Positions 1 to 59,118 of a DNA stretch of 59,118 nucleotides are shown one piece after another. Position 1 is the first letter of the stretch; each line of letters opens with the position of its first letter. Origin of the DNA: a bacterium (GTDB taxonomy: Bacteria; Zhuqueibacterota; Zhuqueibacteria; Residuimicrobiales; Krinioviventaceae); contig CAXXFV010000002.1 of NCBI GenBank assembly GCA_963674595.2, positions 1 through 59,118 on the forward strand, given 5' to 3'. Below the pieces are notes generated by a model, which saw nothing but the letters and a program-made list of their open reading frames with translations, did no database searches and was not told the origin of the DNA. Position numbers and translations under genes: made by a program.

Positions 1-204
1 GAGAACGCCGCCCTGTTTGTTGAAGATTTCCGCAGCCAGCTCGGAGCCCTTCTGCTGGTCGTCTCCCAGTGCGGCATAGGGCCCGGTGAGCGGCAGCACA
101 CAGCCGATCTTGATGGTATCCGCCGCTAGGGCAGGCCCGCCGAACAGCAGTGAACACGCAACGATTAACGCCAAACACATTTTGAGTCTTTTCAACCTGT
201 CCAT
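1..204 (-). CDS. ABC transporter substrate-binding protein, branched-chain amino acid (LivJ/LivK-like) family; N-terminal part only, runs off window
   Basis: Own translation from ATG at 204 with GGAGG RBS: MDRLKRLKMCLALIVACSLLFGGPALAADTIKIGCVLPLTGPYAALGDDQQKGSELAAEIFNKQGGVL; signal peptide plus IKIG..PLTGP.A..G motif. Confidence 0.85.
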   Translation of the reverse strand, partial: MDRLKRLKMCLALIVACSLLFGGPALAADTIKIGCVLPLTGPYAALGDDQQKGSELAAEIFNKQGGVL

Positions 205-505
205 CGAATTTCCTCCTAAAGCATTTGAAAAGATATCCGGTCTTTCGATCGCTTGTTCGACCGAGGACCGAGTTTTAAAAAAAGGGTAGGGATTTCCTTC
301 AGCTCCGGTGTAACAGAATATAGGAATAGACTGAGACCAGATCTCGGACCGAAAATCGTCTACCTTCCCACACGCTGGGTGAGGGCGCACTCAATTTTTT
401 TGTGAATCCCAAGCGACCGCTGAACCGCTTGGTTATTCGGAATATGAAAAATTTCGCTCACTGCATCCGCAAACGTCCATGATGCATCTGCAGCCAGATC
501 GTTTA

Positions 506-808
506 TTATGCCGACTTTTTTTTCTTCAAAAAATTGACGATGATTTTTTTCAGATCTTCATCTGCCGGACAGTATTTCAGGCATTCCAAACAGCCCACAC
601 AATCGATTGCTCTGTTTTGCGCCTCTCTGTCGATCGAAATCAGAAAACCCGCCTCATTTTCCTTTTCAACCACTTTAATCGCGGCCAATTTGGGATTGAA
701 CGCTTCCCTGTGTTTAAAAGAACATGCCATTTCACATGTTCTGCAACCCGTGCAGGAGGGCATTTCAAACATCATTGTGGCTTTCTCCGCGCCGTTATGC
801 ATCAGCAT
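506..808 (-). CDS. Small 4Fe-4S ferredoxin-like protein (AOR-associated)
   Basis: CTGCRTCEMAC..H..FNP and CVGCLECLKYCP Cys motifs; directly downstream of the AOR gene. Confidence 0.8.
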   Translation of the reverse strand: MLMHNGAEKATMMFEMPSCTGCRTCEMACSFKHREAFNPKLAAIKVVEKENEAGFLISIDREAQNRAIDCVGCLECLKYCPADEDLKKIIVNFLKKKKSA

Positions 809-838
809 GCGCCCACGCGCCTGCGAGTGAGTGGGGCT

Positions 839-2779
839 TTATCCGATCTTGCCGATTTTTTCCAAATCATCTGCTACGGATTCAAGGCCCATATCGAGCA
901 GTGTCCGCCTTTTCGGAAAACTGGTTGCTTTATCCCACCCGTGCAGATCGTAGTACTCATCGAGCATTTTGTTGAATTTACCCATGTCCATTTTCCAGCC
1001 GGCCAATCCCCCGGAAGGAATGGGTTCCTGCTGGTCCCGAGGCGTCGGCAGATCATCTTTTCTGTCGAAGTCCGTAAATCGAAGATTGAATGCCTTTTCA
1101 AGGTTGAGCTGCTTCATGGCCATCTCTTTGAGGTCTGCAACGGATGTCTCCGAGCCGGTCGCAGCAGAGTAGAGTTCTGCGATCTCTTTTAAATCGACAA
1201 GGTTCGGATCCAAATAGGTCGTATTGTAATGACAGATGCCGAATGCATTGTTTGCACGCTGCAGCACTTCGCCGTAGGTGACCATCTGTGCCTTGCCATC
1301 ATATGTTTCGGCAATGTGGGGACTGTCGATACCGTAGACCTGCCTTGCTTTTTCGACATCCATTGACGCATCGGCTGTCTCACACAGCGGTGCCCCGGTG
1401 GTGTGTCCGCCGCCGCGGGTGGACGTTGTCGACCCGAGGCACCATCCCATGGCACCGCGACAGGGTTCATAAAGGTCCATTTTCTTGTGGTGCATGGCAT
1501 AGTAATCGCTGTCCCGGCCAAGGATTTCGGCGGCCCGTGCGCAGCCTTCGGCAAGCAGGTTCCCGAAACCTTTGCGGTAACTGATCATTTCAATCAATTC
1601 CAACGCAAGGTCCGGATCGTTCCAATTCAGCTCGATCCCGCCGGTATCCTCTTTTGTGATGATCCCTCTCTGGTAGCATTCCATGGCCCAGCTCATTGCG
1701 CCGGCGACTTCATCGAGTCCGATGCCGAGCTGGTTGCAGAGGGCATTGCCCTTCAGCATCCAGTACGGCTCTTCAATCCCAAATCGGGTTTGGAGCGTGA
1801 CCACCGATTCCCATTGCCCGGTTTCGGCGCTGAATCCGGTATACGGCCCCTCGGTAATATGCAATATGCGGCTGCAGCCGCCGATGGCACATCCCGGATA
1901 GCTCTGCCGGGCCACTTCGAACTTGTCGATCATCTTCTTGGGATCGATGGCATCTTCCATCGCTTTCGGAATGGTTACATCCTGAAAGTTCTTATAGATC
2001 AGGCCGCTGACCTCCTGCTTTCGCTTCATCAGCCCCAGGGTGCCGTATTTTTGAAAAGCCTGGGCACTTTTCCGGCCTTTGAACAGGTCACGGCACTTTG
2101 CAACGGCACCCATAAATCGCTGGGGGTCAGCCACCCGAACCGATCCGGAGCCCTTTGCCACCAGTGCTTTCAGATTTTTCGATCCCATGACGGCACCGAT
2201 GCCGCCCCTGCCGTTTGCACGGGATTTGTCATTGATAATGCAGGCGCCCCGGCAAAGGTTTTCTCCGGCCGGTCCGATCGATGCGGTATGCAGCGCGTTG
2301 TCTCCAAGCTCCTGTCGGATCAGATCGAGGGTTTCCCAGGTGGTTTTCCCCCAGAGGTGTGCCGCATCCCTGATCTCGACGCTGCCGTCGTTGATAAACA
2401 GATAGACCGGCTGGTGTGCCTTTCCCTCGATGACGACCGAGTCGTATCCGGCAGATTTGAGATCTCCGCCCAGGTAGCTGTCGGAACAGGACGTCGCCCA
2501 TCCGCCCATGCCCGGCCCTAACGTGCTGACGTTCAATTTGTTGGCCCCCGGCGCCGTGGTGCCGATCAGGGGACCGGCGCCGAAGATCAGCCGGTTCATC
2601 GGTTCGAACGGGGTGACCCATGGTTTCAGCTCATCGTACAGTATTTTGATGGCGATACCCGTTGAACCGAGCCACTCGTTAACATATTTTGACGTGGGTT
2701 CCTTGACGATTTCCCCATTGCTCAAATTCACTCTTAAAATGGTGCCGACGAAGCCGTACATATCGTTTGGGCCGCTCAT
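839..2779 (-). CDS. aor: Tungsten-dependent aldehyde:ferredoxin oxidoreductase family protein
   Basis: YGFVGTILRVNLS, SIGPAGENL, GRGGIGAVMGSKNLKA, GNLLAEG and MLDEYYDLHGWD motifs; 646 aa. Confidence 0.93.
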   Translation of the reverse strand: MSGPNDMYGFVGTILRVNLSNGEIVKEPTSKYVNEWLGSTGIAIKILYDELKPWVTPFEPMNRLIFGAGPLIGTTAPGANKLNVSTLGPGMGGWATSCSDSYLGGDLKSAGYDSVVIEGKAHQPVYLFINDGSVEIRDAAHLWGKTTWETLDLIRQELGDNALHTASIGPAGENLCRGACIINDKSRANGRGGIGAVMGSKNLKALVAKGSGSVRVADPQRFMGAVAKCRDLFKGRKSAQAFQKYGTLGLMKRKQEVSGLIYKNFQDVTIPKAMEDAIDPKKMIDKFEVARQSYPGCAIGGCSRILHITEGPYTGFSAETGQWESVVTLQTRFGIEEPYWMLKGNALCNQLGIGLDEVAGAMSWAMECYQRGIITKEDTGGIELNWNDPDLALELIEMISYRKGFGNLLAEGCARAAEILGRDSDYYAMHHKKMDLYEPCRGAMGWCLGSTTSTRGGGHTTGAPLCETADASMDVEKARQVYGIDSPHIAETYDGKAQMVTYGEVLQRANNAFGICHYNTTYLDPNLVDLKEIAELYSAATGSETSVADLKEMAMKQLNLEKAFNLRFTDFDRKDDLPTPRDQQEPIPSGGLAGWKMDMGKFNKMLDEYYDLHGWDKATSFPKRRTLLDMGLESVADDLEKIGKIG

Positions 2780-2870
2780 GGCGAATCCTCCTGATCGGTT
2801 AAGGATGGCAAATCGACGTAATAATTATCATGGTTGCCGCAACCACTCGCAATTCAGCGAAACCGGTTTG

Positions 2871-3152
2871 TTACTGTTTCCGTTTTAGCAGGAATTCTTT
2901 AAGGATTTTCTCCAACTCCTCATTTTCCTCGCAATGCGCCACACACAGCGGCTCATCGAGATCCTTGCAGCCGTCGCATGCCATCCGCTGGCCGTCGCCG
3001 GTTTCCACAAGCTCGATATCATAGCCTTCGCCCATTTTCTTTTCATGCACAACCAGACTGGAAACCGCCGGGTTGAATTCACGGTGGTGATGATAGGAGC
3101 AGGCCATCACACATGTTCTGCACCCTCCGCAGCAGGGCATTTTGAAAAACAT
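2871..3152 (-). CDS. Small 4Fe-4S ferredoxin-like protein, paralog of 506..808
   Basis: CGGCRTCVMAC.YHH..FNP and CDGC......C...C; AGGAGG RBS. Confidence 0.8.
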   Translation of the reverse strand: MFFKMPCCGGCRTCVMACSYHHHREFNPAVSSLVVHEKKMGEGYDIELVETGDGQRMACDGCKDLDEPLCVAHCEENEELEKILKEFLLKRKQ

Positions 3153-3303
3153 TTTTTATCCTCCTATTTATACATGAACAAAATAGGTGACCGTTTATTT
3201 TAAATAATCATTTGTTTATCCACGTCCGACTACCGGCCTCAAATGGCCTTTGTTGTCATGGGGATTTGCTTTTTAAATCCGTTTTGCACCGTTGCTCCGT
3301 TCG

Positions 3304-4620
3304 TCACATATGAGAGGGCAGCCAGGTGCACAACACCGGAAACGCAACCAGGATGGCCAGCGTACAGATCATCATGAACAAGAACGGAAAGATGCCCCTG
3401 AATATGTCTTCGATGGCCACATCATCGCCGATCGTGCTTTTCATCACAAAAATGACCATGCCAAATGGAGGCGTCAGCAGCCCCATTTCAACCGCGATGG
3501 TACTCACAATCCCGAACCATATCAGATCGAAACCGAAAGCCTGAACAACGGGGATCATGATGGGAAGCGTCAAAATCATGATGGAGATGGAGTCGATAAA
3601 TGCGCCCAGGATCAGATATACGATGAAAATCAGGATGAGTATCAACAGGGGGCTCAGCGGAAGTCCCACCATTGCATCGGTAATCATGCCGACAAGACCG
3701 GTCACGGCCAGCATGCGGCTGTACATTTGCGCACCGATAAACAGCAGAAAAAAGCTGGCGGTAATGAGGCCCGCTTCATGCAGGGCGTATCGCATGGTCT
3801 GTTTGTTTAGCCGTCCCTTGATAAGCGACAGGACGAATGCGCCGAGAGCCCCGACGGCGCCCGCTTCTGTAGGGGTAAGGAAACCGCCGTAGATTCCCCC
3901 GAGAACCAGTACGATCAGACCCATGGGTCCCCATGTGTTGAGCAGGGAGGAAAGCAATTCTTTGCCGGTGACAGGTTTGAGTTGACGGGTACCCCCCCCG
4001 GCCAGCGATGGGCGGAACTTAACCATGGCGATGATGCCAAGCGTGTACACCAGCGTCAGTAAAAGCCCCGGTACGACACCGGCAATAAAAAGCTTGCCAA
4101 TGGATTCGCGGGAAAAAATGCCGTAGACAATGAGCAGGACACTGGGAGGGATCAGAAAACCGAGAACCGAACTTCCGGCAATCGTTCCGAGTGTGAATCG
4201 GTGATCGTACCCCAGCTTGCGCATTTCAGGGAGGGCGATTTTGCTGAAAACCGCTGCAGAGGCGATGCTCACACCGGTAATGGCGGCAAAAATGGCATTG
4301 GAGACAACGGTTGCAATGGCCAGTCCGCCCGGTATTTTCCGAAATGCCAGATTGAAGGCCTTGTACAGATCTTCGCTGGCTCCGGATACCGTTACAAACA
4401 GGCCCATGAGAATAAACAGGGGGATGACCACAATCTCATAGGAAAACAGGGCATAAAAGGGACCGGTGCCCAGCAGGCTTGCAGAAACGAGTAGATCGCC
4501 GGTGGCCATCCAGCTTCCCAGCAAACCGAGGCACAAAAGGACGACACCGATGTGAACACCGGAAATGATACCGCCGAATGTGAGAATGAGTAGTATGACG
4601 TCCAGAAAAACCGGATCCAT
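3304..4620 (-). CDS. dctM: TRAP transporter large permease subunit
   Basis: IPLFILMG, LIPPS, FLTPTEAGAVG and LTPPFG motifs; highly hydrophobic, 438 aa. Confidence 0.93.
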   Translation of the reverse strand: MDPVFLDVILLILTFGGIISGVHIGVVLLCLGLLGSWMATGDLLVSASLLGTGPFYALFSYEIVVIPLFILMGLFVTVSGASEDLYKAFNLAFRKIPGGLAIATVVSNAIFAAITGVSIASAAVFSKIALPEMRKLGYDHRFTLGTIAGSSVLGFLIPPSVLLIVYGIFSRESIGKLFIAGVVPGLLLTLVYTLGIIAMVKFRPSLAGGGTRQLKPVTGKELLSSLLNTWGPMGLIVLVLGGIYGGFLTPTEAGAVGALGAFVLSLIKGRLNKQTMRYALHEAGLITASFFLLFIGAQMYSRMLAVTGLVGMITDAMVGLPLSPLLILILIFIVYLILGAFIDSISIMILTLPIMIPVVQAFGFDLIWFGIVSTIAVEMGLLTPPFGMVIFVMKSTIGDDVAIEDIFRGIFPFLFMMICTLAILVAFPVLCTWLPSHM

Positions 4621-5138
4621 TAGTTTGCCCCTTTCCGGTTTTTCAGCATTTCCCTGATGCTTGCCACCATATCGATGAAGTACTGCGTGGCAAAAATGCC
4701 TGCGCCGAAGAATATGATGAACCGAACCGGATATACCGGCACCTCCAATTGGACGCCCTCATATTCTTTGTTCAGCCATCCCGACCATGCGGGCCCCCAG
4801 CTGGCGATGGTGATAACGGCAAAGATCGCCCACCCGAAAAAACTGCGGAAAACGCCGAACAACTGCCTGGTAAATCGCGGCATCATATTGGTGATGATTT
4901 CCACATTCACATGACGCTTTTGCCGCAATGTGTAGGCGAAAGACAAAAAGACAATCGCCGGCAATGCGGATTTGACCAACTCGGGCGTTCCGGCTATGGG
5001 GTGGTTGAAGACACTGCGACCGACAACATCCACACCCATCCAGATGGCGATAAAAAAAATCAAGGCAAAGGAAAAATTGCTCAGGGCGGTCACCCCCCAA
5101 ATATATGCTTTTTGTATGGCTGCAAAAACCTGTTTCAT
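4620..5138 (-). CDS. dctQ: TRAP transporter small permease subunit
   Basis: DVVGR..FN.PI, HVNVE, about 4 TM segments; stop overlaps the dctM start. Confidence 0.88.
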   Translation of the reverse strand: MKQVFAAIQKAYIWGVTALSNFSFALIFFIAIWMGVDVVGRSVFNHPIAGTPELVKSALPAIVFLSFAYTLRQKRHVNVEIITNMMPRFTRQLFGVFRSFFGWAIFAVITIASWGPAWSGWLNKEYEGVQLEVPVYPVRFIIFFGAGIFATQYFIDMVASIREMLKNRKGAN

Positions 5139-5298
5139 TGCTGCTCCTCAATACCCGTCATTCGCGCTACCGGCCCTCTGCATGGGTTTTGTACTGACCG
5201 CCCGGCAGGTTGGATTCCTTGCAGGCGGCCGTTTAACCATACGATAAAAGCGGCGCTGCCCATGAAATTGCCGCTGCCCGCCCAACCCCGGTTGTGAC

Positions 5299-5326
5299 AG
5301 GCGTGCCGCTGAACCCTGCGGCACGC
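5299..5326. repeat. GC-rich inverted repeat (stem-loop) between dctP and dctQ
   Basis: ggcgtgccgc-tgaaccct-gcggcacgcc, a perfect 10-bp stem; typical mRNA-stabilising or terminator hairpin after an SBP gene. Confidence 0.55.
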
Positions 5327-5353
5327 CACACGTGAAAAGCGGTCCGACAGGTT

Positions 5354-5662
5354 TTATTTAATTGTCGGAACCACCGGCCATTTGTACCCCATGTCACTGA
5401 GGGCCTTGATATAAAACCGATATATATCGGAGCCCGGATATCCCTTCTTGTCGTCGGCCTTGGCCATTTTGTCGGCTACGAGCTGGGCATCCATTGCTTT
5501 GGCAAAACGGATTCTTTCGGATTCGGGCAGCTTGTAGATGGTAACGCCGTCCAGGGCCATGACGCCGAGTTCCATGGCATGTTCTTCTTCGGCCTTGTTT
5601 GCATTGAAAACTTCGTATTCTTTGGCGACCGTGAGAACGATTTTCTGTAAAGAGTGCGGCAG
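5354..5662 (-). CDS. dctP: TRAP substrate-binding protein DctP, C-terminal fragment (5' part missing at junction)
   Basis: [10 protein letters not shown]...[12 protein letters not shown], typical of the DctP C-terminus; upstream of dctQM; frame hits a stop ~15 nt beyond the junction. Confidence 0.7.
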
Positions 5663-7083
5663 CATGCAACTGCGTCAGGATGAAGATGTTTTAGATACCT
5701 GGTTTTCTTCCTGGTTGTGGCCCTTTAGCACACTGGGCTGGCCGGAAAAAACTAAAGACCTGGAAACCTTTTTCCCGACAGATACGCTCGTAACCGGACC
5801 GGATATTATCTTTTTCTGGGTGGCCCGAATGATTATGGCATCATTAGAGTTTATGGGCGACGTTCCTTTTACCGATGTTTATTTTAACGGAATGATTCGT
5901 GATTTAAGCGGCAAAAAAATGTCCAAATCTCTGGGTAATTCTCCGGATCCATTATGGCTTATAAACGGTGTTGAAAATAATCAAATGAACGGATTTAACA
6001 AGAAAAATCCATCCTACAAAAAACGGCGTGCCTGCTTATGGCGCCGATGCCGTTCGTCTGACAATGGTTTATCTGACACCATTGGGTGGTGACATAAAAT
6101 TTGATCATACTCTTGTTGAGCTGGGTCAGAAATTCTGTAATAAATTATGGAACGCATCACGGTTTGTTCACATGAATTTAGTCGAGAACGAACCCCTCTT
6201 GCAGTTACAGGACCTGAACCAGACTGATATAGAACTGGCTGACCGATGGATTTTAAGCCGTTTAAATCAGTGCATTAAAACAATGAACGAGGCCATGCAG
6301 GGATTTCGGCTTAGTGATGCCATTCATGCGTTGTATAGTTTTACCTGGACGGAATATTGTGACTGGTATATCGAATTATGTAAAATGCGTCTTTATAATG
6401 AAGAGGACCCGCAGGGGCAAAAAGTTGCCCGTTCGATGCTGGTATATGTTTTAAATAATATTCTCAGGCTAATGCATCCGTTAATGCCGTTTATCACCGA
6501 AGAAATTTGGCAGTCATTGCCGGATGATTTTCATGAAAAAACAGATGTGAAGACAATTATGCTTCAGCCGTTCCCTGTTTATGACGAAAAGAAAATTGAT
6601 ATTACGGCAGAAAAAGACATGCAATTGCTGCAAAACATTATTGGTGCGGTTCGAAATATTCGCGGTGAAATGAATGTACCCCCGGCAAAAGAAGCGGATT
6701 TGGTTATAAATGTCGCCGGCACTGATTTGAAAAAGGTTTTGGATGAAAATAAAATTTCCATACAAAAACTGGCACGAATCGACACAATTGAATATTCAAC
6801 AACACGGCCGTCCCTGTCTGCCAGCGCTGTTGTTCAGGGTATAGAGTTATTTGTACCATTGGCTGAACTAATTGACGTTAGTGTTGAAAAACTTCGCCTG
6901 GAAAAAGAAATTGACAGACTGGAAAACCAGCTTGTCGGCTTGAATAAAAAATTGACGAACCAGGACTTTAACAAACGCGCTCCAAAAGAGGTTGTTGAAA
7001 AAGAACAAAAAAAGAAAAATGATTTTGAGTTAAATTTAAACAAACTTCAGGAAAATTTAAAATTGCTCATGGGTGATGTTTAG
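5646..7083 (+). CDS. valS: Valyl-tRNA synthetase, 3' half only; +1 frameshift in A-run near 6020
   Basis: [65 protein letters not shown] and C-terminal coiled coil. Confidence 0.93.
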
Positions 7084-7161
7084 CGGAACAATTAAAATAT
7101 TTTAATCGTTCAAACCATTAAGTTGTGATGGTTTTGTTATCACTAATTAGGAGTATTTAAA

Positions 7162-8517
7162 ATGAAGTATCGTTATTTATTATCAATAATGTTGTTCTTG
7201 TTTCCATTGTTTGCTTTTGCAACAGATTCCGATGTTGCTATTACGGTTTATAATAATGATTTAGCACTTGTTAGGGAAGAACGAGCAATTGATTTTACCA
7301 AAGGTGTACAGGATCTTCGGTTTGTTGATGTGGCTTCCAAAATTGATCCTACATCGGTACATTTTAATTCTCTTTCTTTTCCCGGCAGTATAAATATTCT
7401 GGAACAAAATTACGAATACGATCTGGTTGGAACGGATCGACTTTTGGAAAAATACCTGAATCAAAAAATTACCGTCACATTAAAACAAGGGAACGTTTTT
7501 AATGGCGTTTTGCTAAGCTCTATGGGCGGTGATGTTATTCTGCAAACTCCTGAAAAAGGAGTTCAAATATTAAAATCATCATCTGTTGAGACTGTTCAGT
7601 TTCCTGAACTGCCCGAGGGTTTGGTGACCGAACCTACACTGATGTGGCTTATTAATTGTGAAAAACCGGGGAAACATAATGCCGAAGTCAGTTATCTGAC
7701 ACACGGGATTAATTGGCATGCTGAATACGTGGCTGTATCAAATGAAAAAGATACGGAACTTGAACTTAACGGGTGGGTATCTATCGACAATCAATGCGGC
7801 CGAACATTTGAAAATGCCCTTTTAAAGCTGGTTGCCGGTGATGTGCATATGACAACTACTACATCTGGAAGAGGTGGTAGAACTGCCAAAGTTATGTATG
7901 CCATGGAAGCGGCAGCCCCTGATTTTGAAGAAGAATCCTTTTTTGAATATCATTTATACACATTACAGCGTCCGGCCACTGTGCAAGACCGTCAAATGAA
8001 ACAAATTTCATTGTTTGCACCGGCAGATGTAAAAACCGACAAAATTTATACATATAACGGTCAGCGAGATCAGAAAAAAGTGCGTGTTAATTTGGAATTT
8101 AAAAACAGCCAAAAAAGCGGATTGGGCATTCCATTGCCGAAAGGGAAGATCAGGGTTTATAAAAAATCGAGTAAAGGTTCCCAGGAATTTATCGGTGAAG
8201 ATAATATAGACCATACACCCAAAGATGAAAAAGTCCGTATTTATTTGGGGAATGCATTTGATATTGTTGGTGAACGTGTTGTTAAATCGGTTAAAGACAT
8301 TGGAAGAAATTCCCGTCAGGAGCAGATAGAAATAACATTGAAAAACCATAAAGATGAAGATGTGACCATTACTGTTATTGAACAATATTGGGGAGATTGG
8401 ACGATAAACAGCAAGTTGCCGGCAATTAAAAAGAAAACCGCCCGAAACCTGGAATTTGACGTCAAAGTTCCGGCAAATGGTCAGGCTACCACCGAATTTA
8501 CTGTTTTATTTAAATAA
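7162..8517 (+). CDS. DUF4139-domain secreted protein
   Basis: Signal peptide; ITVYNNDLALVRE, EQNYEYDL, LVAGDV, FFEYHLYTL and PLPKGKIRVY motifs. Confidence 0.8.
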   Translation: MKYRYLLSIMLFLFPLFAFATDSDVAITVYNNDLALVREERAIDFTKGVQDLRFVDVASKIDPTSVHFNSLSFPGSINILEQNYEYDLVGTDRLLEKYLNQKITVTLKQGNVFNGVLLSSMGGDVILQTPEKGVQILKSSSVETVQFPELPEGLVTEPTLMWLINCEKPGKHNAEVSYLTHGINWHAEYVAVSNEKDTELELNGWVSIDNQCGRTFENALLKLVAGDVHMTTTTSGRGGRTAKVMYAMEAAAPDFEEESFFEYHLYTLQRPATVQDRQMKQISLFAPADVKTDKIYTYNGQRDQKKVRVNLEFKNSQKSGLGIPLPKGKIRVYKKSSKGSQEFIGEDNIDHTPKDEKVRIYLGNAFDIVGERVVKSVKDIGRNSRQEQIEITLKNHKDEDVTITVIEQYWGDWTINSKLPAIKKKTARNLEFDVKVPANGQATTEFTVLFK

Positions 8518-8525
8518 CTGGTGAT

Positions 8526-10637
8526 ATGTCGGATAACAGTAAAGCGAATAGACTTGTAGAAAAACCTGTTGATGTATTACGTTCTATTGGTCCCAAAAGA
8601 TCATCTGCTTTAAACAAAATCGGGATTTTTACAATAGAGGACCTTTTTTACTATTTCCCGCGTCGTTATTTGGACCGCTCTTCGTTACTGCCTATATCCA
8701 AATTACGTGATGGAATGGAAGTGACGGTTGTTGGAAAAATTGTTAATATGGGAGTAAAAAGAGGACGGCGTAATCGCTTTATGGCCATTTTGTCCGATGA
8801 CAGCGGTGGTTTATTGACATGTATCTGGTTTTCCCAGTTTGCCTACTGGCAGAAAATTTTTAAAATTGGGGAGTGGTTAGCAGTCAGTGGAAAAATTAAA
8901 CGTTTTGGCGGTTATCAAATGACCCATCCCGAATTTGACCGGCTCGGTGAAGATGCCGAAGGAAAACAGGTCAATACAGGGAAAATTATTCCGCTTTATC
9001 CTTCTTCCGATTCATTGACAAAAGTGAACCTTGACAGCCGTGGTTTTCGGCGACTTTTGCAGGAACTTGTTTACCAGTATAAATCCAATTTACCGGAAGT
9101 TATCCCGGAACATATTCGTAAAAATCAGCATCTGATGAATATTAACGATGCTATTGAAAATATCCATTTCCCAAAAAGTTTTGAACATTTGCAGCACGCT
9201 CAAAGGCGTTTTAAATTTGATGAACTGTTTTTTATGGAGCTTTTGGTTGCTTTTCGTAAGAAAAAGTTTTCTCCGGAAACCGGCGGTATCTCTTTTGAGC
9301 ATGTTGGCGAAAAAACAGAAAAATTATATAATAATTTGCCGTTTGATTTGACCAATGCCCAAAAACGTGTTTTAAAAGAAATTCGTTCCGACATGAAAAG
9401 CAGCCGCCCTATGAATCGCCTGCTGCAAGGTGATGTAGGCTCCGGTAAAACTATTGTAGCCCTTGTAACCATGCTTATTGCCGTAGAAAATGGCTACCAG
9501 ACGGCACTCATGGCGCCTACAGAAATTTTGGCAGAACAGCACTTTCTGACTATTCACTCCATGCTGGAAGAACTTGGCGTGAGAGTGCTGTTGCTTGTCG
9601 GCGCCCAGGCAAAACGTGAACGAAGTAAAATTTTGGAATTAATAGCAAATGGAGAAACAGATATTGTCATCGGAACACATGCCCTGATTCAGGAACATGT
9701 GCAATTTCACAATCTTGGTTTGGTTGTTATAGATGAACAACATCGGTTTGGTGTGCTGCAAAGAGCGGAATTGCGCGGCAAAGGCGTAAATCCCGATGTG
9801 CTGGTAATGACAGCCACACCCATTCCGCGTACATTGTCCATGACTGTCTATGGCGATCTGGATGTTTCCATATTGAATGAACTTCCCAAAGGTCGTAAAC
9901 CGATTATGACGCATTGGCGCAAGGAAAACAGGCGTTCCAAAGTTTATCAATATATTCGTGATGAAATTAAAAAAGGTGCCCAAGCTTATATTGTTTTTCC
10001 CCTTGTGGAAGAGTCTGAAAAACTGGATTTAAAAGCCGCTACCGACAGTTATGAGAAAATGAAAGACGGCTTTTTTAAAGACTTTAAAATGGGACTGCTT
10101 CATGGCCGAATGAAAAGCGATGAGAAAGAAGCAGTTATGAAATTATTTAAAAGCGGTGAACTTGACATACTGGTATCCACCACGGTTATTGAGGTCGGAG
10201 TTGATGTGCCGAATGCAACCATTATGGTCATTGAACATGCCGAACGGTTTGGTTTGAGCCAGCTTCATCAGCTTCGTGGCCGTGTGGGCCGTGGTATAAA
10301 ACAGTCTATTTGTATATTAATCACCACAGAAAATCCTTCCGGTGAATCGAAAAAAAGAATGCAAACCATGACAGATACCAATGATGGATTTAAAATCGCT
10401 GAAGTGGATTTGGAACTGCGTGGTCCGGGAGAATTTTTCGGCACAAAGCAGCATGGTTTACCGGAAATGAAAATTGCAAATATTGTGCAGGACTGGAAAC
10501 TGCTTCAGGCCGCCCGTGAAGAAGCGTTTGAACTTGTAAATGATGATCCTCAACTATTAAAAGCGGAAGAGATCGGCACCAGACATTATTTTATAAAAAA
10601 TTATCGTGATAAATATGATTTAGCATGGGTTGGTTAA
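8526..10637 (+). CDS. recG: ATP-dependent DNA helicase RecG
   Basis: RLLQGDVGSGKT, DEQHRFGV, MTATPIPRTL, QLHQLRGRVGRG and DLELRGPGEFFGTKQHG motifs. Confidence 0.97.
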   Translation: MSDNSKANRLVEKPVDVLRSIGPKRSSALNKIGIFTIEDLFYYFPRRYLDRSSLLPISKLRDGMEVTVVGKIVNMGVKRGRRNRFMAILSDDSGGLLTCIWFSQFAYWQKIFKIGEWLAVSGKIKRFGGYQMTHPEFDRLGEDAEGKQVNTGKIIPLYPSSDSLTKVNLDSRGFRRLLQELVYQYKSNLPEVIPEHIRKNQHLMNINDAIENIHFPKSFEHLQHAQRRFKFDELFFMELLVAFRKKKFSPETGGISFEHVGEKTEKLYNNLPFDLTNAQKRVLKEIRSDMKSSRPMNRLLQGDVGSGKTIVALVTMLIAVENGYQTALMAPTEILAEQHFLTIHSMLEELGVRVLLLVGAQAKRERSKILELIANGETDIVIGTHALIQEHVQFHNLGLVVIDEQHRFGVLQRAELRGKGVNPDVLVMTATPIPRTLSMTVYGDLDVSILNELPKGRKPIMTHWRKENRRSKVYQYIRDEIKKGAQAYIVFPLVEESEKLDLKAATDSYEKMKDGFFKDFKMGLLHGRMKSDEKEAVMKLFKSGELDILVSTTVIEVGVDVPNATIMVIEHAERFGLSQLHQLRGRVGRGIKQSICILITTENPSGESKKRMQTMTDTNDGFKIAEVDLELRGPGEFFGTKQHGLPEMKIANIVQDWKLLQAAREEAFELVNDDPQLLKAEEIGTRHYFIKNYRDKYDLAWVG

Positions 10638-10650
10638 AAAGGAGAGAATT

Positions 10651-10929
10651 ATGACCCAGGATATGACAAAAGAACAAAAAAACAGCGCCTTGCTTATGAG
10701 TTTGATAATGAATTTTCAAACAGGCGCCATGCAGGCTATGGGTAAAATTAAAAATCCGGTTACTGACAAGATCGAGTTTAGTCTTGAGCAGGCATCCATG
10801 TATATTGACATGGTTGATATGCTGCTGGAAAAGACAAAGGGAAATTTATCCGCTGAAGAATCAGGATTTGTTTCTAAAATACTTGCAGAGTTGAAAATGA
10901 ACTATGTCAATGTTAAAAAGAACAATTAA
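10651..10929 (+). CDS. DUF1844 family protein
   Basis: AMQAMGKIKNPVT...LEQA...IDM..ML.EKTKGNLS.EE; ATG at 10651 after AAGGAG. Confidence 0.8.
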   Translation: MTQDMTKEQKNSALLMSLIMNFQTGAMQAMGKIKNPVTDKIEFSLEQASMYIDMVDMLLEKTKGNLSAEESGFVSKILAELKMNYVNVKKNN

Positions 10930-11048
10930 TTATATAAAATTTTCTTTATTGATAATTTAAAAAATTATAGATTATTATAAAATTTATTATAAATTATAAA
11001 GCTGATAAAAGATGAGAACTGGATTTCGGAAATATTCAGGGACGGTTA

Positions 11049-12197
11049 ATGGATCGTGACAAAAAACTTAATATCCTGGTGATAAACTGGCAGGATATAA
11101 CCAATCCGCAGGGAGGCGGAGCCGAGGTCCATTTACACGAAATATTTAAACGAGTTGCTGCAAAAGGCCATAAAGTTACCTTGTTGTGTTGCTGGTATAA
11201 AGGTGCCTTAAAAGAACAAGTAATTGACAATATCCATATAAAGAGATGCGGTAATCGAAGTTTATTTAATTTTTTTGTACCATTTGAATATAAAAAACTG
11301 AGAAAAACAAATCAGTTTGATATAGTAATAGACGATCTTAACAAAATACCTTTTTATACACCGTTATTTGTTAAAGAGCCGATTTTAGCTCTTGTTCATC
11401 ATTTTTTTGGAAAAAGCATTTATTTTGAAACATCATGGCTTCCGGCGAGTTATGTTTATTATTCAGAAAAGCTGGTACCACTTTTATATAAAAAAACACC
11501 GTTCGCTGCGGTTTCCAACAGTACTAAAGAAGAACTTTTGCATATCGGCATTCGCCCGCCTGTAAACATTCTGGCAAATGGTGTTAATGCAGACAGGTAT
11601 TGTCTGTTACCGGACAAAAAAGCACAAACACCGGTTATCGGGTATTTGGGGCGTTTAAAAAAGTATAAAAGTGTTGATCATATTTTGCAGGCTTTTGTTA
11701 ATGTGTTGGATAAAATTCCCGAATGTCGTCTTGCCATTGTTGGTGATGGCGATTTTCGCCGGGAATTATCAGTTTTAGCTAAAGAATTGGAAATTGATAA
11801 ACAGATAGATTTTTACGGCCATGTTTCACTGGAGCGAAAAATTGAGCTGTTGAACAATATGTGGCTGGCTGTCAACCCTTCCCCGAAAGAGGGCTGGGGT
11901 TTAACGGTTATTGAGGCCAATGCCTGTGGTGTTCCTGTGGTTGCAGCGGACTCACCCGGGTTGCGTGATTCAGTGGTTAATGACAAAACCGGTTTGTTAT
12001 ATGAATATGGAAACATAAATCAGTTAACTCAACAGGTCCTGCTGTTATTACAGGATAAAAACAAAAGGCAGGAATTTGGTAATAATGCCCTGAAATGGGC
12101 CCAGGAATTCACGTGGGAAAAATCAGCTAATAAAGCGATTGAAATCATCGATCAGATTATTAATAAAAAGTTCGGAGAAAGAACCGATGCAGAATGA
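11049..12197 (+). CDS. Glycosyltransferase family 4
   Basis: NWQDITNPQGGGAEVH, YLGRLKKYKS, EGWGLTVIEANACG (EX7E) motifs. Confidence 0.92.
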   Translation: MDRDKKLNILVINWQDITNPQGGGAEVHLHEIFKRVAAKGHKVTLLCCWYKGALKEQVIDNIHIKRCGNRSLFNFFVPFEYKKLRKTNQFDIVIDDLNKIPFYTPLFVKEPILALVHHFFGKSIYFETSWLPASYVYYSEKLVPLLYKKTPFAAVSNSTKEELLHIGIRPPVNILANGVNADRYCLLPDKKAQTPVIGYLGRLKKYKSVDHILQAFVNVLDKIPECRLAIVGDGDFRRELSVLAKELEIDKQIDFYGHVSLERKIELLNNMWLAVNPSPKEGWGLTVIEANACGVPVVAADSPGLRDSVVNDKTGLLYEYGNINQLTQQVLLLLQDKNKRQEFGNNALKWAQEFTWEKSANKAIEIIDQIINKKFGERTDAE

Positions 12198-14850
12198 AAA
12201 ACTATTAAATCGTATTTTTGCGGGTGTTGCGTTTTTATTGTCATTTATTGTCTATTTAAAAACAATTGCCCCAACGACGTCCTTTTGGGATTGCGGTGAA
12301 TTTATTACATGTTCCTACATCCTCGGAATTCCTCATCCCCCGGGTGCGCCGTTTTACCTGCTTTTAGGCCGGCTTTTTACAATGGTTCCTTTTGCTGCTG
12401 ATATCGGTTTAAGGGTTAATGTTATTTCAGCATTGGCGTCTTCTATTACGGTTATGTTTACTTATTTAATCATCGTCCGGTTAATCAAACAATGGCGCGG
12501 TGAGCCAAAAAAAGGTTTTGATATCGTGGTTTTGATTGCAAGTGGGTTAATCGGTTCATTAACATTTGCTTTTACAGATACTTTTTGGTTTAACGCCGTT
12601 GAAGCGGAAGTTTATGCCATCAGTATGTTTTTTACTTCAATTATCCTTTGGTTGATTCTGGTTTGGCTGGAAAAGTCTGATCAGGAAGGTTCCGAAAGAT
12701 ATTTGCTGATTATCGCTTACCTTGTTGGGCTGGCCATAGGTGTTCATCTACTCATGATCCTCACATTACCGGCCATATTTATGATTGTTTATTATAAATA
12801 TCTTGACAGGACAGGACAAAAAATAAATATTATAAATTTAGGTTTATTTGCTATTGTAACAGCCGCAACCTTTTTTATAATATATCCCGGAATTGTGCAA
12901 TTTATTCCAAACCTGGCAGGAAAAACATCAATCTGGTTTCTTTTGTTTATTCTTATCGCTGTTGTTTTGGGGATTTATTTCGGCGTCAGCAGTAATAAAA
13001 AAATTCTGAGTTTAGCGCTCATGGCTGCACTGTTGATTTTAATTGGTTATTCAACCTATACCATGATCTATATTCGTTCCGGCCTGAATCCGGCAATCGA
13101 TGAAAATGATCCTGAAAATATGGAAAAAATGGTAAAATATTTAAACCGTGAACAATATGGTAAAATCAGTACTTTTCCTCGTTTATACCCCGGTTTGCCT
13201 CAACCCTGGCAGTTTAAACAGGAACATCCCTATGAAAAATATGCAACTTTTGAATTCGGCAAACAGATGGATTTTTTCTGGGAATATCAGGTTAAGAAAA
13301 TGTATCTCAGATATTTTTCCTGGCAGTTTGTTGGAAAGGGAACGACCCTGGGAAAAGACGGCTTTATTGTTGAAAATTTTACCACAAAAGGTCTGTTAGG
13401 GCTTCCGTTTCTGATCGGGTTGTTGGGAATGGTGCACCATTTTTATAAACATCGTCGGCACGCGTTTATGGTTTTGGCCTTGTTCTTTTTAACGGGCGTG
13501 GCGATTGTCATATATTTGAACCAGCCGGACCCTCAACCTCGTGAAAGGGATTACGTCTTTGTCGGCTCCTTTTTTGCCTTTGCAATATGGATCGGTATGG
13601 GTATTACTGCTATTCTGGAATGGATTGAAGAGGCCATGCGGGGCAAAAAACAAATGATAATGGTTCTTTCCATAGCCATTATCGCGGCATTTACTGTTAT
13701 GGGACCGGTTAATTTATTGGCTTATAACTATAAAGATCACGACCGCACCGGTAATTATGTCGCTTATGATTATTCCTATAATATTTTGCAAACATGTGAA
13801 CCGAATGCTATTGTTTTTACAAACGGCGATAATGATACCTTTCCTTTGTGGTTTTTGCAGTATGTTTATAACATCCGACCTGATGTACGGGTTGTTAATC
13901 TGAGCTTGTTAAATACACCCTGGTATATTAAACAGCTTAAACATCAGGACCCAAAAGTACCTATCAGTTTGCCGGATAATGAAATAGAATCGCTTGAACT
14001 TGTCCGTTGGGAAAAGAAAACCGTCAAGATCCCTGTAACAACAGCCGCGAAACAACATTTTTCTGAAGTGGATGACACACAGCATCTTTTCCAAGCGAAC
14101 AATGCGATTTTGGATGAACTGACTGTTGATGTCGAACCAACCCTTTTTGGTCAGGCCCTGCGTGTTCAGGATTATATGATACTTAATATTATTTTTGCAA
14201 ATCAATGGCGGAAACCGGTTTATTTTGCGGTAACAGTTTCAGACGACAACAAGCTGAATTTTAACAAATATCTGCGAATGGATGGTCTGAATTTCAAACT
14301 TGTACCAACAGACCGGCAGCCTGTGTCCACAGAAAAGTTGGAAAAAAATCTGTTTGAAATTTTCCAATTCAGAGGTTTAAACGACCCGAACGTATTTTTT
14401 AACGATAATATTAAAGGTCTTTTACAAAACTATCGGGCCGCATTTTTAAGACTGGCTAATGAATATATAAAGAAAGGCCAGAATGACAAGGTAATTGCCG
14501 TTTTGGATCGAATGAATGAGGTAATGCCGGAGGATATTATTCCTTATCCGGATTTTCGAATTATGCTGCAAATCGGTCAGATGTATGATAATGCCGGTAA
14601 GACTGAAGAGTTTATCAAACGAGCTGAAAAATGTATGGAAATTGCGCCGGATAACCCGCTGTCTATCGGTACATTAATCTCACTTTACAGTCGTGAAGGT
14701 TATCACGACAAATCTGTTAAATTATTGGAAGACTGGGCACAAAGACATCCGGCTGATTCCAGGGCTTTACAAATGCTTGAAGCGGAACGGGCTCTTTTGG
14801 CAAAAACGGATTCCTTAAATAAAAATGATACTGAACCAGATCAAAAGTAA
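12187..14850 (+). CDS. DUF2723 / TMEM260-like membrane glycosyltransferase (GT-C fold, putative protein O-mannosyltransferase) with C-terminal TPR-like region
   Basis: SFWDCGEFI, HPPGAP, AVEAEVYA, QPRERDY and FTNGDNDTFPLW motifs; many TM segments. Confidence 0.88.
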   Translation: MQNEKLLNRIFAGVAFLLSFIVYLKTIAPTTSFWDCGEFITCSYILGIPHPPGAPFYLLLGRLFTMVPFAADIGLRVNVISALASSITVMFTYLIIVRLIKQWRGEPKKGFDIVVLIASGLIGSLTFAFTDTFWFNAVEAEVYAISMFFTSIILWLILVWLEKSDQEGSERYLLIIAYLVGLAIGVHLLMILTLPAIFMIVYYKYLDRTGQKINIINLGLFAIVTAATFFIIYPGIVQFIPNLAGKTSIWFLLFILIAVVLGIYFGVSSNKKILSLALMAALLILIGYSTYTMIYIRSGLNPAIDENDPENMEKMVKYLNREQYGKISTFPRLYPGLPQPWQFKQEHPYEKYATFEFGKQMDFFWEYQVKKMYLRYFSWQFVGKGTTLGKDGFIVENFTTKGLLGLPFLIGLLGMVHHFYKHRRHAFMVLALFFLTGVAIVIYLNQPDPQPRERDYVFVGSFFAFAIWIGMGITAILEWIEEAMRGKKQMIMVLSIAIIAAFTVMGPVNLLAYNYKDHDRTGNYVAYDYSYNILQTCEPNAIVFTNGDNDTFPLWFLQYVYNIRPDVRVVNLSLLNTPWYIKQLKHQDPKVPISLPDNEIESLELVRWEKKTVKIPVTTAAKQHFSEVDDTQHLFQANNAILDELTVDVEPTLFGQALRVQDYMILNIIFANQWRKPVYFAVTVSDDNKLNFNKYLRMDGLNFKLVPTDRQPVSTEKLEKNLFEIFQFRGLNDPNVFFNDNIKGLLQNYRAAFLRLANEYIKKGQNDKVIAVLDRMNEVMPEDIIPYPDFRIMLQIGQMYDNAGKTEEFIKRAEKCMEIAPDNPLSIGTLISLYSREGYHDKSVKLLEDWAQRHPADSRALQMLEAERALLAKTDSLNKNDTEPDQK

Positions 14851-14883
14851 TAGTTCAGCGGTTAATTCGGAGAAAACAGGCTT

Positions 14884-15855
14884 TTGGAAAAAAAAGAAAA
14901 ATTTAAAAAGGCCGGTATAACCGGCCTGAAAATTTTAATCAGTTCATTATTAATTTTTATTTTATTAAGAAACATTGGTGCCGAAAATTTAATTGAAAAA
15001 TTAATGACCGCTAAATGGTATTGGGTAGTACTCAGTATGATAACGTTTGCCGTTAGTAATTTACTGGGCGCTTTTCAATGGCATTTGTTGCTTAAACTGT
15101 CCGGTTCACCGCTGAATATTCGTCAGGTTTTTTCATATTATCATGTCGGTCTTTTTTTCAATAATTTTTTATTCGGCTATGTAGGGGGCGATGCCTTTCG
15201 TATTTATGATGTCCGTAAAAGTTCCGGAGATACGACAAGTGCGATTTCCACTGTTTTTTTTGACCGGTTTGTCGGATTTTTTACATTAACGTCTCTGGCT
15301 ATGCTTGTTTCTTTAATCTGGATTAACCGGATTGCTTCAAACGGTGCTGTTTTTACCATTGCATCTATTTTTTTGTGCTGGATATTTGCACTTTTTGTTT
15401 TGTTCCATGAACGGTTTGCTTACAAACTTGCCAAGGTATTTCGATTTTTAATGCCTGATTTTGCGGCTGAAAAAATACGACAAGTTTACCTTGGCATGAA
15501 CCAGTTTAAACAATACAGAGGAAATTTATACAAAATCTTTTTATTATCTGTTTGTATACAGTCGCTTCGTATTTTAACCCATTATTGGGCTGCCTTGTCT
15601 GTCGGTGTTCATGTAAACGTTATATATTTTTTTATTTTCATTCCCATTATAGCATTGGCTGCAAGTTTGCCCATTAGTTTAGGGGGATTAGGAGTAAGAG
15701 AGCAAAGCGGTGTGACACTGTTTGCACAAATCAGTGTTCTTGCCGCTGATGTTGTTGCCTTTGAGTTGCTGGCTTATATAATTGGTGTTTTAGCCACCCT
15801 ACCCGGAGGCGTCATTTTCGCATTAAGAGGAGAGAAACATCGTAAACTCGGTTGA
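14884..15855 (+). CDS. Lysylphosphatidylglycerol-synthase-TM / flippase-like (UPF0104) membrane protein
   Basis: GLFFNNFL...VGGD..R, FFDR and LPISLGGLGVRE motifs. Confidence 0.85.
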   Translation: MEKKEKFKKAGITGLKILISSLLIFILLRNIGAENLIEKLMTAKWYWVVLSMITFAVSNLLGAFQWHLLLKLSGSPLNIRQVFSYYHVGLFFNNFLFGYVGGDAFRIYDVRKSSGDTTSAISTVFFDRFVGFFTLTSLAMLVSLIWINRIASNGAVFTIASIFLCWIFALFVLFHERFAYKLAKVFRFLMPDFAAEKIRQVYLGMNQFKQYRGNLYKIFLLSVCIQSLRILTHYWAALSVGVHVNVIYFFIFIPIIALAASLPISLGGLGVREQSGVTLFAQISVLAADVVAFELLAYIIGVLATLPGGVIFALRGEKHRKLG

Positions 15856-15879
15856 TAATTTAAAAAAAAGGAGCCAACT

Positions 15880-16929
15880 ATGAAATCAATCCGTATTTTT
15901 GGTATTGTGTTAACTGTAGTTATTTCGTTGTTTCTACTATTATCATGTGGGCAGAAACCTATAACATTAGGTTCTTTAAACAAAATAATCGTTATCGTGG
16001 ACTCTACGTTGTGGCAGGAGGTCGGCCCGGACCTCGAAGCTGCACTGGCACGTGAAATCAGAACACCGCAGCCGGAACCTGTTTTTCAACTGGTTCCTCG
16101 GGCGCCAAAAGATCTGGGAGGATTGACAAGATACACAAACCTGATTCTCCTGTCCACTTTGGACGCTAAAGATGATACAAAAGAAATGTTGGAAAAAATA
16201 CTTCCTCCAGGTTCTGAAATTAGACATAAAGTTGAACAGGATTCCAGTTTTTTATTCAAAAGTCCTGATGCCTGGGCTAAAGGTCAACTGCTGGTTGTCA
16301 TTGCTGCAAAGGACAAAGAAACTCTTAAACAACGGCTGCAAACAGACAAAGATGTCATCTTTACGGTTTTTGACGAGTATAGTAATGAAAAACTTGCTAG
16401 CTCGATGTTTAAGCGGTATGAACAAGCTGAAATTAGTGAAAAGCTTATGCAGGAACATGGATGGAACGTACGTGTACAGCATGATTATGTGTTAGCTATC
16501 GACTCTTTGGATGCACGTTTTGTATGGCTTCGTCGTATGAATCCGCAACGCTGGTTGTTTGTCTATTGGGAACCGGTGGATGATCCGTCAATTCTGACAA
16601 AAGAGTGGATGCTGGAAACGAGAAACCGACTGACCAATGATTTTTATGAAGGTGATTTTGTCCTTCAGGATGACGAATTTAAGGTATCGGAAAACGAAGT
16701 CGACTTTGCAAATAAATACGCCCTCAGACTGGATGGAATCTGGCAAAATGAAAAACATTCTATCGGTGGTCCATTTAGAAGCTATGCCTTTTACAATGAA
16801 AGCGATCAACGCATATACATGCTGGATTGTGCTGTTTTTGCCCCCGGCAGCCGCAAGTGGTCGTATATGCGCCAGCTTGATGTTATTGCCCATACTTTTA
16901 AAACCAAAGATCAGTTAGGAGAAAAATAA
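15880..16929 (+). CDS. DUF4837 family lipoprotein
   Basis: Lipobox LLSC; TPQPEP.F, DAWAKGQL, GGPFRSY and FAPG..KW.YMRQL motifs. Confidence 0.75.
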   Translation: MKSIRIFGIVLTVVISLFLLLSCGQKPITLGSLNKIIVIVDSTLWQEVGPDLEAALAREIRTPQPEPVFQLVPRAPKDLGGLTRYTNLILLSTLDAKDDTKEMLEKILPPGSEIRHKVEQDSSFLFKSPDAWAKGQLLVVIAAKDKETLKQRLQTDKDVIFTVFDEYSNEKLASSMFKRYEQAEISEKLMQEHGWNVRVQHDYVLAIDSLDARFVWLRRMNPQRWLFVYWEPVDDPSILTKEWMLETRNRLTNDFYEGDFVLQDDEFKVSENEVDFANKYALRLDGIWQNEKHSIGGPFRSYAFYNESDQRIYMLDCAVFAPGSRKWSYMRQLDVIAHTFKTKDQLGEK

Positions 16930-17388
16930 ATGCCAAAAGTTGCAATTTTTATGGGAAGTGAGTCCGATAAAGATATAATGTCCGTTGCTGAAGAATATTT
17001 GACATATTTCGGAATTGAATTTGAAACCTATATTTCTTCAGCGCATAGAAATCCCGAAGCTACGGCCTCACTTGCCAAATCAGCCGAAGAAAATAATTTT
17101 TCCGCTATTATCGCCGGTGCCGGAATGGCCGCGCATTTGCCCGGGGTTATTGCAAGTTATACAACCTTGCCTGTAATCGGTGTGCCGCTTTCCGGTTCTG
17201 CTTTAAACGGTGTTGATGCACTTTATTCAATCGTGCAAATGCCGCGAGGTGTTCCTGTGGCCACAATGGCAATCGGAAAAGCAGGGGCAGGTAATGCTGC
17301 CATATTTATCGCTGAAATGCTTGCTGCAGGAAATAGTGCGATTAAGGAAAAATTGCTTCAATTTCGCGCCAATGGGTGTCGGCTTTAA
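16930..17388 (+). CDS. purE: N5-CAIR mutase
   Basis: MGSESD, SAHRNP, AGMAAHLPG and SIVQMP.GVPVATM motifs. Confidence 0.96.
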   Translation: MPKVAIFMGSESDKDIMSVAEEYLTYFGIEFETYISSAHRNPEATASLAKSAEENNFSAIIAGAGMAAHLPGVIASYTTLPVIGVPLSGSALNGVDALYSIVQMPRGVPVATMAIGKAGAGNAAIFIAEMLAAGNSAIKEKLLQFRANGCRL

Positions 17389-17517
17389 TCAGTTTAAAGC
17401 TTTTGCCGGGCAGATTGTCTGTCCGGCTATCTGATTTTTATTTTTACACTTTTCTTCCTTTAGCTTGTATTTTTTATATAAATTGTTTTTATTATATAAA
17501 TTTTAAAAATTATAACA

Positions 17518-18420
17518 TTGAGTAAAATTTTAATGAAGATATTAATCACCGGATGCAACGGTCTTTTGGGACAAAGCTTGATTCGTAACAACCTGTTAAA
17601 CCATATGTTATATGGGGTCGATATAAACGATAAAAGTTTTTTAATTCCAGCATCTCAATATTTGCAATGTGATATGACAAAAAGACCGGATATGATTAAT
17701 ACTGTTTTGGATTTAAAACCTGACTGGATCCTTAATACCGCCGGATTTACCAATGTTGACGGCGCTGAAACAGACAAAGACAAATGCTGGCAGATAAACG
17801 TTAACGCTGTTGAAAATATTGTTGATGCAGCCCGAAAAGTTAAAGCCCGGGTTGTTCATCTTTCTACTGATTATATTTTTGATGGGGTAGAGGGGCCTTA
17901 TAAAGAAGATGAATATCCGAATCCATTGGGATTTTATGGCAGATCGAAACTTGCCGGTGAAAATGTTTTAAAAGGTTCCACCGTGGACCATGCGATTGTC
18001 CGCACGATGGTACTGTATGGGCATGGAAACCAGGTTCGTCCGAATTTTGTGTCATGGCTGCTGGAAAAATTTAAAAATAATGAATCTGTTAATATCGTTA
18101 CCGATCAAATTGGAAACGTAACCTATATTGATGACCTGGCTGCCGGGATTTGGGCTATTGTTGAGAAAAACGCTTTTGACATTTTTAATATCGCCGGCAG
18201 TGAAATTACCGACCGCAATACTTTTGCCCATAAAGTGGCCCGTTTTTGGGGATTCGATACCCGTTTAATAAAACCTATGAAAACAGTTGATCTACACCAG
18301 TTGGCGCCAAGACCCCTGAATTCCGGATTAATTGTAAACAAAGCGATAGACGAATTGGGAATTAAACTCTCGAATATTGATGAAGGGCTTCTCAAATATA
18401 AAAAATATCCTGAAAATTAA
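17518..18420 (+). CDS. rfbD: dTDP-4-dehydrorhamnose reductase (start may be ATG 17533)
   Basis: ITGCNGLLG, STDYIFDG, YGRSKLAGE, DQIG and APRPLNS motifs. Confidence 0.92.
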   Translation: MSKILMKILITGCNGLLGQSLIRNNLLNHMLYGVDINDKSFLIPASQYLQCDMTKRPDMINTVLDLKPDWILNTAGFTNVDGAETDKDKCWQINVNAVENIVDAARKVKARVVHLSTDYIFDGVEGPYKEDEYPNPLGFYGRSKLAGENVLKGSTVDHAIVRTMVLYGHGNQVRPNFVSWLLEKFKNNESVNIVTDQIGNVTYIDDLAAGIWAIVEKNAFDIFNIAGSEITDRNTFAHKVARFWGFDTRLIKPMKTVDLHQLAPRPLNSGLIVNKAIDELGIKLSNIDEGLLKYKKYPEN

Positions 18421-18469
18421 ACATATTGCTAGTTCACCACAGAATTTTTAACCGTATCATGGAGTTCAA

Positions 18470-19186
18470 TTGAAAGTTCTAGTTATTATTCCTACCTACA
18501 ATGAAAGCCAAAATATTGCACGACTGCTAAAAATGATATTCGCACTGGAAATTCAGGGTTTGGATGTATTGATTGTTGATGATAACTCTCCGGATGGTAC
18601 GGCACAAATTATCACCGATATGCAAAAAAGTGAATCCAGACTTTATATGTTGCAGCGTGAAAAGAAAATGGGGCTCGGTACGGCCTATGTAGCCGGTTTT
18701 CGTTATGCTTTGGAAAACGGATATGATCTAGTGATCGAGATGGATGCTGACTTTTCGCATGACCCTAACGAGCTTCCCAATTTTATTAAAGCCAGCAAAG
18801 AAAATGATTTGACCATCGGCTCCCGATACATCAAAGGTGTAAATGTTATAAACTGGCCCCTGAGTCGTTTGATATTAAGTATGGGCGCCAGCTTGTACAC
18901 ACGTCTGATAACCGGTTTGCCGTTAAAAGACTGCACAGCCGGATTCAAATGTTTCCGTCGTGATGTGCTTGAAAAAATTGATTTAAACCGTGTAAGGTCA
19001 GATGGTTATTCTTTTCAGATTGAAATGACCTTTAAAGCCTGGAAGCTTGGTTTCAAACTGGGAGAGATTCCTATTGTCTTTGTAGACCGAACGGCAGGGA
19101 CATCAAAAATGTCCAAAGCCATTATTCGGGAAGCCATTTTTATGGTATGGAAACTAAAACTGGCTAGTATTTTTGGACGGTTATAA
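18470..19186 (+). CDS. Polyprenol monophosphomannose synthase (GT2, Dpm1-like)
   Basis: IIPTYNE, VDDNSPDGT, GLGTAY, MDADFSHDP, GYSFQIEM and G.SKMS motifs. Confidence 0.92.
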   Translation: MKVLVIIPTYNESQNIARLLKMIFALEIQGLDVLIVDDNSPDGTAQIITDMQKSESRLYMLQREKKMGLGTAYVAGFRYALENGYDLVIEMDADFSHDPNELPNFIKASKENDLTIGSRYIKGVNVINWPLSRLILSMGASLYTRLITGLPLKDCTAGFKCFRRDVLEKIDLNRVRSDGYSFQIEMTFKAWKLGFKLGEIPIVFVDRTAGTSKMSKAIIREAIFMVWKLKLASIFGRL

Positions 19187-19207
19187 TAAATCAATCCGGC
19201 TGCTCTA

Positions 19208-20584
19208 ATGCGAATTTTTTACAAAAGTTGTTTACTATTTTTTTCTATATGGCTTTGCTGCACTTCTCCGGATTTGACATGGATACTCAAAGTCGGAAAT
19301 GTCAAATTACACACCAGCCAAATATATACCCACATCAATGAATTACTAAAATCCAGACCTGTTACAGAAACGATTCTTCGGGATTATATTATCAAATATT
19401 TTTTACAGGACCTGTTGTTCATGGCTGAAGGTTATGAAACAGGATTGGACCAATCTGCTGTTGTGCAACAAAAAATAAATCGTCGCTATGTTGAATATAT
19501 AGGGCAGAGAAATAGCCCTTTATTCAAGTATTATCTGCCACAGGATTTCAATGTATCAGATGAAGAGGTGCGGGGCTTTTTTAATGTTCGAAGCGATGCT
19601 ATAAAAATTGATGCAATTTTGGTCGAACGAATCTCTCTTGCTGATTCTTTATATCTTGAAATAAAAAACGGTGTTCCTTTTCACTATCTGGCACAAAAAT
19701 TTTCATTACCGCTTCCTTTTACTCAGGAGCATTTTATTACCTTTGGTGTGCTAACTCCGAATATTGAAGAGGCCGCGTTTAGTCTTCAAAGAATAGGTGA
19801 AACATCCGAACCTGTTAAAGCTGATAATGGCTTTTATCTTATTAACCTTTTGGACAAAAAACCGCTGCCCAAAAACTCTTTTGAAATTGAAAAGCCAAAG
19901 CTTGAAAAACGTCTTTTGGAAATTTTATATTATAAAAATATGGAACAGTATTATACCCGTCTTTATGATGAGTATGGTTTTCAAATAGCACCAATAGCTG
20001 CATCAATGCTGCTTGATCTTATAACGATGGATCAATCACAGATTGACTTGTTACTGGGTCATCCGGATGCTGAAAAAAATCCTCATAATGTGATTTTAGT
20101 GAAATATGGAGCTATTCAATATTCTGTTTCAGATATTTATTATCGGCTTGAAAAAGAATTTGGCCTGAACAAATTTCGTTTTTATACGATTACAGATATT
20201 GAAAATTTTTTAACGGATTACCTGACGCCGGACCTTATGTACTACGATGCTGATATCAGGAATTTAATGGACCACCCTGAAATAAAAACCAGGTTCCGGT
20301 TTTTAAAAGACCAGGTAATTGGGGACGAATGTTTTAAAAGAATGGTTTTGGATAAAATAGAAATTTCTACAGAAGAGATAGAAAATCGATATAATCAGAC
20401 TTTGGCAGATGACTTTCGGGATAAAAATACGATATTGGCTGAAATTAAAAATGAAATATTTAATGAAAAAAAATCTTTTATGGCTAAAAAAGCCGCTCAA
20501 AAACTTTATCCTAAATTTGAAATAGAATACAATTCAAAAGCAATAACAAACCTGCTCGAACAACTCAATTCCAGGGAAAACTAG
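19208..20584 (+). CDS. Putative parvulin (PpiC)-type foldase lipoprotein, divergent
   Basis: Lipobox-like WLCC; ADSLY.EIK.G..F..LA.KFS and EEAAFSL..GETSEPV....GFYLI motifs. Confidence 0.65.
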   Translation: MRIFYKSCLLFFSIWLCCTSPDLTWILKVGNVKLHTSQIYTHINELLKSRPVTETILRDYIIKYFLQDLLFMAEGYETGLDQSAVVQQKINRRYVEYIGQRNSPLFKYYLPQDFNVSDEEVRGFFNVRSDAIKIDAILVERISLADSLYLEIKNGVPFHYLAQKFSLPLPFTQEHFITFGVLTPNIEEAAFSLQRIGETSEPVKADNGFYLINLLDKKPLPKNSFEIEKPKLEKRLLEILYYKNMEQYYTRLYDEYGFQIAPIAASMLLDLITMDQSQIDLLLGHPDAEKNPHNVILVKYGAIQYSVSDIYYRLEKEFGLNKFRFYTITDIENFLTDYLTPDLMYYDADIRNLMDHPEIKTRFRFLKDQVIGDECFKRMVLDKIEISTEEIENRYNQTLADDFRDKNTILAEIKNEIFNEKKSFMAKKAAQKLYPKFEIEYNSKAITNLLEQLNSREN

Positions 20585-21145
20585 TCTTTTTTGAACTTTA
20601 TCCTGATTTACCAAATGTTCCCCAGTGATCTATAACACCAAACCAGGATTTATATTTTTATATCGTTATTTACCAATCTTCAAAAACTGATCTACAACTG
20701 CAACTCTTACAAACTAACATCCTCATACCACCAGCCACCACACTATTAAATATTTTTATGCTGTTGTTATCTAAATAATGATTGTTGTTTTGCAAACGAC
20801 ATTTTGTTTATTATAAAATCTTATTTTTAAAATAATCTATTTTATAATCTTTAGTTTAATGTTTTTTATTCAATCGATAATTAGTAACAAATTCTTTTAT
20901 TTTTAAAAAATAATACTTTTTAACAGAGAATTGTCGAAACCTCTTTGTCACTCATTTATATAAGGGATTATTATTTAAATACCCATTATTAAAATAAGGA
21001 GGTGATTTTAACAAGCTGAACACTAATATCAGCCATTTGGGTTCAGATACAAATTTGTAAATTATCCTCATGCAATGGTCAATACACTTGCCTTAAATTG
21101 TTATAAATTAGATAAAAATATATACTCCGCCGGTCCTCCTCCTCC

Positions 21146-21186
21146 GATAAGCCTGATATATTTATTATATCAGGCTTATTATTTTC
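21146..21186 (+). terminator. Long perfect hairpin, probable intrinsic terminator
   Basis: ataagcctgatat...atatcaggcttat followed by tattttc. Confidence 0.6.
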
Positions 21187-21250
21187 TTGCCTTTCAATTT
21201 TCCAGATATTATTTTAATTAAAGTGGTTTTTATAAAAAGGAAAAGTATTT

Positions 21251-22039
21251 ATGAAAAAATATGTATTTTTACTGATATTCGTCTTGCTAGCCGGTTGTCA
21301 AAAACAGATTTCGATTAAAAAAGACAATAAAGGTTCGTTCGATACACAAAATCTTAAATACGCACATACCATCCCCACATTTTTTGAATCATATCATGTT
21401 CAGGGTTTGGATATCGTGGATAGCTGCGGCTTTTTATCATCTATTGATAAAAAAGCACGTATCGCATGGATTTTTAAATTTTCCTTAAAAACCGGTGAAA
21501 TAATACATAAAAGAGATATCACCATTGGCGAGCAAATCCACCCGGGTGGCATTCAATATTCCGGGAATTATGTTTGGGTGCCCGTGGCCGAATACAAGGC
21601 CCATAGCACATCAACAATATTAGCTTTGGACCCGAATTCTTTAACAATTGAAAAAAAGTTTACCGTAAATGATCATATTGGTGCGGTTGCTATTGATGAT
21701 GATAATAACATTTGGGGTGCTAACTGGGATTCCGATGATTTTTATAAATGGGATCAGGCCGGCACTCAGTTATTAAAACAACAAAACCCGACAACAATGC
21801 AGTATCAGGATATGAAATATATTGATAACTATTTGTATTGTTGCGGACATAACAAAGATACCTCTGCTGTGGATATATATTCTGTAAATAAACTGGAATT
21901 TAAAAAACGTATATCATTGGAAAAAGGTGAATTGGCCACAGATTTGGCGCGCGAAGGAATGGCTTTTTATAAACAACAATTTTATTTTTTACCTGATGAT
22001 GGTCCTGATTCGAAAATATTTGTATTTGATATAAATTGA
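21251..22039 (+). CDS. Beta-propeller lipoprotein (DUF6454-like)
   Basis: Lipobox LAGC; YHVQG, HPGGIQY...VWVPVAEY, DHIGAV, GANW and YQDMK motifs; family name from memory. Confidence 0.6.
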   Translation: MKKYVFLLIFVLLAGCQKQISIKKDNKGSFDTQNLKYAHTIPTFFESYHVQGLDIVDSCGFLSSIDKKARIAWIFKFSLKTGEIIHKRDITIGEQIHPGGIQYSGNYVWVPVAEYKAHSTSTILALDPNSLTIEKKFTVNDHIGAVAIDDDNNIWGANWDSDDFYKWDQAGTQLLKQQNPTTMQYQDMKYIDNYLYCCGHNKDTSAVDIYSVNKLEFKKRISLEKGELATDLAREGMAFYKQQFYFLPDDGPDSKIFVFDIN

Positions 22040-22076
22040 GTGTTGTATCTATAAATTTATAACAGGAGGAACAATA

Positions 22077-22373
22077 ATGATCGTTACGTGTTATAAATGT
22101 GGTGAAGTTACATCAAAGGATAGAAAAATATGGCATTTGGAGGTATGTGAAAATTGTAATAGTTATCTTCACGTGTGTTTAAATTGTAAATTTTATGATC
22201 CACAGGCATCCAAACAATGCCGTGAACCGGAAGCTGACAAGATTGCCGACAAAGATAAATCAAATTATTGTGAATATTTTGAACCTGGAAAAAATAAAAG
22301 TGTAGGCAAACAGGAACGTGCGGAAGATGCCAAAAAGAAATTGGACGATTTATTCAAAAATTTAAAAGAATAA
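22077..22373 (+). CDS. Small Cys-rich conserved hypothetical protein
   Basis: CxxC, CxxC..LHxCxNC.FY, C.E and NYCEYF; AGGAGG RBS; terminator follows. Confidence 0.75.
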   Translation: MIVTCYKCGEVTSKDRKIWHLEVCENCNSYLHVCLNCKFYDPQASKQCREPEADKIADKDKSNYCEYFEPGKNKSVGKQERAEDAKKKLDDLFKNLKE

Positions 22374-22382
22374 AAATTATAT

Positions 22383-22408
22383 AGCAGTCTTTTGACTGCT
22401 TTTTTTTT
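22383..22408 (+). terminator. Intrinsic terminator
   Basis: agcagtc-tttt-gactgct followed by T-run. Confidence 0.8.
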
Positions 22409-22469
22409 AATAAATCATGTTTCAATTTAGATCGTAAACGGCTTTTGCAATAGGAAAGATAGTTCTAAA

Positions 22470-24269
22470 ATGAAATTATTTCTTAAAGTTTGTATTGTTT
22501 TTCTTGTCCTGACAAGTTGTAAAGAACACACCCAAATATCTCCGGTCGATTTATCAGGTAATTGGAAATTTTGCACAGACCCGGATAATGTTGGGGAAGA
22601 TCAAAAATGGTTTTCTGAGATCGGCAGCCAAAATTGGGAGCAAATTCGAATTCCTTCTTCATTCAACGCCGTAAAACAGGATTTACTATGGTATCGGGGA
22701 ACAGTTTGGTATCAGGTATCTTTTACAGTACCTTCTGAATGGCCGGCAGGACGTTTGTTCCTTCATTTTCTCGGCGTTTCTACAAGGTCCAGGATATGGC
22801 TGAATGGACATGAAATCGGCTCTAATTTGTTTCCTTATACCGGCTTTAAGTATGACATAACTGATGTTGCCCAAAAAACAAAAGAAAATATTCTCACTGT
22901 TTGTGTTGATAATAAAATTTTAGAAAAATCGATTCCCGATAATAACTGGAACGGATGGTGGAATTTTGGAGGTATTTACCGCCAGGTGTTTTTAGAATAT
23001 GAACCGAGTGTTTTTATCAGGGACGCCCGTATTGTAACAGAAATGCAAAATGATAATAAATGGAAATTGGATCTTGATATTACGTTAAACAATACATTAA
23101 AAAGAAGTAATTATACTCTTGAATTTGAGGTAACAGATAAAAATGGTGAATCGAAATGGAAAAAAAAGGTTAAAAAGGATTTGCCTGCCGGACAATCAAA
23201 TGAAAAGTCACGTGCTGTTTTTGAAAATATTACCGGCTGGTCTCCCGGTGAACCGGCCTTATATAACCTGGTTATAAAACTTGTCGGGAAAAATGATATT
23301 TACTGTCGAAAAGACCTTAGGTTTGGGTTCAGACAAATCGCTGTTAAAGACGATAAAATACTATTAAACGGAAAACCGATTCAAATTTATGGAATTTCGC
23401 GACAAGAGTTGTATCCTGGTACCGGGCATTATGTTTCCTCCTTACGTACAAAGATGGATTTGGAAGACATAAAATCTCTTGGATGCAATTTATTACGAAT
23501 GACCCATTATCCAAACCAACCTTTGGTTTTTGATTTATGTGATGAAATGGGACTGCTTGTATGGTGTGAATTTCCCGCATGGAAAACCGGTGCATCAACC
23601 TTGGCGGATACGGATGTTTGGGCACAATATGGTGAACCTCAATTAACCCAAATGGTCCGGTCTTTTCAAAATCATCCATCAGTAGTAATATGGTCTTTAG
23701 GAAATGATTTGCCCACAGATAAAATAGAGGGGGTGAATTATATAGACAAAGCCTACAAGCTTTTAAAAAAACTTGATCCTTCCCGACTCGTTACGTTCGC
23801 ATCTGACAAAAATATTAAAGACCTGGCATTCAAAAATACAGATATTATTTCGATAAATTCACCCATGGAAGATTTTCGTGCCGTTAAATATATTGGTGAA
23901 ATGTTGGACAAGGTCCATAAAACCTGGCCGGAGAAACCGGTCCTTGTTAGTGAGGCAGGAGGGGAAGCTGTTTTTGGCTGGCGAAATACAAACACTCAAA
24001 ATATAACCAAAGATTATACTGAGGATTATCAAATTTATTGTTTATCTCAATATTTTGAAACTATTTTTGATCCAACCCGAAAGGAGTATGTGAGCGGCCT
24101 TATTATTACCGGTTATGCTGATTTTCCGGCGCCAAACAAAATTGCAAGCGGGCATCCGCCATTGGCTGCCTATGTTAATTGCAGCGGCCTGGTTACCCAG
24201 GACCGCCAGAAAAAGCGTGCCTTTGATTTTGTCCGTAAATATTTTTCATCATTGTCCGATGAAAAATAA
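22470..24269 (+). CDS. Glycoside hydrolase family 2 (beta-glucuronidase-like) lipoprotein with altered active-site motifs
   Basis: Lipobox LTSC; WWNFGGIYR.V, FGFRQI, R.THYP, CDEMGLLVW.E and NHPSVVIWS motifs. Confidence 0.85.
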   Translation: MKLFLKVCIVFLVLTSCKEHTQISPVDLSGNWKFCTDPDNVGEDQKWFSEIGSQNWEQIRIPSSFNAVKQDLLWYRGTVWYQVSFTVPSEWPAGRLFLHFLGVSTRSRIWLNGHEIGSNLFPYTGFKYDITDVAQKTKENILTVCVDNKILEKSIPDNNWNGWWNFGGIYRQVFLEYEPSVFIRDARIVTEMQNDNKWKLDLDITLNNTLKRSNYTLEFEVTDKNGESKWKKKVKKDLPAGQSNEKSRAVFENITGWSPGEPALYNLVIKLVGKNDIYCRKDLRFGFRQIAVKDDKILLNGKPIQIYGISRQELYPGTGHYVSSLRTKMDLEDIKSLGCNLLRMTHYPNQPLVFDLCDEMGLLVWCEFPAWKTGASTLADTDVWAQYGEPQLTQMVRSFQNHPSVVIWSLGNDLPTDKIEGVNYIDKAYKLLKKLDPSRLVTFASDKNIKDLAFKNTDIISINSPMEDFRAVKYIGEMLDKVHKTWPEKPVLVSEAGGEAVFGWRNTNTQNITKDYTEDYQIYCLSQYFETIFDPTRKEYVSGLIITGYADFPAPNKIASGHPPLAAYVNCSGLVTQDRQKKRAFDFVRKYFSSLSDEK

Positions 24270-24306
24270 TTTTACGGTGTTTGGATCTAGCCTGATTTTA
24301 ACAGAA

Positions 24307-24501
24307 TTAATTCTTTTGATACTTTTTAATTTTATATTTGTCGGCCAATTGTCCGCGTTTTTCATCGGAAACTGATTCCATATAACTTTTCCAACCCGGG
24401 CACCAGTTTATGTGCCATCTCCATAATTTCCCCAAAAAAGAGGACGGATTGTTATCATATTTTTCTCTGAATTTGCATGTTTCACATGAAGGTTCCGGCA
24501 T
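24307..24501 (-). CDS. Small conserved hypothetical protein
   Basis: GAGGAG RBS; C..C.FR..YD.NP.S.LG.LWRWH..WCPGWK.Y pattern. Confidence 0.7.
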   Translation of the reverse strand: MPEPSCETCKFREKYDNNPSSFLGKLWRWHINWCPGWKSYMESVSDEKRGQLADKYKIKKYQKN

Positions 24502-24545
24502 GACTCTCTCCTCAATTATAATGAATTTTTTAAGGAATTGTCTTT

Positions 24546-25295
24546 CTAAAATATCTTGAGAAGTTTAAAAGACATAATAACAATAGCAACGATTAACATA
24601 ATACGAATGAGTTTTTCGCCTTTTTTAATGGAAAGTTTCGCAGCCCACCAAGCACCTGTCGCGTTACCGACGGCCAGAATAATTCCAAGCAGCCAATCTG
24701 TTTTGCCATTTATAGCAAAAATAAAAAGGGCCGGTATTGTATAAATCAAAATAATAAAAACTTTGTGCATGTTGACACGTACTATACTAATTTTTAATGT
24801 ATGGAACAAGGCAGCCATAAACAGGAATCCGACGCCTACCTGAATAAAACCTCCGTAAAAACCAATACCAACCAACATGGGATAAATAATCCACGGATTT
24901 TTAGATTTTATATTTTCAACCGTTTCCTTTTTTTTCATCGGCATTATGATGGTAAAAATTATTCCAATCATAACAATTCCGAGGATCTTTTGGAATAAGA
25001 GATTGTCAATTTTAACGGCCGTAATAGCGCCGATAATGGCGCCCGGCAGCGTAAATAGTGCTAATTTGAAACTTTTTCCAAATTCGGAATATTTTTCATT
25101 TTTAAAAGAAAGAATAGCAGAAATATTTTGAATCACAAGAGCGATGCGGTTTGTACCGTTTGCAAGAGCGCTGTCCAGACCTAAAAATATAAGCATCGGT
25201 AACGTTAGTGAAGACCCGCCGCCGGCCATTACATTTATAAACCCGGCCAGGCAACCGGTTAAAAACAGAATGAGAGCAGTTAATGGAAATGGCAT
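24546..25295 (-). CDS. Sulfite exporter TauE/SafE family membrane protein
   Basis: AGFINVMAGGGS, ANGTNR and GFYGGFIQ.GVG motifs. Confidence 0.9.
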   Translation of the reverse strand: MPFPLTALILFLTGCLAGFINVMAGGGSSLTLPMLIFLGLDSALANGTNRIALVIQNISAILSFKNEKYSEFGKSFKLALFTLPGAIIGAITAVKIDNLLFQKILGIVMIGIIFTIIMPMKKKETVENIKSKNPWIIYPMLVGIGFYGGFIQVGVGFLFMAALFHTLKISIVRVNMHKVFIILIYTIPALFIFAINGKTDWLLGIILAVGNATGAWWAAKLSIKKGEKLIRIMLIVAIVIMSFKLLKIF

Positions 25296-25386
25296 ATCAT
25301 GTCCGGATTATAACAAGCTTTTTTAAACAGAAATATACCCCAAAATGATTAATTATGCAAGACAAGTTATTGAATTGGTAAGAAAA

Positions 25387-28308
25387 TTAACGAAAGGGTT
25401 TAAAGGATATGAACCAGGCCCAAGAGTCTCCGCCTTTGTTCCATGCTTGCGCAATCCCAAAAGATAAAGTCGATTCAATATTATACCAGTGTTTTAGTTT
25501 AATATTTAATTGTGTTCCTATATTTGCCCATCGGTCAAACATTTCCGGGGAGAAAAACAAGTATTGATTAAAAATCGTCAAATCCATGCTTGTAAAGGTA
25601 TGGGGGCCGAGATGAAAATTGGTAAAACGACAGGGGGGAAGCTTGTTCTCAAATCCCACTTTAATAAATTCATCGTTTGTCAGGTCGTAAATCGGTACAC
25701 CCGGAAACCGAAATACTTTTCGATATTGTTCCGCTAGTTCCGGATCGATATACTGGTTGCCAAATCCACCAAAATAAAAATTGGTTAAAGCGCCAGTTTT
25801 ACCCGTATGCCGCCATCCGCCGGCTAGTTGTAAATGAAAAACATTATGTGGTTTTAAAAAGATATTATATTTGTTCCATTCAACATGAAAACCACCGGCG
25901 TTTTTCATGTTTTTAGGATCTATGTGCATACTTGTTAATGCTAATGAAAATTCAGTTCCCTGTTCAATATCAACACTTCCAATAGACCGGCGGGTATTTT
26001 TCGAATTTATAGTGCTTTCATATATTATAAAATTGGGGTGTTCAACTGTAATCATGTTGTCATTAATTGTTTTAACACCGTAAAAAACAGATATTTCATT
26101 TTCATGACTTATTTTATGCGGCATATCATATTTCCAATAGTGAGTGTTTTTTGCTGAAAAATTCTGCATAAAAGTTGCTTTTTTACGTTTGTTAAATACA
26201 TCATAAAAATTAGCAGGATTGTATTTGTAAACCAGTTCCCATGTTTTTTTGTATTCATATTTTAAGTTAAAATGGACATGGTCTTTTATTGTTTTTTGCC
26301 TAGTGTCCGACATGCCCGCAAAAAAACGGATTTCATGAACAGCCAGGGGATCTGAAAAATATCCGTAAAAACCGTAAACAAGATCATTTTTAAAACCGGA
26401 AATTGTGGGAAAAAGAGAATTGCGTTTAATATTCAAAAAGCCATTGTAACTCTTTTCTCTGGTATGAGAATTTGTTTCAGGTAAGGAACCGGTTAACTGC
26501 AATTGTTGTAATTGGGGCTCCTTTTCTATAATCTGTTGCCCATAATATTTTATCGCCGGTAAATATTCCACCTCTTTATTCGGTATTGTTACCGGAATAA
26601 AACCTTGGGTGGTAAATTCAAAAGCAAAAACTGAATCACCGTTAACAGGAACAGGCCGGAAAAGTCCGCGTTTTGTATGAGATATTGCAAATACTTTTTT
26701 TGTTTCAAAATCATATCTGTATATATTTGAAACGCCGTTGTTATAGGCATTCCAATAGAGGTGTTTTTCATCGTCCGACCAGGAAGGATGTTCCGGTGAA
26801 CCTGACGTTGCAATTTTGTTATAAATGATTTCACCGTTTTTTCTTACCTGGTTCATATCGATAACAATAATTTCCTGCTGACCATTTTGATAATGGATCG
26901 TACCGGCCAGCCACCGTCCGTTTGGGCTGGCACATAATTGCTGTACGGAATATCCAAAATCCAGTTGTTGCGACTGGTTAAAACCAAGATAGGGAAATGA
27001 TGTATATACGATTTTTTCACATCCGTCAGACCGGTGAATTCCCCACAGTTCTTTGGTCTTTTTGCAATATGTCAGGTCGCCTATTCGGATATCTTTAAAG
27101 AGCTTTTTATTGATTTTTGAATAGGGGTCTAACAGCCACAGGTCCCGAAAAAGAAAATTATTGTTGGTAGTATAAAACAACAGCCCGGCGTCAGGATCAA
27201 TCGTGGTGGACGCAACCTGTACCAAACGCGGTGTAGGCAAAGTACCGATATATTCCAATTCCCCTGTTTTTAAATCAATAGATTTTATGCCGGCAAGTTC
27301 ATTGGCGGCATGGGTGCCAAAAATTATTTTAGTTTTTTTTGAGTTTATCATGGGTTGTGTAACCCACCCAAGAGGTGCATTTGATAAATATGTTATGGGT
27401 GTATATTCTGATTTATCCAGACGGGCTAAATTTTCTTTCTGAAAATAATATTCGGTTTTAACAAAATCCTTCCATGCATCTTTTAATGATGATCCGAAAA
27501 TGTTTTTAAAAGCCTTATTGTAGGATTTATACCCGTTTTGCTGGCCTTTATACCATTTGATATAAAGATTAGAATCATATTTATTGGCTAAATAAGCTGA
27601 AAATCTGGCGCCGTATAAATAGAATTGCATTTGGAGTAAAAAGGAAGTGTAAACCGTATAACTGTCAAGTTTTACCGGGTTTGGTAATTTTTGATTTTCA
27701 ACAACCATTGATCTGAAAAACATCTCATCAAAACTGCCCTGTAATCGCCCATAACCACCATTCATCCAGGTTTCAAGAAACATAGCGATACCTTCCTGAT
27801 GCCAGTCTGGCGTGTATCTGCCCCAATTGGTCAACAGACTGTAAAACAATGAAGTTGGATATTCTTTTTCAGGAGGGACCTTGGCGGTTAATGTGCGTAA
27901 AAATTTTGAAAATGGAAAATAAGAATCGCCTATTACAACATGTACAAGTTCATGTGAGATCAACCATCTTAACCGGTCATTATAGGGGATGCTTTCATAA
28001 TCCAATTCGAAGGAGGCAATGTCAAGACGTATGACGTTATGCGGCACACTGGTTGTTCCTGCTGCACCAAAATCATGATAGTCGTTTAAGGTAATGGTTA
28101 TTTTTTCTAAAGGTTTATAATTGAACAGGGAGGAGAGGGTAGACAAAGATTCTTCGGCACTTGAAAGGATTCCAGGTACAAGTTGCTTATGAGATGACCA
28201 ATAGATAATTTTAAAATTTTTACTTTCCGTTTCAAGCCGGGTTTGTGAATAACAAAATGAAAAGGAAAAGAACAACCATAAGGTTAATGTTAAGCTGATT
28301 TTTTTCAT
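25387..28308 (-). CDS. Outer-membrane protein: zinc-metallopeptidase-like (MA clan) domain, TolB-like beta-propeller and C-terminal beta-barrel
   Basis: Signal peptide; HELVH at 27940-27954 plus downstream W.QEGIA; PD40-like repeats (SPNGRWLA, PSWSDDEKHLYW...GVSNIY); FYFGGFG loop; aromatic-rich C-terminal strand WAWFISFKPFR. Confidence 0.72.
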   Translation of the reverse strand: MKKISLTLTLWLFFSFSFCYSQTRLETESKNFKIIYWSSHKQLVPGILSSAEESLSTLSSLFNYKPLEKITITLNDYHDFGAAGTTSVPHNVIRLDIASFELDYESIPYNDRLRWLISHELVHVVIGDSYFPFSKFLRTLTAKVPPEKEYPTSLFYSLLTNWGRYTPDWHQEGIAMFLETWMNGGYGRLQGSFDEMFFRSMVVENQKLPNPVKLDSYTVYTSFLLQMQFYLYGARFSAYLANKYDSNLYIKWYKGQQNGYKSYNKAFKNIFGSSLKDAWKDFVKTEYYFQKENLARLDKSEYTPITYLSNAPLGWVTQPMINSKKTKIIFGTHAANELAGIKSIDLKTGELEYIGTLPTPRLVQVASTTIDPDAGLLFYTTNNNFLFRDLWLLDPYSKINKKLFKDIRIGDLTYCKKTKELWGIHRSDGCEKIVYTSFPYLGFNQSQQLDFGYSVQQLCASPNGRWLAGTIHYQNGQQEIIVIDMNQVRKNGEIIYNKIATSGSPEHPSWSDDEKHLYWNAYNNGVSNIYRYDFETKKVFAISHTKRGLFRPVPVNGDSVFAFEFTTQGFIPVTIPNKEVEYLPAIKYYGQQIIEKEPQLQQLQLTGSLPETNSHTREKSYNGFLNIKRNSLFPTISGFKNDLVYGFYGYFSDPLAVHEIRFFAGMSDTRQKTIKDHVHFNLKYEYKKTWELVYKYNPANFYDVFNKRKKATFMQNFSAKNTHYWKYDMPHKISHENEISVFYGVKTINDNMITVEHPNFIIYESTINSKNTRRSIGSVDIEQGTEFSLALTSMHIDPKNMKNAGGFHVEWNKYNIFLKPHNVFHLQLAGGWRHTGKTGALTNFYFGGFGNQYIDPELAEQYRKVFRFPGVPIYDLTNDEFIKVGFENKLPPCRFTNFHLGPHTFTSMDLTIFNQYLFFSPEMFDRWANIGTQLNIKLKHWYNIESTLSFGIAQAWNKGGDSWAWFISFKPFR

Positions 28309-28340
28309 TTAAATATTGGGAATTGCATTGAATGATAAAG

Positions 28341-28365
28341 AGGGTCCCTAAATATTAGGGACCCT
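28341..28365 (-). terminator. Perfect hairpin between repeat gene and OMP gene (terminator/attenuator candidate)
   Basis: agggtcccta-aatat-tagggaccct 10-bp stem; only a weak U-tract (ctttat) on the minus strand. Confidence 0.55.
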
Positions 28366-28499
28366 TGCATTCAACCTCCACATCCACGCTAGTCAAAGTA
28401 TTCTCTTAGAAGATGAATTTTGCGGCCATTCATTTACTAGATACAATTCACTCAAATATATTGAAACTTGATTTCAACCCTCGAATAGAGTGAATTATA

Positions 28500-29531
28500 T
28501 TATTTGATTTGAGCGGCATTATCTTTAGACAGTGAATAGATAGAACCTAACTCGTTAACCTGAGCGGCGTTATCTTTAGACAGTGAATAGATAGAACCTA
28601 ACTCGTTAACCTGAGCGGCATTATCTTTAGACAGTGAATAGATAGAACCAAGCTCGTTAACCTGAGCGGCGTTATCTTTAGACAATGAATAGATAGAACC
28701 TAACTCGTTAACCTGAGCGGCATTATCTTTAGACAGTGAATAGATAGAACCTAACTCGTTAACCTGAGCGGCATTATCTTTAGACAATGAATAGATAGAA
28801 CCTAACTCGTTAACCTGAGCGGCGTTATCTTTAGACAGTGAATAGATAGAACCAAGCTCGTTAACCTGAGCGGCGTTATCTTTAGACAATGAATAGATAG
28901 AACCTAACTCGTTAACCTGAGCGGCATTATCTTTAGACAGTGAATAGATAGAACCTAACTCGTTAACCTGAGCGGCATTATCTTTAGACAATGAATAGAT
29001 AGAACCTAACTCGTTAACCTGAGCGGCATTATCTTTAGACAATGAATAGATAGAACCTAACTCGTTAACCTGAGCGGCGTTATCTTTAGACAGTGAATAG
29101 ATAGAACCTAACTCGTTAACCTGAGCGGTATTATCTTTAGACAATGAATAGATAGAACCTAACTCGTTAACCTGAGCGGCGTTATCTTTAGACAGTGAAT
29201 AGATAGAACCTAACTCGTTAACCTGAGCGGCATTATCTTTAGACAATGAATAGATAGAACCTAACTCGTTAACCTGAGCGGCGTTATCTTTAGACAATGA
29301 ATAGATAGAACCGAGCTCACTGAGTTGCATTGTTGAATTTTGTTCTAAAACAGTTTGATCTGCTTGAGAACTAGTCAACATTTCTTTTGATGCGTTGATG
29401 TTGGTAGCAGAGGCTGATGCATGAGTTTGGGCCTGGTATCGAACTGCGTTTTCTACCTTTGTCGGTACTTGCGCAACGGCCGCTGTTGCACAAATAATTA
29501 AAACCAATACCCATACAACATGCTTTACCAC
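28500..29531 (-). CDS. Secreted tandem-repeat protein: signal peptide, ~50-aa Ser/Thr/Gln/Ala-rich spacer, then 16 x 17-aa repeats
   Basis: GAAAGGAGGT RBS before GTG; Sec signal ending AAVA|Q; repeat variation almost entirely synonymous. Confidence 0.88.
   Translation of the reverse strand: MVKHVVWVLVLIICATAAVAQVPTKVENAVRYQAQTHASASATNINASKEMLTSSQADQTVLEQNSTMQLSELGSIYSLSKDNAAQVNELGSIYSLSKDNAAQVNELGSIYSLSKDNAAQVNELGSIYSLSKDNTAQVNELGSIYSLSKDNAAQVNELGSIYSLSKDNAAQVNELGSIYSLSKDNAAQVNELGSIYSLSKDNAAQVNELGSIYSLSKDNAAQVNELGSIYSLSKDNAAQVNELGSIYSLSKDNAAQVNELGSIYSLSKDNAAQVNELGSIYSLSKDNAAQVNELGSIYSLSKDNAAQVNELGSIYSLSKDNAAQVNELGSIYSLSKDNAAQIK
28503..29318 (-). repeat. 51-bp tandem repeat, 16 copies, no spacers
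   Basis: Plus-strand unit gttaacctgagcggcRttatctttagacaRtgaatagatagaaccWaRctc; 16 x 51 = 816 bp. Confidence 0.97.
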
Positions 29532-29883
29532 TTTTACCTCCTTTCATTAAATGAAAGTGGCTACCATTTATTGCACAACACTCCGGAGAGTGGTTGATGC
29601 CTAACAGAGCAAAATCAAAAGTGATACAACAAGTTTTGCATATAAAATGCAAAGGTGGTTTCAAAGAACAGTGTAATCTATAAAACCGTAAAAAATATAA
29701 ATATAATCAGTTGGTGAAAATTATAATATTGCTGCGATGAACTATGCTTTTTGTTATAAATCTTAAAGCGTTGCCTGACTAATCGAAGTATGATGATATT
29801 ATTATAACTAATAAAGTTTAGTGCTTTTTTATATTATAAGCAAGTTATTTTTTAATATAGTTGCTGTTAAGTTGCTTTTTAAT

Positions 29884-29911
29884 AAAAAACCCCTCCTTTA
29901 GTAGAGGGGTT
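29884..29911 (-). terminator. Intrinsic terminator after tRNA-Pro
   Basis: aacccct...aggggtt stem with A-run at the plus-strand 5' side (U-tract on minus). Confidence 0.7.
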
Positions 29912-29912
29912 C

Positions 29913-29990
29913 TGGTCGGGGCGGAGAGATTCGAACTCTCGACTTCCTGCTCCCAAAGCAGGCGCGCTAACCGGGCTGCGCTACGCCCCG
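29913..29990 (-). tRNA. tRNA-Pro(TGG), CCA encoded
   Basis: CGGGGCGTAGCGCAGCCCGGTTAGCGCGCCTGCTTTGGGAGCAGGAAGTCGAGAGTTCGAATCTCTCCGCCCCGACCA cloverleaf. Confidence 0.97.
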
Positions 29991-29993
29991 AAT

Positions 29994-30590
29994 TTATAAA
30001 CTCATTTTTAAATAATTATACAACTCTTTAAAGGCTTTTCCCCTGTGACTCAGTTTGTTTTTTGTTGTTATGTCCATTTCAGAAAAAGTTTTGTCCATTT
30101 CCGGAACATAAAACACAGGGTCATATCCAAAGCCTGATTCCCCTCTCTTTTCATCGAGAATTTGTCCCTTACAAATTCCTGAAAATGTTTTCACACCGTC
30201 TTGTGTTACAAGTGCCACGACAGTACGAAATTGTGCTGTTCTTTTTTCTAAAGGTATATCTTTTAAATTATGAACAAGCTTTACAATGTTATCTTGTGAT
30301 GTTGCGTTTTCGCCTGCATATCTTGCCGAGAAAACACCCGGCTCTCCATTCAACGCGTCTACTTCTAATCCTGTATCGTCAGATATTGTAGCTATTTTTG
30401 TAGCGTTGAATAGCGTAAGTGCCTTTTTAATTGCATTTCCCTCAAGAGTTTTTTCATCTTCAACAACTTGGGGTAAATCTTTTATATCATTTATTGTAAT
30501 AAAATCAATATCTGTGTCGGTAAAAATTTTTTTTATTTCGTAAATCTTGTCCTGATTTCGAGTAGCTAATAAAAATTTTTTAACCGGCAT
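29994..30590 (-). CDS. rdgB: Non-canonical purine NTP pyrophosphatase (Ham1/RdgB)
   Basis: ATRN.DK, DDTGLEVDAL.G.PGV.SARYAG, GFGYDPVF and SHRG motifs. Confidence 0.95.
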   Translation of the reverse strand: MPVKKFLLATRNQDKIYEIKKIFTDTDIDFITINDIKDLPQVVEDEKTLEGNAIKKALTLFNATKIATISDDTGLEVDALNGEPGVFSARYAGENATSQDNIVKLVHNLKDIPLEKRTAQFRTVVALVTQDGVKTFSGICKGQILDEKRGESGFGYDPVFYVPEMDKTFSEMDITTKNKLSHRGKAFKELYNYLKMSL

Positions 30591-30597
30591 CCGTCTC

Positions 30598-30795
30598 TTA
30601 GCTCATGTATTCATTTTCATTGCATTTGCATATAGAAACCAAAGTTTCTTTAAACCGAAGGCTTTTCTTTTCTGCGTTTTCCTGAGTAGAAACTACTTTC
30701 AAAGTACTAAAAGCTTCTCCGCAAGTTGCGCAATGACTACCTCCAGCACCGTGTGCTTTGGATACTTTTGCTGCAAAACTACGATCTTTTGCCAT
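30598..30795 (-). CDS. Small hypothetical protein with CxxC and CxC
   Basis: GGAG RBS; MAKDRSFAAKV..., CATCGE, C-terminal CKC; co-oriented within the operon. Confidence 0.7.
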   Translation of the reverse strand: MAKDRSFAAKVSKAHGAGGSHCATCGEAFSTLKVVSTQENAEKKSLRFKETLVSICKCNENEYMS

Positions 30796-30860
30796 TTAAA
30801 ATCTCCGTATGTGTAATTTAAAACAGATTTAAATTTAGGAAAAAAAATTGAAATTGTCAA

Positions 30861-32051
30861 TTAAAATTTTTCTGATAACTGCTTTAAATTTTCTATTTCT
30901 TTTTCAAGTTGCATGATTCGATTAAGAATATACTGTTTATCCTGTCTGGTATCCATTTTAGTATAAGATGCCTGAAAAGCCTTTGTAGGAATTTGGGCGC
31001 TGCGGCTTTTTTCGATCATTGAGATGGGTTTATAATCGCTGGTTAAATTGGTGGGAGGTTGTCCAATTGTTAATTTTATATCTTTTGTCCCGGTACTGCG
31101 TAGAATTTTTAAATCAACACTTGTCCCCGGTCTTTGTTGAGTTATAAAAGAAGCAAGTTCTAATGTTTGTGTTACTCTTTTCCCATTAATACTTATTATA
31201 ATATCTCCCATTTTAATTCCTGCTTCCTGAGCGGGACTGCTGGGAGTTACCTGGCGTATATGAATACCGCCCATAATTCCAGGCCAGTTTTCTGCACTTA
31301 CTCCGATCCAGCCATTGGGTGATTGGGAAAATGGTAATAATTGTTTTAGAGTTTTTTGTATTTTGTCGCCGGGATAGGCCAGAATAGTATCATTTATATA
31401 GAGCATACCCGGATTTTTTTCATCAACAAAAGTCTTTAATTGACTGCTTATAATACCAACAAGTTGTGCTGAAGAGTTAAAAACAAAGTCTCCTTCACTG
31501 TTTGTCAGGTATGTAGATAATTGTATCATATCATCATTCCGGATGCAGTTGACATGACCAAATGAAACAGCCGGTATAACTGACAGGGAATTACCAATAA
31601 TGACGACATAATTACCAGCCGCTAGAGAAGCAGACAAACCCCATTTTACAGGTTTTTTAAATTTTTGAGGTGATTTTATCAGGGCCAGGCCAAGCTCAGG
31701 GTCCGCACTTATAAACTCTGCATCTATTTGTTCATTATCAAAAGTCGTTATTTGTATTTCTTTACTTCCCAGCACATTTTCAAGTTTTGTCAGAACATGG
31801 ACAGAGTCTATTATAACCCCGGCCCCGATCTTTGTATAACCGGGATTTTCTGGTTGGGGTGCAGATATATCTTGTGCGGTAAAGTAAGATGTGATTTGAA
31901 CGATACCCGGTCTGGCTTTTGTAATAATATGTGTTATATCTTTTTCAATTTTCTGTAAAAATGTATCTTGAGCAAATACATTTATGGAAAATAAAAGTAA
32001 AACAATCGGTAGATATAATATCTCTCTGGGTGGTTTCTTTTTATTTAACAT
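30861..32051 (-). CDS. HtrA/DegP-like trypsin-fold plus PDZ protein, catalytic triad apparently lost
   Basis: GAGVIID, LALIK, VVIIGNSL, GWIGV and PDZ motif SPAQEAGIKMGDIIISING; no TNxHV or GNSGG. Confidence 0.78.
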   Translation of the reverse strand: MLNKKKPPREILYLPIVLLLFSINVFAQDTFLQKIEKDITHIITKARPGIVQITSYFTAQDISAPQPENPGYTKIGAGVIIDSVHVLTKLENVLGSKEIQITTFDNEQIDAEFISADPELGLALIKSPQKFKKPVKWGLSASLAAGNYVVIIGNSLSVIPAVSFGHVNCIRNDDMIQLSTYLTNSEGDFVFNSSAQLVGIISSQLKTFVDEKNPGMLYINDTILAYPGDKIQKTLKQLLPFSQSPNGWIGVSAENWPGIMGGIHIRQVTPSSPAQEAGIKMGDIIISINGKRVTQTLELASFITQQRPGTSVDLKILRSTGTKDIKLTIGQPPTNLTSDYKPISMIEKSRSAQIPTKAFQASYTKMDTRQDKQYILNRIMQLEKEIENLKQLSEKF

Positions 32052-32072
32052 AATTCACCGGCTTAAATTCGG

Positions 32073-32699
32073 TTAAAAACGAATGACTGCACTTGTTTGC
32101 GTAAAGAGTGGTTCATTGACAGTTGTTTGTCTGCGTAAACTGTCATCATTGAAAATTCTAGCACGCGATAAAGCATTTGAATTATCGCGTGCAATACTTT
32201 TACGGGTATCTACAGCAGGCCGTTTTTCAATTTTTGCACGATATCGATTGTCAACAAAGGATTTTTGTACGGTATTCGTTTGCGGTTGAACCTTTTGTAA
32301 AGGAATGCTGTTAACCGTGTTGGATTGGGTTGATAAAAGCGCCGGTTGGTTATGAATATATTGCTGGTCAATAAGTATACCTAATGATATAAAAATAACA
32401 GCGGCTGTTGCATACATTGACATCCGAAGGGGTGTACGCATATCATTAAATATATTTACAAATGACCCCTTATTCATTTCTGCTCTTATTCGTGACCTTA
32501 ATTCAACATCAAATGTTGAAGATGTTTTATATTTGGGCAACTGTCCCAGGTTTGAGGTCAACATTTTCATGTTTGAAACCCGTGCTCTACAAGAAGAGCA
32601 TTTTTCAAGATGGGAATTAAATTTGTCTTCCTCTGGTCTGGTGAGTTCACCTTCAATATAAGCAGAAATTTTTTTCTGAAAATTGTAACAAATTGCCAT
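32073..32699 (-). CDS. Zinc-binding (zf-HC2/ZAS) transmembrane anti-sigma factor
   Basis: C....ISAYIEGEL...HLEKCSSC, single TM helix, immediately after the ECF sigma gene. Confidence 0.85.
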   Translation of the reverse strand: MAICYNFQKKISAYIEGELTRPEEDKFNSHLEKCSSCRARVSNMKMLTSNLGQLPKYKTSSTFDVELRSRIRAEMNKGSFVNIFNDMRTPLRMSMYATAAVIFISLGILIDQQYIHNQPALLSTQSNTVNSIPLQKVQPQTNTVQKSFVDNRYRAKIEKRPAVDTRKSIARDNSNALSRARIFNDDSLRRQTTVNEPLFTQTSAVIRF

Positions 32700-32712
32700 T
32701 CATCCCTCTCTT

Positions 32713-33324
32713 TTAATTTTTGTCTTCATAGCCTTTTATTTTATATAATTTTGCCTGTAATTTTAAACGAGCCCGGTTAACCCTTGATTTTACTGTTCCT
32801 AACGGAATGTTTAAAATTTCACTAATTTCTTCGTATGCCAATTCTTGAACGTCTCGCAATATTATAACCTGTTTAAATCTTTTAGGCAGTTCTTCAATTG
32901 CTTTTTGGATTATGTCTTCTTTTAATACAGAGTCAACGTCTCGTTCGGTGTTTGATTTTTTGTCTTCAATTTCAAATTCTTTGTCGTCGTATCCCAGTTC
33001 AGATATGGATACCAGTTTTCTGCGTTTTCGTTTTCGCAGCTCTGTTTTTGATAAATTTCCGGCTATTGTGTAAAGCCAAGTTGAAAATTTTGCAATCCTT
33101 TTGTATGCATGTTTGTTTTTATAAAGTCTTAAAAATGTTTCCTGAACAACATCTTCAGCTTCTTCAATATTTCCAACAAATCGATAAGCAAAGTTCAACA
33201 GAGGATTTTTATATCTTTTAACAATAATATCAAATGCATAAAGATCACCATCCTGAAATCTTTGGATGAGTTCTTCATCACTTATCTGTGGTCTGTTATC
33301 GGATTTACTGGAATTCGTTTTCAT
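32713..33324 (-). CDS. ECF RNA polymerase sigma-70 factor (RpoE/SigW-like)
   Basis: AEDVVQETF, FSTWLYTIA.N and YEEISEIL.IP.GTVKSR..RAR motifs. Confidence 0.94.
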   Translation of the reverse strand: MKTNSSKSDNRPQISDEELIQRFQDGDLYAFDIIVKRYKNPLLNFAYRFVGNIEEAEDVVQETFLRLYKNKHAYKRIAKFSTWLYTIAGNLSKTELRKRKRRKLVSISELGYDDKEFEIEDKKSNTERDVDSVLKEDIIQKAIEELPKRFKQVIILRDVQELAYEEISEILNIPLGTVKSRVNRARLKLQAKLYKIKGYEDKN

Positions 33325-33401
33325 CGTTTAATTGTTCAACCTGTTGAGATAATAAAAGTTCCAAATTTGTTTGCAAATTGGTTGCCTTTTTTAAAAAAAA
33401 A

Positions 33402-34397
33402 TTACATCATTGATAATTGAAAAAGTAATGTTTCAAGTATCAATTTGGGCTTTTGGTAACTACTTTTAAGCTGATAATCAGCCTGCAGTAAAAATGAAAA
33501 TGTTTTGCCCAATTGGGTACGGTTGTATTTGCCGGACTGTGTTATGTAATTTGGCACGAAAAAAGGATGGACCTTGAGTGTTTTTGCAATTGCATCATTA
33601 CTGTGATTTGTAGCTTTCATGTCTTTTATTTTTGATAATAAAACAAAGTGACGGTTTATCATTGCAATGATACCGGTTGGTTGTTCGCCAAGTTGAAGCA
33701 TTCGTGAAAGAATCCGTAAACTTTTTTCAATGTTCTTTAATCCGATTGAATCGCATAATTCAAAAATATTATATTCACGTGACGTCCCGACAATGGCTTC
33801 AATATGTTTTACTTCAATTTGTGTTGTTTCGCCGAGTATCAGTTTTATTTTTTCAATTTCCGAGGCGATGTTTCTCAGGTTGTTGCCGGTGGAGGCATGC
33901 AGGAGACGGATGGCTTCTTCGCTAATTGTTAACTTGTATTTTGTGAGATATGTGCGGACCCATGCCGGAATTTGATTGTCGTATAAAGGTTTGGTTTCAA
34001 TAGTTGTGCAGTTCTTTTTTATAGCGCTAAAACCGGACTTTGTGAGGGAGGTTTTTGATGTTAGAGCCAGACAGGTGGAAGGAGAGGGCCTTTGTATATA
34101 TTTTGCCAGTAATGGAATATCTTTAGCAGCCAGTTGATCAATATGTTTTACAACAACAACCCGTCTTTCCGCCATCATCGGGAATGACATGGCTGCATTG
34201 ACTATTTGCGAACCTTCAATTTCATTTGCATAAAACATATCCAGATTAAAATCCTGGTCTCCGGGATTTAATGCGTTTTTTAAAAGAGAATTCGTCAATT
34301 CTTCAATAATGAAATCTTCTGTGCCGTAAAAAATATAAACCGGATCAAACTTTTTTTTAGAAAATTCTTTATGTAATTCAGATGCGTTTTTTTTCAA
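33402..34397 (-). CDS. holA: DNA polymerase III delta subunit (probable TTG start at 34397)
   Basis: PVYIFYGTEDF, DFNLD.FY, SFPMMAERRVVVV, EIEK, YNIFEL.D and AD.QLK motifs. Confidence 0.92.
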   Translation of the reverse strand: MKKNASELHKEFSKKKFDPVYIFYGTEDFIIEELTNSLLKNALNPGDQDFNLDMFYANEIEGSQIVNAAMSFPMMAERRVVVVKHIDQLAAKDIPLLAKYIQRPSPSTCLALTSKTSLTKSGFSAIKKNCTTIETKPLYDNQIPAWVRTYLTKYKLTISEEAIRLLHASTGNNLRNIASEIEKIKLILGETTQIEVKHIEAIVGTSREYNIFELCDSIGLKNIEKSLRILSRMLQLGEQPTGIIAMINRHFVLLSKIKDMKATNHSNDAIAKTLKVHPFFVPNYITQSGKYNRTQLGKTFSFLLQADYQLKSSYQKPKLILETLLFQLSMM

Positions 34398-34523
34398 CTT
34401 TGTCCTCGTTTGTAATCTGTTTCTTTTGTTCGGTTTTTGCTGCAAATATAAGAAAAAAAACAAACCCGCCCCAACAGGTCAGCAGTAATACACTCATTAA
34501 TATGATAGCTTGAACATTCATAA

Positions 34524-35993
34524 CTAAAATTTTTTTATATCAAGTTTTCTGGTAATCGTTTTTTTAAATAATAAAACAATAAGGATAATCAAACTCCACT
34601 GAAGCAAACAAGTACCCACACTATATGTGTGAAATGGGTGCCACCAGAAATCCTTTTCAAAATATTTAATGGATTGAAAAAACCACCAGCTTAATAACAC
34701 TAAAAATTCAACCGGAATGATATATTTGTATAAAGATTCCATCCAGGAGCCTATGATAATATCATTGGATTTTATATTTATCAGGTTTTTACGGAATTTT
34801 CCGGCATTATATTTTAAAACAGCAAATGTAATAAAAAAGCCGCTGACAATCAAGCCTATTCCCCAAACCCAATCCTGGTTTTCAAAAAATGTCATGTTAA
34901 AAGCGGACGGCAGCCCTAATAACAGGCCCAATATCCATATAATAAGGATTGATTTTTTTCGGGATAATCCTAAATCAACCAGGGTACGCACGCCCAATTC
35001 AATCATGGCAATCAGCGATGTTAACGCGGCAATGCTTAATGACAGAAAAAAGAGTGTTGTAAATAATTGTTGTGCCGGTAGTTTTGAAAAAAGCATGGGC
35101 AGCCATATAAAGGCCATACCTGTATTTGCCGGTCCTGTTGCCTGAATGATTTCATAAGGATCGGACTGGATTAACGGCGCCAGTGCAAAGACGGCCGGGA
35201 ATATGGCAAATCCAACTAATAGTGATGCAGCATTATTACCTAATCCTGCTAAAAAAGAATTGACGGTTATGTCCTCATTTTTACGGGTATAAACAGCATA
35301 GGTCAGCATCAGGCCCCAGCCTGCGCCGGTCGACCAGGCAGATTGCGAAAGCGCTTCCAGCCAAACTTTAAAATTTTTCAACGCAGACCAATCCGGTGTA
35401 AAGAAAAAGTTTAATCCTGCCGCCGCATTTGGCAGCGTTAATGCACGGACTGCTGATATCAAAAGTAAAATGAACAACAGGGGAATTAGGAATTTTGTTG
35501 TTTTTTCAATTCCTTTTTTAATGCCTCCAAGGACAACAAATGCGCCGATAGAAATTGCAATTATATGAAAGAATGCCGGCTGCCATGTTGTAATAAAGCT
35601 GTTCCAGAATATTTGCGGGTGTTGGTTGTTGAGTTGGCCGGTAATAGAACTGGAAAAAAATTTTAAACACCATCCCATAACAACACTGTAATAGAACATG
35701 ATGGCCAGAGTACAAAATCCGACAAAGCCGCCCATCCATGTATATTTAGGGCCGATTAATGCGGTAAATGAACCCAGCGTGCCTTTGCGTGTTTTTTTCC
35801 CAATGGCGAGTTCGGCCATTAACAAAGGGATGGACCATAGAAATAAAAAGATAAGCCAGGCAATAAGAAAGGCACCGCCGCCGTTTTTAGCAACAATTCT
35901 GGGAAAACGCCAGATATTACCGGTGCCGACTACCATACCGATTGCGGCAAGAATTAACGACCATCGTGATGTAAATGTTTCTCGGTAGGCCAT
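34524..35993 (-). CDS. Sodium-dependent transporter, NSS/SNF family
   Basis: VGTGNIWRFPR...NGGGAF, FYYSVV.GW and QSAWSTGAGWG motifs. Confidence 0.93.
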   Translation of the reverse strand: MAYRETFTSRWSLILAAIGMVVGTGNIWRFPRIVAKNGGGAFLIAWLIFLFLWSIPLLMAELAIGKKTRKGTLGSFTALIGPKYTWMGGFVGFCTLAIMFYYSVVMGWCLKFFSSSITGQLNNQHPQIFWNSFITTWQPAFFHIIAISIGAFVVLGGIKKGIEKTTKFLIPLLFILLLISAVRALTLPNAAAGLNFFFTPDWSALKNFKVWLEALSQSAWSTGAGWGLMLTYAVYTRKNEDITVNSFLAGLGNNAASLLVGFAIFPAVFALAPLIQSDPYEIIQATGPANTGMAFIWLPMLFSKLPAQQLFTTLFFLSLSIAALTSLIAMIELGVRTLVDLGLSRKKSILIIWILGLLLGLPSAFNMTFFENQDWVWGIGLIVSGFFITFAVLKYNAGKFRKNLINIKSNDIIIGSWMESLYKYIIPVEFLVLLSWWFFQSIKYFEKDFWWHPFHTYSVGTCLLQWSLIILIVLLFKKTITRKLDIKKF

Positions 35994-36005
35994 TAAATTG
36001 TCCTG

Positions 36006-36812
36006 TTATAAAAATAAAAGTCCCAGTATACCTAATATAAAGCAATAGGGAGCAAACAGGTAAAGTTTGCCTTTTTTAACAATATTTAATAACGTTTCGA
36101 TTGCTATATAACCGGAAATGTAGGCAGCTATGGTACCAACAATAAGCTGGATTAAAAAATCTGAACTAATGCCTGTTTGAAACAGTTCGGATACCTTTAA
36201 CAATGTTGCACCAAATATAGCGGGTACGGCTAAAAGAAAAGAAAAACGGGCTGCTTCGTTGCCGCTGACTCGAAAAAAGATTCCTGCACTGATAGTTGAA
36301 CCGGACCGTGATATGCCCGGAAAAATCGCAAAGGCCTGGGCAACTCCCATAATAAGTGTATTTTTTATGGTTAATGATCCGGTTTGTTTTGGTTTCCAAT
36401 ATGTAAATAGTAAAATTAAACCGGTTACCAGGAGCATGAGGCAAACCAGGTGCGGATCGTTAAATGCTTGTTCAATTTTATCTTCAAAAGCCAATCCTAT
36501 AATGACTGCCGGAATTGTACCTATAATGATATAAACTAAAAGACGAAAATTGATATTTTCTTTATAGGTTTCGCTAATATCTTTATTTTTAAAAATTAGA
36601 AAAAACGCTTTAATAAGCTCTAAAATATCATTTCTAAAAACAGTTAAAACAGCCAAAAGAGTTCCAAAGTGAACAAATATTTCAAACGCAATTCCTTGTT
36701 CGGGAATATTTAACAATTCTTTCCCAAGCACAAGGTGTCCTGAACTGCTGATGGGTAGAAATTCGGTTAATCCCTGAATGATACCGAGTATTATCGCTTT
36801 TGTAATATCCAA
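36006..36812 (-). CDS. uppP: Undecaprenyl-diphosphate phosphatase
   Basis: QGLTEFLPISSSGHL, PGISRSGST and ARFSFLL motifs. Confidence 0.96.
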   Translation of the reverse strand: MDITKAIILGIIQGLTEFLPISSSGHLVLGKELLNIPEQGIAFEIFVHFGTLLAVLTVFRNDILELIKAFFLIFKNKDISETYKENINFRLLVYIIIGTIPAVIIGLAFEDKIEQAFNDPHLVCLMLLVTGLILLFTYWKPKQTGSLTIKNTLIMGVAQAFAIFPGISRSGSTISAGIFFRVSGNEAARFSFLLAVPAIFGATLLKVSELFQTGISSDFLIQLIVGTIAAYISGYIAIETLLNIVKKGKLYLFAPYCFILGILGLLFL

Positions 36813-36904
36813 AGGTGCTCCGTTTCAATTGTAAGATTTGAATTAGATAGTTGTATAAGGTTTAAATTGTGTGTTAATATAGGTTAAAAGAGGATAGGAA
36901 TCAA

Positions 36905-36936
36905 GAAAAAAGGCCCTAAAAAAATTTAGGGCCTTT
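36905..36936 (-). terminator. Intrinsic terminator after the OMP gene
   Basis: aaaggccctaaa...tttagggccttt with A-run on the left. Confidence 0.7.
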
Positions 36937-36950
36937 ATAAAATCAACTAA

Positions 36951-37535
36951 CTATTTTGTCAGCTTATAATTAATACCTGCCCAGATTGAAAAATAGTCAA
37001 AATCTCCGGCAATGGTATATTTAATTTCAGCAAATCCGTCCATTTTAGGACTTAGCGGCATTGAAGCGCCACCAAGAAGATGGATAGCAAGGTCTGTTTC
37101 AGAATCAGAATATTCATAGTCACTAGCTGAATAGTAGCCGCTGTACTCACTGCTAAGATCAGGACCGTCATATTCACTTTTTACTTTATTAATGTTTATA
37201 CCCAAACCACCGCCTGCATAAGGTACAAATTGGCCGCTGGTTTTAAATTCGTATTTTGCTATGGCAGCAAAACCCAAAACAGAATAGCTATATTTATAAT
37301 GGACGATCTCTTCTCCTTTGCCCCAGTAATCAATATAGGCAAAAAGTTTGATATCCGGGGTAATTGTACCGAGGTCTGCATTAACACCAAAACCAATTGT
37401 GTTTTCAATTGGATCTTCCGGCATAATAAAACCGAATCGCCCGCCGACACCGTTAAAACCAATTTGTGACTGAGCAAAAACTGAAGTAATTAGCAATAAC
37501 AGCACAACACCAGATAGTAATACGACTTTTTTCAT
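36951..37535 (-). CDS. Small outer-membrane beta-barrel protein (OmpA/OmpW-like 8-strand fold)
   Basis: Signal peptide VFA|Q, PYAGGGLG, alternating beta-strand pattern, terminal AGINY. Confidence 0.8.
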   Translation of the reverse strand: MKKVVLLSGVVLLLLITSVFAQSQIGFNGVGGRFGFIMPEDPIENTIGFGVNADLGTITPDIKLFAYIDYWGKGEEIVHYKYSYSVLGFAAIAKYEFKTSGQFVPYAGGGLGININKVKSEYDGPDLSSEYSGYYSASDYEYSDSETDLAIHLLGGASMPLSPKMDGFAEIKYTIAGDFDYFSIWAGINYKLTK

Positions 37536-37690
37536 TTTACTCTCCTTTGAAAAATTAATATGGGTTATTATTTTGAATTATTACAATTATTTTCGAAAAA
37601 AAATTTCATTTTATATTAATTTTTTTTTCGGCTAAAGATATAATAAAATAGAAAACTCTGTTGTGTCAAACATCACAAATTTGAATAGTA

Positions 37691-39533
37691 TTAAAGTTGA
37701 TCAATATTACCATCTTTAAATTGTAAAATCTTTATGGAACTGTTTGTGTTTTCGGATTTGTTAAAAAATATGGAACTACCGAGTCCATGATAGGGACTGG
37801 TTTTTACAAATGTGGTAATGGGTTGGCCTGTGGCATAGTGTTCATCGATTGCCTTGAGTAGGAAATTCATTAAATTATAACCATTTACAGCATATTTTCC
37901 CGGCGTTTGGGATGTTGTCATTCGAAATTTATTAATAAATTTTCGGTAATTCGGGTCCATTTCTGCAAGATAATAATTGGCTGAAAATATTATACCATCA
38001 ATATAAGTGCGGTGCCTTTCCAGAATTTTTTCATTCAACCAGTATTTCCCGCCCAAAGGTTGCGAATTGACATTGGCAAGAGCAAATTGAGGAACAATAT
38101 AATCAATGTCCTCTTCATAAATGGGGAGAAAAAATCCATCGATAGATGTCACCGGAATGTCATAACTTTCAATAAGACCCTTTTTGTCCTCGGAAGAAAT
38201 TTTTACATCACGGTTCCATGCTTTAAAAAAAGAATCAACTCTGGCTGGTGTGGCTGAAAGCTTTTTGCTTTGAATTGAATCCCGGATTGCATACCGAAAT
38301 CCGGCTTCTCTAATCGCATCGAATTGTTTTTTATAACTTTCTGTTCCAGGATAATACCATTGTTGAGAGATAATTCTACCGCCGAGTTCGTCAATTTTGT
38401 TGGAAAAAGCATCGGTAATATCATGGCCATAATCATCGGCGGGCGCCAGCATGGCAAAAGTTTTCAGATTCAATTCATTAAAAGCATATTCGGCTAAAGA
38501 AGCGCCATCGGTCTCAAGATTTGTGTTGATCTGGAAAACATTTTTACCCAGTGTATGTAGATTGTTATTTGTTGCTAATGGAATAAATATGGGTGTGTTT
38601 TTATCGGCAGCCAGAGCGGCAATTGCTGCTGAATTACTACCTTCCAATTCTCCGACAAGAATATCAATTTCTTTATCCAAAAGATCATTAGCTGCATGAA
38701 TCGCATCAGATGTTGTGCCTTTGGAATCGCGAATAATGAGATTGGGCTTGTTTGTTGATCGACTTTCAGATAATGCAAACGCCATTCCTTTTAAAAAATC
38801 ATTGGCTTCTGCAGAAAAGAAACCGGATAGCGGCAAAATAACACCGATATTTTTCTTTGTATATAAATTTTCTGCCGGTGTGTTTAACAGCGTTTTTGCA
38901 AGTTTGGAATATTTGTTTTGTTGAGGTGAGGCTAAAATATTTTTCAATATATTATCGGCCTGGTTTTTTTTGCCTTCTGCTTTTAGCTGCCGGGCATGCC
39001 AAATCGATAACAGTGTTGATGTTTTATCCCAGGTCCCTGTATCCTTTATGGCCTTAATCTCATCGGATGTTAAATGTTCTGTGGCTAAAAATGCGGCATA
39101 ATTCTCACTTTTTTCAGCCAGAACACTATTCGATGCGGCTTCATAGGTTAGTAAAAAATATTCAAAAGCATCTGTATATTTTTTTTCTTTTAGAGATGAA
39201 CTTGCTAAAACATAAACGGCATCTGCTTTGTATCGGCTTTTGGGGAATTTTACAATAAAATTTTCGGCAACCCGTTTGGCGTTTTCATAATCCTGTAAAT
39301 TTTCATATACTTTAGCCAAAAGCAGCATGGCGGATGTTTGAAATTTTGATTCCGGATTGTTTTGGAGAAGAGCTATCAAACCTGTTTTTGCTTCGTCATA
39401 TTGGGCGTTTTTTATACAAATCAAGGGCCGTATCAAATTCTGCTTTTGGATTGGCATAAACAGGTTTCAGGTTTAAAAAAAATGCTAAAAATATTAAAAG
39501 TAATATCTCTAGTTTGTTTTTTTGAATAAGCAC
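37691..39533 (-). CDS. TPR plus periplasmic-binding-fold protein (LpoA/LppC-like); frameshift near 39410
   Basis: TPR-like N-terminus (FPKSRY..DA); IGVILPLSG, RDSKG and FS..IDELGG motifs; probable GTG start 39533 with GGAGG. Confidence 0.72.
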
Positions 39534-39550
39534 TTTTGCCTCCGATATAT

Positions 39551-41383
39551 TTATTCCACTGTTACACTTTTTGCCAGATTACGCGGCATATCCACATCAC
39601 ATCCTCTGAAAACGGCGATATAATAAGCCAGTAACTGTAATGGAATGATAGTAACCAATGGATTAAGCATTTCTAATGTTTGTGGTACATAAATTACTTT
39701 TTCAACACGTTTTGCAATTTCTTTATCGCCTTCCGTTGCAATGGCAATAACCCGGCCTTTACGGGCACGAACTTCTTCAATATTACTCATAACTTTATCA
39801 TAGACAGAGTCCTGAGTTGCAATAAAGACAATCGGCATGTTTTCATCTATTAATGCAATAGGACCGTGTTTCATTTCTGCTGCCGGGTATCCTTCTGCAT
39901 GAATATAAGAAATTTCTTTTAATTTCAAAGCTCCTTCCAGGGCAACAGGGTAATTGTAACCTCTTCCAAGATATAAAAAGTTTCGGGCCGATTTAAATTC
40001 GTCGGCAATTTCTTTTATAATTTCTCTGTTTTCAAGCACTTGGGCGACTTTTTCCGGGATACTTGCCAGTTCTCTGACGAGATCATTGCCCTTGCTATTC
40101 GAAATGGATCTCATTCGTCCAAGTAAAAGCGTCATAAGCGCCAGAACAGTTACCTGTGATGTAAAAGCTTTTGTGGAAGCCACACCAATTTCAGGACCGG
40201 CATGCAGGTAGATACCGGCATCTGTTTCTCTCGCAATGGAGGACCCTACAACGTTACAAATACCATATACTTTACTTCTTTTTCTCTTGGCTTCACGTAT
40301 TGCTGCCAGTGTATCGGCTGTTTCACCGGACTGGCTGATCGCGATAACAATGGAATCCGGGCCTAAAATGGGGTCACGATACCGAAACTCTGATGCATAT
40401 TCCACTTCAACCGGAATTCCCACCAGATCTTCAAGCATATACTCACCAATTAGTCCGGCATGCCAGGAAGTTCCGCACGCAGTAATAACAACGCGCCTGG
40501 CGTAAAGTAAGGATTCAAGGTCTTTTTCAATTCCACCGAGTTTGGAGATACCTTCTTCAAACAATAATCTGCCCCGCATAGAGTCTCGTATCGTTTCCGG
40601 TTGTCCCATAATTTCTTTGAGCATAAAATGGGGGTACCCGGCTTTTTCAATAGCGCTTAAATCGGTTTCAATGACCTGTGTGGCTTTTTCAACAATTCGG
40701 TTGTCTATTGTGGTAACGGTCATTTGTTCCCTGGAAATCATGGCCATTTCACCATCTTCAAGATAGGCGACATCATTAATATGAGAAACAAGCGGTGCCG
40801 TGTCTGAAGCGATAAAATATTCATTTTTTCCCACACCAATTACCAATGGGCTGCCCTGGCGTGCGGCAATGAGCATGTTTGGATTATCTTTGACAATGAC
40901 AACAATACCATAGGTTCCCTGGATACGGGTTAGACCCAAACGAACCGCTTCTGCTAAATCATAGCCATTTTTAGTATATTCTTCAAATAAATGACACAGT
41001 GTTTCCGTATCTGTTTCTGTTTTAAAATGGTGGCCCTTGGATAAGAGTTCGGTTCGAATGGCTACATAATTTTCAATAATACCATTGTGAACAACAGCTA
41101 TCCTGCCGGAACAATCGGTATGCGGGTGAGCATTAATTTCGTTTGGTTCGCCGTGTGTTGCCCAGCGTGTATGTCCCATACCTATTGTACTATCAGATGG
41201 TTGAGTTTTAATCAATTGCTCCAGATTGGCTATTTTGCCTACTTTTTTCTGAATTAACAATTGATCTGATTCAATTAAAGCCAGTCCCGCTGAATCATAA
41301 CCGCGATATTCCAGCCGTTTAAGTCCGTTTAATAAAATTGGTGTCGCTTTTTGATAACCGATGTAACCTACAATACCACACAT
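39551..41383 (-). CDS. glmS: Glutamine--fructose-6-phosphate transaminase
   Basis: MCGIVG, LEYRGYDSAG, HTRWATHG, SQSGETADT and PRNLAKSVTVE motifs. Confidence 0.98.
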   Translation of the reverse strand: MCGIVGYIGYQKATPILLNGLKRLEYRGYDSAGLALIESDQLLIQKKVGKIANLEQLIKTQPSDSTIGMGHTRWATHGEPNEINAHPHTDCSGRIAVVHNGIIENYVAIRTELLSKGHHFKTETDTETLCHLFEEYTKNGYDLAEAVRLGLTRIQGTYGIVVIVKDNPNMLIAARQGSPLVIGVGKNEYFIASDTAPLVSHINDVAYLEDGEMAMISREQMTVTTIDNRIVEKATQVIETDLSAIEKAGYPHFMLKEIMGQPETIRDSMRGRLLFEEGISKLGGIEKDLESLLYARRVVITACGTSWHAGLIGEYMLEDLVGIPVEVEYASEFRYRDPILGPDSIVIAISQSGETADTLAAIREAKRKRSKVYGICNVVGSSIARETDAGIYLHAGPEIGVASTKAFTSQVTVLALMTLLLGRMRSISNSKGNDLVRELASIPEKVAQVLENREIIKEIADEFKSARNFLYLGRGYNYPVALEGALKLKEISYIHAEGYPAAEMKHGPIALIDENMPIVFIATQDSVYDKVMSNIEEVRARKGRVIAIATEGDKEIAKRVEKVIYVPQTLEMLNPLVTIIPLQLLAYYIAVFRGCDVDMPRNLAKSVTVE

Positions 41384-41405
41384 TCTTTACAGCCCCTTTC
41401 CGAAA

Positions 41406-42944
41406 TTATTCCCATTCAATCGTGCTTGGGGGTTTGGAACTAATGTCATAAACAACACGATTGACTCCTTTTACTTCATTAATGATTCGATTTGATATTT
41501 TTGCCAAAACTTTATTTGGGATTTCTGCCCAATCTGCAGTCATACCGTCCATACTTGTTACGGCGCGTAAGGCGATAACGTGTTCATAGGTCCGTTCATC
41601 ACCCATAACACCAACTGTTTGCACCGGAAGCAGCACGGCAAAAGCCTGCCAGATTTCATCGTATAAATTATTTTCATATAATTCATCTATAAAAATTTTG
41701 TCAGCCGGTTTTAATATATTCAATCGTTCTTCTGTAATTTCACCCAAAATACGAACAGCTAAACCAGGACCGGGGAATGGATGCCGACCTAAAATATGTG
41801 AGGGTATATCCAGTTCTTTTCCCACACGTCTAACTTCGTCTTTAAAAAGCTCTTTTAACGGTTCTACTAGTTTGAGTCCCATTTTTTCCGGAAGGCCGCC
41901 GACGTTATGATGGGATTTTATGGTTGCAGAAGGGCCTTTAATCGATACACTTTCAATAACATCGGGGTATAACGTACCCTGGACCAGATAATCAATTTCT
42001 CCGATCTTTTTAGCTTCTTCTTCAAATACACGGATAAATTCCGTTCCGATAATTTTTCTTTTTTTCTCCGGGTCTGTTACGCCTTGCAGTTTTGTCAGAA
42101 AACGTTCGCCGGCGTCGACGAAATGAAAATCAAAATCAGCGTCTTTATAAAAGTCACAAACCTGTTTGGCTTCATTCTGGCGCAGCATTCCCGTATCAAC
42201 AAAAATACAGGAGAGGTTTTGCCCGATGGCCCTGTTTACAAGATAAGCGGCAACAGTCGAATCCACACCTCCGCTTAATGCGCAAATGGTCCGTTTATTA
42301 CCTGTTTGTTTTTGTATCTCCCGGATGGATGTATCTACAAATGAGCTGGCATTCCAGTTGCCGTCACATTTACAGACACGGGATACAAAATTATGTAATA
42401 ACTCTTTTCCTTTAGGGGTATGGACCACTTCGGGATGAAACTGTATACCAAAAATATTTTTTTGTTCATGGCGAATAGCTGCTATCGGCGCATTTGGTGT
42501 GTGGCCGATGACCTGAAAATTTTCAGGAGCGGCTGTCAGGTGGTCACCGTGACTCATCCAAACCTGTAGATTTTGATCAAATCCGTAAAACAGGTCCTTA
42601 TGATCATCAATCATCAGTTCGGCTCTTCCATATTCTCTTCTAACAGCGCTGTCAACTTTGCCGCCGTTCAAATGAGCAATAATTTGCAGACCATAACAGA
42701 TTCCCAAAATAGGGCAGTCCATTTTAAATATTTCAGAGGAGGGTAGGGGAGCATCTTTGGCATAGACCGATGACGGGCCGCCTGATAAAATAATCCCTTT
42801 AGGGTTCATTTTTTTAAGCTCTTCCAAATCGATATTATAGGGTTTAATTTCTGAATAAACACCTAATTCACGTATTCTTCTGGCAATAAGCTGTGTATAT
42901 TGAGATCCAAAATCCAGGACCAGGATGAGTTCTGAATGTAGCAT
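41406..42944 (-). CDS. guaA: GMP synthase (glutamine-hydrolysing)
   Basis: [34 protein letters not shown] and KPPSTIEWE motifs. Confidence 0.98.
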
Positions 42945-42964
42945 TTTATCTAGTTACCTTTTTA

Positions 42965-43735
42965 TTACAGTTCAAAATTCCATGATTTTAATTCTTTTAA
43001 AATCGGGTAATAGGTTAAATCATAATGAACAGGTGTTACAGTAATTTTATTTTGTTTAATGGCATAGTCGTCAAAATTTTCATCTTGTTCGGTTTCTGCT
43101 TTTTCACCTGTAAGCCAATAATAATCTCTGTTATGCGGGTCTTTTCTCCACTGAAATTCTTCGGTGAAATTAGCCATACCCTGCTGTGTAATTTGAATGC
43201 CTTTTATTTGTTCCTGGGGAACATTAGGGATGTTTATGTTTAAAAATACACCTTTGGGTAGAGAGTTATTTAGAATGGTTTTTGCAAATTTTGCCGCGTA
43301 TTTGGCAGCTACTGAAAAGTCCGGATTTGATTCGGTGGCTAAAGAAATGGCAAAAGATGGGATTCCCAAAATGGCTCCCTCTGTAGCCGCAGAAACAGTT
43401 CCCGAATAAATGGTGTTAATACCGGTATTGGCGCCAAAATTGATACCGGATATTAATAAATCCGGTTTTGGCTTGTCCTTTAACAATGCCCAGTATGCAA
43501 TTTTAACACAATCGGCCGGTGTCCCGTTGACGGCGTGACCAAAAAATGTGTCGTTTTTATAAAATTTGCTAACCCGCAGCGGATCGCTGATGGTAATCGC
43601 ATGTCCAACAGCACTCATTTCTGTTGCCGGTGCAATTATAGTAACCTCAGCATGTTTGGACATTTCTTTTGCCAGTGCGGCAATCCCTGGGGCATTTATT
43701 CCATCGTCATTAGTAAGTAGTATATTAACAGGCAA
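42965..43735 (-). CDS. surE: 5'/3'-nucleotidase SurE
   Basis: ILLTNDDG, GTPADCV, SGIN.G.N and YSGTVSAA.E motifs. Confidence 0.96.
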   Translation of the reverse strand: MPVNILLTNDDGINAPGIAALAKEMSKHAEVTIIAPATEMSAVGHAITISDPLRVSKFYKNDTFFGHAVNGTPADCVKIAYWALLKDKPKPDLLISGINFGANTGINTIYSGTVSAATEGAILGIPSFAISLATESNPDFSVAAKYAAKFAKTILNNSLPKGVFLNINIPNVPQEQIKGIQITQQGMANFTEEFQWRKDPHNRDYYWLTGEKAETEQDENFDDYAIKQNKITVTPVHYDLTYYPILKELKSWNFEL

Positions 43736-43754
43736 AATATTTTTCCTTAAAAAA

Positions 43755-44604
43755 TTATGCAGCAGCAGAATTAAAAAATGAAAGCATTTGATTTAAACGT
43801 TCCCGCATGTCCTTGCGATGAACAATACAGTCAATAAAACCGTGTTCCAATAAAAATTCGGCACGTTGGAAACCTTCGGGAAGGTCCTGGCCGATTGTTT
43901 GTTTGATAACGCGTTGCCCGGCAAAGCCGATGAGTGCCTTGGGTTCTGCAATTATTATGTCTCCGAGCATTGAAAAACTTGCTGTTACGCCGCCTGTGGT
44001 CGGATCGGTAATGAGCGATATATAAGGCAATCCGGCATCAGACAACATTGCCAGCTTGGCAGATGTTTTCGCCATTTGCATGAGCGACAGGGCCCCTTCC
44101 TGCATTCTGGCGCCACCGGAAGCAGAAACAATAATCAACGGACTTTTTGTTTCAAGAGCTTTATCAACTGCCCGTGAAATTTTTTCCCCGACTACAGATC
44201 CCATACTACCGCCGATAAAACGAAAATCCATAACAGCCAGAACAATCGGATTTGCATAGATTGTGCAGGTACCTGTTTTTATGGCTGAATTCATGCCTGT
44301 TTTTTGCACGGCAGATTTAATGCGGTCCGAATATTTTTTAGAATCTTTAAATTTTAGAGGATCTACCCGGCGTTATATGTGCATTAAATTCTTTAAATGA
44401 ATTTTCATCAACCAGGAGATTAATATATTCTCCGCTTGAAATACGAAAATGGAAATCGCATTTACTACAGACAGAATTATTGCGGACAAGTTCTTTTTTA
44501 TAAAGAACTTCATTGCAATTTTGACATTTTATCCATAATCCGTCCGGCAGTTCCTTCTTCGTTTGTGGTGTCAACCCCATTGTGACACGTTTAAACCAAG
44601 CCAT
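43755..44604 (-). CDS. accD: Acetyl-CoA carboxylase carboxyltransferase beta subunit; frameshift near 44368
   Basis: LWIKC..C / C..C zinc ribbon in one frame; [22 protein letters not shown] and [11 protein letters not shown] in the next. Confidence 0.95.
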
Positions 44605-45133
44605 ATTTACTCCGTTTAGCTGGTATATAATTTAATTTGCATGACATTAACAAGGCGTCTTCATTTTCTGCTTCGTAATAATTGGGTCTTGTTCCTGTTG
44701 TTACAAATCCTGATTTTTCATACAGTTTTATTGCATGTTGATTTGACTTTCTTACTTCCAAATGAATATACTCAACATTTTGTGTTTTGCAGATTTCAAT
44801 AAATTGAGAAATAATCCAACTTGCAATGCCTCTATGTCTGAATTTTTTTGAAACAGCCAGATTGGCAATATGAGCTTCATCAAAAAGAATCCAGGTAATG
44901 ATAAAAGCAACAACTTTATTGTCCAACGTTACAACCATACATAAAGAATATTTTTTCTCTTCCAATTCCGAAAAAAATGATTCAATTGACCAGGGCGTCG
45001 GAAATGTAGCTGTTTCAATTTTATGCACTTGCAAAATATCCAATTGTCTCATTTTGCGCAAGGTAAACATTTTACCGGAAACAGTGTCCTTTTTAGTTAT
45101 TGCCGGTATATTTAATTCTTGTTGTATGTTCAT
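44591..45133 (-). CDS. rimI: Ribosomal-protein-alanine N-acetyltransferase
   Basis: IE..TF..PWS, EAHIANLAV, LEVRKSN..AI.LY and R.NYY...EDA motifs. Confidence 0.9.
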   Translation of the reverse strand: MNIQQELNIPAITKKDTVSGKMFTLRKMRQLDILQVHKIETATFPTPWSIESFFSELEEKKYSLCMVVTLDNKVVAFIITWILFDEAHIANLAVSKKFRHRGIASWIISQFIEICKTQNVEYIHLEVRKSNQHAIKLYEKSGFVTTGTRPNYYEAENEDALLMSCKLNYIPAKRSKYGLV

Positions 45134-45147
45134 AAAATTAAGACAGT

Positions 45148-45816
45148 TTACGCCGTTTTTGGTTTTACTGCTATAAATTCTTGATAATAAGTGGGTTCAA
45201 AAGTATCGCTGTTTAAAGTATCATATTTGGAATTTTTGCTGCCGAGTAATGCAATTGTATAACTGTTTGCATAAATTTGGCGGTTTTTCAGGTAGACGAA
45301 TTGGTCAGGCAGTTTGAGTTTGGTGTTTGTTGTAATATCACCAAAGATAATGGTGTTTTCAGGTGTAGCGTTGAAAATTTCTTCATCTGACTTTATGGTA
45401 ATATTTTCAATCATATTGTCGATGAAATTATTCCGTTTATAAATGGCCGTATAATATTCATTTGCTTTGGCTTTAATCGTCGAGCAAATGGTGCCGTCTT
45501 TAACCGGGACCTGGAATACAAGCGCATCCATTGTAGAAACCGGTATAATCGGAATATTGTGGGCCAGAGAAATTCCTTTAGCGACGGATATACCAATTCT
45601 TAAACCGGTAAATGAACCAGGACCGGCTGATACGGCAATGGCATCAATGTCCTGCACTGAAATTTTTATGTCATTCAACATATTTTTTATCAGAACAGGG
45701 AGTTTTCCGGCATGGACATTTTTCAGATTTAGCCGATATTCTGAAATTAACGTTTCATTTTCAACAAGTGCTGTGCTGCATACTTGAGTAGCTGTTTCTA
45801 TTCCAAGTACTTTCAA
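45148..45816 (-). CDS. tsaB: tRNA t6A biosynthesis protein TsaB (probable TTG start 45816)
   Basis: VLGIETAT..CS.A and AVSAGPGSFTGLRIG motifs. Confidence 0.93.
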   Translation of the reverse strand: MKVLGIETATQVCSTALVENETLISEYRLNLKNVHAGKLPVLIKNMLNDIKISVQDIDAIAVSAGPGSFTGLRIGISVAKGISLAHNIPIIPVSTMDALVFQVPVKDGTICSTIKAKANEYYTAIYKRNNFIDNMIENITIKSDEEIFNATPENTIIFGDITTNTKLKLPDQFVYLKNRQIYANSYTIALLGSKNSKYDTLNSDTFEPTYYQEFIAVKPKTA

Positions 45817-45835
45817 AAAGTGTGTTCCTGCTATT

Positions 45836-46279
45836 CTAATTGTCTGTTTTATTGATAGATATATTTCTGCTATCCTGTAAACCTTTTTCAAAAAGCGCTA
45901 AAAGTTTTACCTGATAGACAGATTTTGGCAGCAGTTCCTGAATAATGTCCGGCCATTCGATTAAACAAACACCCTGACCGAAAAAATATTCTTCCAATCC
46001 CAATTCAGCCGCTTCCAAACTGGAATGTAAACGATAAAAATCAAAATGATATACCGGAATTGTACCGTTATATTCATTAATCAATGTAAATGTCGGGCTG
46101 GTAATTGCTTCCTGCACTTTCAGGCCCCGGCAAATACCACGGATTAATGTTGTTTTACCGCTTCCAAGGTTACCTGAAAAAGTCAAAACCTGTCCGGGTT
46201 TTAATTGCCCGGATAGTTGTATGCCAAATTCAATTGTTTCCTGTTCGCTGTTTGTTGTTATGTTTATCGGAAAATCCAT
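45836..46279 (-). CDS. tsaE: tRNA t6A biosynthesis ATPase TsaE
   Basis: GNLGSGKTT, SPTFTL, H.DFYRL and IEW motifs. Confidence 0.96.
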   Translation of the reverse strand: MDFPINITTNSEQETIEFGIQLSGQLKPGQVLTFSGNLGSGKTTLIRGICRGLKVQEAITSPTFTLINEYNGTIPVYHFDFYRLHSSLEAAELGLEEYFFGQGVCLIEWPDIIQELLPKSVYQVKLLALFEKGLQDSRNISINKTDN

Positions 46280-46296
46280 TTTTTAGCTAAACTACC

Positions 46297-47854
46297 TCAA
46301 GTTCCTAATGTAATAACCGGCATAATCATCTCTTCCATTGAAACACCGCCATGTTGAAAACTGTCAGCATAATAGTTTAAATAGTAATGATAATTTGTCG
46401 GATAGACAAAATAATAATCGTCTTTCGCAATCAAATAATTTGTATTGATGTTTCGGACAGGTAATTTATAATCCAATGGATTTTTTAGTATAATTGCGTG
46501 TTTGTTATTGGCCTTTAAATTTTTACCATATTTATAACGCAAACTGGTAGATGTTTCACGATCACCAATGACTTTGGTTCCATGCAGACCGCGTATACTG
46601 CCATGATCTGAGGTAATGATGACCTTGTTCCCGTTTTGCGCCAAATGTTTCAAAGCGCCGAATATCGGGGAATGTTGAAACCATGAAACGGTCATGGAGC
46701 GAAATGCTGCTTCGTTTGGAATCATTTCTTTAATAAGGTCCGATGAACTGCGTGTGTGCGCTAAAATATCGACAAAATTTAAAACAACAGCAGATAACGG
46801 GCTATCTGCGTATTCATGTATTTTTCGCGCAAAATTTCTGGATTCCTGAATTTCCAGGATTTTTGCATATTTTAATCCGGGTTTTAACTGAATTCCCAGA
46901 CGTTCCAACTGTTTTTCCAGCAATTCCTGTTCGTGGCGGTTTAAACTGACATCATCTTCGTCGCTTGTTTTCCATAGTTCCGGCAATTCTTTTTCAATTT
47001 CAGAAGGAAAAAGACCGCTAAAAATTGAGTTACGGGAATAGGGGGTTGCTGTCGGTAAAATAGAAAAATAATAATTTCTTTCAATTTTAAAATATTCTCT
47101 TAAAAGAGGTTCAACAACAAGCCATTGATCAAGCCGTAAATTGTCAATCACCAGTAAACAGGTTTTTTCATTATTTTGAATATGCGGTAAAACAAATTTT
47201 TTAACGATATCTACGGATAAGGGAGGCCTTTCATTTTCATTTAGCCATTTTGGATAGTTTTTTTTCAATAAAACGTCCAAATTCAACATTGCCGTCTTTT
47301 TTCTGATCATACAGAGTTTGACGCAATCCCAAATCCGGGTGCTGGTCCAGTTCAACATCCCATGTAGAAAGTGTTAAATGTATATCAATCCAGTCCTGCC
47401 AATCCAAAGGTTCCAATAATTTCCTGGAAATTTTATTAAATTCGGATGTATAATCTCTGGAAATACGTTTACCGGTAATATTTCTTTTATCCAGAATTTT
47501 TTTACATACCAAAAGTATCTGGCTTGGATTAACAGGTTTGGTTAAATAATCATCAATTTTCCCGCCAATGGCTTCTTCCATAAGTGTTTCTTCTTCACTT
47601 TTGGTAACCATTATAACAGGCAAACCCGGTTTTATTTCTTTAATTTCTGAAAGGGCGGACAAGCCATCCATACCGTGGAGCATTTCATCTAATAAAACCA
47701 GATCAAAAGACTGGTCTTTAATCAGGGCTATGGCATCCTCTGCATTTGTCACGGATTCGACATGATACCCTCTTTGTTTCAGAAATAATATATGTGGACG
47801 TAACAGATCGATTTCATCATCAACCCATAATATTTTCTTTTTTTCTTCCTGCAA
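46297..47854 (-). CDS. porX: PorX-like response regulator / PglZ alkaline-phosphatase-fold protein; frameshift near 47260
   Basis: ILWVDDEID.L.PHI.FL, YLTKPVNPSQI, ILPTATPYSRN, TSDHG, RYKYGKNL and FQHGGVSMEEM motifs; adjacent to tsaE as in Bacteroidota. Confidence 0.88.
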
Positions 47855-48131
47855 ATATGCTCCAATTAAATGATAAACAGAAAAGTACTAAATTTTTAAA
47901 ACTCTGTCAATCGTTTTGTTGATTACTATTTTATGATTGATTTTCAGATTAATATAAAAAATGATTGATTTTCATTCACTTTTTTTTATTATATACTTAA
48001 TAGTGGTGTATGTAAAATTTTTACGAAACTATTTTCAGGATATCGGAAAATATTTTCTTGCATATTATGAAAAAAATTTTTTATTCAATCAGAATCAAAT
48101 TGAGAGTTTGTTATAAAAGGAAGACAGAAAA

Positions 48132-49877
48132 TTGTTGGAACAACTTGTCCATAATGGAATACTGGTCCCGGAATCTGCAAAATATTTGGGATTGACGATT
48201 ACCATTAGAAATGAAAAAATTAAATTAAATGCCAAACAGGAAGAAATGGCTGTTGCCTGGGCCCGTAAACAGGGAACCCCATACGTTGAAGATTTGGTGT
48301 TTGTCCGGAATTTTTTAACGGATTTTTGCAAGGCTTTGAATTTAAATTTTATTGCCAAGATTGATGAAGTCGATTTTAGCTCTGCTATAGACGTTGTTGA
48401 GCATGAGCGGGCAATAAAAGCAAATATGACAAAGGAAGAGAAAAAAGCCCTTGCGGCTGAACGTAAAGAAATTCGTGAAGAGTTAAAGCTTAAATATGGT
48501 TATGCAACTGTCAATGGTGAGGTTGTTGAACTGGCGAATTATATGACGGAACCCAGCGGTATATTCATGGGCCGCGGTAAACATCCCTTACGCGGCCGTT
48601 GGAAAGAAGGCGCCGCTCAGCAGGATGTAACATTAAACCTGAGCCCTGATGCACCAACACCCGATGGTGAATTTATGCGTATTTGGCAGCCGGACTCTAT
48701 GTGGATAGCCCGATGGGAAGATAAATTATCAGGCAAACTAAAATATATCTGGCTTCACGACACGGCCCCAATTAAACAGACACGGGAAGCTCAAAAGTTT
48801 GATAAAGCGATAGAATTGGATAATAGGATTAGTGAAATCCGTCAGCATATTGAAAACGGCCTTTTGGATGATAATGCCAAACGTAAACGAATTGCAACGG
48901 CCTGCTATTTGATTGATGTTCTTTGTCTTCGTGTCGGCGATGAAAAAGACCCGGATGAAGCGGATACCGTCGGCGCAACAACACTGCGTCCTGAACATGT
49001 AAAATTTCATGACAATAGAATTGTGGAATTTCGCTTTTTAGGTAAGGATTCTGTTTTATGGCATAAAAAAATTGAATTATCTGATGTAGGTTATAATAAT
49101 CTAAAACAACTTGTTAAAGATGCCAAACCATCGGTTACAAATGGTCAGAACCGAAAAAAGCACTCAGTTTATAACAAACCCCAGATTTTTCCTGATGTCA
49201 GCAGCCGCAACGTAAATGCATTTTTAAGCGAAGCAATGAAGGGACTGACGGCCAAAGTTTTTCGTACTCACCATGCCAGCCATGTTGTTAAAGACAATCT
49301 GGATTCTTCAAATGTTACAAAAAAGGACCCGGAATATCGTAAATGGGAAGCTGTTGTAAATGCCAATATGGCTGCTGCAATTTTGTGTAATCACACAAAA
49401 CAACCGACTCAAAACTGGGAATCAAGAAAAGAACGTTATAAAGAGCGCGAAACGAAAGCAAAAGAGCGGATTGAAAAGATTAAAAATTTGTCCGTGGAAT
49501 TAAAAAAACAGCTTGTAAATCTTCGTGCTGAATTTGCAGATAAAAAGACTAAAATTACAGATGCCAAAAAGAAAAAAGCAATGATAATAAGATACAGTAA
49601 AAGAATTGAATCTCTTAAAGACCGTATTGAAAAGACAAAAGAACGTGAAGAGAAAGCCCAAATGGCTCTGGGTAAATTACGCGTCCAAAAAGCGATTGCT
49701 TCTAAAAACAGGACCTGGAATTTGGGAACCAGCCAAAAATCATATATTGATCCGAGGGTTTTTTACAATTGGGGAAAAGTTGTAGATTATGATGTGATTG
49801 ATAAATACTATGCCACCACATTACGGCGCAAGTTTATGTGGGTTAAGAATGAAGAGTTGGTTGAGGATGATTGCTAA
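48132..49877 (+). CDS. DNA topoisomerase IB, long eukaryote/archaea-type
   Basis: L.HNG, EP.G.F.GRG.HP.RG, LRVGDEKD, ADTVG, FLGKDS, AKVFRT..AS, AILCNH, coiled-coil linker and GTSQKSYIDPR motifs. Confidence 0.93.
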   Translation: MLEQLVHNGILVPESAKYLGLTITIRNEKIKLNAKQEEMAVAWARKQGTPYVEDLVFVRNFLTDFCKALNLNFIAKIDEVDFSSAIDVVEHERAIKANMTKEEKKALAAERKEIREELKLKYGYATVNGEVVELANYMTEPSGIFMGRGKHPLRGRWKEGAAQQDVTLNLSPDAPTPDGEFMRIWQPDSMWIARWEDKLSGKLKYIWLHDTAPIKQTREAQKFDKAIELDNRISEIRQHIENGLLDDNAKRKRIATACYLIDVLCLRVGDEKDPDEADTVGATTLRPEHVKFHDNRIVEFRFLGKDSVLWHKKIELSDVGYNNLKQLVKDAKPSVTNGQNRKKHSVYNKPQIFPDVSSRNVNAFLSEAMKGLTAKVFRTHHASHVVKDNLDSSNVTKKDPEYRKWEAVVNANMAAAILCNHTKQPTQNWESRKERYKERETKAKERIEKIKNLSVELKKQLVNLRAEFADKKTKITDAKKKKAMIIRYSKRIESLKDRIEKTKEREEKAQMALGKLRVQKAIASKNRTWNLGTSQKSYIDPRVFYNWGKVVDYDVIDKYYATTLRRKFMWVKNEELVEDDC

Positions 49878-49913
49878 ATAAAAAAGCCTTGCTTGTGCAA
49901 GGCTTTTTTATTT
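49878..49913. terminator. Bidirectional intrinsic terminator between topo IB and tRNA-Met
   Basis: ataaaaaagccttgc-ttgt-gcaaggcttttttat. Confidence 0.85.
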
Positions 49914-49918
49914 GTGTG

Positions 49919-49992
49919 TAGCGGCGCAGGGATTCGAACCCCGGACACGTGGATTATGATTCCACTGCTCTAACCAGCTGAGCTACGCCGCC
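49919..49992 (-). tRNA. tRNA-Met(CAT), elongator type
   Basis: GGCGGCGTAGCTCAGCTGGTTAGAGCAGTGGAATCATAATCCACGTGTCCGGGGTTCGAATCCCTGCGCCGCTA; lacks the initiator GGG:CCC anticodon stem. Confidence 0.93.
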
Positions 49993-50051
49993 ATTTTTAA
50001 TTGTATAGCCGCAAAATATATAAAAAATTCTAATACGATGCAAGATTTTTT

Positions 50052-50693
50052 TTAATCGTTTTTGTCTGAAATTCCCAGAGCTTTACGAATCGGTTCCAAA
50101 GCAATTTCAGACCAGGTTTCAACTTTGGTTTCCGAATCCATAATAATTTCTTCCAGTTTATCATAGGGAACAAAATTTCCCCAGGCAATTTCAGAATCTT
50201 TTGGCCTTACCTTGGAAGTTGTTTTAAAAAGGTAAAGCAAACCAAAATGAACCTGACCAACTTCAGTTTGATCGTCGTTTATATAACCTAATATCTCCGG
50301 TTCTTTAAATTTATCCATATATAACTCTTCTTCAATTTCCCGGAGCATACTCGTTTTTATGGGATCCGTGCCGTTCAGGTCTATCTTGTCAATATGCCCG
50401 CCAATTCCCCAGGACCACATGCCCCGGAGTCGTTTTTCATCATACTGCCCGTCTTTGCTGGCCCGCTGATAGGCAAAAATTTCATTGGTTTTTTCATTCA
50501 CGATAATACAATAAGCAATGGGCTGTTTCAGATCTGAATTTTGCTCTGCCAAACCTCTTTTTTCCCAGGTGAAATTATCCTGGATGATTTCATTGTAATT
50601 CGCTACATCAGCAGGAGAAAAACCCTGAAAATAACTGTCTGCAAATAATGTTGAGCGGTCTACAACCATTATCTCTTTTTCTGATTTTAACAA
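50052..50693 (-). CDS. Predicted NUDIX-family phosphoesterase
   Basis: KQPI.Y, E.RL...WS.G.GGH, REIEEEL, G.INDD..EVG.VH.G and ETWS motifs. Confidence 0.85.
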   Translation of the reverse strand: MLKSEKEIMVVDRSTLFADSYFQGFSPADVANYNEIIQDNFTWEKRGLAEQNSDLKQPIAYCIIVNEKTNEIFAYQRASKDGQYDEKRLRGMWSWGIGGHIDKIDLNGTDPIKTSMLREIEEELYMDKFKEPEILGYINDDQTEVGQVHFGLLYLFKTTSKVRPKDSEIAWGNFVPYDKLEEIIMDSETKVETWSEIALEPIRKALGISDKND

Positions 50694-50713
50694 AATATCT
50701 CCAAGTAATTATG

Positions 50714-51910
50714 TTATATTCTCTTTAGGGCCTGCGACAGGTCGGCAATAAGATCATCTATTCCTTCTATTCCAACTGAAATTCGAATCAGCCCGGGGTC
50801 AATACCAGCCATTTCCAGTTCTTCATTTGAATAGGTCGAGTGGGTCATGCTTGCAGGATGTTCAATAAGGGTATCACAATCGCCCAGACTTACAGCTAAT
50901 GTCATCAGTTTTACGGAATTGCACAATGTAATGCCGGCGTCTTTTCCGCCTTTTAAAATAAACGAAATCATACCTCCAAAACCGCTCATCTGTTTTGCGG
51001 CAAGATCGTATTGGGGATGGATTCGCAAACCAGGATAAAAAATTTGTTGCACCTTTGGGTGAAAGCTTAAATACTGTGCGAGCCTCAAGGCATTGTGTGA
51101 ATGCCGGTCCATACGAACAGGAAGTGTTTTTAATCCTCTTAACAAAAGCCACGCGTTAAAAGGACTAATGCAGCCTCCAAAATCTCTCAAGGTTTCACCA
51201 CGGGCCTTGTCTATAAAACTTTTTGTGCTTATGATTATACCGCCGATTGTATCACCATGTCCGCCGATGTATTTTGTCGCACTATGAATGACAATATCCG
51301 CACCCAGGGTCAACGGCCTTTGGTAATAGGGGGTGGCGAATGTATTATCAATGATCAGAACAGCATTGTTTTTATGGGCAATTTCAGCTGTTTTGCGGAT
51401 GTCGGCCAATTTTAGTGTTGGGTTTGCAGGTGTTTCCAGGTAGATTGCTTTTGTTTTGTTATCAAAATTTTTTTCAATTTCATCGGGATTGCTGGTATCG
51501 ATTTCCTTAACCCGGATACCGATTTTTCCCAAAGATTCTTTGAAAAATTGATGCGTTCCGCCATAAAGGGTATCGGAAGCTATTAGCGTGTCACCGCAAC
51601 CCATTAATGTGAGAATCACGCAGCTTGTGGCCGCCATACCGGATGCTACGGCCAGCGCCGCTTCTCCGTTTTCAAGGAATGACATTTCTTTTTCCAGAGC
51701 GTCCTGGGTTGGGTTGCCCAAGCGGGTGTAAATATAACCCTCTTTTTCACCTGAAAAAAGTGCCGCTCCTTCCTGTGCATTTTTAAATGCAAATGTAGAG
51801 CTTTGATAAATGGGTGTTGCCACGGCTCCTGTTGATTTATCCACACCACCAGAGCCATGAACACAAATAGTGGAAAAACCGGCTTTTTTTAGTTCTTCGG
51901 GTGTCATCAT
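50714..51910 (-). CDS. mgl: Methionine gamma-lyase (Cys/Met metabolism PLP enzyme); probable start 51910
   Basis: PIYQSSTF, YIYTRLGNPT, SGMAA, ETPANPT, DNTF, HSATKYIGGHGD and AVSLG...LIEHPASMTH motifs. Confidence 0.88.
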   Translation of the reverse strand: MMTPEELKKAGFSTICVHGSGGVDKSTGAVATPIYQSSTFAFKNAQEGAALFSGEKEGYIYTRLGNPTQDALEKEMSFLENGEAALAVASGMAATSCVILTLMGCGDTLIASDTLYGGTHQFFKESLGKIGIRVKEIDTSNPDEIEKNFDNKTKAIYLETPANPTLKLADIRKTAEIAHKNNAVLIIDNTFATPYYQRPLTLGADIVIHSATKYIGGHGDTIGGIIISTKSFIDKARGETLRDFGGCISPFNAWLLLRGLKTLPVRMDRHSHNALRLAQYLSFHPKVQQIFYPGLRIHPQYDLAAKQMSGFGGMISFILKGGKDAGITLCNSVKLMTLAVSLGDCDTLIEHPASMTHSTYSNEELEMAGIDPGLIRISVGIEGIDDLIADLSQALKRI

Positions 51911-52047
51911 GCCTCCTGGCAAAACATGTTTTATCGACATGAATGTAATTGTTAAGCTTTATAAAGTCAATCACTTTATTCTAATATAATGAAAAAAAAC
52001 TTGCTTTGAAGATAAAATTCACTAAATTTATATAAAATATTTGATCT

Positions 52048-53424
52048 TTGAATTTTTTAGGCAACTTTGACAAGGCATCCAATAATATGATGAAAAAAAT
52101 AACTGTCACAGTAGACAAATCCGATTTAAAGAATCTTGGGGATTCTTTTATTTCCCTGTCTGATGATACAATAAAAGATACATTGCAAAAAGAGTTAACA
52201 GGGCAGGGGAGTGAATTAAATATTGTACCCGAGGGTTCTCAATACAAAATTGAGTGGTCTGTTCAAAAGCCGGACTCTGAAGCTGAAAGTTATAATAAAA
52301 AGGCTTTGGCCTTTGCTCGCCAAAAAAAAATGTGGTCAGCCGTTGAACAGTGGGAAAAAGCCATTGAATCAGACAAGGACCCGGATTTTTATTATAATTG
52401 CGGACTGGCTTTATTTGAACTAAAAGAATATGAAAAAAGTCTGTCCTTTTGTTTGCAGGCCACCAAAATTTGTCCGATATATTACAGGGCCTTTTTTATT
52501 TTGGGCAGTATATATTCCCGAATGCGTAAATTTAACGATGCTTTACAGGCATTAAATAAAGGTCTGGTTTTTAACAGGGAAAATGTGTCCGGTTTTGTTA
52601 ATTTTGGTGCTGTATATAGTGTTTTAAAAAAATATCCTGAAGCGATTAATGCTTTTGAGCGGGCCACCTCTTTATCGTCCAAAGAAGTGCGTGCCTATCT
52701 TGGGTTGGCAAAAATATACTCTATTCAGGGTGATGTTGAAAACGCAAACCGTAATTATAAAGTTGTGATGAAATTAGACCCTGACGGCAAGCTTGGAAAC
52801 ATTGCTAAAAAGGCTATTAAATTCGATCCTGAGCAAACGCCGGACAATGATGAAAAAATTGATGAAAAAGATGCTGCTAATTATTATTCCCAGGCTTATC
52901 ATAGTTTTTTAAATGGTGATTATAAAAATGCTGTAGACTGTTATAAAAAATATCTTTCCGTTAAAACGCATGATGCAGATGTTTGGTCTTCTTTGGCCTT
53001 TTGTCAACTCAGGTTGGGTTTAACAGAGGATTCTTTAAAATCCATTTTAAACGCTATAAAATATGGTGATAGCAAGGCTGTTTTCTTTAAGCAGGCCGCC
53101 ATCATTTACGATGCATCCAACAATGCTTCAGAAGTTGTAAAAATGGCTGAGAGAGCCTATGAGCTGGGGAAAAATGATAGTACAACCCTGACCTTATTGG
53201 GTGTTGGGTTTAAAGATGCCGGGAAGGTTGATGAAGGTATTCGCTACCTGAAACAAGCGCTAAAACTCAATCCGAACAATCTAAAAGCGCGGTTTCATTT
53301 TGCATCAGCACTAAAGGAATTGGGACAACTGGATGCGGCCAAACAACAGTATGAAGAAATTTTGTGGTTTAAAGGTGATTCCCCGTTAATAGAAAAGGCT
53401 CGTGCAGTAATGCAGAGCCTTTAG
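52048..53424 (+). CDS. Tetratricopeptide-repeat protein
   Basis: Multiple TPR units (YYNCGLAL, FILGSIY, YLGLAKIY, LKQALKLNPNN). Confidence 0.85.
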   Translation: MNFLGNFDKASNNMMKKITVTVDKSDLKNLGDSFISLSDDTIKDTLQKELTGQGSELNIVPEGSQYKIEWSVQKPDSEAESYNKKALAFARQKKMWSAVEQWEKAIESDKDPDFYYNCGLALFELKEYEKSLSFCLQATKICPIYYRAFFILGSIYSRMRKFNDALQALNKGLVFNRENVSGFVNFGAVYSVLKKYPEAINAFERATSLSSKEVRAYLGLAKIYSIQGDVENANRNYKVVMKLDPDGKLGNIAKKAIKFDPEQTPDNDEKIDEKDAANYYSQAYHSFLNGDYKNAVDCYKKYLSVKTHDADVWSSLAFCQLRLGLTEDSLKSILNAIKYGDSKAVFFKQAAIIYDASNNASEVVKMAERAYELGKNDSTTLTLLGVGFKDAGKVDEGIRYLKQALKLNPNNLKARFHFASALKELGQLDAAKQQYEEILWFKGDSPLIEKARAVMQSL

Positions 53425-53439
53425 AACCATGAATTTAAA

Positions 53440-53640
53440 TTAAGCAATTTTAGATAACTTTGTTTTCCCCGGATTAATTTCAATTTGCCCGATAGTTATA
53501 TAACTAAGATAACTGCTGCTGCAGCTATTCGGACATTTATAGTTATCCAAAATTGCCTTGGATGCTGACTCATCCATCGTTTTAAAATGTTCTACCCTTC
53601 CACACTCTTCGCACGTGATGATAAGGCTGTTGGTAATCAT
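53440..53640 (-). CDS. Small Cys-motif (putative zinc-binding) hypothetical protein
   Basis: CEECG and CPNSC motifs; GAGAGA upstream of ATG. Confidence 0.55.
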   Translation of the reverse strand: MITNSLIITCEECGRVEHFKTMDESASKAILDNYKCPNSCSSSYLSYITIGQIEINPGKTKLSKIA

Positions 53641-53813
53641 GGAATCTCTCAAGTAATATGTGGGTTGAATGAGTGTTAATTAGAATCACCTAATTATACC
53701 GGCAAAACAAGTACCTGCGTAATAATAAATTTTGAATTTAAAAAAAACATCAAGAATAAAAAAAAGTACTTGCAACTTTGATCAATTTTCTCTATATTTT
53801 TTGACTTGTTTTC

Positions 53814-53885
53814 GCGGGAGTAGTTCAGTGGTAGAACACAACCTTGCCAAGGTTGGGGTCGCGAGTTCAAATCTCGTCTCCCGCT
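53814..53885 (+). tRNA. tRNA-Gly(GCC)
   Basis: GCGGGAGTAGTTCAGTGGTAGAACACAACCTTGCCAAGGTTGGGGTCGCGAGTTCAAATCTCGTCTCCCGCT. Confidence 0.97.
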
Positions 53886-53894
53886 CATTTGCTT

Positions 53895-53967
53895 GGCGGC
53901 GTAGCCAAGAGGCTAAGGCGGAGGTCTGCAAAACCTCTATTCATCGGTTCGACTCCGATCGCCGCCT
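53895..53967 (+). tRNA. tRNA-Cys(GCA)
   Basis: GGCGGCGTAGCCAAG...GAGGTCTGCAAAACCTC...GGTTCGACTCCGATCGCCGCCT. Confidence 0.96.
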
Positions 53968-53987
53968 CTTAAGTACTTTGTTTTTGT

Positions 53988-54073
53988 GCCGGGGTGGCGG
54001 AACTGGTAGACGCAAGGGACTTAAAATCCCTCGGACTAACAAGTCCGTGCCGGTTCGATTCCGGCCCTCGGCA
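53988..54073 (+). tRNA. tRNA-Leu(TAA)
   Basis: GCCGGGGTGGCGGAACTGGTAGACGCAAGGGACTTAAAATCCCT..., long variable arm; conserved Gly-Cys-Leu order. Confidence 0.96.
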
Positions 54074-54138
54074 CTAACGATCTTTGTTAATGACTAGCGA
54101 CACCAAATAAAGGTGCGCTTTTTTTTGTCAAAATGTTT

Positions 54139-54212
54139 GGGCGGTTAGCTCAGGTGGTTAGAGTACTTGCTTGACATGCAAGGGGTCACTGGTTCAAGTC
54201 CAGTACCGCCCA
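54139..54212 (+). tRNA. tRNA-Val(GAC)
   Basis: GGGCGGTTAGCTCAGGTGGTTAGAGTACTTGCTTGACATGCAAGGGGTCACTGGTTCAAGTCCAGTACCGCCCA. Confidence 0.96.
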
Positions 54213-54310
54213 CTTAATAGATTGTATGGTCTTGTTTTTTATATTGATGCCGCCTGTGTTTGAAGGGCGGTTTCTTGTTTTTGGGCTTTTAAAGCATTGA
54301 AAGGATTTCT

Positions 54311-56229
54311 GTGTCTGATATTAATGTTACCTTTCCTGATGGAAGACAACAAAAATATGCAACTGGTACAACTCCCGGACAAATCCTGGGAGAGATTAAA
54401 GGCCGGTTGTCACGGGAAGCTATTGCCGCAAAGGTTAATGGTGATCTCGTTGATTTATCGTTTAATATGATTAACGATACAGAGTTGCTTTTCATCACTT
54501 TTGAGTCAGAAGAAGGTAGAGATATTTTTTGGCACAGCGCTGCTCACGTTATGGCCCATGCTGTAAAAGAGTTGTATCCTGATGCAAAATTTGCTTTTGG
54601 TCCGCCTGTTGATGGTGGGTTTTATTATGATATAGATGTTGAATCGGCTTTTACGCCGGACGATCTGATCAAGATTGAAGAAAAAATGAAGCAGATTGTC
54701 AAGTCGGACCAACCATTTGAAAGGCAACAAGTTTCTGTTGAGCAAGCCCTTGAGATTTTTAAAGGTTTAAACGAAACCTACAAGGTTGAACAAATTGAAC
54801 GTTTGGGTGAGCCTCCGAGTATTTACAAAGAAGGAAGCTTTTCTGACCTCTGTCGTGGTCCTCACGTACCCTCCAGCGGATATATAAAATATTTTAAATT
54901 GCTTTCGGTTGCCGGTGCATATTGGTTGGGTGATGAGAAAAACCAGATGCTTCAGCGTATATACGGTATCGCTTTTCCTAAAAAATCTATGCTGGAAGAG
55001 CATCTCGAAAGGTTGGAGGAAGCAAAAAAACGTGACCACCGTAAGCTCGGACGTGAACTTGATTTATATAGTATTAATGAAGAAACCGGCCCGGGATTGG
55101 TCTTATGGCATCCCAAAGGTGCTTTTATCCGCCATAAAGTTGAAGAATTTTGGCGTCAACAGCATCTAAAGGCTAATTATGAATTTGTGAATACACCGCA
55201 TATTGCCCGAGTTAATCTATGGCAAACCAGCGGTCACCTTGATTTTTTCAAGGAAAATATGTATTCACCCATGGACATTGATGAAATGCAGTACATTGTT
55301 AAACCAATGAACTGCCCTTTTCATTTAACAATATACAAAAGTCGAACCCGCAGTTACCGTGATTTGCCTATACGATGGGCTGAGCTTGGTACTGTTTATC
55401 GTTATGAACGATCCGGTGTATTACATGGACTGATGCGTGTTAGAGGATTTACGCAGGACGATGCTCATATCTTTTGCCGTCCCGATCAGCTTGATGAAGA
55501 AATTGTAAAATTAATCGATTTTTCCTTAAATATGCTGAAAGCATTTGGATTTAAAGATTATGAGCTTTATCTTTCTACAAGACCTGAAAAGTTTGTAGGA
55601 AAGCCTGAAAACTGGGAACGTGCAACAGAAGCATTAAAAAGCGGTCTTGAGAAAGCTAACGTAGATTACCAGATTGATCCTGGTGAAGGTGTTTTCTATG
55701 GACCTAAAATTGATATTAAAATACGAGACGGTTTAGGGCGTTCATGGGCAATGTTCGACTATTCAGGTAGATTTTAATGAACCGGATCGCTTTGATTTAA
55801 CCTATGTTGGACAGGACGGAAATAAACACCAGCCAATTATGGTGCAACCGTGCGTTATTGGGTTCTTTGGAAAGATTTTTCGGAATTTTAATTGAACACT
55901 ATGGTGGAGCATTTCCACTATGGCTTGCTCCTGTTCAGGTACATGTTTTACCGATTACAGATAAGCAGCGTGATTACGCTGTTTCAATCCATGAAACATT
56001 AATCGATGCAGGAATCCGTTCTCACCTGGATGATCGTAATGAAAAAGTAGGTTATAAAATCAGAGAAGCTGAAACCCTGAAAATACCCTATATGTTAATA
56101 GTTGGACAAAAAGAACAAGACAATCAAACTGTTTCAGTTCGTTTGAGACGTGAAGGAGATCAGGGTTCCGAAAAATTGCAGAATATTATTAAAGAAATAC
56201 AAACCAAATCTGATAACAAAGAATTATAA
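54311..56229 (+). CDS. thrS: Threonyl-tRNA synthetase; two +1 indels near 55746 and 55847
   Basis: HSAAH, DLCRGPH, RDHRKLG, KPMNCP, RVRGFTQDDAH, FYGPKID, (W)QCSTIQVDF in the intermediate frame, GSLERF and FPLWLAP motifs. Confidence 0.96.
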
Positions 56230-56271
56230 AATTTTAAAGGTTTAGTTTCAATATTTTATTGGAGGTTCCCA

Positions 56272-56781
56272 ATTAAAAAGAGAGCAATTCGCGTCAATGA
56301 ACAAATTGATGCACCCAAAGTTCGACTCATTGATGAGAATAGTGAACAACAAGGAGTTGTTACTATTAAAGATGCACAACAAAGAGCCGAATCTGTCGGA
56401 TTGGATATAGTAGAAGTTTCTCCCAACTCTGATCCACCTGTTGTCAAAATAATGGACTTTGGAAAATATAAATACGAACTTGCAAAAAAAGAAAAAGAGA
56501 CTAAAAAGAAACAACACGTTATTGTAACAAAGGAAATCAGATTACGACCGAAAACAGAAGAGCATGATTTTGAGTTTAAAGTAAGGCATGCCATAAAATT
56601 TATAAATGCCGGCAATCGTGTAAAAGCGACTGTTCGATTTCGGGGAAGAGAAAATGCACATCGAGAATACGGAGAACGTGTTTTGCAACGTTTTGTTGAA
56701 GAACTTGACGATGTTGCAAAAGTAGAATCTGAAATGAAGATGGAAGGCGGACAACTGGTTGTCTTTTTCCTGAAAAAATAG
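56272..56781 (+). CDS. infC: Translation initiation factor IF-3, ATT start codon
   Basis: GGAGG-ttccca-ATT in frame with IRVNEQI...[20 protein letters not shown] and FRGRE. Confidence 0.96.
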
Positions 56782-56804
56782 ATTATATTAGCGAGGTTTT
56801 TAAA

Positions 56805-56999
56805 ATGCCAAAAATGAAAAGTAACAGAGCTGCTTCAAAACGATTTCATTTAACAGGAAGCGGTAAAGTAAGAAGATATAAAGCTTATGCAAGTCACATT
56901 CTGACTAAAAAATCAACAAAACGTAAAAGAAATTTGCGCAAATCAACACTTATTGCAAGTGCTGATGAACGACGAATTAAACAAATTATTACGGCTTAA
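56805..56999 (+). CDS. rpmI: 50S ribosomal protein L35
   Basis: MPKMKS...KRF..TGSGK, HILTKK...KR.LR. Confidence 0.97.
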
Positions 57000-57026
57000 T
57001 TTATTTGATATAAACGGAGGAAGAAC

Positions 57027-57374
57027 ATGCCAAGAAGTCATTCTTCGGTACCGACAAAACAACGTCGAAATAAAATATTAAAAGCTGCCAGCGGATATTA
57101 TGGTGGTAAAAGCAGACTTTTTAAATCTGCAAAAGAACAGGTTGAAAAAGGTTTGCAATATGCTTATCGTGACAGACGAGTTAAAAAACGTGAATTCAGA
57201 AAATTATGGATTGCCCGTATTAATGCTGCGGCACGTATGTTTGGAATGAGTTATTCAGTTTTTATCGATGGTTTGAATAAAAAAGATATTCAACTGAACC
57301 GCAAAGTCCTTGCAGATATGGCTGTACACGATATTAAAGGTTTTGAACAAATCGTAACAGCAATCAAGTCTTAA
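57027..57374 (+). CDS. rplT: 50S ribosomal protein L20
   Basis: [32 protein letters not shown]. Confidence 0.97.
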
Positions 57375-57396
57375 CAGTTACAATATATTATACACC

Positions 57397-57482
57397 AGAC
57401 TGGATCTTGAATTATTTTGTAACAATCCGTTACAAATAATAGCCTTTGTAAAAAGGCCGTTTTTAGGTTCGGTCTTTTTTTA
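57397..57482 (+). terminator. Branched stem-loop followed by U-tract after rplT
   Basis: agactggatcttgaa pairs (with G-U) with ttttaggttcggtct, enclosing two hairpins; followed by T-run. Confidence 0.5.
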
Positions 57483-57757
57483 TGTGCTGGTTGAATTATG
57501 TTCATTTATTGATTATTGCGGGAGACATGGTAATTTTTTCGAAAATGATACTTGATTTTTCATAAAAATGTAATATATTCAAAAACTGGCGTGTTACGAT
57601 TTATAATGAAATTTACAATCTTGGTGATGAAGATTATATAATTAAAATTTATTAATTAGTATATATTTTTCATTGATATTTTAATTAAAAGAATGTAAAT
57701 TAGCGGTTGTAAGAGTAAAATTTTACTTTTTTTTACAAGTTGAGAACCTTTTCATAA

Positions 57758-58044
57758 ATGAATAAAACGATATTTGAGACCTTAGAGCATACTATTCAAG
57801 AAGCGATTGTAAAAATCGATTCTTTAAAAAATCGTAACAAAATATTACTTGAAGAGAAGAAACAACTTCAAAATCAGTTAGCAGAGAGAGATCGTCGCAT
57901 TAAAGGTTGCAAAAAACTATTTTGGATCTTAAGAAAAATTCAAACGAGGACCAGATCCAACAGTACCAGGAAAAGGAAGATAAATTAAGAAAAAGAATAC
58001 AAATGATGCTTTCACGTATTGATGAAATGAACTTAACTGTTTAA
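57758..58044 (+). CDS. zapB: ZapB-like coiled-coil cell division protein; frameshift near 57905
   Basis: FETLE..I...I..I..LK..N..L coiled coil continues in another frame as LQKTILDLKK...LRKRIQMMLSRID; directly upstream of zapA. Confidence 0.65.
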
Positions 58045-58084
58045 TATTAGGAAGCATATAATATTTGAGGTTTTCTTTTTCACA

Positions 58085-58399
58085 ATGCCAGGTTCAATGA
58101 ATAAAAATACTATAAAAGTGAATATATTTGGTGCAGAATATCCTATAGTCGGCCAGGAAAACGCAGACTATATTCAGCACGTTGCTAAATATGTTGACAA
58201 AAAAATGAAAGAAATAAATTCTGCAAAGCCGAACCGTCCATTACACCAAATTGCGATGTTGACGGCTTTAAATATTGCCGATGAATTATTTCAGTCAAAA
58301 AAGAACCAAAAGATTATTTTGTCCAATGTTGAAAATAAAATTCTTAACATGACAAAAAAGCTTGAACATGGCATAAATAATACTTTAATGGAGGAATAA
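58085..58399 (+). CDS. zapA: Cell division protein ZapA
   Basis: V.IFG.EY, VA.YVD.KM.EI and A.LTALNIADEL motifs. Confidence 0.93.
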   Translation: MPGSMNKNTIKVNIFGAEYPIVGQENADYIQHVAKYVDKKMKEINSAKPNRPLHQIAMLTALNIADELFQSKKNQKIILSNVENKILNMTKKLEHGINNTLMEE

Positions 58400-58456
58400 A
58401 TTTTACCAACAAATCCTCGTTTAAATTTTTTTGAATAGACCAACTATTCTGTCTGC

Positions 58457-58580
58457 AACCCAGAGTGCTTCTATTAATCCTGCTACACAAATAAGTAGTG
58501 ATATGATCTGCTTATAAATTGAAACAACAATTATTAAATGCAGGAAAATTATATGAAATTAATAAGCAATGTCTGGGTTT
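58457..58580 (+). ncRNA. Structured RNA candidate, possibly a divergent 6S RNA
   Basis: aacccaga/tctgggtt, tgctt/aagca, attaat/attaat and cctgc/gcagg nested pairings; located at the zapA-rny position where 6S RNA often lies. Confidence 0.4.
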
Positions 58581-58598
58581 TTTAATGGAGGAGGGGAA

Positions 58599-59118
58599 AT
58601 GAGCACAGTAGCAACACTCGTTATCAGCGTTTCAAGTCTGGTTTCCTTTTTTGTCGGGTGGTTTGTTGCAAAATACGTGGGGCAGAGTAAAGTTGCACAT
58701 GCTGAAAAGACAGCTCAAAAAATTATCAGAGATTCTAACAAAGAAGCTGAAACGATAAAAAAAGAAAAAATTCTTGAAGCAAAAGATGAATGGCTTAAAT
58801 TAAAACAAAATATTGATAATGAAGCAAAACAAAAACGTAATGAACTTTCAAAACTTGAAAATAAGTTAAATTCCCGAGAACTCAACCTCGACCGTCGTCA
58901 CGATTTATTAACAAAACGTGAAAAAGAGGTACAGGACCTTGATTCTCGTATAAAAATTAGAGAAGAAAAAGTTGACAATCTTGAAGTCAAACTTGAAAAA
59001 TTAATTGACGAACAAAACAGCCAGTTGGAAAAAATTAGCGGCATATCCAACGAAGAAGCAAAAAGAATCCTGATGCACAATCTTTTGGAAAAAGCAAAGC
59101 AGGAAGCTGCCAGAGAAA
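58599..59118 (+). CDS. rny: Ribonuclease Y, N-terminal part (runs off window)
   Basis: GGAGGAGG RBS; N-terminal TM helix, EAETIKKEKILEAKDE coiled coil, LEKISGIS.EEAK..L. Confidence 0.92.
   Translation, partial: MSTVATLVISVSSLVSFFVGWFVAKYVGQSKVAHAEKTAQKIIRDSNKEAETIKKEKILEAKDEWLKLKQNIDNEAKQKRNELSKLENKLNSRELNLDRRHDLLTKREKEVQDLDSRIKIREEKVDNLEVKLEKLIDEQNSQLEKISGISNEEAKRILMHNLLEKAKQEAARE

Follow-up and report, generated by a model that had tools for sequence, protein, structure and literature searches.

A tandem-repeat protein and an Omp85-type peptidase protein encoded side by side: a gene pair that recurs across bacterial phyla and seems undescribed

We find that the gene of a tandem-repeat protein and that of an Omp85-type peptidase protein of the outer membrane (OMP), which are neighbours in the window (the whole stretch of 59,118 nucleotides analysed here), make up a pair that recurs across many bacterial phyla and seems to be undescribed. 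We suggest that the two are a dedicated client and machine of the cell envelope, in which the Omp85-peptidase would process and/or export the repeat protein, and we give this reading about an even chance of being right. The tree of the OMP family splits at 100% support into 50 and 20 rows, here called clade A, which includes the window, and clade B.

The repeat gene and its product

The repeat gene (28500..29531, minus strand, from the ORF list) begins with GTG and encodes 343 aa, with a Shine-Dalgarno sequence, AAAGGAGGT (29536..29544, minus strand), read directly 4 nt from the start codon. Residues 1-21 (29469..29531, minus strand) form a hydrophobic, predicted Sec signal peptide, in which a 16-aa uncharged stretch ends in small-x-A and which itself ends in VAQ and is presumably removed; an uncharged N-terminal stretch of 13-21 aa is present in 24/24 clade-A repeat proteins. 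Then comes a polar spacer of 50 aa (residues 22-71), which opens with a conserved motif, VPTKVENAVRYQAQT (residues 22-36; 29424..29468, minus strand), a predicted docking tag according to alignment and co-folding. When the window protein is aligned with 18 clade-A homologues, V26, A29 and R31 are invariant in all 19 sequences, and clade-B proteins carry a related K/R-Y-R..Q motif just past the membrane anchor. The array that follows consists of 16 tandem 17-aa units, ELGSIYSLSKDNAAQVN (28503..29318, minus strand; TRF and copy count), the last of which ends in AAQIK; TRF itself reports 28510-29312, with period 51, 15.7 copies and 95% matches. The strong ribosome-binding site, Sec signal, polar spacer of about 50 aa and 16 copies of the original prediction are all present where it had placed them.

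The 16 DNA copies show 26 differences from their consensus in all, and 22 of these are synonymous (22% expected if changes were random), so that the array is coding and constrained; three of the four non-synonymous changes fall within the last unit. In 4/4 public runs the short-read contigs are interrupted within the array, breaking at 28539 and restarting at ~29267-29283, so for the exact copy number we depend on the assembly of the window itself. Repeat gene and OMP gene each occur once in the 6.6-Mb genome.

A terminator-like hairpin with a putative function (28341..28365, minus strand; 11-pair stem, 6 GC pairs) separates the repeat gene from the OMP gene, and related loci have a similar hairpin and T-run 3′ of the repeat gene; terminator-like sites in the region number 4 against 4.3 in shuffles, that is, no excess. 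The repeat gene has its own promoter region, beyond a tRNA and a terminator. To judge from the strong Shine-Dalgarno sequence, this promoter region and the hairpin ahead of the OMP gene, the client is apparently produced in bulk.

An outer-membrane protein of peptidase, propeller and barrel

The OMP gene (25387..28308, minus strand; ORF list and model) encodes 973 aa with a signal peptide, and the ORFs confirm its predicted co-orientation with the repeat gene across a 191-nt gap. The structure model has pLDDT 84.6 and pTM 0.84, and the family comprises 586 homologues, with 485 species loci. Residues 24-297 (27418..28239, minus strand; domain model pLDDT 86.8) are a gluzincin (MA-clan) peptidase domain, with HELVH at residues 119-123 (27940-27954, minus strand) and Glu172 (27793-27795, minus strand) within HQEG (residues 170-173). 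By VIA-align the domain matches M1 aminopeptidase (Z 15.9, rmsd 3.5, 230 aligned) and M30 lugdulysin (Z 15.7). H119, E120, H123, E172 and E179 are identical in 70/70 sequences, and from this and the gluzincin fold we infer that catalysis is needed.

Residues 300-581 (26566..27411, minus strand) form a six-bladed TolB-like beta-propeller by fold search; the best Foldseek matches are TolB, VIA-align to TolB 1c5k gives Z 23.2 (rmsd 2.9, 241 aligned), and the Pfam PD40 match is weak (E 0.009). Residues 628-973 (25390..26427, minus strand) are modelled as a 16-strand Omp85/BamA-like beta-barrel, which aligns to the Deinococcus radiodurans BamA barrel with Z 19.4 (rmsd 3.9, 285 aligned). Model and fold searches hence agree with the original prediction of HELVH with a downstream EG ligand, a TolB-like propeller and an Omp85-like barrel. 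The long loop between modelled strands 11 and 12 (residues 835-879; 25672..25806, minus strand), at the position of Omp85 L6, carries the most conserved motif of the family, FYFGGFGN … FRFPG, of which FGGFGN and PG are identical in 70/70 sequences; it aligns to an L6-type LRGAYY stretch in a paralogue, with the RG lost. As the top conservation of the family sits in this loop, the barrel apparently does more than anchor. Two observations count against export, namely that BamA, the barrel's match, is described as having a closed barrel (PMC4104836), and that the RG of L6 is missing.

Such a barrel architecture has been described before. As the earlier reader had stated, Omp85-like barrels with propeller or peptidase N-termini exist and are poorly characterised: a peptidase/WD40-Omp85 subfamily of the Omp85/TpsB superfamily was catalogued in 2014 by Heinz & Lithgow (PMC4104836; summary in PMC11358297), and the passages on it in these two sources give no function and mention no partner gene. 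As described there, its members are like the window OMP in that a TolB-like propeller and a peptidase replace POTRA before a 16-strand Omp85 barrel. In sequence comparison the window OMP forms a separate, divergent branch of this uncharacterised subfamily. It has no match to PF01103 or PF13485; a 1048-aa paralogue in the same genome carries Pfam Peptidase_MA_2, PD40 and Omp85, and hhalign aligns the window OMP family to this PF01103-bearing paralogue over ~780 columns with a probability of 97.9%.

Pairing across species and predicted binding

Taking a tandem-repeat score of z >= 8 as the mark of a repeat ORF, we find one on the same strand directly upstream of the OMP homologue at 63 of the 71 assessable species loci, 25-482 nt (median 116) from the OMP start. 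Only 10 of 665 other ORFs reach this score, and four of these are the displaced repeat ORF of locus L078 and its antisense shadows. The upstream repeat ORF is likewise present at 9/9 assessable loci in relatives of the window genome (one contig being identical to that of L059). A difference from the rest of the subfamily lies here, as the upstream repeat gene is confined to the window branch: none of the 9 assessable loci that encode the closest HExxH-propeller paralogues has it (top z 4.4). The units are 6-36 aa long, of variable period and unrelated in sequence between loci, from 1 copy (L036) to ~37, and client length varies about ten-fold among species. The check proposed with the original prediction, a search for signal-peptide repeat ORFs of whatever sequence upstream of homologues, thus came out in its favour.

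Conserved adjacency might of course reflect shared ancestry of neighbours with independent functions. The loci come from related phyla, gene order is common to kin, and the pair is apart in 4/71 loci. We nevertheless hold this to be highly improbable, since adjacency spans at least eight named phylum-level groups while the repeat sequences are wholly replaced, both genes are retained where they are separated (of the four loci with no repeat gene next to the OMP gene, two carry it elsewhere in the genome), the co-fold passes its controls, and partner anchor type, regulators and the protease PrsW all change along with the OMP clade.

Co-folding of the OMP with the repeat protein gave ipSAE values of 0.78, 0.74 and 0.78 in three runs, against 0.00 for the best of three controls; the mark set for this tool is reached by 58/80 solved complexes and 2/110 mismatched pairs. 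The partner has a pLDDT of 35-38, the runs have at least 32% of their contacts in common, and the only partner residues confidently placed are 22-36, the motif conserved across clades, in a groove bounded by propeller, linker and peptidase. The OMP interface residues have a mean conservation of 0.49 against 0.43 for the rest of residues 22-610, a difference that is not significant, as 1296 of 10000 random sets reach 0.49, and that gives the binding no further support. The co-fold with its controls supports direct, predicted binding of client and OMP, and together with the 63/71 loci it bears out the proposed two-gene module. TolB is known to bind disordered peptides, such as Pal and the TolB box of colicins, and here too the prediction is that a six-bladed propeller holds a short peptide which is otherwise disordered; the difference is that the peptide lies between propeller, linker and peptidase of one OMP, with no Tol-Pal context.

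The co-fold positions the tag alone and places no repeat unit in the active site, which counts against the client-machine reading too. It also bears on the possibility, a narrower form of the original prediction, that the client is a multicopy peptide precursor, cut at each unit boundary into identical 15-18-mers (17-mers here) that are exported as signals or antimicrobials. In multicore precursors such as yeast alpha-factor, fungal dikaritins and cyanobactins, a signal or leader precedes many identical short units and a protease is found nearby, and the window client shares the signal, the identical short units and the adjacent gene for an invariant peptidase. The units are near-identical within species, as the mostly synonymous differences of the window copies illustrate, most clade-A arrays reach 91-100% matches in TRF, and in many clade-A ORFs the stop codon falls right at the end of a unit, following Arg or Lys. 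On the other hand, the window ORF ends off the unit boundary, no RiPP-type modifying (tailoring) enzymes or peptide exporters are found among the neighbouring genes, the units are wholly different between clades, and cleavage would have to be assumed; the range of copy numbers and the loose 6-36-aa helical units of clade B resemble a repetitive domain, not defined cores. We think this explanation unlikely.

Clades, regulators and known systems

Clade-A clients have a signal peptide and 15-18-aa ELG-type units, often under sigma-54 control, and clade-B proteins have a membrane anchor and amphipathic helical repeats of 9, 11, 12, 18 or 22 aa, with weak STI1/HOP_DP and MgtE_N-like matches. The clade-B operon runs from an ECF sigma factor through a ~260-aa positional anti-sigma, the repeat gene and the OMP gene to PrsW, which lies 3′ of the OMP gene in 18/20 clade-B tree rows and 0/50 rows of the window's clade, and downstream in 21/23 assessable clade-B loci. 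The clade-B tag lies 9-20 residues from the membrane anchor, so docking would require earlier release or very close membranes. One might see a structural complex, in which the client is a periplasm-spanning tether or a lipid- or protein-binding scaffold on the OMP, TamA-TamB-like, with the peptidase for quality control. The inner-membrane anchor and amphipathic helical repeats of clade B and the modelled tag on the OMP would agree with this, but the cleavable signal peptides of clade-A clients leave no inner-membrane anchor, a ten-fold variation in length would be strange in a ruler or tether, and PrsW after the OMP gene suggests that the anchor is cut. We regard it as slightly less likely still than a peptide precursor.

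Of 42 repeat genes, 12 are preceded by a sigma-54 promoter consensus, a site that occurs just 16 times in 1.8 Mb. Among clade-A neighbours, 17/56 upstream are sigma-54 activators and 18/50 downstream are HATPase_c proteins, 17 of these also with GAF. At four loci the N-terminus of the repeat protein is extended by a long segment, and at least two of these loci (L072, L076) have an ECF sigma gene immediately upstream; the added segment shows homology to the positional anti-sigma (E 8e-11 and 3e-15) that runs across the membrane helix as far as a GTI motif present in both. In the window, genes for an ECF sigma, a zf-HC2 anti-sigma and an HtrA-like protease are found 1.3-3.8 kb upstream, but no sigma-54 promoter, PrsW or kinase is next to the pair, a point against the client-machine reading.

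All these regulators could instead point to regulated proteolysis or signalling in the periplasm without export, the client being a bait or ectodomain bound and degraded by the outer-membrane-tethered peptidase-propeller, and its level or cleavage state setting the ECF sigma (clade B) or sigma-54 activator (clade A). Clade-B operons, and some clients fused to an anti-sigma-like N-terminus, recall SigmaW-RsiW-PrsW, in which PrsW is described as the site-1 protease acting on the anti-sigma RsiW (PMC3482391). The window clade differs in having no PrsW in its 50 tree rows. Against signalling, free secreted clade-A clients with a strong Shine-Dalgarno sequence and their own terminator are easier to reconcile with a product than with a stoichiometric sensor, a barrel that only anchors would not account for how extremely conserved the loop at the L6 position is, and in the window Ham1, a tRNA and a terminator cut off the sigma and anti-sigma genes from the pair. 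To our knowledge, the known PrsW systems have neither an outer-membrane component nor a repeat protein. We consider signalling possible, but clearly less probable than a client-machine pair.

For the client-machine pair, which we favor, a close comparison is two-partner secretion (type Vb, TpsB/FhaC and TpsA), where an Omp85-family OMP adjoins one dedicated, highly repetitive, Sec-exported client with a conserved N-terminal recognition element. The window pair is likewise an Omp85-type OMP with a repetitive client bearing an N-terminal tag. Unlike two-partner secretion, it has no POTRA, ShlB-type barrel match or TPS domain, the client gene comes first, the machine has a zinc peptidase and a propeller, and the tag is ~10 residues instead of a folded domain.

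The module was found in 10/30 related genomes (3/18 of the same family) and not in a complete one-contig relative, and this patchiness, which also counts against the client-machine reading, marks it as accessory. We suggest that its expression would be triggered by dedicated regulators of the envelope or signal type: in many clade-A relatives sigma-54 together with an enhancer-binding protein, and in clade B an ECF sigma, anti-sigma and PrsW, the last of which probably releases the membrane-anchored client. The repeat protein would leave via Sec and lose its signal peptide, its new N-terminal motif V-E-x-A-x-R-Y would dock in the predicted groove on the periplasmic side of the OMP, and the invariant gluzincin site would cut it. 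The client or its pieces, whether peptides or a polymer, may then cross the outer membrane or enter it, either through the BamA-like barrel or along it.

The tandem-repeat gene and its neighbour

We find that the repeat gene (28500-29531, minus strand, GTG start) encodes a 343-aa protein with a 21-residue signal-peptide-like segment ending VAQ, followed by 50 polar residues and an array of 16 units of ELGSIYSLSKDNAAQVN, which agrees with the Sec-signal-like start, the spacer of about 50 aa and the 16 tandem copies described in the original prediction. The strong ribosome-binding site claimed for this gene is AAAGGAGGT, which, as read from the sequence, ends 4 nt ahead of the GTG start. The 191-bp gap to the co-oriented gene for a 973-aa outer-membrane protein (OMP; 25387-28308, minus strand) is likewise as claimed, both genes lying on the minus strand.

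Tandem Repeats Finder (TRF) reports the array with period 51, 15.7 copies and 95% matches. The 16 DNA copies contain 26 differences from their consensus. Random change would make 22% of such differences synonymous; here 22 of the 26 are, and three of the four replacement differences fall in the last unit. As the differences between copies are mostly synonymous, the array is a constrained coding sequence and not a non-coding repeat. Both the repeat gene and the OMP gene are single-copy in the 6.6-Mb, 37-contig genome. In the public short-read data the contigs of all four runs break at the array (bin 29011-29161 is without cover), so that the count of 16 depends on the assembly of the window itself. 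Contigs from two other samples (runs X3 and X5) cover window positions 25387-28539, including the OMP gene; they differ at 25 and 43 single bases in 3153 nt and have no indels, from which it follows that close strains exist in several studies. The three RNA runs listed contain only 0.06-0.08 of the sampled words. Pfam and NCBIfam matches of the repeat proteins (V_ATPase_prox, GCIP_C, lanthipeptide leader, CbiG_mid and others) included no single stretch that passed, and we read them as repeat artefacts; an ESM Atlas search with the window's repeat protein gave no usable match.

A terminator-like hairpin (28341-28365) lies inside the gap between the two genes. The repeat gene is itself preceded by a tRNA-Pro gene (29913-29990) and a terminator-like hairpin, and thus has its own promoter region, in which no sigma-54 promoter consensus was found. 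The OMP gene is followed by a TauE/SafE sulfite-exporter family gene (24549-25295, minus strand), and at one Calditrichaceae locus (L010) a SulP/STAS sulfate permease gene (3610-5349 of that locus, minus strand) follows the OMP gene on the other strand; this resemblance is probably a coincidence. Beyond the module, 21251-24269 (plus strand) holds a DUF6454 lipoprotein-like ORF, a small Cys-rich ORF and a GH2 glycosidase gene, all of them ordinary.

The original prediction proposed that OMP homologues should be accompanied by upstream repeat ORFs even where the repeat sequence differs, and this holds well beyond the window. Among the candidates scored, 586 were OMP relatives, the best 120 with 42-54% identity over 95-100% of the length, and at least 485 of the 591 candidate stretches from genomes of species representatives code for one. 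Their record titles name Ignavibacteriota, Calditrichota, Chlorobiota, Bacteroidota (including Balneolaceae), KSB1, Latescibacterota, Eisenbacteria, Aminicenantes and Acidobacteriota; genomes labelled Ignavibacterium and Chlorobaculum are among them. We examined 80 of these at least 485 loci by TRF, ORF translation, identity autocorrelation and a BLOSUM autocorrelation z-score against shuffles; nine had too little upstream DNA to judge, which left 71. A same-strand tandem-repeat ORF stands directly upstream of the OMP gene at 63 of the 71 (51 with z of at least 8, eight with units at a contig edge, and four partly N-masked, frame-broken or of three units only), and the distance from its stop to the OMP start is 25-482 nt, with a median of 116. 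Four further loci have weak forms: an ORF of a single unit, a trace of 6 residues at the edge of a contig, and two proteins that bear the tag and whose repeats are either degenerate or not clearly present. In a second sample, drawn from relatives of the window's genome, a repeat ORF was present at nine of nine assessable loci, one of which is the same contig as a locus already surveyed (L059).

At the remaining four of the 71 loci no repeat gene adjoins the OMP gene. Two of these genomes carry a repeat gene elsewhere. At L107 (contig 16 of genome G001, 235500-244500) the repeat gene and a sigma-54 activator gene lie about 95 kb from the OMP gene on the same contig, by an integrase; a His/Asn-rich ORF and a tyrosine-recombinase-like ORF were seen downstream of the repeat gene, which suggests that a mobile insertion split the pair. 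At a third locus the repeat ORF lies 2.9 kb upstream, behind an opposite-strand gene, and the last of the four sits on a 4.3-kb contig from a genome that is incomplete. Surveyed contigs often start within the array, as expected if repeats break assemblies, and N runs inside the stored arrays of L005, L031, L041, L059/L110, L107 and L116 make copy numbers unreadable there.

As a control, the other ORFs of 100 aa or more at the same loci were scored: 10 of 665 had z of at least 8, four of the ten being the displaced repeat ORF of L078 and its antisense shadows. Upstream of the outgroup, the nearest paralogous HExxH-propeller genes, no frame rose above z 4.4 (0 of 9 assessable loci). At L120, L122, L124 and L126 each outgroup gene has ahead of it, in the same orientation, a conserved frame of some 800 aa with the segment ...LGLLGSMTLLMASQLGMPSLF... 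in common; this frame may be a different dedicated partner. We find it barely credible that the two genes are neighbours by mere inherited adjacency. The module is accessory: 10 of 30 related genomes gave strong matches, as did 3 of 18 from the same family, and a complete one-contig relative gave no match with this query.

Architecture and family membership of the outer-membrane protein

The OMP had been described as an HExxH peptidase with a TolB-like propeller and a barrel-like C-terminus, and an AlphaFold2 model built on an alignment of 34 sequences (pLDDT 84.6, pTM 0.84) shows these three parts. As propellers filled the Foldseek and VIA lists obtained with the whole model, residues 24-297 were refolded alone (pLDDT 86.8). 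This domain is a gluzincin, matched by VIA-align to the catalytic domain of an M1 aminopeptidase (Z 15.9, rmsd 3.5, 230 residues aligned), M30 lugdulysin (Z 15.7), LTA4 hydrolase (Z 14.2) and thermolysin (Z 11.2), and among the listed matches with Z of at least 8 nearly all are zinc peptidases. HELVH occupies residues 119-123 and E172 sits in HQEG; H119, E120, H123, E172 and E179 are unchanged throughout the 70 full-length sequences compared, which come from both clades of the family. Residues 300-581 form a six-bladed TolB-like propeller (Z 23.2, rmsd 2.9, 241 aligned), and residues 628-970 are modelled as 16 strands that match the barrel of D. radiodurans BamA (Z 19.4, rmsd 3.9, 285 aligned). 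A 45-residue loop between barrel strands 11 and 12 occupies the position of Omp85 loop L6 and carries the most conserved motif of the family, with FGGFGN identical in all 70 sequences. Some Ignavibacteriaceae loci (L007, L009, L012, L019, L022, L026-L027, L030-L033, L035-L042, L044, L046 and L053) encode an OMP of about 1225-1250 aa, with an extra N-terminal region of about 270 aa that has a weak Cu_amine_oxidN1 match (E 3.6e-4, below cut-off).

Sequence comparison places the protein at the margin of the named families. HExxH, the downstream Glu as third zinc ligand and the thermolysin-like fold are those of an MA-clan gluzincin (M1-like / Peptidase_MA_2). Among curated peptidase family models, only sub-threshold matches were obtained (Pfam BSP, E 0.058; NCBIfam flagellinolysin, E 7e-4, 19 bits against a cut-off of 205), so that the peptidase is a fold-level relative and not a member of a named family. 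PD40 likewise gave a sub-threshold match in the curated libraries. A search of solved structures by sequence returned no match with the OMP alone and weak TolB/WD40 matches with the family profile (best E 0.007), and the precomputed family accessions on the protein are PF26549 and PF26550.

The C-terminal 16-strand beta-barrel is of the BamA type, as in the Omp85/TpsB superfamily. The Omp85 model PF01103 does not match the OMP up to E 10, and its scan of the window's own genome gave 12 genes, an unusually rich Omp85 set, without the OMP among them. One of the PF01103-positive proteins of this genome is a 1048-aa paralogue with Pfam Peptidase_MA_2, PD40 and Omp85 matches (L097, on contig 15 of the genome, 2269-5415 of that locus, minus strand), which has no repeat gene upstream. 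The alignment of the OMP family profile with this paralogue spans about 780 columns and reaches from peptidase to barrel (hhalign probability 97.9%, E 3.7e-13). Loop L6 of Omp85 proteins carries a conserved (V/I)RG(F/Y) motif. The L6-type LRGAYY of the paralogue aligns opposite FRFP-GVPIY of the OMP, with RG falling in a gap and a local OMP sequence of FRFPG. In the curated domain libraries no POTRA domain matched the OMP, whose N-terminal 600 residues are gluzincin and propeller; as non-POTRA subfamilies are recognised within the Omp85 superfamily (PMC4104836), this excludes the protein from BamA, TamA and TpsB proper, and not from the superfamily. Heinz and Lithgow (2014; PMC4104836) describe a WD40-Omp85 cluster with a TolB-resembling propeller, an architecture which the OMP shares in having such a propeller fused to an Omp85 barrel, and a 2024 paper (PMC11358297) sums up such subfamilies as having 'divergent WD40 and peptidase domains'. 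The passages of both papers that deal with WD40/peptidase-Omp85 proteins give them no function and no partner. We file the OMP, by its domain make-up, as a divergent branch of the peptidase/WD40-Omp85 architecture.

A conserved tag on variable repeat proteins

The repeat sequences themselves are not conserved between lineages. In the OMP tree (FastTree, 70 rows), 50 rows that include the window (clade A) separate from 20 rows (clade B) with 100% local support. Clade-A units are 15-18 aa long and of the type x-Q-L-x-E-L-G-x-x-Y-x-W/F-x-R/K, the window's unit being a variant; a relative with 51% OMP identity carries the unit SISKDDAAQLNELGHIL. Clade-B units are 6-36 aa, mostly amphipathic and helical, for example DAAFQELMK, ELQAALKSP, LQTLDAKSITA, LEKMPVLERAQT and MgtE_N-like units. 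Copy number ranges from 1 to about 37. The idea that units of 16-17 aa form the strands of a beta-barrel or amyloid was dropped in view of this variation and of the helical units of clade B.

These otherwise unrelated repeat proteins do share a conserved N-terminal tag. In clade A (24 proteins) an uncharged stretch of 13-21 residues ends in small-x-A and is followed 3-12 residues on by V-E-x-A-x-R-Y/F-R, with V26, A29 and R31 of the window's protein invariant in 19 sequences. In clade B (17 proteins) the stretch is 18-27 residues long, has YPWP or YPPP at its end, lacks a small-x-A site, and is followed 9-20 residues on by G-T-I-G-x-x-x-K-Y-R-x-x-Q. Judged from their residues, the clade-A stretch is probably a cleaved signal peptide and the clade-B stretch a membrane anchor.

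For the co-fold that the original prediction had called for, OMP residues 22-610 (alignment of 34) were combined with residues 21-125 of the repeat protein (alignment of 19), which cover the tag, the spacer and three units. Three runs gave ipSAE of 0.78, 0.74 and 0.78, and the best of three controls 0.00; among solved complexes 58 of 80 attain the tool's mark, among mismatched pairs 2 of 110, counts that are only rough with custom alignments. The pLDDT of the repeat protein was 35-38, and at least 32% of contacts were common to the runs. The only residues placed with confidence were 22-36, the conserved tag, which is thus predicted to dock on the OMP. The predicted contacts are with the propeller (OMP residues 475-477, 502-503, 522-525 and 538-541), the linker (579-588, 591, 594, 601 and 604) and the peptidase (110, 184-186 and 190-191, flanking the two catalytic helices). 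The repeats were not put in the active site. Conservation of the OMP residues at the predicted interface does not exceed that of residues 22-610 otherwise (0.49 against 0.43, with 0.49 reached by 1296 of 10000 random sets). Such docking could also belong to a structural envelope complex of the two proteins, a reading that we regard as very improbable.

Regulation and possible function of the pair

Anchor type, regulators and PrsW switch together with the OMP clade. In 21 of 81 sequences searched, the gene immediately after that of the OMP is of the PrsW family; all 21 belong to clade B, and they make up 21 of its 23 assessable loci. Upstream, clade-B loci have an ECF sigma factor gene and a protein of about 260 aa in the anti-sigma position, and at L072 and L076 at least, the repeat protein carries the N-terminal part of this positional anti-sigma, the two being homologous through the membrane helix to the GTI motif (E 8e-11 and 3e-15). 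PrsW is described as the site-1 protease of the anti-sigma factor RsiW (PMC3482391). In clade B, PrsW would cut near GTIG, freeing a repeat protein with the tag first and firing the sigma factor, and this cut would be the counterpart of signal-peptide removal in clade A. Of 56 upstream neighbours in clade A, 17 are sigma-54 activators and 3 are Ser/Thr kinases with TPR repeats; of 50 downstream neighbours, 18 carry HATPase_c, 17 of these with GAF. A strict sigma-54 promoter consensus has 16 sites in 1.8 Mb of loci, and 12 of these are just upstream of repeat genes (12 of 42 loci).

The operon with ECF sigma, anti-sigma and PrsW, a proteolytic signalling module common to clade B, is absent at the window locus, and no sigma-54 activator, PrsW or kinase adjoins the pair there. 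A co-oriented row of genes for an ECF sigma factor (32716-33324), a zf-HC2 anti-sigma (32076-32699) and an HtrA-like trypsin-PDZ protease (30864-32051), all on the minus strand, lies 1.3-3.8 kb upstream (sigma and anti-sigma from 2.5 kb), behind Ham1, a 65-aa ORF, the tRNA-Pro gene and the terminator. It could be the regulator of the pair, as in clade B, or an unrelated sigmaE-like unit. With regulators of this kind, the pair could serve periplasmic proteolytic signalling without export, which we consider unlikely.

What we observe is a deeply conserved gene pair, whose gluzincin-propeller-Omp85 protein has invariant catalytic residues and an invariant loop at the L6 position. Cleavage and export of the repeat protein, and the nature of its product, are what we infer from it. 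As the repeat protein is bulk-like, the peptidase invariant and the functional loop of the barrel the most conserved part, we give about an even chance to the reading that the repeat protein is a dedicated client of the OMP, which would act as a processing or export machine. The arrangement resembles two-partner secretion (type Vb), in which one dedicated client is also encoded beside an Omp85-type transporter, as here at 63 of 71 loci; it differs in that the TPS domain of TpsA and the POTRA domains of TpsB have no Pfam or NCBIfam match in either protein. Release of unit peptides, as from a RiPP-type multicore precursor, would explain the near-identical copies. Multicore clusters, however, have tailoring enzymes or an exporter nearby, and among the window's neighbours and 106 neighbouring ORFs of related loci there are no RiPP tailoring enzymes and no peptide exporter, the neighbours being regulators, PrsW, TPR proteins, kinases and housekeeping genes; we hold this reading to be decidedly improbable.

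Returning to the client and its machine, the pair could be a new pathway, and we can sketch in full what such a pathway would look like. A tag of about 10 residues at the N-terminus, exposed by signal peptidase or PrsW, would address one tandem-repeat client to a barrel with its own propeller receptor and zinc peptidase. The machine would then cut the client into many identical unit peptides, or feed a polymer outward, and the product would act outside the cell as signal, matrix or defence, with release of the client wired to ECF sigma or sigma-54 circuits. That all of this is right, and that the FCB group and neighbouring phyla possess an undescribed Omp85-based export and maturation pathway, we think unlikely. 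The claim that this is not a described system stands in so far as full-text literature searches found no paper on the pair; it falls for the architecture of the OMP, which is already catalogued (PMC4104836). What seems to be new is the dedicated, neighbour-encoded client for an Omp85 protein.

For over a decade Omp85 proteins whose N-termini are not POTRA domains have been on record, in the passages devoted to them without an assigned function or partner (PMC4104836). One such branch, with at least 485 species representatives, now has a specific and testable client, with a docking tag open to mutation, an active site open to inactivation and a predicted interface. The pair also shows cleanly how a machine can be conserved while its partner retains no more than a tag of about 10 residues, unrelated repeats taking the place of everything else. 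Should the pair export or process its client, it would represent a new route for repetitive proteins or peptides across or into the diderm outer membrane, and an outer-membrane export or processing step would then also be tied to PrsW-type and sigma-54 signalling.
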